Shown in pieces: positions 1 through 64,000 of a stretch of DNA of 64,000 nt (the first letter of the stretch is position 1; every line of letters starts with the position of its first letter). Under the pieces are notes generated by a model. That model saw only the letters and a program-made list of their open reading frames with translations, did no database searches and was not told the DNA's origin. Source of the DNA: Piromyces finnis finn (Eukaryota; Fungi; Neocallimastigomycota); assembly GCA_002104945.1 (NCBI GenBank), contig MCFH01000051.1:248001-312000 (forward strand), given 5' to 3'. The position numbers and the translations under genes were made by a program.

Positions 1-701
1 CGATATTTCACAACTACAATGCTAAGCCTCTTATAGTCAATTTGATCACGTGTCAACAATGAATAATAATATATTTCAAAGGTTTAATATTATCAATTCA
101 TAAGTAAGTCATCAATAAGAATAGTATTATTTATAAATTAGGATATTATTCATTAATTATAAATTATTATTATATATTATTAAAAAACAATTAGAGCATA
201 ATGAATCAAAAATTATATTGTAAATTAATAATAATTAAAGTTTGATTAAAATCTAATAATTACTTAACATATTAAAATGATTAATAATTCTTTGAAATTA
301 TTGGTTAGAATTTGAATGTCTTTATAAGTATTAAAAGTTTATTATTTATAATTATAATAAAAGATTCTATTTTTTAATTTATTATTTAATTATCTTTTTG
401 GTAGTACAATATAGAATTAAACATTTTTTTTATTATTCATTTTAAAAATGGGAAAAATCCTTAAATATCTATATTGAAATTGAAATAGGAAAGAATTATA
501 AAAGTTTTTTGTATATAAAATATTTATAATGGAGCTTTTAAAAAAAAATAATAATAATAATAATTTTATATTACTATTTTAAATAAAGAAAAAAAAGAAA
601 ATTTTACACTAATATCACCATTATATCAATAACTTTAAAAGTGAAACAAATCAAAAAAAAGTGTTAAAAATAGTTAATAAAAAGTAAAAATATTAAAAAA
701 A

Positions 702-1885
702 ATGAAATGTACAATATTATTAGCTGCATTGTCATTTATATCATCGTCTATTGTATATGGAAAAAATAATGCATATTATCAATGTGGAGGGTAAATATAA
801 TGGCATTCATTAGTTAATTACTATATTTTAATTGATAAAAAAATAACAAAATAAAAAAAATTATAAATACCTATTAAAATACATATTATATTATATTACA
901 TAGTGTTAATTGGAAAGGTCCAGAAGATTGTCCAACAGGTTATAATTGCAAAAAATACAATGACTTGTTTTCACAATGTGTTCCTGAAGAACCTAATAAT
1001 TTCCAAATAAAATCAAAACTTGAAGGTTTTGCTGAAGGCACTACAGGTGGATATAATGGTAAAGTTATAACAGTTACTAATCAATCTGAATTAGAAGGAG
1101 CAGTATCAGGAAAAGAACCAAAAATAATCAATGTTAATGGTATCATTAAACTTACAAAAGATATTACACTTCATTCAAATACATCACTTATTGGTGTTGG
1201 TAATAATTCCGGTTTAACTGGTGCCGGTATTTACTTCAAAAGTGAAAGTAATATTATTATTCAAAACTTAAAATTTAGTTATTGTTTAGGTTCAAGTAAA
1301 GATTGTATTGGTGCCAGAAGATCAAGCAATATTTGGATTGATCATTGTGAATTTTATAGTGATCTCAGTCACGACAAGGATTACTATGATGGTTTAATTG
1401 ATTTTAGTTATGCCTGTGAAAACATTACTATTTCATGGAATTATATACATGATCACTCAAAGGTTTCTTTAATTGGTCATAGTGATAATAATGAATCTAC
1501 TGACTTTGGTAAATTCCATATAACCTATCATCATAACTATTTCAAAAATTGTATTTCTCGTCTTCCATCTCTTCGTTTTGCCAATGCCCATATTTATAAT
1601 AATGTATATGAAAATATTGAATATATTGCTATTAACAGTCGTATGAAATCTCAGGTTTTAATAGAAAATAATATTTTCAGTAATGTTGCTATTCCAATTG
1701 CTACTAATCGTGAATCTATAGAAGAAGGTTTTGTTAATGAACGTAATAATGACTTTGGTAATAGTCAAAATAACAATTCTATTACTAAAATAGGTAGCTT
1801 TACTTCATTACCATATAAATATGAACTTACTAATGTTTCTGAAGTATATAAGCAAGTTACTCAAAATGTTGGACCAATAAATTAA
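702..1885 (+). CDS. Secreted CBM1-pectate lyase (polysaccharide lyase family 1); join(702..790,904..1885)
   Basis: ATG at 702 opens a signal peptide (MKCTILLAALSFISSSIVYG). A GT-AG intron at 791-903 splits a CBM1 (YYQCGG|VNWKGPEDCPTGYNCKKYNDLFSQC). The PL1 domain has NIIIQNL, IWIDHCEF, DYYDGLID and SRLPSLR motifs. Confidence 0.92.
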
Positions 1886-3951
1886 TTTAATGAAATTAAA
1901 TAATCGAGAATAGAATTTTAAACAATTCTATTTTTCTTAAAAATGTACCATAAATTAAAAAAAATCCGGAAATAGAAAAAGATTGATATTGATTATAGAA
2001 TATTAAATAATAGCTATTATATATGAACTTAATACAGGATTATGTTATATATAGTAATATCAATATTAATTTTTATTGTAATTTAAAAACTATTAATAGT
2101 TTATATAAAAAAAATTATGAATAATATACAAAAGTTTCTTAAGTAAAATAAAACTATTTTAAATGTGTATTTTTAAAAAAGAAAAGCTATAGATTTCAAT
2201 AATGTAGTCTATTTTATAATATTATATGTTCTTAAAACTTTTGTATTGAGTGGAAAGATAAAAAACATAAAAAGAATGTATGTGTTATTCTTTTTCTTTT
2301 TTTTAATTACAGTATTAATATTTGATTATATAAAGGTATTCTACTAAATATAGAATTTTAATTCTAATCATTGCTTGGATAATAAAATCATCATCAAGGA
2401 AGAACAATTTTATTATCCTTTATTTTGGCATTCTAGTTTCTGTAATTACATTTTATTTTTTGAAACATAAAAAGTAAAATATGAATTTTTAATAAATGCA
2501 ATTATAAATTTTAATTCCTTTTTATCCATAAATCAGTTATTAAGTGATAAGTTTTTTACTCTATTGTAAAATTATTTTATACTCTTTATTGAAATACTAT
2601 AAATATATAAAATAAGGTATATTTAAAGAGTAGAAAGTTTTTTTTCCAATTATTTTAATATGTTTTTATAACATTGTTTATTTAAGCAAAAAAATAATAT
2701 ATTTTAAATTTTATATATTTTAAATAAACCTTATTAAATGCTATTTTGAGTTTTTATATTAAATTTTTTAATATATTAAAATCAAATAACGAGTTATTCC
2801 TTTAAAACGCAACCTTCAATTATTTTCTTTTGTATATCATTATATACTCTATAATATTTATTTATAGAAATCTTTCACATAATACGCATACTTTATATAT
2901 TATTATATCTAATAAAATGAACATTAAATAAATAAAAAGATAATTTTTGTTATTATTTTAAAAAACAAAATTAAAATTACATTTTTTTATTGTTATAAAA
3001 TTTTTTTTTTTTTTTTTTTGTATCTATCTATAGATGATAAAAGTATAATGGTAAAATTGAAATTAAACATTTCTAATGTCTATCAAACAATTGTTTTATA
3101 ATTAATCTAATAGATATTCATAATAAATTAGTTGATTAAAGAAATAATTACTATTAACTATAACAAAAAAAATTTTTTTATTAATTATTGCTTTACCTTA
3201 TATAACTATTAATTCAATAAACTAAAATAAACTAAAGTCATTTATTTAATTTGTACAATTTTATTTTTAAAAATTTATATATACAAGTCTAGTATTACTT
3301 TTAATACTTTGTATAATAATAAAAACTTTTACGATTATAAGAATGATAGACTAATAACCCTATTATCTTTATTTTTTATTTTAATTGTTTGATGTACTTA
3401 AAGGACAAAGTTTTTATACATTATTCTTTATAAAAAATAAATAATAATTATTAGTCATTTTCAATAACCTTATCATAATTACTGTTAAATACTGTGATAT
3501 AGCAACAAAAATTATCAATAGAGTGGATTTTAATTTTAATAAAAAAGAAGTAATAAATATATAGGTTTTAAAAACAAAAAAAATTATTATTGTTATCAAA
3601 TTTTCAATTATATATATTATATATTTACATACTTTTAATTTTTTTTTTTTTATCTTTATTAACATTAAAATATGAATGCACCTTTTACAAATATTGAATT
3701 TTTACTCTTTTTTTTTATTATGTTTTAAATTTTCAAATTGTGATATTAAACTGTTTACCAAAAAAATCTAGATTTTTTATTTTAAATAATACTCTAATCT
3801 TTTGATAATATATTATTAATTAATCTATAAATTAATTTTTTAAAATTGAAATTAAAAAATGTTAATTACTTCTTATATAAATAAATAAAATAATAATAAT
3901 TATAATAATAAAAAAAAAAACTAATATAAAAATATAAATAATAAAAAAAAA

Positions 3952-5917
3952 ATGGTAATGTTATTTTTAATTTAATTGTATAATAAATTTAATAAAAAAT
4001 TACTTTATTAATAATTTATAGTAGTTATTACTATTATTATATTTACAAGTATTGTTTTTTAATTTCATTTCTTTAAATTGATAGATTGATAATATAAATG
4101 TAAATATTATTTCTTTAATAGAAAATAATGAAATTGACAAATTGAATTTATTCATTAAAGATAATATTGATGAAATTTGTTTTGATAAAGATTTATATAG
4201 ACTTTCAATATCCGACAAAAATTTTTGTGAAGTAATAAAAGTTTTAAGTGACAATGATACCAGGAAAAGGGAAATAATTATCAATGACATTTTTCATTTA
4301 TTTGAAGAAGAAGAAGATGATGAAGAAATAGAATTTGGAATAGAATCTGAAGTAAAAAAAGATAATATTGAAACTATTAATGAAAAGAAGAACACATTCA
4401 TTAATAAAATAAAAAGTGGTGAATTAAGTATTGAAGGTATTGATGACTTTTTCATAAACAATTTAAATAGTGTTGAAGAAATTAAAGCTAAAATAACAAA
4501 AGGGATAAATGAGAATGATATTGAAGGAATAAAAAGTTATGTTATTAGTAATAAAATATTAATTTCTTATATTAACACAAAAATTTTTGACACATTAATA
4601 TATGCCATTGAAAATGAAGCTTCAATTGAAACAATTGATTATATTGCATCTTTATATAGCAACCTAAACTTTTTTGTTAATGATAATAGCCCACTTAAAT
4701 GTGCAATAACTAATGAAGATATTTCTTTAATTAAAGTTTTGGTTAAATACAATGCAGATGTTAATATGAAAGATGAAAGCTATGTAAATGAAAAACCTTT
4801 GATTTATGCCATTAATGTAGGTAATAATGATGTTATAAAATATTTAATAGAACAAGGCGCAGAAGTTAATGTTCAAAATGGTTATGGTGAAATACCATTA
4901 TTGACAGCTATTCGTAACAGAAATGATGAAATTGTAAAATACTTAATTGATCACGGAGCTGATGTTAATTTAAGTAACAGAAAAAATTTATCTGCATTAA
5001 CGACAGCTATTCAATTTGGTAATGAAAATATTGTGAAATGTTTAGTTGATTATGGTGTTGATGTCAATATTTTAACTGGAAATGGTATTACCCCTCTGAC
5101 CATTGCCATTAAAAATGATAATGAATTTGTTGTAAAATATATTATTGACCACGGAGCGGATGTCAATAAAAAAAATGGTACTAACAATACCCCTTTAACT
5201 CTTGCAATTGAGAAAGATAATGAAAATGTTGTTAAATATTTAATTGATCATGGCGCAGACGTTAATATGCAAGGTGAAATTATTCATCAAGAAGATGATA
5301 ATATAAATAGAAATATTATTTATGCTTCATTAATTAGTGGTATTGTATATACACCATTAGAACTTGCTATTGAAAAAGGAAATGTTGAAATAGTAAAGTA
5401 TTTACTTTGTCATGGTGCTGAAACCAACACAAGAAATGTAAACTCATTTACACCACTTAATTTAGCAATAATCTATAATAATGTTGATATAGCAATAGAA
5501 ATAATTAAAAATGGTGCCAATGTAAATATGAAGAGTAAAAGTTGGGATGATACACCATTAATTTTATCTCTTAAAAAGGGAAATGATGCCATAGCAAAAT
5601 GTTTAGTTGAAAATGACGCTGATCTTAATATAAAAGATGATACTACAGCATTAGCAGCTGCTATCAAATATAATAAAGAAAATATTGTCAAGCTTATTAT
5701 AGAACATGGGGCAGATATCAACTTGAAAGGAAGAAATGGTTATACTCCACTTATTACATCAATTCTTTTTGAAAGAGAAGCCATAGTTAACTATTTAATA
5801 GAAAAAGGTGCTGATATAAATTTAAAGGATGATAATGATAATAGTCCATTAAGAAATGCTATTATTGTTGGAAATGAAAATATTGAGAAACTTTTAAGAA
5901 ATAAAGGAGCAATCTAA
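3952..5917 (+). CDS. Ankyrin-repeat protein; proposed join(3952..3954,4085..5917)
   Basis: About 12 ankyrin repeats (TPLxxA...VKYLIxxGADVN). The frame is open back to a TAG acceptor at 4082-4084. The only suitable start is ATG 3952 (A-rich context), directly followed by a GTAATG donor. Confidence 0.85.
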
Positions 5918-6973
5918 TACCTTTTTTTTTTTTTTTCATTTCATAATTATATATAAAATATTGAGAAACCTAATTTTTTTTTTTTTTTTTAAAATAGGTA
6001 CTCTTTTATTATTTTCTAAAATTTCTAATCAATATTTAATGATAATAAATACTATTACAATGTATATTAATAAAAAAAAGAAAGTTATTATTATCTAAAA
6101 TAATATAATATATATAAAATAAAATTTATAGGATAAAGATTAATTTATGAAATTTATAGTTTTTTTTTATATTTTGCTAATATAAAATATAAAAATTGAA
6201 TCTCATGGTTAATTGAAAAGTAGGTATAAATGCTAAAAATCCCAAAGTTAATTTTAACATAAAATGAAAAGAATAACTAAAAAAATTAAATAAAAATACC
6301 GCCAAAATGAATATAATAAAAATAATAAACAAAAATAAAAATTAATGTAATTATTTACAAAAGATAAAACTCATATGTTTTGTGTATTTATGTAAATTTT
6401 TTCTTTTTTTGAAATTTTTTTTTTTTTGCCTCATTAAGTAATGTTAAATTGATTATTATTACAGTTTGACTTACTATGATCAATTTCTCAATTTTCTACT
6501 TTGACCAACTTTTTATTATTTCACTTTAATTATATAATAATTAAGTAATACTACATTTAGTGACATCTACAAAATATAAAATCTACAAAATATAAAATGC
6601 ATTATATTATTATTATCCACTAGATCATACCTATAATTCTAAATATATAACAATTTTAATATGAACTTTATTTCTAACAAAATAAATAAAATTTATTAAT
6701 AATTAAAGTTTATATAAATTAATCTATTAAAAAATGTTCTGTAATTTACTTGATACATATAATTATAATTGATAGAGTTATGAATCAATATTACTATTTA
6801 AAATTTAAAAAGTATAAATGAATTAGAAATAAAAGGGCAAATGTATTCTAATATTCTAGAAAAAAAAAAAAAACTTTTTAATTAAATATATATTATTAAT
6901 GATGTATAGAGTAAATATAGTTGAGTTTAAATAATAACAACGTTTGTAAGGTGTAAATTATATGATCTATACA

Positions 6974-6975
<2 letters not shown>

Positions 6976-7015
<40 letters not shown>

Positions 7016-10000
7016 GGCATCAAATATTTTAAACTTTATTATTAATTTAATTAAAATTATAATACATGTAATAAAAAATTAAAAAATAAAAATAAAAATA
7101 AAAAAAATATGTTTAAATAAACACAAATGAATAAAAATTGGGTATAATGTATTCTAGTAATTTTAATTAAAGTAAGAAAGCCACTATCATACTAAAGTAT
7201 AATAATTGTATTTGACTTCCAATGGGACACCGAGCCAAAGATCAAAATTTTGTCATGGAACAAAATTATGATCTCCATTGGTTGCGCTGGCCCTCCTGGC
7301 CTGTCTTACTGTTTCTTCAGCATTGACGCTCTTGGATGTTGCTTCAAACCTTTTGAACATTGACCATTGCTGGCCAATAGCAAAAGGCATGATTTTGGTT
7401 AGAAGTTCCGCGGTTACCGTCAAGAATGGTGTTCCTTCGTTAGTATCAGATTGAATCTGACGCTTACAAAGTTCTTTCCATTCCCTTGAATTGTAATTAA
7501 TATTGTTAAAACTTCTTCCCCCAAGAAGGAATTTAAATATTTTACTGCACACACTAGAATAATCATACACATTAATATTCACCGGATTATTAGAACTATT
7601 ACTATCATTAACTAAATTACTATCTAAATTAGAATTATTATCTTCACTATTGCTATCATTACTAATATTATTATTTCTATTATTGTTATTATTACTATTG
7701 TTACTATTACTATTGTTACTATTACTATTGTTATTACTACTATTGTTACTATTACTATTAATGTTATTGCTATCTCTACTGATATTATCAATTTCATTAT
7801 TATTGATAGGACTATTGGAATTACGTTGACTGAAAAAATTTAATAGCTGGACTATGGAATCATAATGTTTAATACGGATATCTCTAAATGTTGGACAATC
7901 TAATAACCAATGTTTAATACTTTGATCTTCACACTTGCAACATGGACAGTAGTTAGGACAAACTGGATCAACAAATTTGGCAGCTTTGGCAACTCTAGCA
8001 TCCAACTTGTATCCGCTTCTTGCTTTCAATAACCAGTAGAAGCCATAGGCAAACTCTGGGTACTCATAACATAATTTAATAAAATCTTTAGTTTCAATAA
8101 ATTTATTATCATCATAATATTGCGCTTTGATTGAATTCCCTTTGAGATCTTTCCAATAAAAGTTTTTAACTGCTTTAACAACTCCATGTTTCTTTAGTTT
8201 TTTATCAAGTGTCCTACTTGATTTGCACCACGTGTATTTTCTAAATTTAGGAATGTAATTGACAAGGTGTGAGATAATACAATTTGAGTTTTTCCATTTG
8301 TTAAAACATCTAACCTGAGCTAACGCACATTTGGCTGACAATGGAGGAATATTCAAATCTTTTGAGATAGAGTATAAAGATATAAACGATACAGCTTTAT
8401 GAACTCCGGCAACCCATCGTATTCCTTTGTTAACATGCTTCTGAGCAATCCTAGACCTAGCTTTGTTGGATCCAAGTAATGGTGCAAAGTATGAAACTCT
8501 GCTAATCACTTGTGAGTTAAGTACTAGTTTTTTGAAAGGAATAGGAATATTAGGATTTCTTAAGAATTTACTGACTGAGAAAAGCCCTTTCAAAACCTTG
8601 TTATTAAGAGCTTTAATTACTGGTTTAAGGGACAGATTCTTATCAAATGGAACACCAAGATAAGTATAGCAATCAGTAGTTGGAATGGGTTGTCCTGCTA
8701 AGTAAAATGTTGGATCTCTCTTGTTCTGATTTTCTATTGATTCAGGACGAATCACCATCGTTGAACATTTCTGGATACCAAATTCCATTTCATTATACAA
8801 TGCCCATTCATTAACTCTTCTAAGCATCTTTTTTAAGCATCCTCTTGTTGGAGCACAAATAACTATATCATCTGCAAAAAGTCCACCACAGCATCGAGTG
8901 TCACCTAAACTGACTCCTAGATCTTCGCACTCTCTAAATATATCATTAATAAAGAGATTAAAGAGAATAGGAGAAAGAGGGCAACCTTGACGGACTCCTT
9001 TCTTCACATCAAAAGATTTCGAGAATTGTCCATCTAATTTGACATTAGCCTTAGATGTTAAATATAAATTTTTGATAAATTGTAGACTCTTACCTCGGAT
9101 TCCTAAACAATCTAATTTATGGAGAATATTACCGATTGGGACTGAATCGTATGCTTTCCTGAGATCTAAAAAGGCCAAATATGTCTCTTTATTATCTAAT
9201 TGACGTCTACGGCATATTTCTTGGATTGAAATGAAAAGACTAATACTTTCTTCCTTTTTTCGAAAACCAAATTGTTCAGGTCTAATGAAATTATTCTTTA
9301 AACCATATTCTGAGATTCTAGTGGTGACAATTTTGGAAATCAACTTAATACCATTATTGATAAGTGATATACCTCGATAGTTATCACAATCTGTCAAATC
9401 TCCCTTCTTAGGAATAGAAACAATACTGGATTCATTCCATGAGTTGGGGAAATCTCCATCCCAAATACGGTTGAATAATTTAAGAATAAAATTTAAACCA
9501 TGAGCATCATTATCTGAAGTAGTATTACCGGAAGAATTATTATCTGTAGCATTATTAGAATCATTACTTGATGGAACTAATGCTTTGTAAAATTCAATTG
9601 GAATACCATCCGGACCTGATGCTTTATAATTTGGAGTAGTGAGGATAGCTGACTTGACTTCATCAATACTAATATCTTGGTTGATATCCCACTCATCAAG
9701 CATAGGAAGTGAAAAACGTTTATTCGTTGGTTCTTCATACCAATGCTCCAAATCAAGACTTACACCACTTGGGTCTGATGCAAGATTTTCGAAATGATCA
9801 TGCCACACATCTAGTTGTTCTTCCGTAGCAACAACTAATTCTCCATTTTTATTTTTAATTGGTTGAGCAATAAAGAAAGAATCTTTTCCAATTTTTGCAG
9901 TTTTCTTGATCCATTTCCAGGCCTTCTTAGGATTATGACTCTTCATATACTCACATCCTGTTTTAATCCAATGAAGATATTCTTGCTTCCTAAATTCATT

Positions 10001-11491
10001 ACATCTTTTGTGGATGTAATCAATGAGCTTACGGTAGATTTTAATTCTTTTAATAAATTCATCTATATCATAAATTCTTTCTTTTTTAAATCTCTTATAC
10101 AACTTCATTTTGATTTTTTGAAGATTAAAAATTTGTTGTGAAATATGAAATGAAGACTTTATAACATTATTTGCTGAGGTAATACTGAGCTCGTCTGCAA
10201 TTGAAAAAGCAGTTGAAGTAAACTCTTTGGAAAGTTCATCTGTAGAAACATTAGGATCGTTGGATTTTGCTGAAAGTATTTGGAATTTATTATGACTGAG
10301 AATAGATTCCTTTTCCTCAATACATTTTAATCTATTCCATTTCAGAATTTTCTTAGGAACATTAAAGTCATTAGAAAAATCTTCCATAGGAATAATTTTA
10401 CCATTAATAAGAAGTGGCTTATGGTCTGATACAGGATAAAAATTATTTATAAATGATCCTGAGTGAATAAGATCTTTCACCTTCGAATTGATAAGAGCAT
10501 GGTCAATGTCGGAAGATTGATCACCTCGAGTCCAAGAGATAGTAGACCCTCTAAGCGGAAGAATTTCCCAATCTCCTAATCCATTAGTTGATAACCAGTT
10601 GGATAATTTTACTTTAGACATATTAAAATCACCAACAAGAATCGATGGATGGGATGAATGAGTTTGTAACCACAAGCGAACTTCTAACTTTGCATGATCA
10701 ACATAGATGTTGTGATGACTATGAGGCATATAAACATTACCAATCGAGCATTTGAATCTATTCCAGAGACTAAAAATATAAATAGAAATAATATACTTTC
10801 CAGAGAAGTTTTCAAGCGAGGCTTGACATGAATTGTGAAAACCTAAATATAAACCTCTCATTCCCGGAACTGATTCGTCAGCTTTCTTGAAAAAGTGTCT
10901 ATAGTTTCGCAAAGTAACACGACAAGGATAATCTGTATTCGAACCAGAACCATTACCAGTTTCTTGAAAACATAAGAATAATGGTTTGAAAATAGCTGTG
11001 AAATAGCTAATACTATCTCTCTTTTCGTGATTCCACCCATTGGTGTTCCAACTAAGACAAAAAGAAAAGTTATCAGGCTTGTTGGATGAGGAAGAATCGT
11101 TGCTATTATTATTATTATTAAAGTCATCGTTATTAATGGATGATGCATCAGAGGAATAAGTAGAACTATTACTAGATGGCTGTGAAACTGAAGAACTATC
11201 AACTATTGAACTGTTATCAGAGTTGATAGAGCTATTAGAATTAATTGTTGAATGTTGAGATTGAAATTGTGTTTGCTGTAGATCTGGAATATTTTCATGA
11301 TTGGAAACTTGTTGAAGATCTTGTTGAAGATCTAGTTGAAGATCGGATTGTTGATGAGATTGTTGAACTGATTGTTGAAATGATTGTTGAATAGAATGTT
11401 GATGTTTATTAGAAACTAAAATTTTACGTTTGAGAGTGGAAAAAGTGTATTTGTGATTCCTTCTACTACGAGCTGAAAAGGAAATTGAGGT
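6976..11491 (-). mobile_element. Non-LTR retrotransposon (LINE), copy 1; near-complete APE-RT-ZnF region with 3' UTR and poly(A) tail
   Basis: Poly(T) at 6976-7012 is the poly(A) tail on the minus strand. The 3' UTR of about 240 bp is nearly identical to 57061-57297. The ORF has endonuclease and RT motifs. No target-site duplication was found. Confidence 0.93.
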
Positions 11492-11791
11492 AACTCTAGC
11501 ATCCAACTTGTATCCGCTTCTTGCTTTCAATAGCCAGTAGAAGCCATAGGCAAACTCTGGGTACTCATAACATAATTTAATGAAATCTTTAGTTTCAATA
11601 AATTTATTATCATCATAATATTGCGCTTTGATTGAATTCCCTTTGAGATCTTTCCAATAAAAGTTTTTAACTGCTTTAACAACTCCATGTTTCTTTAGTT
11701 TTTTATCAAGTGTCCTACTTGATTTGCACCACGTGTATTTTCTAAATTTAGGAATGTAATTGACAAGGTAATACAATTTGAGTTTTTCCAT
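7253..11791 (-). CDS. LINE ORF2-like polyprotein (AP endonuclease + reverse transcriptase + C-terminal CCHC zinc finger); chimeric N-terminus
   Basis: APE motifs: SWNTNG, QET, VGDFN, IDH, SDH. RT motifs: KASGPDG, NYRGISL, FLDLRKAYDSV, GVRQGCPLSPILF, LFADD, YTYLG. Zinc finger: CPCC...HWLLDC. The first ~100 aa duplicate an internal post-RT segment. Confidence 0.9.
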   Translation of the reverse strand: MEKLKLYYLVNYIPKFRKYTWCKSSRTLDKKLKKHGVVKAVKNFYWKDLKGNSIKAQYYDDNKFIETKDFIKLCYEYPEFAYGFYWLLKARSGYKLDARVTSISFSARSRRNHKYTFSTLKRKILVSNKHQHSIQQSFQQSVQQSHQQSDLQLDLQQDLQQVSNHENIPDLQQTQFQSQHSTINSNSSINSDNSSIVDSSSVSQPSSNSSTYSSDASSINNDDFNNNNNSNDSSSSNKPDNFSFCLSWNTNGWNHEKRDSISYFTAIFKPLFLCFQETGNGSGSNTDYPCRVTLRNYRHFFKKADESVPGMRGLYLGFHNSCQASLENFSGKYIISIYIFSLWNRFKCSIGNVYMPHSHHNIYVDHAKLEVRLWLQTHSSHPSILVGDFNMSKVKLSNWLSTNGLGDWEILPLRGSTISWTRGDQSSDIDHALINSKVKDLIHSGSFINNFYPVSDHKPLLINGKIIPMEDFSNDFNVPKKILKWNRLKCIEEKESILSHNKFQILSAKSNDPNVSTDELSKEFTSTAFSIADELSITSANNVIKSSFHISQQIFNLQKIKMKLYKRFKKERIYDIDEFIKRIKIYRKLIDYIHKRCNEFRKQEYLHWIKTGCEYMKSHNPKKAWKWIKKTAKIGKDSFFIAQPIKNKNGELVVATEEQLDVWHDHFENLASDPSGVSLDLEHWYEEPTNKRFSLPMLDEWDINQDISIDEVKSAILTTPNYKASGPDGIPIEFYKALVPSSNDSNNATDNNSSGNTTSDNDAHGLNFILKLFNRIWDGDFPNSWNESSIVSIPKKGDLTDCDNYRGISLINNGIKLISKIVTTRISEYGLKNNFIRPEQFGFRKKEESISLFISIQEICRRRQLDNKETYLAFLDLRKAYDSVPIGNILHKLDCLGIRGKSLQFIKNLYLTSKANVKLDGQFSKSFDVKKGVRQGCPLSPILFNLFINDIFRECEDLGVSLGDTRCCGGLFADDIVICAPTRGCLKKMLRRVNEWALYNEMEFGIQKCSTMVIRPESIENQNKRDPTFYLAGQPIPTTDCYTYLGVPFDKNLSLKPVIKALNNKVLKGLFSVSKFLRNPNIPIPFKKLVLNSQVISRVSYFAPLLGSNKARSRIAQKHVNKGIRWVAGVHKAVSFISLYSISKDLNIPPLSAKCALAQVRCFNKWKNSNCIISHLVNYIPKFRKYTWCKSSRTLDKKLKKHGVVKAVKNFYWKDLKGNSIKAQYYDDNKFIETKDFIKLCYEYPEFAYGFYWLLKARSGYKLDARVAKAAKFVDPVCPNYCPCCKCEDQSIKHWLLDCPTFRDIRIKHYDSIVQLLNFFSQRNSNSPINNNEIDNISRDSNNINSNSNNSSNNNSNSNNSNSNNSNNNNNRNNNISNDSNSEDNNSNLDSNLVNDSNSSNNPVNINVYDYSSVCSKIFKFLLGGRSFNNINYNSREWKELCKRQIQSDTNEGTPFLTVTAELLTKIMPFAIGQQWSMFKRFEATSKSVNAEETVRQARRASATNGDHNFVP

Positions 11792-12265
11792 TTGTTAAAA
11801 CATCTAACCTGAGCTAACGCACATTTGGCTGACAATGGAGGAATATTCAAATCTTTTGAAATAGAGTATAAAGATATAAACGATACAGCTTTATGAACTC
11901 CGGCAACCCATCGTATTCCTTTGTTAACATGCTTCTGAGCAATCCTAGACCTAGCTTTGTTGGATCCAAGTAATGGTGCAAAGTATGAAACTCTGCTAAT
12001 CACTTGTGAGTTAAGTACTAGCTTTTTGAAGGGAATAGGAATATTAGGATTTCTTAAGAATTTACTGACTGAAAAAAGTCCTTTCAAAACCTTGTTATTA
12101 AGAGCTTTAATAACTGGTTTAAGGGACAGATTCTTATCAAATGGAACACCAAGATAAGTATAACAATCAGTAGTTGGAATGGGTTGTCCTGCTAAGTAAA
12201 ATGTTGGATCTCTCTTGTTCTGATTTTCTATTGATTCAGGACGAATCACCATCGTTGAACATTTC
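11492..12265 (-). mobile_element. Internal fragment of the same LINE family (late RT/post-RT region) fused to the 5' end of copy 1
   Basis: Aligns to 7991-8771 with a 7-bp deletion (GTGAGAT) near 11769 and several substitutions. Confidence 0.92.
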
Positions 12266-12675
12266 CGATATCTATATGTAATGTATTCTATATATGTTTT
12301 TCTTTTATAAAAATAATTTATCCTTTTTTATCTATATAAATAATTAAAGTACTGAATATTTTATGATATTCAATAAATTACTATTTATATAATAAATAAT
12401 TAATCTATATTATATAATTAACTATTTAATGATACAAAATATAATATTACAACAAAAAAATTTTAATTAGTTAATTTATATGAAAAAGAGGGATTAACAT
12501 GTTTAAAATTTTATGTTTTAATTATCTTAATATATATTTATTTGAGGAATAGGTTAAATTAATATATTGTTAAAAGAAATTAAAAAAGTCACATAATTTT
12601 TATATTATTAATGTGATAAATGAATTAAAGTCTTGAAAAAATAATTTAAAATAATTTATGTCTTATCCCAATGTT

Positions 12676-14440
12676 TTAACATGAGAAATTAATAGTACAC
12701 CATTCACCATTTTCAACACCCCAACGTGAAGTTTTATCTTCAACACTAACATTACAGTGACTACAACATGGGTAATCAGTCTTTGGACATCCTTCTTTTC
12801 CAGTCTTACATAATGAAGTTTTAATACCACACCATTCACCATTCTTAACACCCCAATCACCATGTTCATCAGATTCAATAACATTACAATTTTCACAACA
12901 TTCGTATCCAAAGACAGAAGACCAACATTCATCTTTTTCTATTGGTTCTTCCTTTATTGGTTCTTCTTTTGGTGAATATTTTCCAGTTTTATTGTATTCA
13001 GCAGCTTCCTTGTTTATTTCATCGATATCAAAACCATATGATTTACAAGCGAAAGCAATTCTCTTTGAAATCCAGTTCTTTAAACCAATCTTGAATTGAT
13101 CTTCGGAAGTTACAGTGAAACTTTCTTCAAATTCTTCGAGAGTATGAACGGATGGTTGACCGATAAGATTAATAGCACCTGGGTAAGTACCATCGTCATT
13201 TGGAGTAATGGTTTTTTTAACATATGGTAAAATAATTTTCTTAATTTCTTCAATACGGTTGAAAAGGAATTCTTCATTAAATCCAGTAACTAAAAGTTCA
13301 CGAAGAGTTTTTTTGAATAATGTCTTGTTTTTATCATCAAAGTAAGTTAAATCAAGCAAATGCTTCTTACGTTTTACTAATTTTTCAAATGGGGCTTCAG
13401 TAATATCAATTGGATCATTTCCCATTGCGTAAACATAAGAAACAAAAAGATTATTACCAAAAGTATTATCAAAGTCATTTAAAATTAAATCCCAAATACC
13501 ATTTTCCTTTTGATAAACAAAGTAATTATGACCATTTGTAACATAATGATCGTATGAACCAACTAAATATTCAAAAACAACATTCTTCATAAAGAGATCA
13601 ACATTAAAGACCTTTCTTAATTCTTCAACACTCTTAGCATTATCAAGACTAGTTATAAATTCATCTAAAGGTTGAGTGTAATTAGCATATTCTTCAACAG
13701 CATTGAAACAATGATCTTTTGATTCAGCATTTAAATCAGCACTGTCTTTTTTACAATTGAAAAGACCCTTCATTTCAACATTTTCTGGAAGTTCATATTC
13801 TTGTTGAATCCATTCTGGTTTAATTGTACTTTGAAGTAAGAATAAACCGAAGTAAATATCATTAACATAAACTTCAACATATGCACTTTGAAGGGTTGGA
13901 ACATTAAAACGATATAATAATTCCATTGAAAGTTTTGTACGCATGACAGTGAAGTCAGTTGGGTCTGGTCTTAATCTTAAGTATTTTTGATCGAATAAGC
14001 GGTCATCATCCTTAAGCTTAATATTAAAACCGACTCTGTCATTAGTTCTACTCCAGTTACCACCAGTTTTGACGGTAGCTTTCTTAAAAGTTTTAACTTT
14101 ACTAATTTATATATATATATTAATTAGTAATTATATATAAATTTTAGTAATATTTTATAGTAAAATATAATATTTACCCATCAAGTTCGTATTTAATAGT
14201 AGTTTTAATTTCAAAATCTGGAAGGCATGAAGCATCTCCTTCACATTGGAAAACAATATTTTCATAATTAAGTTGAGCAACTTTAACAAATTCTTGATAT
14301 TCTTCATCGCTCATTTTAATTTTTATTGCTGGAACTTTATTTTCAATACTTTTGAATATATTTTTACTATCAGTTGAAAATTGGATTTCCTTTCCAAATA
14401 CAACTGATAATAATAAAACAAATAAAATTATAGCATTCAT
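12676..14440 (-). CDS. Secreted CotH-family kinase with two C-terminal fungal dockerin (CBM10/NCDD) domains; join(14440..14178,14101..12676)
   Basis: Signal peptide MNAIILFVLLLSVVFG. The splice restores the frame through KTGGNWSR...GFNIKL. CotH motifs: GSYDHY...HNYFVY and NDFDNTFG. Two C-x-C-C...WGVENGEWC dockerin repeats. Confidence 0.9.
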
Positions 14441-15197
14441 TTTATTATATTATTATATTTTTATATATTCTTATTATTAAAATAACTTATTCCTAAAACT
14501 TATTCCTATTATTATTATTATTATTTCTTTTAAATTTATTTAATTTGTTTTATTATTTTTATGCTTAAAAATTATTAATTTCCTGTATCAGAAATATTAT
14601 GCTATTTTTTATTCTTTTTATATTGATTTTAAACATTAATATTTTATTTAATAATGTATTAATTTTAATATATATAAATATTAAAATAGTATACTTTTCA
14701 ATTTAATATAATTGAATTTTTCTTTTTTTTTTTAGTATTATTTGCTATTTATTAATTTAAGAATAATTATGGATTTGATGGATTATATTTAATTTATTTA
14801 TTGATATATTTGTGTAACATTAATTATAAATATTAACAGAACTTTTATTAATTAACAAAGTTTAATTAATATATTAGTCAATAATGTATTGTTCTTTGTA
14901 ACCTTAAAGTATATAAAATAATAAAAATAATAAATTAGTTTATATCTAGATTTTGGACCGATTAAGCCAGACATTTTAACCAGAAGAAATTTGACCTCTG
15001 CCAGATTTTCATGCAGAAAAATTCAAAAATTTCAAAAATCAGGAAAAAAAATCAAAGTAACTACTAATTCCTTAGGATATTAAAATATTTTTAAAAAATA
15101 TATAAAATCAAAATTCAATTTATAAAAAAAAGTCATTCTTCTATATAGTCTGCTAATAAAATGATTATATTTTTTTAGTATTTAAGATAATTATAAT

Positions 15198-15691
15198 TTT
15201 TTTTTTTTTTTTAGACTTCCATATATCCTCATCTAACCCCCCTGAGTTATATATGGTATGTGATTGTACATTATTGTACATTGCCATATCAGAACGACGT
15301 CGGCACAATCATCCCTCTGGGCAGGGCTAATATGGAATGGCTTATTGCTCTTAACGATCCTATCACACAAAGACCGAGCTACCAACACCAGTGATCTCCT
15401 GAACCTTTATTGGCGAAGGATGATTAACGATGAGAACAACCCTCAAAGACCATAGTTAGTAATCTGTGAATTAATTGATACCCCTACCTACATATACTCT
15501 AAACTTCAGTGGGAAAACCGCTTGATACGGAGAAAACTACCAATCTGAATTAGCTGCTTAGGATAGAGTCCGGTGGTATAGTTATACTTACCTGAATTGA
15601 CCTTTAACTCCTATACTTTAAGCGCAAACCTGAAACAGGAAAATCGCTAAAGAACTGTCAATGGCGGGGGTCGAACCAGAAGCCTTATGAA
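15198..15691 (-). mobile_element. Non-coding poly(A)-tailed retroinsertion, candidate tRNA-related SINE
   Basis: GC-richer island. Poly(T) at 15197-15212 is the 3' poly(A). Identical 15-bp flanks TAAGATAATTATAAT at 15183-15197 and 15692-15706. B-box-like GGTTCGACCCC (minus strand, 15677-15667) lies 14 nt from the 5' end. Confidence 0.75.
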
Positions 15692-17556
15692 TAAGATAAT
15701 TATAATAAAGTAATATCATTATTCATAAAAATGCACAAACTTTAAATTTTATTGGTAAATATATAATAAAATTTCTAATTAATGAATTATATAAATTATA
15801 TCATTATATATTAAGAGAATTTATTTGTTCAAACTTTAATTATTATAAACATAAAATTCATTTTTAATTCATAATTTTTATTGACCAAATTATATTACTA
15901 TTAAATGTTCTAAAATGATCAACAGTCGATCAATTAATTAATTACCTAAGACATTTTCATTTCTACCATTTTAAAGTATAAATTAAATTTGTTTCATTTT
16001 ATTTAAGATGTTATAAATTAAAATTTTATTTTCTAGAAGCTATTATTTTTCAACTATAAAAATTAATATAATTTTAAATTACTAATCCTATAATTCAGAC
16101 AAAGTAGCACAAGGCAAAGTTGATATTTAAAAAAAATTTTTTTAATGACTAAATAAAATTCTTTATTATATATAATTATGTAAAAACTCATTTTAATTGA
16201 ATTAAGTGGAATGAGGTGTATATTCAAAGTCTTTTTTGAAGATTTAAGAATTTAATGTTAAAAAAATCAAATTCTAGTATCTAATCCATCATAAAGCCAC
16301 AATTATATATAAGTTTTTAATAAGAATAACTTATATTAAAAATTTTTTTTATGTTAACATTTCTATAACCCTTAAATAATATGATTATATTAAATCAAAT
16401 ATAGTAGTCCGTTTAGTGATTAAAAATTCAAAAGCTTATTTAATAATAAAATGAATAAAAATATTAGTTAATAATTATTAATAAATAATTAATAAAATAT
16501 TGCTAATTATAATAACAATATTTTAATATATTATATTGAATGGTATAAAAGAAATGATAAAAAATATTTTTACTATTTATTTCATTAAATGGAAAAAGGT
16601 CTACATTAAAATATAAAAAACCTCTGTTTATTATTAAAATATAATTTTATTTATAAATTTTTATTATATAAAAAATAATATAGAGGATTTACTATTAAAA
16701 TTATCATTCATATGAAAATACATCTTCATTTTTTCAATAACTTTAAAGGTGTTAATATTATATTAATTTACATTTAAAATCATTAAATAATATTGTATTT
16801 TTTAAAGAATAAATATAAATAGTAAGAAATCATTTATAATAATAATACTTTTATTTATTTTAATGAAAAAACAACTGTTATAAAGGCAAAAATATAGTAT
16901 TTTTAAATATTTTGGAAATGCTGATTATATATACTTTACTTTTGTTAATCTTCATTTTTAGCATATAAATTTTGATAAATGTAAAATAAATCATTTTATT
17001 ATTAATACATAGCAATTTTATAATTTATTTTTTATTTAATGTTTTTATATTACCATTTTTAATTATAATTTTATTTTATATTTATTATAGATGTTTATTT
17101 TTAATCTTTTCTTTTTTTAGGTAAAATCATAAACTTTTTTTTTTACTTTGTGTAACATTTAAATTTTGATCTTGTCAATTGTATTTTAATCAAAATAAAT
17201 AAAACAATTAAAATTTGTGTATTTTATTAAAACTGACTTTTGATATTTTTATTTTTTTTATAAACTGATTATTTTATAATAATTAACTTAATGATTAGAA
17301 AACCTTTTAAATTTTGAATAATGATAAAAATTAATAATTAATTATTATTATAAAAGCAAATATTCATGTACAAATTATTTATTTAACCACCATAGTTAGA
17401 TATGTTTTATGTAATATATAAGACTTTATAATTTTTATATTATCATAAATTCTTTATATTAATAATTGTTGATAATAAAAATAACTTTCAATAGATGTAA
17501 ATATAAATTTATGATTGTGAAATAGATACTGCTAAAAATTCCATATATTTATTTTT

Positions 17557-17557
<1 letters not shown>

Positions 17558-17608
<51 letters not shown>

Positions 17609-17670
17609 ATATATAAATATATAAATAAATAAATAAATAACTAAATAAATAACTAAATAAATATATAAAT
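17558..17670. repeat. (TAAA)n microsatellite, degenerate at the right end
   Basis: Directly visible. It explains the spurious FIYL-repeat ORF at 17532-17759. Confidence 0.95.
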
Positions 17671-18352
17671 AAAATTAATGGAAATTTAAAAAATTTAGCG
17701 GTATTATTATTTCCATAACCTATGTTTTTATTATGATTTTTTAATAATAATAACAACAATTAGAATAGTAAATCAAAATTTGTGTTTACTTTATTGTTAA
17801 TAAAGACATGATTTCTTCTTATTATTGTTAATAATAAATGAAATTTATATTTTTATTAAACAAAAGTAATATTGTAATTATTTCAAAATGGAGAATAAAT
17901 TATAAATTTTATTTAAACTAAATATTTTAAAAATCTTAAATACATAAATTATAATACATTTTCAATTTGAAACCAAAACGTTAATGCTTTGATTGATTAA
18001 AACCAATCTTCAATAAATATGATTGGCTAAAATGTTAAAATTTTAAATGTTTTTTTAAAAAAAATAATATTATACAAAAGTGATAGAGAATAAAAATATT
18101 AATAATAATATAAGAGGAAACATTGTATTGTAATAAATAAATATCAATATAAAGAGAATGTATATAATGTGCACTTTTCTTTAAATATCTCAATATGTAT
18201 TATCAGTTATTATATTATTTAAATTATTTAAACCATAAATTATAATTTAAAATTTATTATAATATTAAAAATATTAATAGATTTATCTTAATATATTGAA
18301 GTATATTTTAATATATTGGTGATTTAGTTTTTAATAATCCAAATTAAAATTT

Positions 18353-18386
<34 letters not shown>

Positions 18387-18644
18387 ACAAATAAGAAATA
18401 TTTCTTTAAAAAAAATAAATTTAAAAATCTCTTAATAATGAAGAGTTATTAATTGATTTGAAATTAACATATTTTTTAGAATACATATTATTTATTTATT
18501 TATTTAATTCAATTTCTTTTTTTAATTTATATAATTTATTTTTTTGAAAAATAGAATAATTCTCAAATCAATAATAATTCATAAACAGTATTTAAATTAT
18601 TTATATTCATTCGATAGCTTTAATTAATAATTGTATTATGCAAA

Positions 18645-21600
18645 ATGGCAAAAAATAATTCTAAAAAGATTGAAAATACTAAAGAAAAGAAGGAAAAAAT
18701 TGAAGATATGGAAGTTGATTTCCCAAGAGGTGGTGAATCTTCTTTAACTCCAATGGAATATAGAGATATCACAGAACAAGTTAATAAGGATCTTTTTGAA
18801 CAAAAAGAAGAATCAGCTGATAAGAATAAAAAGAAGAAGAGAAAGAGTAATGTTGAAGAATCAACAACTGAAAGTAAAAAACAAAAAATAGATAATTCTA
18901 TCCGTCTTCTCAATTTCAAAGTAAAATATTTAAAAAATTTTTAAATATTAAATTATTAAATTTAGATTAATATCAAATTAAAATATTAATGAAAATTATC
19001 TTATATAATTGATGTAATTTAAATTGTTAAAGCGCCTTCAAGTTGGAATGTGCATATTAGGTGCTATTAAAGAAATTAATGAATTAGAATTAGTCATATC
19101 TTTAACTAATGGTTTAACAGGTTTTGTTGCAATTACTGAAATTTCAGAAGAAATCTCAAAAATTGCCGAACAAGTTGCTAATGATGATGCAGATGAAGTA
19201 ATATAAACTTAAATTATATTCTTATATATTTGTATTGTTATATCAATAAGAATTCTAATAAATTTGTATATAAATTTTTATTTTATACAATTAATAATTT
19301 ATTATTTTTAATTAATAATAGGATGAATTACCAGAATTAAATTCATTATTCACTGTAGGTCAATTAATTGCTTGTGCTATTTCTGAATTATCAGATGCTG
19401 GTAACAAAAAGAAGATTAGTTTATCTGTTAAACCTTCAATTGTTAATTCATCACTTAAAGCTAAGGATGTTTCTTCTGGAATGGTAATTTTTAATTTCTT
19501 CGTTTATTTTTTATATTTTGTAAAAATATATATATTAATTATATAAAATATGTAATTATAATTATAAATTATTTACAAAAGATGTTAAATGCTGAAGTTG
19601 TCAGCAAAGAAGATCATGGTTATATTATGAGTGTTGGTCTTGAAGGTGTAAATGCTTTCTTAAATAACAAAAATATACCAGAAGATGGTAATTAAATTTA
19701 TGTTAAATTGATTTTTTTATAATTAATTATTAAAATTATATTTTATATAAAAACTTTTTTATTTTAGTTTCTTTAACTGTTGGTCAAGTTATTTCTTGTG
19801 GAGTTGTTAGCATTGATAGTGGTTTCCGTACTATTCAATTAACTCTTAAAAAGGAAGCAATTATTAAATCATTCGTATGTTTATTATATTCACTTTTGAA
19901 ATACATAAAAAAATAAAAATAAAAATATTAATAAAACAATATATTTTATAAATATTTAAAATTTATCAATAAAGATTCCAAATAACAGCAGTCCATCATT
20001 AACTTCATTAAAACCAGGTGCATTAGTAAATGTTACTGTTAAGAAAGTAATGGAAAGTGGTTTACAATGTCTCTTCTGTGGTATTTTTAACTCTACTATT
20101 GACTTCTTTAATTTATCAACTGAAAAACCAATTCAACAATTATATAAGGAAAAACAAAAGGTAAATGAATATGACAAAATTTATGTATATATATTTCAAA
20201 AATTAACTAATCATTGTTTTAAAATTTAATTATATCATAATACATCAAAAACAAAAAAGATCCATGCTAGAATTATATATATCAATTATACCAAGTTAAA
20301 AATAGGTTTGTCACTTAATAGTAATTTAATTAATTATGAGCCAGTTTCATTCCCAGATATTAGGATTGGTTCTATCATTGATAATGTCGAAGTTAAACGT
20401 GTTGATGAATCTATTGGTACATTAGTTTCTTTTAATGGTGGTGATCAAGGTTACGTTCATGTGAGTAATTTTATTATTAACTAAATATGTATCTTTAAAT
20501 AAGGTTTTCGAATATGATTTATTAATACTATATATATTTACTAATTAAATAAAAAATTTAATGTTTTCCTTAAAGGTTTCTCGTCTTGATGATAAACAAG
20601 TTGATAATATTGCCAAAAAGTTCAGTGTAGGTAGTACACATAAGGGTAGAGTTGTTGGTTTAGACTACTTTGGTAATATTGTTCACCTTTCATTCCAAAA
20701 ATCTATTTTAAATGTTAAATACTTTACTTACGAAGATATTGAAGTTGGTTCTATTATTAAGGTATTATTCGTTATTATTACAAAATAATTTTTTAAATAC
20801 ATTAATATTAATTATTAATAATTAATATACAAATATTTAAAAATAATTATAAAAGGGTACTGTTTACAAATTAGGTACTTTTGGTTTACTTGTAAGTATT
20901 AATGATCAAATTAAAGCCTTATGTCCAAAGAGACACTTTTCAGATGTTCAATTAAAGAACCCAGAAAAGAAGTTTAAGATTGATTCACAAGTTAAATTTA
21001 GAGTATTAGAAGTTATTCCAAAATTAAAGAAGGTTATTATTACATTAAGAAAATCATTAGTTGATTCAACTTTACCAATTATTTCTTCATACGACAATAT
21101 TGAAAAAGGTATGATTACTATGGGTGTCATTGAAGCTGTAAAACCTTTTGGTTGTATTGTAAAATTCTATAATCAAGTTCACGGATTATGTCCAATTCAT
21201 GAATTGAGTGAAGATTTCATCAAAAATCCAGAAGATCATTTCCATATTAATCAAGTTGTTAAATGTAGAGTTATGGACTTTGATAAGGAAGGTTCTAAGT
21301 TACGTGTTAGTTTTAAATTATTAAATGTTGAACAACAAGAAAATTATGATAAGGCAAAAATTGGTGACATTATTAATGGTAAGGTTATTTACCGTGTTGA
21401 CGATGGTGCTTTAATTGAATTAAATAATATGAATGGTTTAAGAGGTTTCCTTCCAAAAACACACATGAGTGACTTTGAAGCTAATGCTGAAATTATTCAT
21501 AATCAACTCAAAGAAGGTACATTATTAAATAATCTTATGGTTCTTTATAAGGATGATAGTAATAATCAAATTTTCTTAACTATGAAGAAGTTATTAGTAG

Positions 21601-24600
21601 ATGCTCATAAAGCTAAACAATTACCAGAAACTTTTGAGCAAATTAAGGCTAATACATTAATTCCAGGTTATGTTAAATATATTACCAAGGCTTACGCTAT
21701 TATTTCCTTCTTAAATGATTTAGTTGGTGTTGCTATTAAAGATAATGTATCAGATGATTATGTTAAAAATGTTGAAGACAAACTTAAACTTGGTAAAACT
21801 GTTCTTGCTTTAGTTACTGAAGTTGACAAAGAAAAGAAACACTTTAACCTTAGTTTAAAGTTATCTGAATGTGCTAAAGCTGATAATGCTTCTAAGTATT
21901 TAAATAAGGACTTAAGTGACTACTTTGAAGCTTTAGATGAAATATCTGCTACTAACTTTGAAGCAAAGAAAGAAAAATCAAAAAAGAAGAACCTTACTTC
22001 ATGGAAGAATCTTTCTATTGGTGGTCCAGTTGAAGGTTTTATTAAGACAAATGTTCCAGCAGGTACTGTTGTTGAATTAAAGGGTAAAATTACTGGTCTT
22101 ATATTAAAGGATCATTTCAATGGCGAAGAAAAGGATAAGAAGATAGGTGCCTCTGTTAAGGGTAGAGTTATGGATCTTGATATTAGCAATAATGTTGTTA
22201 ATATTACAATGTTACCAGATTTAGTTAAGGGTAAAGCAAAGATTCCAAAAGAATTAACTACAAAGGGCAAAAATGTTGATGCTACTGTTCAATTAGTTAA
22301 AAAGAATTACATTATTGTTTCATTACCAAAGTATAATAATCAAATTGCTTATCTTTCTGAAAATGGATATAATAAATCAGAAATTAACCATGTTAGCAAA
22401 TATTCAATTGGTCAAACTGTTAATGCTACTACTGATGGAGTTTTCAAGGGTAATAATGATGCCAATATTGAGAGATTACTTTTAAAGTTAAATGCCTCAG
22501 CTAAAAAGAATGTTGCTGATACTCGTCGTTTAATCAAAGATCCAATTGACAGTTCAATTACTTCTTTAGATGATATTATTCCAGGTAGAGAAATAAAGGC
22601 AAGAATTAAGGGTGTTAAGAAGACTCAAATTAATATGACTCTTGGTTCTAACTTAAAGGGTCGTATTCATATTACTGAAGTTTATGATAAATATGAAGAT
22701 ATTAAGGATATTACAAAGCCATTAGCTGGTTTTAAGGCAGGTCAAGTAATTTCTTGCCGTGTTATTGGAATCTTAAATGCTAAGGGTTACAAGTATCTTC
22801 CATTAACTCACCAAAATCCAATTTCTCAAACTACTATTGAATTAAGTATTAAGCCAAGTCGTATGAATTTAGAACCAAACACTATGGGTGAACCAATTCT
22901 TGGTATTGACGATGTTAAAGTTGATTCTTTCATGGTTGGTGCTGTTGCTAATGTTACTGACAATGCTGTTTGGATGGCCGTTAGCCCACAATTACTTGGT
23001 AGAGTTGATTTATCTGAATTATCAAATGATATAAATATTGTTAATAGTTATAAGAAACACTTCTTAGAAGGTCAAATTTATCCATGCTTTATTTTAAACA
23101 AAAATACTAAGAAAGGATTACTTGATATTTCTATTAGAAATGCCGTTGAAGGCAAGAAAGAAAAGAAGAATATGGACAATGTTAAGGTTGGAGATGTTTT
23201 AATGGGTAAGATTATTAAGGTTCAAGAAAAAAGCGTTAATATCAAGATTAATAATGGTTTAATTGGTCGTGCATTTATTACTGATATTAATGATGTTTTT
23301 GAAAAGAATCCAACTAAGGATTTAAAGGTTGGTCAAGTTGTTTCCACTTATGTTTTAAATGTTGATAAAAATAACAAGCAACTTGATTTATCATTAAGAA
23401 AGTCTCGTATTACTAATGAAAAATGCACTGATAAGAATGCTGCTGCTGATGTTCAAACCTTAGAAGATGTTGAAGAAGGTATGGTCGTTTATGGTTATAT
23501 TAAACATGTTAGTGATAAGGGTTGTTTCGTATCCTTAAGTAGTCACTTAGATGCTCGTGTTAAAATTGCTGAACTTTCGGATCTTTTCGTTAAAGAATGG
23601 AAAACTCTTGTTAGTGTTGGTCAATTAGTTAAGGGTAAAGTTATTGTTATTGACAAACCAAATAAGAGAGTTGAATTAACTTTAAAGGAATCTATTGTTA
23701 GTCCAGAAACAGCTAAGAAAATTATTCAATGGTCTGATTTAAGTAAGGGTCAAAAGATAACTGGTACTATCAAGGGTATTGAAGAATTTGGTGTCTTTAT
23801 TCGTATTGATAACAGTAACATTAGTGGTCTTTGCCACAAAATGGAACTTAGCGATTCTTCTGTTAAAGATATAGCAAAGTTATATTCTGTTGGTGATAAG
23901 GTTAAGGCTTATATTTTAAAGGTTGATTTAGAAAAGAAACGTGTTTCCTTCAGTTTAAAGGCCTCTTACTTTGCTGATGATGAAGAAAGTGAAAATGAAG
24001 ATGCAATGGAAGAAGATGATAATGAAGAAACTATGGAAGATATTGAAAATGGAAGCGAAGATGAAGAAGAAAATGATAAAGATGATGAAGAAGATGATGA
24101 CGATGACGATGATGATGAAGAAGATGGTATGGACGTTGACAATGAAGCTACTATTGATAACAAACCAAAGAGTATTTTGAATGTCCCAGAATTAGAAATT
24201 AGTCAAAGATGGGATGATGACGATGATTCTGATAATGAAAAACTTAATATGAGTGATGATGAAGAAGATGAAGAAGATGAAGAAACTCAAAATGAAAGTG
24301 CCAAGAAATCTAAGAGAGCTAAGAAGCGTGAAAAGCTTGAACGTGAAGAAAAGATCCGTGAACAAGAAAAAATGATTCTTGATAATGACAAATTACCAGA
24401 AATGGCAGATGATTTTGAAAGATTATTATTAGGTTCACCAAACAGTTCTTTCATTTGGATTAAGTATATGGCCTTCCAATTACATATGGCTGAAGTTGAA
24501 AAGGCTAGACAAATTGCTGAACGTGCTTTAAAGACTATTAACTATCGTGAAGAACAAGAAAAGATGAATGTTTGGATTGCCTACTTGAATTTAGAAAATA

Positions 24601-25065
24601 GTTATGGTACCCAAGAAACCTTATTAAAGGTATTTGAAAGAGCAATTACCCTCTGTGAACCAAAGGATATTTACATGCAATTAGTTAAAATTTATGAAAG
24701 ATCTGAAAAGTTTGATTTAGCTGAACAACTCTATCAAACTATGATTAAGCGTTTCCGTGAAAGTAGTAAGGTCTGGTGTCAATGTGGTTTATTCTACCTT
24801 AAGAGAGATAAATTATCTGAATGTAGAAAAATTTTACAAAGAGCATTACAAAGTCTTGCAAAGCGTAAGCATATTAAGACTATTTGCAAATTTGCTCAAA
24901 TGGAATTCCGTTATGGTGAACCAGAACGTGGTCGTACCATTTTCGAAGGTATTATGAATAATTATCCAAAGCGTGTTGATTTATGGTCTATTTACTTAGA
25001 TATGGAAATTAGACAAGGTGATCAAAGTACTATTAGGTAAGCAAAATATAAAATATAAAATATAA

Positions 25066-25147
<82 letters not shown>

Positions 25148-25323
25148 TGTTTTATTTTTTATACAGACGCTTATTCGAAAGAGTTATACATATGAAGTTC
25201 TCTTCTAAGAAGATGAAGTTCTTCTTCAAGCGTTACCTTGAATATGAAAAGAAACATGGAGATGAAGAATCAATTGCTCATGTTAAGAATGCTGCTTTAG
25301 AATATATTCAATCCTTACAATAA
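18645..25323 (+). CDS. RRP5: rRNA biogenesis protein Rrp5 (S1 repeats + acidic linker + TPR/HAT repeats), 10 exons
   Basis: N-terminal DFPRGG motif, multiple S1 domains, and C-terminal DDFERLLLGSPNSSFIWIKYMAFQL and KMKFFFKRYLEYEKKHG. Exons: 18645-18920, 19033-19197, 19322-19483, 19582-19687, 19768-19874, 19975-20160, 20260-20460, 20576-20761, 20856-25036, 25167-25323. Confidence 0.96.
25066..25146. repeat. (AAT)27 microsatellite filling most of the last RRP5 intron (25037-25166)
   Basis: Directly visible. Confidence 0.95.
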
Positions 25324-25715
25324 ATGAAAAGAAATCATTAATTTATAAATTTCGCTATTATTTTAATAATTTTATTTTTTGTTATCGAAATTATAATTAA
25401 AATATCATTTTTTAAAATTTTAATATTTCCATATTTTTAAACTATAATTATCAGTGATACACCACCACTATTTTTTTTTTATTTATTTTATATTATTAGA
25501 ACATATTAAACTCATTTTTTAATTTTTAATAAAACTATTAAAGTAACATGTATTATAATATCATAACAATAAGAAAAAATATATATTTTTTTTCTTTTAA
25601 TAATATTTTTAGAATTAAATAAATAAATAAATAAATAAATTTTTTTTAATTAAAAAAAAAAAAAATTGAATGGTTTAGTATAATTGCATATTATTTTAAT
25701 TTAAAATAATAAAAC

Positions 25716-25749
<34 letters not shown>

Positions 25750-26071
25750 GTTTAATGTAGATGTGAAATTTATTTATATTTTATTAATATTTTATTTTAT
25801 TTTTTTTTTTTATTTTTTTTTTATATTATATATTTGCTATGTATATGTATATTAATTTTTTTATTTTATTTTATTATATATATTTCTATTTAATTTTATA
25901 ATTATTTTTTTATTTTTTTTATTTTTTTTTCTTTAGGCAAAATAACAATCATAAGATGTATTTATAAATATTTTGATGATCTTTTTTTTTTTTTTTTTAT
26001 GATTATTATTTTTCTCAAATTTATAAAGAAAAAAAAAAAAAAGTAATACTAAATACTAAAAATATAGATTT

Positions 26072-27794
26072 CTAAGCATGGTAATGATAATTGAATTGCT
26101 GAAGTCTTTCACAACTTGGTGTTCTCATTTTTGAAGCTTGCTTCAATGCTTCTTGATCAACTTTAAATAAACCTCTTGCGTTATTAATTCTAGCTTGTTT
26201 ATTTCTTCTTTCTAATTCACATTTTCTTATTAAGCCATTAAAGAATTGTTCTTCAACAGAATTTTCAAATTTTCTTAAATGGTCTGAATTTTCAAACTTA
26301 TAATCTCTTGGATCATAATAATATGGTACATCATATTGAGAAGTCTTAGCTTCCTTTGTATATTGTCGTGATGGTGTAAAGGAATAACCAGGGAATGATG
26401 GACCAGAGAATGAAGGTAGTGAAATAAAGATAAGTAATAATAATGGTAATATTTGTAAGAATGTGTATAATATACTTCTATCATTTTGTTGATGTTGTTG
26501 CTGATGTTGTTGTTGTTGACGATAATATTGTCTTTGTGGATGTTGATAGAAGAAGTGTCTATTACGAGAGCCATCTAGAATATTTCATATATAAAATCAA
26601 AAAAATAGTGAGAAAAAAAAAAAAGATTATTTTATCAATGACATTATTTTGATATTGATTATAATCTAAAAAAATATATTTTACCAGCAAAGGAGAAGTC
26701 ACCAAACATCATTCTAAATATTTCTTCTGGTGTTAATTCATTATCATAGTAATAATATTGACCAGCACGACCAAAGTTACTACCAGGTGATGAAGTTGGT
26801 CTTTGAGGAACCTTATCCATTTCTGGTCCATATAAATCATATTGTTTTCTCTTATCTGGGTCACTAAGAACTTGGAATGCATGTCCAATTACTATTTAAA
26901 TTCATATTATTATGAAATATATAAACCGTTTTTATTAGAATAAAATAAAATCAATATAGTGTGAATAATTCGTAAATATATTAATGTTTTTAATTTCTTA
27001 AAATTTTTACCTTTGAAAGCTTCGTCAGCTCCTGGTGCAGAGTTCTTATCTGGATGGAATTTAAGAGCAAGCTATTATTATAGTTTGAAATAAATGTAAT
27101 AATATAGGTTTAGTTAAATGATTTATTTCTTTTTTTTTTTTTTTTTTTTTTTTTTTCTTCTTCTTCCTCTTTATTATTAAATTAATAATTTATTTTTAAT
27201 AGTATTATGATATTCACTTTTCTGTAGGCTTTCTTTAATTCAGCATCTGAAGCATCTTTTGAAATACCAAATAATTCATAAAAATCTTTGCAATTTTTTA
27301 TTTTTTCAACTTCAGCTACTTGTTCTTTAGTGTATGGCTTGTTTTGAAGACCTTTTAATTTATAATATATTATTATTATTATTAATTTATTAATTTTATT
27401 TTGTACAAGGATTTCATATTTAAATTTTACTTTTATTCTAATTAAATTTCAAGAAACTTTTATTATATGCTATATACTATAATATTCATAGCGATATAAA
27501 ATATATTGTATTTTAATGTATATTGAAATAGTATTTACCTGGTTTATTCTCTTCACTGGTATTTGAAGATTTTTCTGCCTTTTTTCTATTACGCATACCT
27601 TCAGAAGATGGAGCTGGTTTTGCACTACTACCTTTATTTGATTCTAATTCTTCTAACCATTGTTTTCCTTGGGGAGTTTCATACAATGAAATGGATTTTT
27701 TGGCAAATTTTAAAGATTTTTCGTAATTACCTTCGTTAAGGTATTTTTTTGAAATTTGTAAGCATCTCAAAGCTTCATCTTTATTAACTTCCAT
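26072..27794 (-). CDS. ER-membrane DnaJ co-chaperone, DNAJB12/DNAJB14-like (J domain, TM segment, DUF1977-like tail), 5 exons
   Basis: N-terminus MEVNKDEALRCL. Spliced J domain DFYELFGISKDASDAELKKAYRK|LALKFHPDKNSAPGADEAFK. Hydrophobic segment LQILPLLLLIFISL. C-terminal TPSCERL and TAG at 26074-26072. Confidence 0.9.
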
Positions 27795-29811
27795 TTTCGT
27801 ATAAACTTATTTGTTTAATTTTTAATTGTTATATAAGAATTGATAGTTTTAAATATACTGATTTTAATTATTTATAAATAATTAATTCGCTTAAATGTTA
27901 TAAATACGAGTTAAAAAATTAAATTGTTTGAATTTGAATTAAAAATTGATAAATTAAAAATTTCTATTTAAATTAATAATTTTGTATTGATATATATACT
28001 GATTTCGTTTCGTTTCTTTTTTTTTTTTTCTTTCAATTATCTGATTCTTTTATTTTTTCTTTTCTTCTTTTATTTATTATTAGTTTTTTTATTTTTATTC
28101 TATTATAAATTAAAAATAAAATGTATATAAATAAATAAATATTAATTATCAAGTTTTTTTTTTTTATTAAAAACATTTAATAATAAATAACTTATTTTTT
28201 TTATTGATATATAGTGTTTATTTTTAATACATCTTTAGAATTAAAAAAATTTATTATAATAGGAATATTAAACAATTATATATAATATTCTATTTTAATT
28301 AAATTATATTATCCTCTCATTATAGGAATATATATGTATGCTTATTGTTATTTTTTTTATTTCATTTTATTTTATAATTCTCAGTTTTATCATTTCTTTT
28401 GCAAAATGTTATTGCTTCCATTAATTTTGATATATTTAAATAAACATAATTATATATATATATGAATAAATAAAAATCTTACTTTATTTTTATGCTGTTT
28501 TTTTTTTTTTTTAATTATTTTTTATTTATATTTATTTTATTTTTCTATTTTAATTTATAATTTTTATTTTATTATTATATTTTTTTAGTACTTTAATGTT
28601 TGTTTTTTTTTTAAGTTTTTATTTAAAACAATTTTTATTTTTATTTTTTTTCTTTCATATATATTGATATTCCTCTTTTGGATTTATTTAAAAAAAAAAG
28701 TATTTAGCTATGATATAAAAAAGGATTAAATTATTAAATAAAATACCAATAACGTTACTAATTTTTTTTAATGAAAAGAAAAAGAGAATTGGATATTTTA
28801 TTAAATTTTTATTTTTTTTTTATTTTTTTTTTTTTTTTGTTTCCTTCTTTTCTTTTCTTTATATATATATTAAAGTAAGCAAATAAAAAATCAAACAAGC
28901 AAATAAAAAAATTTTATGTATAAATGAAAAATAAATGAAAAAATAAAAAATTTTAATATATCTATTTTTTATATTTAATGAATAAATATATATAAAATAA
29001 ATAAATTTTATAGATAAGAAATAAATAAATGAAATAATACTAAATAAATATATAATTTATAATGAATAAGATTTTTTAGAATAATTTGATAAATAATACA
29101 TTTAAATTTTTTTCTTTCAATTCTTAGTATTTAATTATTTAATTAAAAGAAAGTAGATATAAATCATCTTGTTAAGTTATAATATGCTGAATCTTTTTGG
29201 CTATGCAAATAAAGATGAATGAGTCTTTTTCCTATTATTTTTATTTTTTTTTTTCTTTTTTTCTATTTCATTTTTTTACCTTATTTTTTTGGGTCAGTTT
29301 AGAATTTATAAAATTAATTTGACTATAAAATTAATATAATGATAATCCACAAAAAAAGATATTTTTGCTACCAATATATTATAATATATTGCAGAATATT
29401 TCTTTAGAGTTAATTGGATAAAATTAAATCATCTTTTTTTTTATATATAATGAAAGATCATCATTGTGAAAAACAAAAAGAACACTAAAGGAAAGGTTTG
29501 CTTTTTTACTATCCTATAGAGCAATTAAATATAATGAATAGAAAGTGTGTGTAAAATATGTAATTTTTATAATACAAAATTAATATATATTAAATAATAG
29601 ATAAAAATAAAAAAAAAAACTTTTAATTTATAATAAAACAAATCTGAAAAGGGTTTTATTATATATATTTTTCGTTTTAGTAGGTTAAAAAAAATAGAAA
29701 AAAATAATTTTATTTCTTTTAAAGCTTCCAGATTTTTCTTTATCTTTTATTGTCTTGTCTTAAAACCAAGTTGAATTCATAATATCTAAAAATATTTTAA
29801 TTCTTAATATA

Positions 29812-30601
29812 TTAATCTTCTAAATCCATATGATACTCAGAATAAATACTTTTTGTTGTAGTTCCTTCCAATTCTGCTAGTCTACCCATTAATATTTGCT
29901 AAGTTATAAAATGTATACATTAATGTACAACTGTATGAGCATATTAATTATGAAAAGCTATAATTTTAAATAAAAAAAAAATTTAAAAACTGTTATATTT
30001 ACTCCTGCATCTTTAATTTCATTATATTCATGTAATAAATTAATGTATTCTTCATATTCGGGTTTATATTCTCTTGAAAAATAATTAAAAAAAAAAAGGA
30101 ATATAGTTATAAACTTTTCTTCTATTTATTGTTGCTAAAAGTATTTAAATAGTAATATAAATTATTTTTATACAAATATTCTTACTCATAGTTTTTATCT
30201 GAAGATTGTAATTTCGATAATTTTATTTTTAATTCTTCTATTTCTGAATTTACTAATTTTTTTTCTTTTTCTATTTCTTGTTTATCTAGTAATTTCTGTA
30301 AGTCTACTTCAATCCCTTTCGTTGTTAACCATATAATTGTATAATCATCTTTCACTATAACATTTCTATTAAAAATTTTAATATTTAGTAATATTTTTTT
30401 TGTATTAGGAAATTTATTATACATAATATTAACATAAATGTTAATTAATTATATTCACATCAAATCATTTTCTTTCAATTCATTATATGAGGTTTCGGTA
30501 TATGTTTTCAAATTTTGAATTTCTGATAAATTTATGGGTCTTCCTTGGAATTTTGATTTTATTTGTTCTAATAAATATATAGAATTATTTGAAAATTCCA
30601 T
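29812..30601 (-). CDS. SWI5: Swi5/Sae3-family recombination mediator, 4 exons
   Basis: Spliced C-terminus YINLLHEYNEIKDAG|QILMGRLAELEGTTTKSIYSEYHMDLED* matches the recalled Swi5 signature (LHxYNEIKDxGQxLMGxLA). All junctions are GT-AG and in frame. Confidence 0.85.
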
Positions 30602-30663
30602 TATTATTGTACTATCAATTAGTATTTAATTTATAAATTGTTGTTTTTTTTCTTTCGCTCTTT

Positions 30664-30694
<31 letters not shown>

Positions 30695-31241
30695 TCCACC
30701 TATATCATATATGATTTTATAATAGTTACTGAAATTAACATTTAAATTTAGAATCCGAAAAACTCTATATTAAAATGAAGTGTTTGAAATGGAATTAAAA
30801 TCTTTAAAATAAATAATTTTTTTTATGTATTAGCAAATAGTTGGTATAAACATATGTTAAATATATGTTAATATGAATTTGCGTAGATTGATGTGTGTAT
30901 GGTATATATATATATAAATATAGATTATAACAAGAATTGCAATTAAATAAAAAAAAAAATATGTTAGTATATTAAAATTTTTGATTTTTAGCCAATGTAA
31001 TTTTTTTTATTATGTAATTAATTAATTAATTATTTGTAATATTTAATAAAAATTTTTAAAAATTTATTAAATGTTTTATTTTTATAAATTAGTAACAAAT
31101 TATATTAATCATTTTACTTTTTTCGTTTCGTAAAATAGGCAATAATACTTTAATATTTTTTAAATATTATATTAAAGCAACGGAATAGCCATATATTTAA
31201 ATCGTTTAAATTAAAATAAAATTATATAAATAATATTAGCA

Positions 31242-32010
31242 ATGGAATCACCAGTAAGAGAAAATGATTCAAATTTAAAAACTGATGCCGAAAAAAACAC
31301 TATTATTAGAGAAGTAAAAGATAATATTCTTGATAATGTTACAAAATATTTTCAAACGGAATTGCAAAGTAAATAAAATATTTAAATTTAAATTTGATAT
31401 AAGCAACGGTAATATTGATGTATGATTTGATGTATGATTTAAAATTAAAACAATGAAATTTCTTGCTATATATATAAAAAAATAAAATCATTTTTATGGG
31501 ATATTTATAACTAAGTTATATATAAACGCTAATGCATTAATGTTTATTGATATTGTTATTATGATAATAAATTTATCCCTTTTTTTTCACAATTTATTAA
31601 TACTGATGAATAATATAAAATATATAAATTAGCAATATCCCAAGATTATAAAACTTTTGGTGATATGAATAATGCTTCTAAGGAATTTTGTGTAAAAATG
31701 TCAAACAAAGTTCAAGATCTCATTACTTCTATGGCGGAAATACAAGAACAATGTAACTATATTTTATTTATAAATACTTTACTGCAATTAATAATAATAG
31801 CCATTAATCAATTAATTTCTGAAACTCATGTTATTTTTGTTAATAGATATTAAAATAGATAATTATTTAAAAGAAATCACAAAACTAGAGAGTCAAGTTG
31901 ATGATATCGAAAAAATTACTGAAGAATTGGATATTTTTTCAAAAGCATTAGGTTTGTATGAAATGAATAATAATATAATATTATAATTTATTTTATGTTG
32001 AAATTTTTAA

Positions 32011-32043
<33 letters not shown>

Positions 32044-32175
32044 GAAAGAAAAATATTAATAATTAATACTTTAATATTTTATATTCTATATTTCTATTTA
32101 TTATATTTTCATACTATTTCCAAAAATAAAAAAGATGAGCGTTATCCAAAAACCATGTCAAGACTATTTTTTTAA
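31242..32175 (+). CDS. BLOC1S2: BLOC-1 subunit 2 (BLOS2/BLOC1S2)-like, 4 exons; last exon tentative
   Basis: Spliced protein YFQTELQ|TISQDYKTFGDMN...YLKEITKLESQVDDIEKITEELDIFSKAL resembles BLOS2 (ELxATxEDYKLLExMN...YLxQIxxIExQVxxLExxAxxLDxYSKxL). Divergent from SWI5 across about 640 bp. Confidence 0.72.
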
Positions 32176-33255
32176 TTAAAAACTTTATAGTCTTTATATT
32201 TTCCTTATTAATATTAACAAAAACATTAATTATACCATATATCTGCATATATCTGTTTTATAAAACAATTAATAACTAAATTAATGTACATTTAATAATA
32301 TACCTAATTATGAAACCTATTTATGAATATCAAACATCTAATTTTTATAAATAATTAAATAAATATTAACAATTTAGCTTTATAAAGAAAATGTATTTCT
32401 ATTCTCATACTAGTTGTATGATTTATTTATTTATATTTTTTTTTACAAATATTTTTGAAATAAATAAATACTATGTAAGATCTTCTATGTTGATTTGATT
32501 AATTTATTGTTAAAATCTACATCAATTAATTAATACTATAATAAAAAGGTATAATTTATTATTTTTTGAAATGAAATTATATATTTAAACTAAAAGCCTT
32601 TTAAACTTGTTTTTTTTATTATTATTATTATTATTTAAAAAAAATTTAAAATGTTGAATGGTGTCACAAAAAGTAAAAAATTTAATATATTAAAATGGAT
32701 AAAATTATTAATAAAATATTTGTTATAATCAACTTTTTAAATTTTCAAAGTATATGTGTAATTAACAAAAAAAAAAAAAAAAAAAAAAAAAAAAACAGTT
32801 ATATTCATATAATCATATAATAATTATAAAATAGTATATGTTCTACAAAATATAAAGTACAGTTTAAAAAAGTTTTATTTTACTTGAATGTTGAATTTAA
32901 TTAAAAAAAAAATAAAGATTTAATAAAAACAAATGAAACAATATTTTAATAATTTGCCATAAATTTATTATTAACATTATTTATATTAATAATTGTTATT
33001 TATTAAAATATTTTTTTCTATTATTATCTTAAAAAACAAATAGTTAAGAAATCAATAAACATTTGAAATCTAAATGAATAAGTAAAAAATAAATAAATAA
33101 TAATAATAATGATAAAATAAACATATTATATATATAATTTTTAAATAATACTTAAAATTATATTTAAAATAACATTTCCATTTCTATTGTTGATAATATA
33201 AACATTTTTTTTTTAAGAGAAAAAATTTAATTAATACAAATAATATATAAAAATC

Positions 33256-38116
<4,861 letters not shown>

Positions 38117-39621
38117 AATATTTTAAAAATAGAAATTCTTGAAATTTTTGATCCTATAAAAATAGAAATAAAAATAAAAATAAAATAATAATAAAATAAT
38201 AATAAAAATAAAATATAATATAATATAATATTAAATAATCCTAAACAAAAATTAAAGATCATAAGGATTATAATCCCTTTCAAAAAAAAAAAAAAAAAAA
38301 CCTATAGGGATAGGTAAAAGGCAATGGGTAATGAAAATTTATCCTACTAAAATGAAAAAGTTATAATATATATAAAGTTCAGAACAAATAATTGAAAATG
38401 TAAAAGAAAAAAGAAAAAAAAAACATATATATGTGTCTAATAAAAAAAAAGAAAATAATAAAAATAAAAGAAAAAAAAAATACAACAAACTCAAATTAAT
38501 TTTTATTTTTTTATTATTGTTGTTAAACGCTTTTTTATCGTGTTAATTGTTCATCTAGTTGGTCACTAAACTTATGATATTACAATGAATTAATTATTGG
38601 TAAGAATCTCCGCTATCTCCACTATAAAACAAGAAGACTCCACTTTTTTTTTAAAAAAAAAAAAATAGATTAAATTCAATCATGAAATACTTACTTTCCC
38701 CACCCTACATTCAACCAAATGTTTAATAACAAGTAGAGGAGACACAAAAAATGTAAACAAATTTAAAATTGTATTCAATCACCTTTTTCCCAACGAATTT
38801 CTGTAAAATCCTTTTTTAAAATCAAAAAAAAAAAAATTTTTTTTTTTCTTTTATCTAAAATAATTATAATAAAATAATTTGTAATCCGATAAGATTTTAA
38901 TCCTTACTACTCTAAATTTAATTATTTTCAGATATCATTTTTTTAAAAGATTTTAAAGTATTGTTTTTTTTTAAAGTTTCTTATCTTTAAATTTTGTAAC
39001 ACATCATAGTTTAAAATTAGATATTAAAAAAATTTTTTTTTTTTTAGATGTTTTTATTTTTATTTTTATTTTTTTAAAACTAGTGTAACTTTAATCTTTT
39101 CAATAAAAGTGAACTAATTCATCGTTAATAAAAAGGATTCATAAATTAATTGTTGATAGATATATTAATTTAAACTTTTATTTTTTTTTTTTAATTATTA
39201 TTATGGTTTATTATTTTCATAAAAAGAAAATAAGATGATAATGCTTTTTTATTGTTGTATTTTGTTAAATATTTATATTTAAATTTTTTTTTTTTTTTCC
39301 TTTTGTTGTATATTATCTTATATAATTAAAATTTTAGTGATAACTTTTACTTAATTTAAAAGCATGTTATATTAAAAATAAATAAATAAATAAATAAAAA
39401 AAAAAAAAAAAGAGGGGCATAAATAATATTTTATATTTTTTTTTATTATTATTTATTTTTTAATTTATTAATTAATAAATATGATTAATTTGCAAAATGA
39501 TCCTATATAATTGTTATTTATACTTGTTTTTATTGTGTATATGATAATTCCGTTTAATAAAAAAAATGTATATTTCTTATTTTATAATTTTTTTTTAAAA
39601 AAAAAAAAAAGATAATAAATA

Positions 39622-40963
39622 TTAGCGATAAAATATTATAGTTCTTGAAGGTGTCTTTTTTAATGGACGTGATGTAAATTCAGAATACTCAGTATTACGA
39701 AAAGCACTTTCAGGTTTTAATAAAAATGGGTGTCTAATTGCTTGTAATGATGTCATTCTACTATCAGGATCATATTCAAGGCATTGAACTAAAAGATCAC
39801 ATGCATCAAATATAATTTCTGGTATGGTATTATAATGATAACGTTCAAATAAATAATTTTCTCGTATTTTATCTTGAACAAGAGAAGTCGTTGAATAACG
39901 TGCTAGACGACAACCAAGATCTTCTAATGAACAATTATGAATAAATGGTTCTAAAAACATACCCATTACTATACCAGCACTATATAAGTCTGGTTTGGTA
40001 TCTTTACAGTCTCCAAAATAAAGTTCTGGTGCTACAAAGCCTTGTGTACCACAACCTATTGGATGACTACTTCCATCACAAATTCTGGCTAAACCGAAAT
40101 CAATGATAACTAAATCATTATTTTCATCAAACATTATATTAGATATTGTTATGTCTAAATGAACTATATTTAAATTATGTAATTCATTTATAGTCTAAAG
40201 TTATATTTCAATAAATAAATAAAAAAATATTTTTATTAGTTTTTACACTCCTTTACTTTAATAGTATTTTCTTTTTTTTTTTTTTTTTTTTTTTTTGCTT
40301 ACAACACTTACATTAAATAATTGGATAGCTATTTTTTGAATATCAATTAAATTTAAACCAACTTTAGGTATAGAATACAATCTTGGTAAAACAAGAACAT
40401 CTTTATTGGTTTCACTATCTACAAAATGTTCGATTAATTCAATACAATGTTTTACTTTATTTCTTTTCAATATTTTCATAATTTCCAATTCCTTAACAGA
40501 CCATTGTTTTTCTTTAATAAATTTTAAGATAACTTTTTCTTTAGTATCTATATTTGTAGCAAATTTGATTAAAGAACAGTCCGTCTATTAAAAATATAAT
40601 AAAAAATAATTAATTTCTATTTTAGGTTTTCTTTTCTTTCATAATACTTTCAATATTATATTTTCTACTCTTCTATTTTAATACATATATATTTTTATAT
40701 TTATTATTCAATCTTTCTTTTAAAAAAAAAAAACTTTTTTAAATATCTACCTCTATTGGTTTTATTTCATCGTCAACTCTATATTTTTCATTATATACTT
40801 TATTTGAACTATTATTTATTACTGTGGTAGAAGTAGAATCGGTCATTGTGCTCATATCTGAGGTTACTGATATTGTTGAATTAGTAGATGTACTAGTGAG
40901 ATTTACTTTATTATCGTAATCTTCTTGTTTATATATTGGTGTAAAAGGTTGAAGACAAATCAT
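39622..40963 (-). CDS. Divergent Ser/Thr protein kinase, 3 exons
   Basis: Spliced frame gives VILK (beta3 Lys), KELE (alphaC Glu), VHLDITISN (catalytic loop), DFGLAR, GTQGFVAPE and DLYSAG. Confidence 0.82.
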
Positions 40964-43900
40964 TTTTTTAATAAAGAATTTTTTTATTCTCTTTTAAAAA
41001 AAGTATTATTATTTTAACACTTGTTTTTATTATCAGAAAATATTATAATATTACTTTGTTTTGTCTTTTCTATTTTTTTTTTTTTTGCTTATAAGTTATT
41101 ATGATAATTTTTGAAATTTATATTACGCTTCTTTATTTGTAAAAAAATATATTATAAAAAAGGAAAAAATAATAAATATTACTTTATAAAAAATTTAATC
41201 AGATAATATTTTTTATCCTATTGAAAAACTACTAATTCTTATCCCTTTCTTTCTTTCTTTAAAGAAGAATTTATATATACAATTTTTGTATTGTTTTACT
41301 GTATTAATACTAATTTTATTTATTGTATTACTAATTAATTTATAAATCAAAAATTAATAAATATTGTGAAAAAGAATTATTAAAAATAAATAGTTTTTTT
41401 TTTAAAAAAATAATTTTGTATTATTTTTTTTGTCTAATACTATATTTAACTTTTTTAATTGGATTTTAAAAAATATTTAATTTTTTTAGTTGATATTTTT
41501 TTTATTCCGATAAAAATAAAAAAAAAAATGTTGTTATATTATTGTTTTACTAAGCATTTAAAAAGAAACATATTATTTATATTTTAATTTATTTTAAAAT
41601 ATTTTCTTTATTAATTTGTTTGTTTAAAAATGCTTTAATATTCTTGTTTCAATAATTGTAATATCATTTATATTATTATATTATCTTTTGTTTTTTTATG
41701 CTTTTTAATTCATCAATTTTGTTTTAAATAATCTTTATTAAGACAAATTTTATAACAAATGAAATAAATAGTCATTAAACAATAAGTTATAATACAATGA
41801 TATACTTTAATAAATTATATAATTTTTTAATTTCGTTTATTATTATAAACTTTTTAATATGGAAAATAATTTTTTTTTTTTTTTTTTTTTTATTATTTTA
41901 TCCTTTAAAAATAATTATGAATCCTTTTCTTAACTCATTTAAATAATAAAAATAAATAAAAACAAAAAGTTAACATTCAATTATTAACTTCTTTTATAAA
42001 AAAAAATTAAAATTTTAAAAAAAAAAATAAAGATAATTTTTAACTCTTATATATCTTTTTTTTTTTTTACTATAATTAAAATGATTAATTAATATGAATA
42101 ATAAATATTAAAAAAAAAAAAAAAAAAAATTGATATAATAAAAAGTTTTAACTATGAAAATTGAAAATATTCAATTCTAATAATATATTAATATATATAA
42201 TACTATTTTCCATATATATTATTTTATTATTGCATATAATATCTATAATATGTATTTATTCAAATACAATCATGTATACATTTTGTATAAGTGGAGTTAA
42301 TATATATTTGAATATAATCAATAATATATAAAGTTTATTGATAAGTGTAATCGAAATTAAAATATTTTTTAAAAAAAAGATATACATTTATCATATATTA
42401 CAATTATCACAAAATATATTATTTATCTATTGTTTATTTTATTAATAAATATGTTTTTAATATTTTAATATATAAAGGATAAATAAGTTATTGATAATAT
42501 ATTATATTGTAATTTAGTATGAACAAGTCATATTTATTTAAATAAATATTAAAATATATTAACAATATATTAACTATATATTCAACATTTTATATTAGAC
42601 AGATGAGGAATGTAATATATATTAAAGTATATTGTTATTATATATAATATTGAATTTATATATGAACTATTTTAAAATTTACAGAAAGATAAAATAAAAT
42701 TAAAAAAATATCAACTCTTCTTGATAATAAGATCTTTCTTTTAACAGGTTTGCTCTGATTTCTATGTCTGTTTCATTAAAAGGAAGTAATGAAAAGAAGA
42801 ATAAGAAAAATAAACATTCTTCAGCAATCATTAAATATTAGTACTTCATTGTTTTTTTATTCCTATTCATATGCATGATCATTAATACCTTACAAAAGAT
42901 GGAATAAATAGTGTTTTAATAACAACATATTCATCATGATTAATGCATTATCTCCTTTAATTTTTATTTAAAAAAAATACATATATTATATATCACTTGA
43001 ATTTAATTAAATTAAAAAAAAAAAAGAAACTTAAAAGAAATCCATATAATAATTTGGAATATCAAAAGTGTTTAAATCCCTATTGTATTATAGAGTTTGA
43101 TTTTTATTATGTATATGGTGCGTTATTTTAGAGAATGATTTATAATTTTCACTACTTTAATATCACTTTTAACCTTTTTCATGCCTAAATTTATAATATT
43201 CAAGTACTAAATAAAATGTTAATGAAAGCAGCGACTTTCATTTTTCACTCAACAACTGTTTTTGTTTATTTAATTAAAATCTCATTGAATTAATAATATA
43301 TTATCAATATATTAAAAATTATATTAATATTATTGTTTATAAAGGATAAATATATTAATTAATTATTAAAATAGTCATGTGTTCTTTTTTTAGATTTATA
43401 ACTTTAAAATTATTTCAAATTGATTGGATTTTTTTTACAAGAAAGATGTCTTTAAAAAACATTTATTTTAAATAATAGAATATGTTAAATAAAAATGTAA
43501 TAATAAAAAAAGCAAACTTTTTATTTATGCATTAAACTAAAAAGCAATTATAACCCTATCTGCAAACAATTTTTTTACTAACCAAATTTTTTAATTTTTT
43601 TTTTTTAATTTTGACATTATTTTTGTTTACTTTTATTATTATTTAATTAACCCACATATTAATTAAATTGAAGAAGTGGGAAAAGTTTAAAAATTTTGGT
43701 ACTTTTCACGTTTATTTATACTTTTTTGATTTTTAAAATGTATCAAGAAAATTTCTCCACACAAAAATGTATGTACATTATCAAAAATTTTTTATTAAAA
43801 TTAATTGAAGTAACAAAAAATAAATAAAAAAAATGAACAGTTTATAGTGTATGACTTTTAATATTATTTATTTAATTAGACATATTTCGAATTTATCTTA

Positions 43901-46900
43901 ATAATATATCACATTATGTCTTATCATTTGACTTTATTATAATAGATTAAAAAAACATAATAATTTAAAGTTCTTTATTATTTTTGTTAAAATTGGTATG
44001 TTTCTATGGTAAAAGTAACAAAGTCTAATTAAAATAGGTTGGTGAAAGTTTACACCTTTTTTTTAAATACTATTCAAAAATAATATAAAATAATATTCAA
44101 GATTTTAATTAAAATAATTGCTATATTTATATAAAATTTTAATTAAAATCTTTTTGATTGTAATCTTATTGGTCAATAGAATATATATTAAATGATATAA
44201 CGTTAAGTTTCAAAAGTGAAGATTTAAAACACTTGCTGAATACCTTTTATAATTTTTTATTTTGAATTTATAGCATTTTATATTTTTATAAAATGATGAT
44301 TTATCAATATAAAATAGAAAAAGCAAAAAGCTTTTCATCACAAAATATAAGCATTAACAATTTATACCTTTTCAATTTTTTTTATAATGAAACTCTTTAA
44401 ATAATTTACACTATAAAAATTTATATTTCAATATATTATTTTTCACATTATCATATATTATCATTCTCTTTGAATTTTTTTTGTTTGTTTCGAGTTAAAT
44501 AGTTTATCCATAAAATTTTCACCAAAATATTAATTATTGATCAATAACGATGAAAAAAAATCAACTGTAATATATTATAATATATAGTATTATATATTGA
44601 AATATTATTTTTTTCAGTTTAAGAATATAGTTATTTAATTTATCCATAAAATAGTGGATGCTTATTGGTCAATATTAGCCAATAAATAAGTATTATTTTT
44701 AATAATATATTAAGACAATTTTTAATCTTTATTTTATTGGCCGAATAAAATTTTAAATATTTTTTATAAAATTATAATTTAAAAAAAAAGTTTAATTTTC
44801 ATTTAAAAAAGGTTAAATAAAGGCTATTCAATAATAAAAAGTATTCCTATTATGAAGTGGGTAGTTTAAATGAAATAATACTTTTTTTTCTTTTAGAGAT
44901 TCTATATTAAATCATAATGAATAGTAAATTTTAAGAAATATTAATTAGTAATATTTAGTTGATAATAAATATTAAATATAGATATACAATATTCTTTACT
45001 TGACTAATATTTTTAAATTTATTATTCATTAAAGTTGTGTCAATTCTATTTTAATACATACTATAAAAGGAAATTTTAATTTTTATTTAAAAAATAATTA
45101 ATTTTTGTTTATAATTAATGTAATTGTAACTAATAGATTTTATGTACATTTATGTACATTATTTAATATATCATCAGTTTAAAATTAAAACTAATTGAAA
45201 CGGCGGTAAACTATGTGGTAATATTGCAAAGGGTACAATTGATGAATGAAAAAATAAAAAAAAAAAAACATTTTTTATTTATAAGGATGCTTCAAAACAC
45301 ATATAGAAATGCTTTCTATAATAAATAATTCTATTTATTTTTACTAAAAAAAATGGTATTCAACTCTATTAAAATACTACTAAAATATATAAATATCTTC
45401 ACATGATTATATATTTATACTTTTATTATAAATACTATAATTATTATCTTTTGATATATATAAATCATAAATAATTAAAACTATGATGTTAATAAAAAAA
45501 AAATCTATAAAATACTATAATGTGCAAATGAAAATGATAATTGTTATTATTAAAATATCAGTCATGCGATGATCCTGTCAAGTATTTATATCTTTTATAA
45601 AAATTATACTGATAATAAAATAGTGTTGATTATCATAAAATTTATTTATCAAAAATTTAACCATCCATGATGATGATGAGTATAAAATATTATATCTAAT
45701 TCATTTTATCCACTTTTCACCTCATTATCAATATATGTAATTTATGCATTAAATAATTAATTTATAAAATAATGTTGATACACATGTGTTTATCTATTAT
45801 ATTGCACGTGATATATTTCATATCATAAAAATATAAAGATAAGGAAATTATAAAATTAAAAAAGATTAAAAAATTGATAATTAAAATTACTTTAAAAAAA
45901 AAATTAATATTGATAAACAAGGAAATTTTGGGAAAATAAAAAAATGTAGTTTTTATTGACAGAAAAATAATGTTTAAAAATAAAATAAATAGTAATTAGT
46001 ATAAAAGACATTCTTAACGATGGTACTATTTAACTAAGAATAACAATAATAGAATATTATTACGCTTATAATAATAAATAACACTACATTATAATTTCAA
46101 TAATTTTAAAAATTTGTTTATTCAATAATATTATGAATAGTTGAAAATACAAATTTCTGTATCTTATACAGAAATTTAATTAAACTTTATTAAATCATTT
46201 CAAAAAACTTTATATTTTTTTAAAAAAGATAGTATCATTTGTACGTAAGATATATATATTTGACTATCCCATTTTTATTTATTATTATTATTATAATATA
46301 TTTAGTATAATTATAAATACACTTTTACTATTGAATTGATAACATTCCAACGTATATACCTTACATATATTATACATAGTCCACATAGAATATATAATAC
46401 ACAATATACAAAAATATACATTAAAAAGTATATATATATAATCAAATTATATATATATAATTCATTACATATAATTCATAACAAAATTAACATTATCTTT
46501 TATCAAGTAATTACTATAATTATAGAATCTTAATGATTTGATATATAGATAATTTTATGTAATCTTTATCTATTTTATAATTTGAATATAGAAAATATAC
46601 TTTTTTTATTTTCATTTCTAATATTATATTGTATAGACCAAGGTATAATAACTTTTTGGCACTTTTCCTATAATAATTGTTTAAACGTATTATTATGTAT
46701 TTGTTATTGAGAATGACATATTAAATGTACGAAATTAAAACTTATTAAAATTATTATTATATTTACATAATATACTTGTTGATAAAACATCTTTATAATA
46801 TTTAAATAATAATTCTTTTTAAATATAACATTTTTATAATATTTAAAAGAATTATTATTTAAATATTATAAAAATGAAGGCTTATTTTTATAAGATTAAC

Positions 46901-48520
46901 AATAAAGAAAGCATAATATAAAGAAAAAAAAAATATGATTTGAAAATTATAACATAAAAACAACTTAAATTTACATATAGCCGACAATTTCATTCTAATT
47001 ACCTTCCTGATTAAAATTATACTTGTTTATTAATCATGTTTATAATTTTTTTAGTCTATTAATCATGATTTGACAAAGTTTTGTTTAGAGTTTTTTTTTT
47101 AAAAAAATTGATTTAATTTCAATAATTTATCAAATTTTATATTTAAAAAAGGTGATAACTCTATTTAAATAATTAATAATTATTATTGATATTTTTTTTA
47201 ATTAGTAGTCATTTTTCAAATGCTAAGTACTTTTCTTATCCCGTAATAATTACCATACTATAGTTTAATAAATTTTTTTTATTTTAATAATTCAGATCGT
47301 TATAATAAATTGTTTTTTTTTTTTTGCACCTATTTTTGGTAATAGAGTAATATAATGGATATAATATATATTCTGCTATATATTCTGTATATACTGAATG
47401 TTTTAAATAATTTAATGGAATATGGTATAACTTTTAATGCTAATTCCATTAAAATAAACTTTTAATTTCATAAGCGTATCTTTTTTTTAGTATATAATTA
47501 GAACATAATAGGATAATTAATCATACATTTATTACTTATTAAATCTTTAAATTTATATTCAAACATAACAACGAAGTAATAAATTAAAAATACATAAAAC
47601 GCAATAATAAAACTATTATTATCATCATATATATTCTATTTGATGCATTATTATATAATTTGTATTCAATACAATACACTACAATAGATACTAAATTTAC
47701 TATTCTAAACATGCATAGTATATATATGTTTTAAATTTAGTATTTATTTCTTTTTTTTTTTTTTTATTATTTAGATTTAATTAGTTGAGGTATAAAAATA
47801 AAGAGGTATTGTGATGGATTGGCTTATTTCTTTCTTTCTTTCTTTTTATTTAGATTTAATTAGTTGAGGTATAAAAATAAAGAGGTATAAATTGGCTATG
47901 TTTTAAATAATTAATATATATTTTCATACTTTGTCATCATAATAAAATGAATTTTATATGAAATTATATTATGTGTTACCTTAGAACTTTATTATGAAAT
48001 ATTTTAATAAAACTATAAATTCTATTTTTGAATATTTAATACATTACATCATTTAGATAAAATACATTACATTTATAATTATATTTATTTATAGTAATAT
48101 TTAATTAATATTTCAATTATAGTTCATTTATTATATTGAATCAAGATAAAGGATTAAAAACTGAAATAATAAATGTTCTTAAATATAGTATATAATTAAT
48201 ATAACTTATTAAATAACAAAAATAGTTTATGAGCTTAAATAATATGAAGAGAGAAAAGAAATAATTTAAAAAAAATATAAAAAGAGAAGAAATATGTGCT
48301 TATTTTTTAATAATATCATAAAATTAAAATATATATAAACATAAATATATTTTAATTTTATTTAAAAACAAAAAAAAAGTTCAATTATTTAATTGGTTTT
48401 TTCAATTCACAAGATATACATAAATTTTTTTATAAAATCATTTTAATTACTTTAACAAAAAGAAGCTATCATAATTTATCAAAACAACTCTTTAATTTAA
48501 TTAAATACAGTTCAGTTGCA

Positions 48521-48760
48521 ATGCGTCTTTTTTTCAAGGTAATAGTATTTTTCTGTCTTTTCTTCTATGCTCAAGCAATAATACGTCATTGTAAGAGAAA
48601 TGGATGTAGACATACTACTATAAAATCCACTACTAAAATATCATCATCTAAAACATCTACTACTATTACTAAGACCACAACTGTTACAACTGTTACAACC
48701 ACAACTGCAATAAGTGAACCAACTGTTACAAGTGAACCAACATGGGGTTTATTTGTGTAA
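48521..48760 (+). CDS. Small secreted Thr-rich protein (79 aa) or truncated secreted-protein gene
   Basis: Signal-peptide-like N-terminus, a CxxxxC motif, and a Thr/Ser linker-like tract. It is GC-richer than its flanks, and no downstream exon was found. Confidence 0.5.
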   Translation: MRLFFKVIVFFCLFFYAQAIIRHCKRNGCRHTTIKSTTKISSSKTSTTITKTTTVTTVTTTTAISEPTVTSEPTWGLFV

Positions 48761-49994
48761 AACCATTCATTTTAAATAAAAATTTTATATTTAAAAAAAA
48801 TTAAAGTAAAAATTAAATGTATTTATATAATAAAAAAAAAAGTTATTTTTAACACTCACTTTTTAAAATAAAAAAATAAAAATATATATAATTAAAAATT
48901 AAATGATTAAAAAAATATTCAATAATCTTTGTAATAAATTATAATGAATTTGAAAAAAAGTTTTTTTTTTTTTTTTCATAAGATTTATAAAAATAAAAAG
49001 CATAGTTTTGTTGAAATTAATGAAAATAGAGCAAAAATTTTAGTTGTTGATGGAATATTCTAAAATTCTTTTAAAAAGACAAATTATTATAATGATGAAT
49101 GAATTTAAATTTTAAATAAAAATAATACTTTTATTTTAGTTTATAATTTACTATTAATATTTTAGTATATAGCAAAGAATTTATTTTGATATATTAATTG
49201 GTAATATTAACTCAGTTGCCATACTATCTTTTTTTTTTATTAATATTAATGTTCATGTTAGCTATTTTATGTTTTTTACCTGTAGAACATCTTTATCTTA
49301 ACAATAAAGTGATGTGATATTATTATTTTTAATTTGTAGTTTTTTTTTTCTATTATTATTGTCAAAAAAATAATATAGATAATATTTTTTTCATCATTCA
49401 TTCACTTCATAATATTCTTTTTTTTTTAAAAAAATCCATTTATAACAAGTATGCTTTTGAACTGGATTCTATAATATATATATTTTCCTTTTTTTTTTTA
49501 ATTACTTTTTCTTTTTTAACCCTTATTTTATTAATTAAAATTTAAATGAACTATAAATTTTATATTTACCCATATCTAATATTATAAACTTTAAAATGTA
49601 TTTAAAAAAATCAATTATATAAATGGATGATTAATTTTTAAATCCAACCAATAAAATGTTTTCAATATTAATTAAGATTTCTTTTCCAATAGATCCTTTT
49701 ACCAAATAAATAAAACACGAATGTATATATAATTAATAATTAATTTAACTAATGAATAATAAATAATATTTTAAAAACTATTTTTATTTTATTTTTATTT
49801 TTAATACTTTTGTAAAAAAAATAATTTTTATAATAGTTTTTATTTTTATTTCTTTTAGTTGGATATATATATATAAATGAACGAATAGTAGTATTATTGT
49901 ATTTATGAAATACAATTTTTTTTAAAATTTTTTATAATTTTTCTTAATATTATGATTAGGATTATTCCTTTTTTTTTTTTTTTTTTTTTTTTGT

Positions 49995-50687
49995 TTACTT
50001 ATAACCATAAAATACGGCAAAAACAAGATATTTATAAAGTAAATCACAGGTAGAAAACCCGGCTTCTTTAAGTAATTCTATTTGATGTGGAACTGTAGTG
50101 CATTTGTCAAGTTTTGATCTTTCTTTAACCATATTAATAGCTTCTTCTTCAATACCACTTTCCTTCATTTTATTATACCATATTTTTACATTCATAGCTT
50201 CTAATTCTGGAATTGGACTAATGATTTGATCACAATTAATGAAAAGACCTCCTTCTTTTAACCATTGATAACATTTTGTGTATACACTTTTCTTTTCATC
50301 ATTTGTAAGATGATGGATAGCTAATCCAGAAATAATATAATCAAATTGGCCTTCAAAAGATTTGGAAATGGATTCATCAACATTAGCCATATCTTGACAT
50401 AAATAAGTAATATTATCATTACCCTTAAATCTTTCTTTTGACATATCTAACATTTTTTCTGTAACATCTAATAATGTAATTTTTGCTTGTGGAAACTTTG
50501 AAAGAACAATATTTGAAAAAAGACCAGTACCAGCACCAATATCAAGAATACGTGGTGATGGATTATCAGTTTTCATAAGACTTAATGGTAAATAATAAAA
50601 GTCAAAGAAACAAGGAATAATTTTTGTTCTTTGTTCATCATATTTTGTGGAAATTTTTCCAAATTGTTCTTGAATGTCGTTAGTCAT
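49995..50687 (-). CDS. Class I SAM-dependent methyltransferase, intronless, bacterial-like
   Basis: Motif I ILDIGAGTG, motif II TLLDVT, and FDYIISGLAIHHL...LKEGGLFINCDQ. Confidence 0.88.
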   Translation of the reverse strand: MTNDIQEQFGKISTKYDEQRTKIIPCFFDFYYLPLSLMKTDNPSPRILDIGAGTGLFSNIVLSKFPQAKITLLDVTEKMLDMSKERFKGNDNITYLCQDMANVDESISKSFEGQFDYIISGLAIHHLTNDEKKSVYTKCYQWLKEGGLFINCDQIISPIPELEAMNVKIWYNKMKESGIEEEAINMVKERSKLDKCTTVPHQIELLKEAGFSTCDLLYKYLVFAVFYGYK

Positions 50688-51669
50688 TTTTTTTTTTTTT
50701 ATTATTATTCTTTGTAAGTATTGATTATTTAAACAATTCTGGTGGATAGTACATAATATATTGAAGGAAGTAAAGAAAAAAAAAATTAAAATAAAAAAAA
50801 TAAAAGAAATAATTTAATACGAAATTACATTCAATAATAAATTTTATATAATTGAAATCTCTTTCTTTATATATATATATATTATGTATTATATTTCTTG
50901 TATAATATATACCTTTTGTCAAAAAGTAAGATGTACAACTATTTATTTTATTTTTGTTATTAATACTAATGATTAAAAAAAAAAAATTTATTGATATTTT
51001 TTTTTCCTTTTTATAAAAAAAAAAAAAAAAAAAAAAATCAAATTTTTCCTATTAAAGAATTAAAATTAATATATAATTTACACACTATTATAATTAAATA
51101 ATTTGATTTTAATTTTTTAACTTTTTTGTGGTTAAGGAAAGTAAAAAAGAAAATTAAGCCTTAAACATTTAATAATAAAATAACGCCTCTTTTTTTTTTA
51201 TAAAAAAAATAATATTAAAAGCCATTAATCATCAATAATTTTAAAAAAAAGGTAAAAAGAATAATAAATAGAAAATATGAAGCATATAGTTTACTGATAT
51301 GAAATTAAAACTACACAAAGCTTTTTGATTATTTATAATAATGATATTTTTATTATATATATTCATATGTAATAGATAATATTTTACAGAAAAAAAAAAT
51401 TATAAAAAATTTTACGTCAGAATAAAACTATTGAACTTTATTATGTATATAACATAATACCATAATTAAAAAATAAAATAATATAAATTGAAAAAAAAAA
51501 ATAATAATTACTTAAACAATTAATTTTATAAATAACGATATTATCATAATTTTAATTCATTATTGATTTCCATTTAATTCATTCCTTTAACAAAGAAAAA
51601 TTTTTTTTTCAAAATAAAAGTTTCTTTTTTCTTTTATTTTGAAAAAAAATAGATTTAATAAAATGAAGC

Positions 51670-53382
51670 TTATAATCTACTTCTTAATAATTCAGTGAAA
51701 GCACGATAGAATGTAGTTTTACCATTAACAGCTTCTAAAGTAATTGGAATATTGGCTCCAATGAAGAAAATAGAACCTTTACAAGCATCATAAATTTTGT
51801 CCTTGAAAATAATACGGCCATCACCTTCAGTAACAATAACAATACTTGGACCTCTAATACCTCTGAAAGATTCAGATCTTTTATGAGTTGGAGATAAAGT
51901 AGTACGTAAAATAGAAAATTCTTCAATTGGTGGATTATATAAAACAGTAGTAGATGATCTTAAATATGGTTCACCAGTAATAATTTGATTTTCTGCTGAT
52001 TTGGTAGTGTAGGTTAACATGTTAACTAAAGTATTGACATCCTTGAATTTTGGTGTTAAACCAGCACGTACAACATTATCACTTGTAGCCATACATTCAA
52101 TACAATCTTAACATAAAAAAATAAAATATATTAATATTTAATGAATATATTAAAAATAAGGATTATCAATTATTATTAAGCTTTTATTAATAACGTTTAA
52201 ACTATATAACTATTTAATTTTTTTTTTTTTTTTTAAATCATAAAATATAATAAAATACAAAAAAAAAAAAAAAAATACCTCCAGAAATATAAGCATGTGG
52301 TTCATCAGCAGCTAAATATAAACCTTCTCCTGGTTTTAAGAAAACATAGTTTAATAAAATAATTGAGAAAACACCAACATCTGATGGATATTGAGCTTCA
52401 ATTCTTTTTATAACTTCATTTAATGATCCTTTAGCTGGGAATGGATCTTCACGTGATATACGTCTAACTAAACTAGATACTTGTTTCTTAACAATTTCTT
52501 GATCTTGTTCCATTAAAGATTTGTAGAGCTTCTTTAATGCTTTTCTACTTCTTTCAAGATACTTATAGTTGGTAGAAGTACCATTACTAATAACAGCCAT
52601 AAATTCATCAACAATATCCTTACCAATAGCATCAATGATTTCAGGATAATCTTCTATGTTATTTTTTATTTCTTGAAGTGGTCTAAAACCACAAAGACCT
52701 TCAAATGGGGTTAAAGCAATAGCCATTTCAGGTTTATGGTTACTATCTTTTTAAAATGATTGATTTTTAGTATTTTTAATAAAAAAAAATTAGCTTTCCT
52801 TGGAATATAAGGTAATAGAATTTACATTTATTATTACTTTTATTTTTTGAGTATTATATAATACCTTTGTAAATATCTGGATATTTTTGATATAATTGTT
52901 CAGCTAATTTTTTATCTGGGTGAGCTTGGATAGATAAGGCTTTTTGAATGGAAAGAACCTTAAATAAAAAAGGTAAATCACCATTATATTTTCTAGCAAT
53001 TCCTGGAGTAAGTAAATCTGGGTTGGCAACAACAATGTCTTTTAAATTTTCACCAGTACCCATTTTTAAAGAGGGAGCATTTGGATGAGTACCCATCCAT
53101 AACTAATATTAAAATATAATATAATGGGAAATAAATTAACTTTCTTATTATTTTGACTTTAAAAATTTTATTATCATGTAACTCGAATATAAAAATTTTG
53201 TGTTGAGAAAATTAAAATATATATATATATATATTATATACCTCAGCATAATTCTTTTTCTTATCAATAGAAATTTCACTGTAAGCATTAGAAACTAATT
53301 CTGCAACCTTACTCTTTGAACCGATTTTACCCCAAGCGTAATTTTGGGCTTTTGGTAAAAGTTGAAAAATTTTATCAGACAT
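51670..53382 (-). CDS. MPI: Mannose-6-phosphate isomerase (type I PMI), 4 exons
   Basis: QNYAWGK, YAE|[41 protein letters not shown]|[20 protein letters not shown]. Confidence 0.96.
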
Positions 53383-54702
53383 CTATAATTATTTTCTTTT
53401 CTTTTTTTTTTTTTTATAATAGAATATTACACAATAAAGTATAATAATATTTATATAATATAGTAATGTTTTTAATAAAATGAAAATACTAATATTTTAT
53501 AAAATATGCATATATATATTTAAATATAATATTTTAACATTCTTTCAAATTTATTATTTATTACAATTTCATCATTTTACTGAACAAATTAATATATATT
53601 TATGAATCAATTAAACTATTTTTTTTTTTTTGTTGTTGTTTTAAAAAAAATAAATAAATAATATAAAAATATAAAGATTTTTTTAAAAAAAGAATAGCTT
53701 TAATAAATAATAAAAAAAAAAGGCAATTCAATTTATTCTAATAAAATTGGTTTGCATTTCCAAAACAATAAAACATTTGTTGTTATATAAATTCATTTTA
53801 TATGTTATTTTAATTATAATTATAATTGTGCTTCAATCTTAAGTAAATCATATTTCATTAATTATAATATATATATTATATTATTTTAATAAATAAAAAT
53901 TAATCTTACCTATAAATCTATTAATTACTATTTCTTAAAAAAAAAATAAAAAAAAAAAATTAATATACAATTAATATATTATATATATTTGAATTATATT
54001 TTTATCTATTATCATAAAAAAAAATTTTTTTTTTTCAAGCCATATTCATATAATAGTTTAACTAATATATTGATAAATAAAAAATAAAATAATTGATTAA
54101 GAAATTTTAATTTATTTATTAAGATTATCTAATGTTTAAAAAAAACAGAAAATATATTAATTATTTTATTTATATTTTTATGATTTATGTTTTTTTAAAA
54201 AAAAAACTTATAGATAAAGTTTGCTTTTTACCAAATATTTTCCTGTTTTAATGAAAAATAAATAAATTTTTATTTATTGATAAATACTTTTAAATAAAAA
54301 ATAAAAATATTTAATGATTTTTCATTGGTTGTAATGGAAAAAAGGAAAATATGATGTATAAAATAATTTAATAAAAAAAATATTTTTATTCCATTAAATG
54401 TAAAATGTAAAATATCTTTGAAAGTATAATAAAAACTCTATAATTTTTATCATTTAATATATTTTTTTAATTATTTCATTTATTTATTTATTTGTTTTAT
54501 TTATTTTATTTGTTTTATTTTTTTATTTATTTTATCTTATCAATTTATTTTATTTATTTGTTCTATTTATTTACCTTATTTATTTTATTTTATATTTACT
54601 AGTCTATACATATACATAATTATATATATATGCTTATATCATTAAGTAAGTTTTTTAGTGTTTTATATATAACATAATTTTGATTATTAACTTTTAATGA
54701 TT

Positions 54703-55938
54703 TTAATTGCTATAAATTAAGCATGTGGTTGATCCACTACTGTTATAATAATCATTAAGAAGGTGTTGTAAGTTACTTCTGTTAGATGATCCTGGGTCGT
54801 GAATTAAAAAGTCAGAGTACTTTAAGTTGTTTGGATCCCCATTGAAACCATAAACAACAACCCAGTGTTGATTACCAGGTTTAGAACTACCAAATGGTAC
54901 AACATATCCTTTTTTCAAAGAATTGTAAACAGTACTTAAAGATGGATTTGAGTATTTAGTAAAACCTAATCTACTATAGGTAGCACCATCTACATCACCC
55001 TCGTTAACAAATGTAATTTTTTTATTATTACACATAGTTTGAGGGGTTTCAGATTTACCATTAATTTGATTATAGGCTTCAGTTAAAGAACAAATTAAAC
55101 AGCCCCAATTACAGATAGTACATCCACTACAATTGTCATAATAAAAGCTTCCCCATTTACTATCACATTGAGCAATACGAGTGGAATTAATTGTAATACT
55201 ACCACTACTACCACCACTACTACTACCACTAGAAGTAGATGGAAGACATAATTTAACGTTTGAACTTCCTGGACAAGCATTACTAACAGTTTTTCCACTA
55301 CAGTCATTAATATTCAAGCATGTACCTTTAACGGATTTACCATTATCATAAACATTAACATCTTTAACACAACACCAAACATTTGGATCACTATCATATG
55401 GACATGAATAACTACTACCATTGTATTCATATGCATTTGCACTTCCACTTTGGCCAGAATTCATTACACATTGTGATTTACTAACACATACACCCTTTTT
55501 AGTTCCAACCCTACATGCACGTTCACTAGCTTTAGGATAGGTAGTTGGAGTAGTAGTAGAGCTTTTATAACCAGAAATACATAATTTAACCTTATTACTT
55601 CCTGGACATTCAGCAGTGTCAACAGTTTTCTTACTACCTGTACATTCACTTGTGTTTAAACATCTACCATCAAGTACTTCTTTTCCATTTTTAAGAGTAG
55701 ATACAGTTTTAATACAACACCAAACATCAGCATCTGGATCGTTTGGACATGAATACTTGCTACCATTAAATTCATAAGGCTTTGCACTTCCTTTTTGACC
55801 AGAATACATCACACATTGTGATTTTTTAAGGCATACACCTTTTTGAGTACCTACAGTACATGTATATTCACTAGCAGCACCATAACAGCCAGAAATAGCA
55901 GCAAGTAATGGTAAAAATGATTTAGAATTAAAACGCAT
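54703..55938 (-). CDS. Secreted protein with two 10-Cys modules and a C-terminal peptidase C39-like (papain-fold) domain
   Basis: Signal peptide; two ~95-aa repeats; Gly/Ser linker; then AQCDSKW, GCLICS (Cys), HWVVVYG (His) and IHDPG (Asp). Intronless. Confidence 0.8.
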   Translation of the reverse strand: MRFNSKSFLPLLAAISGCYGAASEYTCTVGTQKGVCLKKSQCVMYSGQKGSAKPYEFNGSKYSCPNDPDADVWCCIKTVSTLKNGKEVLDGRCLNTSECTGSKKTVDTAECPGSNKVKLCISGYKSSTTTPTTYPKASERACRVGTKKGVCVSKSQCVMNSGQSGSANAYEYNGSSYSCPYDSDPNVWCCVKDVNVYDNGKSVKGTCLNINDCSGKTVSNACPGSSNVKLCLPSTSSGSSSGGSSGSITINSTRIAQCDSKWGSFYYDNCSGCTICNWGCLICSLTEAYNQINGKSETPQTMCNNKKITFVNEGDVDGATYSRLGFTKYSNPSLSTVYNSLKKGYVVPFGSSKPGNQHWVVVYGFNGDPNNLKYSDFLIHDPGSSNRSNLQHLLNDYYNSSGSTTCLIYSN

Positions 55939-56957
55939 TTTTTATTAAATAATTAAGCTATAATTATTTTTTATAATTAAAAAAAAAAAAAACAAGATTT
56001 TCTTTACCTATTTATAATAAAAATTTAAATGGTTTATTTTTACTTTATTTTTACTTGACATTTTCATATCTAATATTGTAATGAAGTTTATTTTATATAA
56101 AAAAAAAACAATTATCTTTAAATTAAAATCTCAAAAAAATTTCTATATATGAATAACCAATCACAATAATAATATAATGAAAAATCTTTTAATATTTATT
56201 TAATCAATAATATTATAATTATTATTACAATATTAATTGGAGAAAATTGATATAAAATAATAATAAAATAGAAATTAAGTATAAATATTAAATAATAAGA
56301 ATTAAGTAATGTAATAATGGATCATAATATAAAAACAAATTATATTTAATGAAATGGATTTTTCATAATGAATGGAAATATAGAAAACACTAGAAATAAA
56401 TAATAATTAAGTTTAATGTTTTATTATGCATAAAATTTTATAGCTATTTATTTGTAACAGAAAAATCGTTAACTCTTAATTCCATAAAACATATTTCTAT
56501 TATCTATATTATAAAAGTTCTATGGCTTTTAAATAGTATAAACAATAGAAAAATAATTCAATTAAACGGGGAGCTCATTAGTTCATAAAAAAAAAAATCA
56601 ATACTTTTTAAAAATGTATATAAATATAAATTATAATTAAACCTTAACAAAATTAAAGTTTAGTAAATAATATAAATTTAAAAAAAAATATATATATATA
56701 TAATTATTAACAATAAAGATATTATTTAAAGTATATTAAATTGATAAAAAGTATAATTATTAACAAATATATTAAAATTATATTCTTTTTTTTTTTTAAT
56801 ACTAGCAATATTGATATTAATAATTAATTTATTAAATAAAATATTAATTTAAAACAAAACAATAACAAAAAAAAAATTAATATTATAATATTATTGATAT
56901 TAATAATTCTTAAAATAGTTTTTAATGTTATTTTTGAAAGACAATTCACTTCTTGTT

Positions 56958-56972
56958 TTATTATTATTATTA

Positions 56973-57030
<58 letters not shown>
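56958..57030. repeat. (TTA)n microsatellite abutting the poly(A) tail of LINE copy 2
   Basis: Directly visible; explains the spurious poly-Ile ORF at 56894-57130. Confidence 0.93.
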
Positions 57031-57031
57031 G

Positions 57032-57063
<32 letters not shown>

Positions 57064-60000
57064 GGCATCAAATATTTTAAACTTTATTATTAATTTAATT
57101 AAAATTATAATACATGTAATAAAAAATTAAAAATAAATAAAAATAAAAAAAATATGTTTAAATAAACACAAATGAATAAAAATTGGGTATAATGTATTCT
57201 AGTAATTTTAATTAAAGTAAGAAAGCCACTATCATACTAAAGTATAATAATTGTATTTGACTTCCAATGGGACACCGAGCCAAAGATCAAAATTTTGTCA
57301 TGGAACAAAATTATGATCTCCATTGGTTGCGCTGGCCCTCCTGGCCTGTCTTACTGTTTCTTCAGCATTGACGCTCTTGGATGTTGCTTCAAACCTTTTG
57401 AACATTGACCATTGCTGGCCAATAGCAAAAGGCATGATTTTGGTTAGAAGTTCCGCGGTTACCGTCAAGAATGGTGTTCCTTCATTAGTACCAGATTGAA
57501 TCTGACGCTTACAAAGTTCTTTCCATTCCCTTGAATTGTAATTAATATTGTTAAAACTTCTTCCCCCAAGAAGGAATTTAAATATTTTACTGCACACACT
57601 AGAATAATCATACACATTAATATTCACCGGATTATTAGAACTATTACTATCATTAACTAAATTACTATCTAAATTAGAATTATTATCATCACTATTGCTA
57701 TCATTACTAATATTATTATTTCTATTACTACAATTGTTATTATTACTATTTCTATTATTACTATTACTACTATTGTTATTATTACTATTGTTATTATTAC
57801 TATTGTTACTATTACTATTGTTACTATTACTATTACTGTTATTGCTATCTCTGCTGACATTATCAATTTCATTATTATTGATAGGACTATTGGAATTACG
57901 TTGACTGAAAAAATTTAATAGATGGACTATAGAATCATAATGTTTAATACGGATATCTCTAAATGTTGGACAATCTAATAACCAATGTTTAATACTTTGA
58001 TCTCCACACTTGCAACATGGACAGTAGTTAGGACAAACTGGATCAACAAATTTAGCAGCTTTGGCAACTCTAGCATCCAACTTGTATCCGCTTCTTGCTT
58101 TCAATAGCCAGTAGAAGCCATAGGCAAACTTTGGGTATTCATAACATAATTTAATAAAATCTTTAGTTTCAATAAATTTATTATCATCATAATATTGCGC
58201 TTTGATTGAATTCCCTTTGAGATCTTTCCAATAAAAGTTTTTAACTGCTTTAACATCCCCATGTTTCTTTAGTTTTTTATCAAGTGTCCTACTTGATTTG
58301 CACCACGTGTATTTTCTAAATTTAGGAATGTAATTGACAAGGTGTGAGATAATACAATTTGAGTTTTTCCATTTGTTAAAACATCTAACCTGAGCTAACG
58401 CACATTTGGCTGACAATGGAGGAATATTCAAATCTTTTGAGATAGAGTATAAAGATATAAACGATACAGCTTTATGAACTCCGGCAACCCATCGTATTCC
58501 TTTGTTAACATGCTTCTGAGCAATTCTAGACCTAGCTTTGTTGGATCCAAGTAATGGTGCAAAGTATGAAACTCTGCTAATCACTTGTGAGTTAAGTACT
58601 AGCTTTTTGAAAGGAATAGGAATATTAGGATTTCTTAAGAATTTATTGACTGAAAAAAGTCCTTTCAAAACTTTGTTATTAAGAGTTTTAATAACTGGTT
58701 TAAGGGACAGATTCTTATCAAATGGAACACCAAGATAAGTATAACAATCAGTAGTTGGAATGGGTTGTCCTGCTAAGTAAAATGTTGGATCTCTCTTGTT
58801 CTGATTTTCTATTGATTCAGGACGAATCACCATCGTTGAACATTTCTGGATACCAAATTCCATTTCATTATACAATGCCCATTCATTAACTCTTCTAAGC
58901 ATCTTTTTTAAGCATCCTCTTGTTGGAGCACAAATAACTATATCATCTGCAAAAAGTCCACCACAGCATCGAGTGTCACCTAAACTGACTCCTAGATCTT
59001 CGCACTCTTTAAATATATCATTAATAAAGAGATTAAAGAGAATAGGAGAAAGAGGGCAACCTTGACGGACTCCTTTCTTCACATCAAAAGATTTCGAGAA
59101 CTGTCCATCTAATTTGACATTAGCCTTAGATGTTAAATATAAATTTTTGATGAATTGTAAACTCTTACCTCGGATTCCTAAACAATCTAATTTATGGAGA
59201 ATATTACGATCTAAAAAGGCCAAATATGTCTCTTTATTATCTAATTGACGTCTACGGCATATTTCTTGGATTGAAATGAAAAGACTGATACTTTCTTCCT
59301 TTTTTCGAAAACCAAATTGTTCAGGTCTAATGAAATTATTCTTTAAACCATATTCTGAGATTCTAGTGGTGACAATTTTGGAAATTAACTTAATACCATT
59401 ATTGATAAGTGATATACCTCGATAGTTATCACAATCTGTCAAATCTCCCTTCTTAGGAATAGAAACAATACTGGATTCATTCCATGAGTTGGGGAAGTCT
59501 CCATCCCAAATACGGTTGAATAATTTAAGAATAAAATTTAAACCATGAGCATCATTATCTGAAGTGGTATTACCAGAAGAATTATTATCTGTAGCATTAT
59601 TAGAATCATTACTTGATGGAATTAATGCTTTGTAAAATTCAATTGGAATACCATCCGGACCTGATGCTTTATAATTTGGAGTAGAGAGGATAGCTGACTT
59701 GACCTCATCAATACTAATATCTTGGTTGATATCCCACTCATCAAGCATAGGAAGTGAAAAACGTTTATTTGTTGGTTCTTCATACCAATGCTCCAAATCA
59801 AAACTTACACCACTTGGATCTGATGCATGGTTTTCGAAATGATCATGCCACACTTCTAGTTGTTCTTCCGTAGCAACAACTAATTCTCCATTTTTATTTT
59901 TAATTGGTTGAGTAATAAAGAAAGAATCTTTTCCAATTTTTGCAGTTTTCTTGATCCATTTCCAGGCCTTCTTAGGATTATGACTCTTCATATACTCACA

Positions 60001-60132
60001 TCCTGTTTTAATCCAATGAAGATATTCTTGCTTCCTAAATTCATTACATCTTTTGTGGATGTAATCAATGAGCTTACGGTAGATTTTAATTCTTTTAATA
60101 AATTCATCTATATCATAAATTCTTTCTTTTTT
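57032..60132 (-). mobile_element. LINE copy 2, 5'-truncated (no endonuclease domain)
   Basis: Poly(T) at 57032-57060. Near-identical to about 6984-10087; the alignment breaks at 60132. Confidence 0.94.
57298..59991 (-). pseudogene. Truncated LINE RT ORF with an in-frame 30-bp deletion in a conserved RT motif
   Basis: Reads AFLDRNILHK where copy 1 reads AFLDLRKAYDSVPIGNILHK; deletion junction at about 59206. Confidence 0.88.
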
Positions 60133-60347
60133 CCCTCCTGGCCTGTCTTATTGTTTCTTCAACATTGACGCTCATGGCTGTCGCTTCAAACCTTTTGAAC
60201 ATTCTATTCCCTTGAATGATCATTAATCATTATTGTTAAAACCTCTTTCTCCAAAAAAAAGAAACTTAAATATTTCATTTGTATTAGAATATTAATACAT
60301 ATTAATATTCATTAGATTATTAGAACTATTATTAATTAAATTACTAT
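60133..60347 (-). mobile_element. Degenerate relic of the 3' coding end of the same LINE family, fused to the 5' end of copy 2
   Basis: CCCTCCTGGCCTGTCTTATTGTTTCTTCAACATTGACGCTC... aligns to 7291 onward, with substitutions, an internal deletion and AT-ward decay, ending near the 7620 equivalent. Confidence 0.8.
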
Positions 60348-60699
60348 ATGACTATATTAATTACTCAAACAAAAAAAATATATATATATATATATATAAT
60401 TATTATCTTTGACATTAATATATATTTATGTCGAAATTCTTTTCAATATTAAATGATATACCAAAAATAAAAAAAAAATTGATTGAATTATAAAATGAAT
60501 TCTTTATTTAAATTTGAATTATTTATTTTTGCTTTGCGTTATTATTTATTTGGTTTTTGAAAATACAAATATATTTCATTATTTAAACCAATAATACTAT
60601 AATTTTTGTTTATCATTTTTTTTTATATATATTTAATTTTTACTTTTTTTTTCCTATTTTATTAAATTATTTTATTTAATATATAATAGACGTCTAAAT

Positions 60700-62811
60700 T
60701 TACAAATCGAAACCTGGAATGACTTGTTCAACTGAATCTTTTTGTGGTGCAGCTGGATCTCTGCCTTCAGCAGCATCAGCAGCAGCATCAGCAGCAGCAG
60801 TGTTAGCAAAAGATTGAGAAGTTGATGGCTTTGAATCATCTAAATTAGCTTTGTTTGACTTTTTTGATTTCTTTTTATTATTTTTTTTACTATGCTTATT
60901 TCCTTCTTTATCATTACTAACTGGCATGACTGTTGGATCATAATCTTCAATATTAACTTCATTAGTATCTTGTCCAAAGGTTAAATTTGGACTTTCAGGA
61001 CTTGGATAATATGAAGCATAATTGGCAGCATAAGAATTATTCATGTCATAAGGACTAAAGTAGGAAGGAAATTGTGGTGGCATTTTGTGACCATGACAAT
61101 GCTTCATTCCCCTCATGCATTTATGATGCATATGATGACCAAATGGTGGTGGCATACCCCATGGCATTGGTGGTGGTGGACACATACCTCTCATTCCTTT
61201 CTTACATTTATGATGCATATGATGACCGAATGGTGGTGGTGGCATACCCCATGGCATTGGTGGTGGTGGACACATACCTCTCATTCCTTTCTTACATTTA
61301 TGATGCATATGATGACCGAATGGTGGTGGTGGCATACCCCATGGCATTGGTGGTGGTGGACACATACCTCTCATTCCTTTCTTACATTTATGATGCATAT
61401 GATGACCGAATGGTGGTGGTGGCATACCCCATGGCATTGGTGGTGGTGGACACATACCTCTCATTCCTTTCTTACATTTATGATGCATATGATGACCGAA
61501 TGGTGGTGGCATATCCCATGGACACATTGGTGGTGGTGGACACATGCCTCTCATTCCCTTTTTACATTTATGATGCATATGATAACCGAATGGTGGTGGC
61601 ATATCCCATGGACACATTGGTGGTGGTGGACACATGCCTCTCATTCCTCTCCTACATTTATGATGCATGTGATGACCAAATGGTGGTGGTGGCATATCCC
61701 ATGGACACATTGGTGGTGGTGGACAGTGATCCATTGATTTCATTCTCATACAATGATGTGGTGGTAGGCAGTGATCCATTGATTTCATTCTCATACAATG
61801 ATGTGGTGGTGGACAATGTCCCATAGATCTCATACCAAAACCACGATGGAAAGATGGGAATTTTAATTCATTTTCATCTTCAGAATCGCTAGAAGAACTG
61901 GTTGAACTAGATGAAGATGAAGAATTAGAACTACTTGATGAGCTAGAAGAACTAGAAGAACTAGATGAGGATGAAGAAGATGAAGAGCTAGTACTACTGT
62001 CAGATTCTGATCCAGAATTTTCAAATTCAACATCTATTGGGCAATAATATGGATATTTATAACCTGAATATTGGAACTCATCACAATCAGAACTATCAAA
62101 ATCTTCCCATTCATTTTCATCATCTGATTTCTTTCCACAAGCAGCATCAGTTGGTGGTGGTGGCATTCCTGGGCCTGGTGGTGGTGGACATCCATTTGGT
62201 GGTGGTGGCATTCCTGGGCCTGGTGGTGGTGGACATCCATTTGGTGGTGGTGGCATTCCTGGACCTGGTGGTGGTGGACATCCATTTGGTGGTGGTGGCA
62301 TTCCTGGACCTGGTGGTGGTGGACATCCATTTGGTGGTGGTGGCATTCCTGGGCCTGGTGGTGGTGGACATCCAGCTGGTCCGTGACGATGACCATGATG
62401 TGGACCATAACCCCATTTTCTCCATTTTTTCATCATTTTCCTATCCCATGGTGGACAACATGAGTCCCCATATGGACCATGACATCCTTGATGGCCTGGT
62501 GGACAGTGTAAACCACCAAAATCAAATGTACCAAAACCTGACTTTGGAACAACATCATATTTTACTTTTAAGCAAAATAATTCACCTGCTTCTTCTTCAT
62601 CTTTACCTGAATTTTTGTTTAATTTGAATTTAATATAGTTTTTACCATCATCTCCTTCAATATTAATTTCATTTAAACCTTTTTGAAGAAGTTCTAAACC
62701 ATTGTTTATATTTTCATTCTCGACAGATTCGCCACTTTCTTCATTAGAAATTTGAAGTGATTTTAATGGTAAAGTAGTCATTAATAATAAATCGTTCTTT
62801 TTTGAGTCCAT
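60700..62811 (-). CDS. Intronless low-complexity Pro/His/Cys/Met tandem-repeat protein (703 aa), unknown function
   Basis: Long ORF with host-like A/T third codon positions (CCA, CAT, TGT), an A-rich start context, and unique non-repetitive N- and C-termini. Confidence 0.8.
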   Translation of the reverse strand: MDSKKNDLLLMTTLPLKSLQISNEESGESVENENINNGLELLQKGLNEINIEGDDGKNYIKFKLNKNSGKDEEEAGELFCLKVKYDVVPKSGFGTFDFGGLHCPPGHQGCHGPYGDSCCPPWDRKMMKKWRKWGYGPHHGHRHGPAGCPPPPGPGMPPPPNGCPPPPGPGMPPPPNGCPPPPGPGMPPPPNGCPPPPGPGMPPPPNGCPPPPGPGMPPPPTDAACGKKSDDENEWEDFDSSDCDEFQYSGYKYPYYCPIDVEFENSGSESDSSTSSSSSSSSSSSSSSSSSSSSSNSSSSSSSTSSSSDSEDENELKFPSFHRGFGMRSMGHCPPPHHCMRMKSMDHCLPPHHCMRMKSMDHCPPPPMCPWDMPPPPFGHHMHHKCRRGMRGMCPPPPMCPWDMPPPFGYHMHHKCKKGMRGMCPPPPMCPWDMPPPFGHHMHHKCKKGMRGMCPPPPMPWGMPPPPFGHHMHHKCKKGMRGMCPPPPMPWGMPPPPFGHHMHHKCKKGMRGMCPPPPMPWGMPPPPFGHHMHHKCKKGMRGMCPPPPMPWGMPPPFGHHMHHKCMRGMKHCHGHKMPPQFPSYFSPYDMNNSYAANYASYYPSPESPNLTFGQDTNEVNIEDYDPTVMPVSNDKEGNKHSKKNNKKKSKKSNKANLDDSKPSTSQSFANTAAADAAADAAEGRDPAAPQKDSVEQVIPGFDL
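61111..61815. repeat. Coding minisatellite: 90-bp units (near-perfect, period visible at 61201/61291/61381/61471), older ~93-bp variants, then 45-bp units
   Basis: Encodes CPPPPMPWGMPPPPFGHHMHHKCKKGMRGM and CPPPHHCMRMKSMDH. Confidence 0.92.
62150..62376. repeat. Coding minisatellite, five 45-bp units
   Basis: Encodes CPPPPGPGMPPPPNG repeats. Confidence 0.92.
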
Positions 62812-63544
62812 GTTTTCAAATGAATATGTTATATAATAAACTTTTCGATATTATATATATATAAATATTTATTTAATATCTATTATAAAATTTATTGTCT
62901 TTAATATATTTGTCTTTAGAATTAATTAGTGAATTAATTATTTATTTTAAATATTTGTCTGTTTTTATTCAAATAAAATAAGAAAATATAGCAACTATTT
63001 TTAATGTATATATATTATATAATTAATATTATTAATTATCTTTTTTAAATAATTCAACTAATGATTTTTAAAAAAAAAAAAAAAAGCAAGGAATAAACTT
63101 TTCAATTTATACTCATTCTAAAAAATGTTATTTTTCCTTTTTTAATGAAATTTAATTATAAATTTTAATAAAAAAAAACTATTTATAAATTATAGAATTT
63201 GATATTTGATGTATTATAATATTCAAAATAGTATAGAAAAAAAAAGATATATTATTACTAATATATAATTAATAAATATTATTTTGAATATTTTGTTATA
63301 TTACTAATTGTAAATAGGATTAGTAATTCAATAACCTAGAAAAATAAAAATTTTAATATACTTATTTTTAATAATATATTGAAATATGTAAATATTTAAT
63401 ATATACTAATATATTAATTTTAATATATTTTAAAATATAATATAAATAAAAAATTTTAGATTTTCTATTTTACTAATATTTAACAAAGTATTGATATTTA
63501 TCTAAAATAAATATAATCTATTCACTTAAATATTGTAAATACAA

Positions 63545-63672
<128 letters not shown>

Positions 63673-64000
63673 TTATATATATGTTAATACTATTATTATT
63701 AAAAAATAAAATATAAGCATTTATAAATATTTATATATTAAAATGAAATATATATATCATTTTTTAAAAATTGAAAGCATTTATAATATAAAGTTATTCT
63801 TTATGAAGATAATCCTTGGCTTTTTTATTTAAAACAGCCAATGATTAAATCTAATAATAATAACTATTATATTATATTTTTTTTTGAAAAAAAAAAGTTT
63901 TTCTCTATTTCTGCAGAATTAGAATTAAAATTTCAATTAATAAAATTAATATATTTATCTTAAATTATAGAATGAATATTATTATAGTATAAATATAATA

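Follow-up and report, generated by a model that had tools for sequence, protein, structure and literature searches.

Why would an anaerobic gut fungus secrete a protein in which two cysteine-rich modules stand in front of a cysteine peptidase domain of bacterial type? The question is raised by a gene in a 64,000-nucleotide stretch of the Piromyces finnis genome (contig MCFH01000051.1, positions 248,001 to 312,000), referred to here as the window and numbered from its first letter. Our analysis leads us to favor the interpretation that this gene probably encodes an antibacterial enzyme, secreted against neighboring bacteria, that cleaves peptidoglycan as a peptidase or amidase. The sections of the argument that follow concern the gene, its catalytic domain, the origin of that domain, the module fused to it, and the evidence that bears on what the protein does.

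The gene is a single-exon open reading frame of 411 codons plus stop on the minus strand (54703-55938), as are all of its parts listed below. It starts with ATG, has no internal stop and is hence undamaged, and the encoded protein is a 100% match to the P. finnis protein on record. Judged by eye, residues 1 to about 22 (55873-55938) form a putative signal peptide, with a basic N-terminus followed by a hydrophobic stretch and small residues, and a similar leader is found on all module-bearing P. finnis paralogues. Then come Cys-rich module 1 (aa 23-124; 55567-55872), a Ser/Thr/Pro-rich linker (aa 125-137; 55528-55566), Cys-rich module 2 (aa 138-235; 55234-55527), a Gly/Ser linker (aa 236-244; 55207-55233) and a 167-residue Peptidase_C39_2-like, papain-fold catalytic domain (aa 245-411; 54706-55206), both linkers being read directly from the sequence. 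Each module contains ten cysteines (27, 36, 42, 64, 74, 75, 93, 99, 111 and 120 in the first; 142, 151, 157, 179, 189, 190, 207, 213, 222 and 231 in the second) and is built from a 6-Cys submodule with a CC end and a 4-Cys submodule with an LC end. The second module is 61% identical to the first in protein sequence, and the two form a DNA repeat (family D6) of 76% identity over 195 nt at a spacing of 345 nt, far beyond chance. This architecture, and the motifs AQCDSKW, GCLICS, HWVVV and HDP, had all been reported in a preliminary description of the locus and are all present in the reading frame, the leader with the proviso that it was recognized by eye. The same description set the intronless gene against intron-rich housekeeping neighbors. 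The window gene occupies one frame, and the adjoining PMI gene is broken up into three or more exon ORFs (51670-53096), so that the contrast is borne out for this neighbor.

Assignment of the catalytic domain to a family depended on its relatives. Searches of NCBIfam and of PDB sequences with the window protein alone gave no match, and in Pfam the protein matches only clan-CA families, all below threshold, including Peptidase_C39_2 (PF13529; 13.9 bits, E 0.085, gathering threshold 24 bits) and C70 (19.1 bits). A P. finnis paralogue on contig 112 (BCR36DRAFT_316509, here L002) served as a bridge both to the family and to the bacterial relatives: it consists of two SH3_3 domains followed by a Peptidase_C39_2 domain that scores 26.9 bits, above the Pfam threshold. 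Among 28 aligned family members, 25 match PF13529 (best E 2.4e-12), 20 match C70, 14 match Peptidase_C10 and only one matches PF03412, Peptidase C39 proper (E 0.002). Thus, the window copy itself lies below the Pfam cut-off, yet its paralogue and 25 of the 28 homologues match, and its membership in PF13529 is one of transitive homology; in this form the earlier assignment to a C39-like domain stands. Peptidase C39 proper, the bacteriocin leader peptidase, was considered and rejected as an identity, the domain being C-terminal in a secreted protein with no transporter in either the fungal or the bacterial contexts.

The AF2 model computed from the family alignment (pLDDT 94.5, pTM 0.91) has a papain-like alpha+beta fold with the Gln/Cys/His/Asp order that had been proposed. 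Cys280 opens the central helix (model residues 36-49) and aligns with the Cys of 3ERV, a putative C39-like peptidase of Bacillus anthracis that differs from the window domain by its low similarity (18% identity, E 0.11) and by an insert between helix and sheet. His358 lies within a long strand (model residues 112-123) and Asp381 just past the strand at model residues 133-136. Gln257 (oxyanion-hole Gln; codon 55168-55170) and Asp381 (third triad member; codon 54796-54798) are kept in 49 of 49 family members, His358 (predicted general base; codon 54865-54867) in 47 of 49, and Cys280 (predicted nucleophile; codon 55099-55101) is invariant in family alignment A2. The window copy has all four residues, which together are the predicted catalytic set of a papain-fold cysteine peptidase. 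Its catalytic domain holds eight cysteines compared with one in the bacterial relatives, and the seven extra ones may give rise to a disulfide in which the active site takes part or by which it is blocked. Four fungal SH3b-bearing forms (p_P0004, P0005, P0008 and P0010) read GSC rather than GC at the nucleophile, and the P. finnis SH3b paralogue reads GCC; judging from these residues, the nucleophile may have slid by one position in part of the family. For BtaeB, a type VI secretion system (T6SS) effector of similar fold, we found no usable biochemistry.

Where did this domain come from? Outside the fungi it is closest to SH3b-SH3b-C39_2 proteins that gut Bacillota secrete. With the P. finnis assembly (56.46 Mb, 232 contigs) searched for paralogues and prokaryotes scanned at one genome per species, relatives were found in 38 gut Bacillota/Mycoplasmatota genomes, among them Acholeplasmatales, Anaeroplasma, Acutalibacteraceae, Oscillospiraceae and Lachnospiraceae, many of them from goat, deer or other gut samples and many from ruminants; the same scan returned no archaeal relative. 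Nearly all of the bacterial proteins combine a signal peptide, two SH3b domains and the catalytic domain. Two that share the architecture of L002, from an Acholeplasmatales MAG (P0041; HGM09207) and a Clostridia MAG (P0042), sit in unmistakably bacterial surroundings that include genes for ribosomal protein S15, PNPase, ProRS, RNase J and a dockerin protein. At 37-41% identity, the best bacterial copies are about as close to the window domain as its own paralogue is (43-44%). Phages were considered as an alternative source and rejected: tblastn with fungal and bacterial domains against 50,697 phage genomes gave no relative, and IMG/VR gave a single match at 23% identity.

In a maximum-likelihood tree whose fungal copies came from P. 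finnis, Piromyces sp. E2, Anaeromyces robustus and other short contigs, the fungal sequences form one clade (support 99/96) beside an SH3b-bearing Bacillota group, and the clade is kept (99/97) once Neocallimastix californiae and two further proteins are added. All of its named members are Neocallimastigomycota, as recovered by word-limited, taxon-unlabeled searches; a word-based protein search with the window domain returned only the Piromyces sp. E2 orthologue (OUM57661.1; 414 aa, 75% identity in the catalytic domain), which keeps the full catalytic quartet and, in a different gene order, also has the PMI gene nearby. The coding GC of the window gene (31-34%) equals that of its fungal neighbors, with spacers at 10-13%. 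Three genera in the clade, fungal base composition and a neighbor held in common with Piromyces sp. E2 indicate that the transfer is old. The simplest reading of these sequences is that one ancient transfer would have brought an SH3b-SH3b-peptidase gene from gut Bacillota into the ancestor of anaerobic gut fungi, with vertical descent and duplication thereafter. Horizontal acquisition had been suggested from the start, and a bacterial origin is borne out by the 38 gut genomes; what needs correction is the timing. Similarly, the idea of a peptidase grafted onto a fungal module is right as to the presence of the module and wrong as to the order of events, the domain having arrived as SH3b-SH3b-peptidase and the module having come later. 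A vertically inherited fungal clade had been named as evidence against transfer. Such a clade is present, yet its named members all belong to one gut-dwelling phylum and it shares a three-domain architecture with gut bacteria. For these reasons it bears on when the transfer took place and does not count against it.

Several features of the surrounding DNA deserve mention in their own right. A LINE-like reverse-transcriptase ORF of 897 aa (57298-59991, minus strand) lies 1.4 kb from the gene; it lacks a short internal stretch that is present in a fuller, 948-aa copy on contig 212 (L024, 3413-6259), which is located between two module-NlpC/P60 genes, and a 71-nt piece of its 3' end is repeated at 60133-60203 with 93% identity (D8). 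Carriage of the window gene within an LTR element was rejected, there being no flanking long repeats and only this LINE-like ORF 1.4 kb away. Beyond it, a 703-aa ORF (60700-62811, minus strand) consists largely of Pro/Met/His/Cys-rich tandem repeats, with seven 90-nt and six 45-nt units, some of them 100% identical (D3, D5). On the other side, a 230-aa ORF without introns (49995-50687, minus strand), bearing a glycine motif like that of SAM methyltransferases, adjoins the PMI gene and may be another gene of bacterial type. Elsewhere in the genome, a segmental duplication on contig 112 (about 1,275-1,281 kb; L003/L026) has left a second, truncated copy of the SH3b-C39_2 paralogue, of which only the last 118 aa survive, in a 196-aa open frame and identical to the C-terminus of L002; the flanking ORFs are duplicated as well.

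The Cys-rich module has no Pfam match and occurs at no fewer than 24 places in the P. finnis genome. In 13 modules from genes whose catalytic domains differ, none of the ten cysteines varies, and the variant linked to NlpC/P60 has 12. Its partners in P. finnis are GH25, GH24, the phage-tail lysozyme PF18013 and NlpC/P60, and in related contigs from public data GH108 and PG_binding_3; the module also stands alone in 124-aa proteins (L005/L006). A profile search of 1.84 billion representative proteins returned only 80 module clusters at E<=1e-3, with PF18013 (seven times), NlpC/P60 (five), GH25 (five), M15 (two), GH108 (two), glucosaminidase and GH24 as partners, alongside chitin-binding domains (four), a ribonuclease, SH3_3 and domains of no assigned function. 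These partners uphold the earlier statement that modules of this kind precede lysozymes and NlpC/P60 domains in fungal proteins. Two further families were noted in P. finnis: 434-aa proteins in which the module is joined to a domain of about 300 aa without a Pfam match (L016-L018; contigs 192, 46 and 157), and 482-aa proteins in which it is joined to a weakly PPPDE/C97-like, RTE1-like domain (L021/L022; contigs 152 and 208). Both end in a hydrophobic tail. Named carriers of the module are Piromyces, Anaeromyces, Neocallimastix and a single mushroom, Mycena sanguinolenta (Agaricales), whose protein (P0114; module profile E 4.6e-5) is a stand-alone secreted polypeptide of 126 aa.

Structural comparison in the Atlas matched the module to a Basidiomycota GH24 cluster (TM 0.65) and to an SH3_3 cluster (TM 0.77). 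The latter match raised the idea of an SH3-like fold, which we rejected: it was reproduced neither by Foldseek nor by an exhaustive VIA search, in both of which no SH3b chain was found to resemble the module, and it probably reflects proteins that bear the same Cys module. We tentatively put forward the possibility that the 10-Cys module, which has neither a Pfam family nor a relative of solved structure, represents a fold not classified before and could act as the fungal functional substitute for bacterial SH3b wall-binding domains.

The distribution of the two kinds of N-terminal domain over one catalytic domain speaks to this proposal. The relatives of L002 in Piromyces sp. E2 and Anaeromyces robustus are intron-free and retain the SH3b pair, and in public data from related organisms, many of them on short contigs, an SH3b pair also fronts the same kinds of hydrolases as the module does. 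L002 and these relatives belong to the same fungal clade as the window gene, and like it they are secreted and intron-free; they differ in having kept the ancestral bacterial SH3b pair. At one stage the combination of module and C39-like domain appeared to be unique to Piromyces, an idea that came from Pfam naming no C39_2 in the 80 module proteins. A profile of the catalytic domain overturned it by finding the same combination in two further proteins (P0074, 426 aa; P0079, 333 aa) and in Neocallimastix californiae (ORY74019.1; P0140), where a 1245-aa polypeptide, named "Peptidase C39-like domain-containing protein" in the database, carries about 15 module stretches before the peptidase domain. 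In this giant an Arg stands in place of the catalytic His and the Cys has moved by one position (GSC); judging from these residues, it may be an inactive, binding-only relative. Forms with the Cys module fall in three places of the tree among SH3b forms, and forcing them together is 38.7 log-likelihood units worse (AU p=0.019). The three positions and the AU test imply that the Cys module took the place of SH3b at least twice, and such repeated replacement on one catalytic domain is the strongest argument at hand for equivalent roles of the two.

The scenario that we propose begins with an ancestor of the anaerobic gut fungi, which would have acquired an SH3b-SH3b-peptidase from a bacterium of the gut Bacillota. 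Along the line of descent to the window gene, the two SH3b domains would then have been replaced by two fungal, disulfide-locked, defensin-like modules. These would dock the enzyme onto the bacterial wall or envelope, and might have antimicrobial activity of their own. The thiol peptidase would work under the reducing conditions of the rumen and cut a peptide or amide bond of peptidoglycan, and neighboring bacteria, most likely Gram-positive ones, would be weakened or lysed.

We infer the wall substrate from the company that the modules and SH3b domains keep, from the use of C39_2 as an endolysin domain and from a precedent in the mushroom Coprinopsis cinerea. Peptidase_C39_2 is catalogued as an endolysin catalytic domain of phages with Gram-positive hosts (PMC8223927), and the wall-lytic domain of these modular lysins belongs to the same Pfam family as the window domain (PMC8223927; PMC13284279). 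In Coprinopsis, a defensin-like domain of about 100 aa with 12 cysteines precedes GH24 lysozymes and also occurs as stand-alone defensin-like proteins (DLPs) (Kombrink et al., ISME J 2019; PMC6461984); the LYS and DLP genes are bacteria-inducible, with LYS1-3 able to lyse bacterial cells (PMC6461984). The window protein follows the order of Coprinopsis LYS1-5, a signal peptide standing ahead of a Cys-rich domain (about 100 aa) that a linker connects to a predicted bacterial-wall hydrolase; a Cys-rich domain of this kind is also found alone, and the protein thus displays the layout of a fungal lysin with a defensin-like domain. The Coprinopsis domain looks homologous to the P. finnis module, for which the Mycena protein is a relative at sequence level and the Basidiomycota GH24 cluster a match at structure level. 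The enzyme differs, being a C39_2-like cysteine peptidase and not a muramidase, and so do the host, an anaerobic gut fungus and not a mushroom, and the modules, of which the window protein has two in tandem with ten cysteines each and the Coprinopsis proteins, as described, one with 12. The gut Bacillota proteins resemble the window protein in a different way: they are secreted, with a C-terminal catalytic domain behind two targeting domains and the same Gln, Cys, His and Asp positions, and they differ in that their targeting domains are SH3_3 and their genes are bacterial and chromosomal. We found no measured activity in the literature for any member of this subfamily, bacterial or fungal, and neither SH3_3 domains nor Cys-rich modules are exclusively wall-binding, ribonuclease and chitin-binding domains being among the module's partners.

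On an alternative reading, the protein is not a wall hydrolase and is a protease secreted to act on proteins or peptides, possibly one that breaks down bacterial surface, host or feed proteins or inactivates bacterial peptides. The closest folds of the catalytic domain include true proteases (staphopain, SpeB, IdeS and the PCAT/ComA leader peptidases), and the matches of family members to C70 and Peptidase_C10 (20 and 14 of 28) point in the same direction. Nevertheless, in both kingdoms the modules that precede this domain otherwise accompany peptidoglycan hydrolases, C39_2 is counted among endolysin catalytic domains, and the ABC-transporter context of true C39 leader peptidases is absent, so that we regard a protease of this kind as unlikely. 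Alternatively, the defensin-like modules could be the main agents, as a binding or antimicrobial peptide-like factor, with the enzyme part secondary or inactive. Stand-alone modules in P. finnis and in the mushroom, similar to the Coprinopsis DLPs, accord with such a role, and the altered residues of the Neocallimastix giant suggest that some members may be inactive. Against it, the window copy and its Piromyces sp. E2 orthologue both retain the full catalytic set, which argues for selection on catalysis, and we consider this explanation improbable.

A third reading, suggested in the preliminary description, is that of a lysin directed at methanogens, which would cleave pseudomurein as does PeiR, the enzyme of a Methanobrevibacter ruminantium provirus. 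Methanogens live attached to anaerobic fungi, a circumstance that counts toward it. PeiR is also the top Foldseek match of the window domain (8z4n; E 4.7e-4, TM 0.52), and a published account assigns its catalytic domain to the C39 type, with wall-binding repeats on the N-terminal side (PMC6189367). However, we detected no sequence relation between PeiR and the window domain, and a Pfam search found no PMBR repeat in the window protein, from which PeiR differs in its PMBR repeats, its origin in an archaeal virus and its pseudomurein substrate (PMC6189367). A specific kinship finds no support, PeiR being no closer than generic clan-CA peptidases. With neither a sequence relation to PeiR, nor a PMBR repeat, nor an archaeal relative detected, the proposed link to methanogens has nothing specific in its favor, and a methanogen-directed lysin is in our view very improbable. 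Finally, bacterial contamination or a very recent transfer, which an intronless gene with a bacterial-type catalytic domain might bring to mind, is refuted by the long fungal contig with its AT-rich spacers, the fungal coding GC, the adjoining intron-bearing PMI gene and LINE-like element, the Piromyces sp. E2 orthologue beside the same PMI gene, the eukaryotic-type Cys module and a fungal clade that spans three genera.

Of the elements of the favored interpretation, a secreted enzyme aimed at bacterial walls, several were already known: the design that joins a Cys-rich module to a lysin, the Pfam family, and gene transfer into gut fungi. A survey of early-diverging fungi flagged only a PF18013 protein for P. 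finnis, and in the two principal surveys of genes that anaerobic fungi gained by transfer, the terms C39, SH3, lysozyme and peptidoglycan are absent from the main text. What is new is a cysteine peptidase as partner of the Cys module, an ancestry in Bacillota with an intact, SH3b-bearing sister lineage, and the repeated replacement of SH3b by the module. The family therefore offers a natural experiment in which one catalytic domain occurs with either SH3b or a defensin-like module, exchanged repeatedly, so that swaps can test directly what the module does. Thiol-active lysins that work in a reducing gut could serve as tools against rumen and gut Firmicutes. If the module does substitute for SH3b, it would be a peptidoglycan- or envelope-targeting domain invented by eukaryotes, one that makes weapons of stolen bacterial autolysin-type domains. 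For the gut fungi themselves, a cysteine peptidase joins what appears to be a set of secreted bacterial-wall hydrolases that they have built from bacterial parts.
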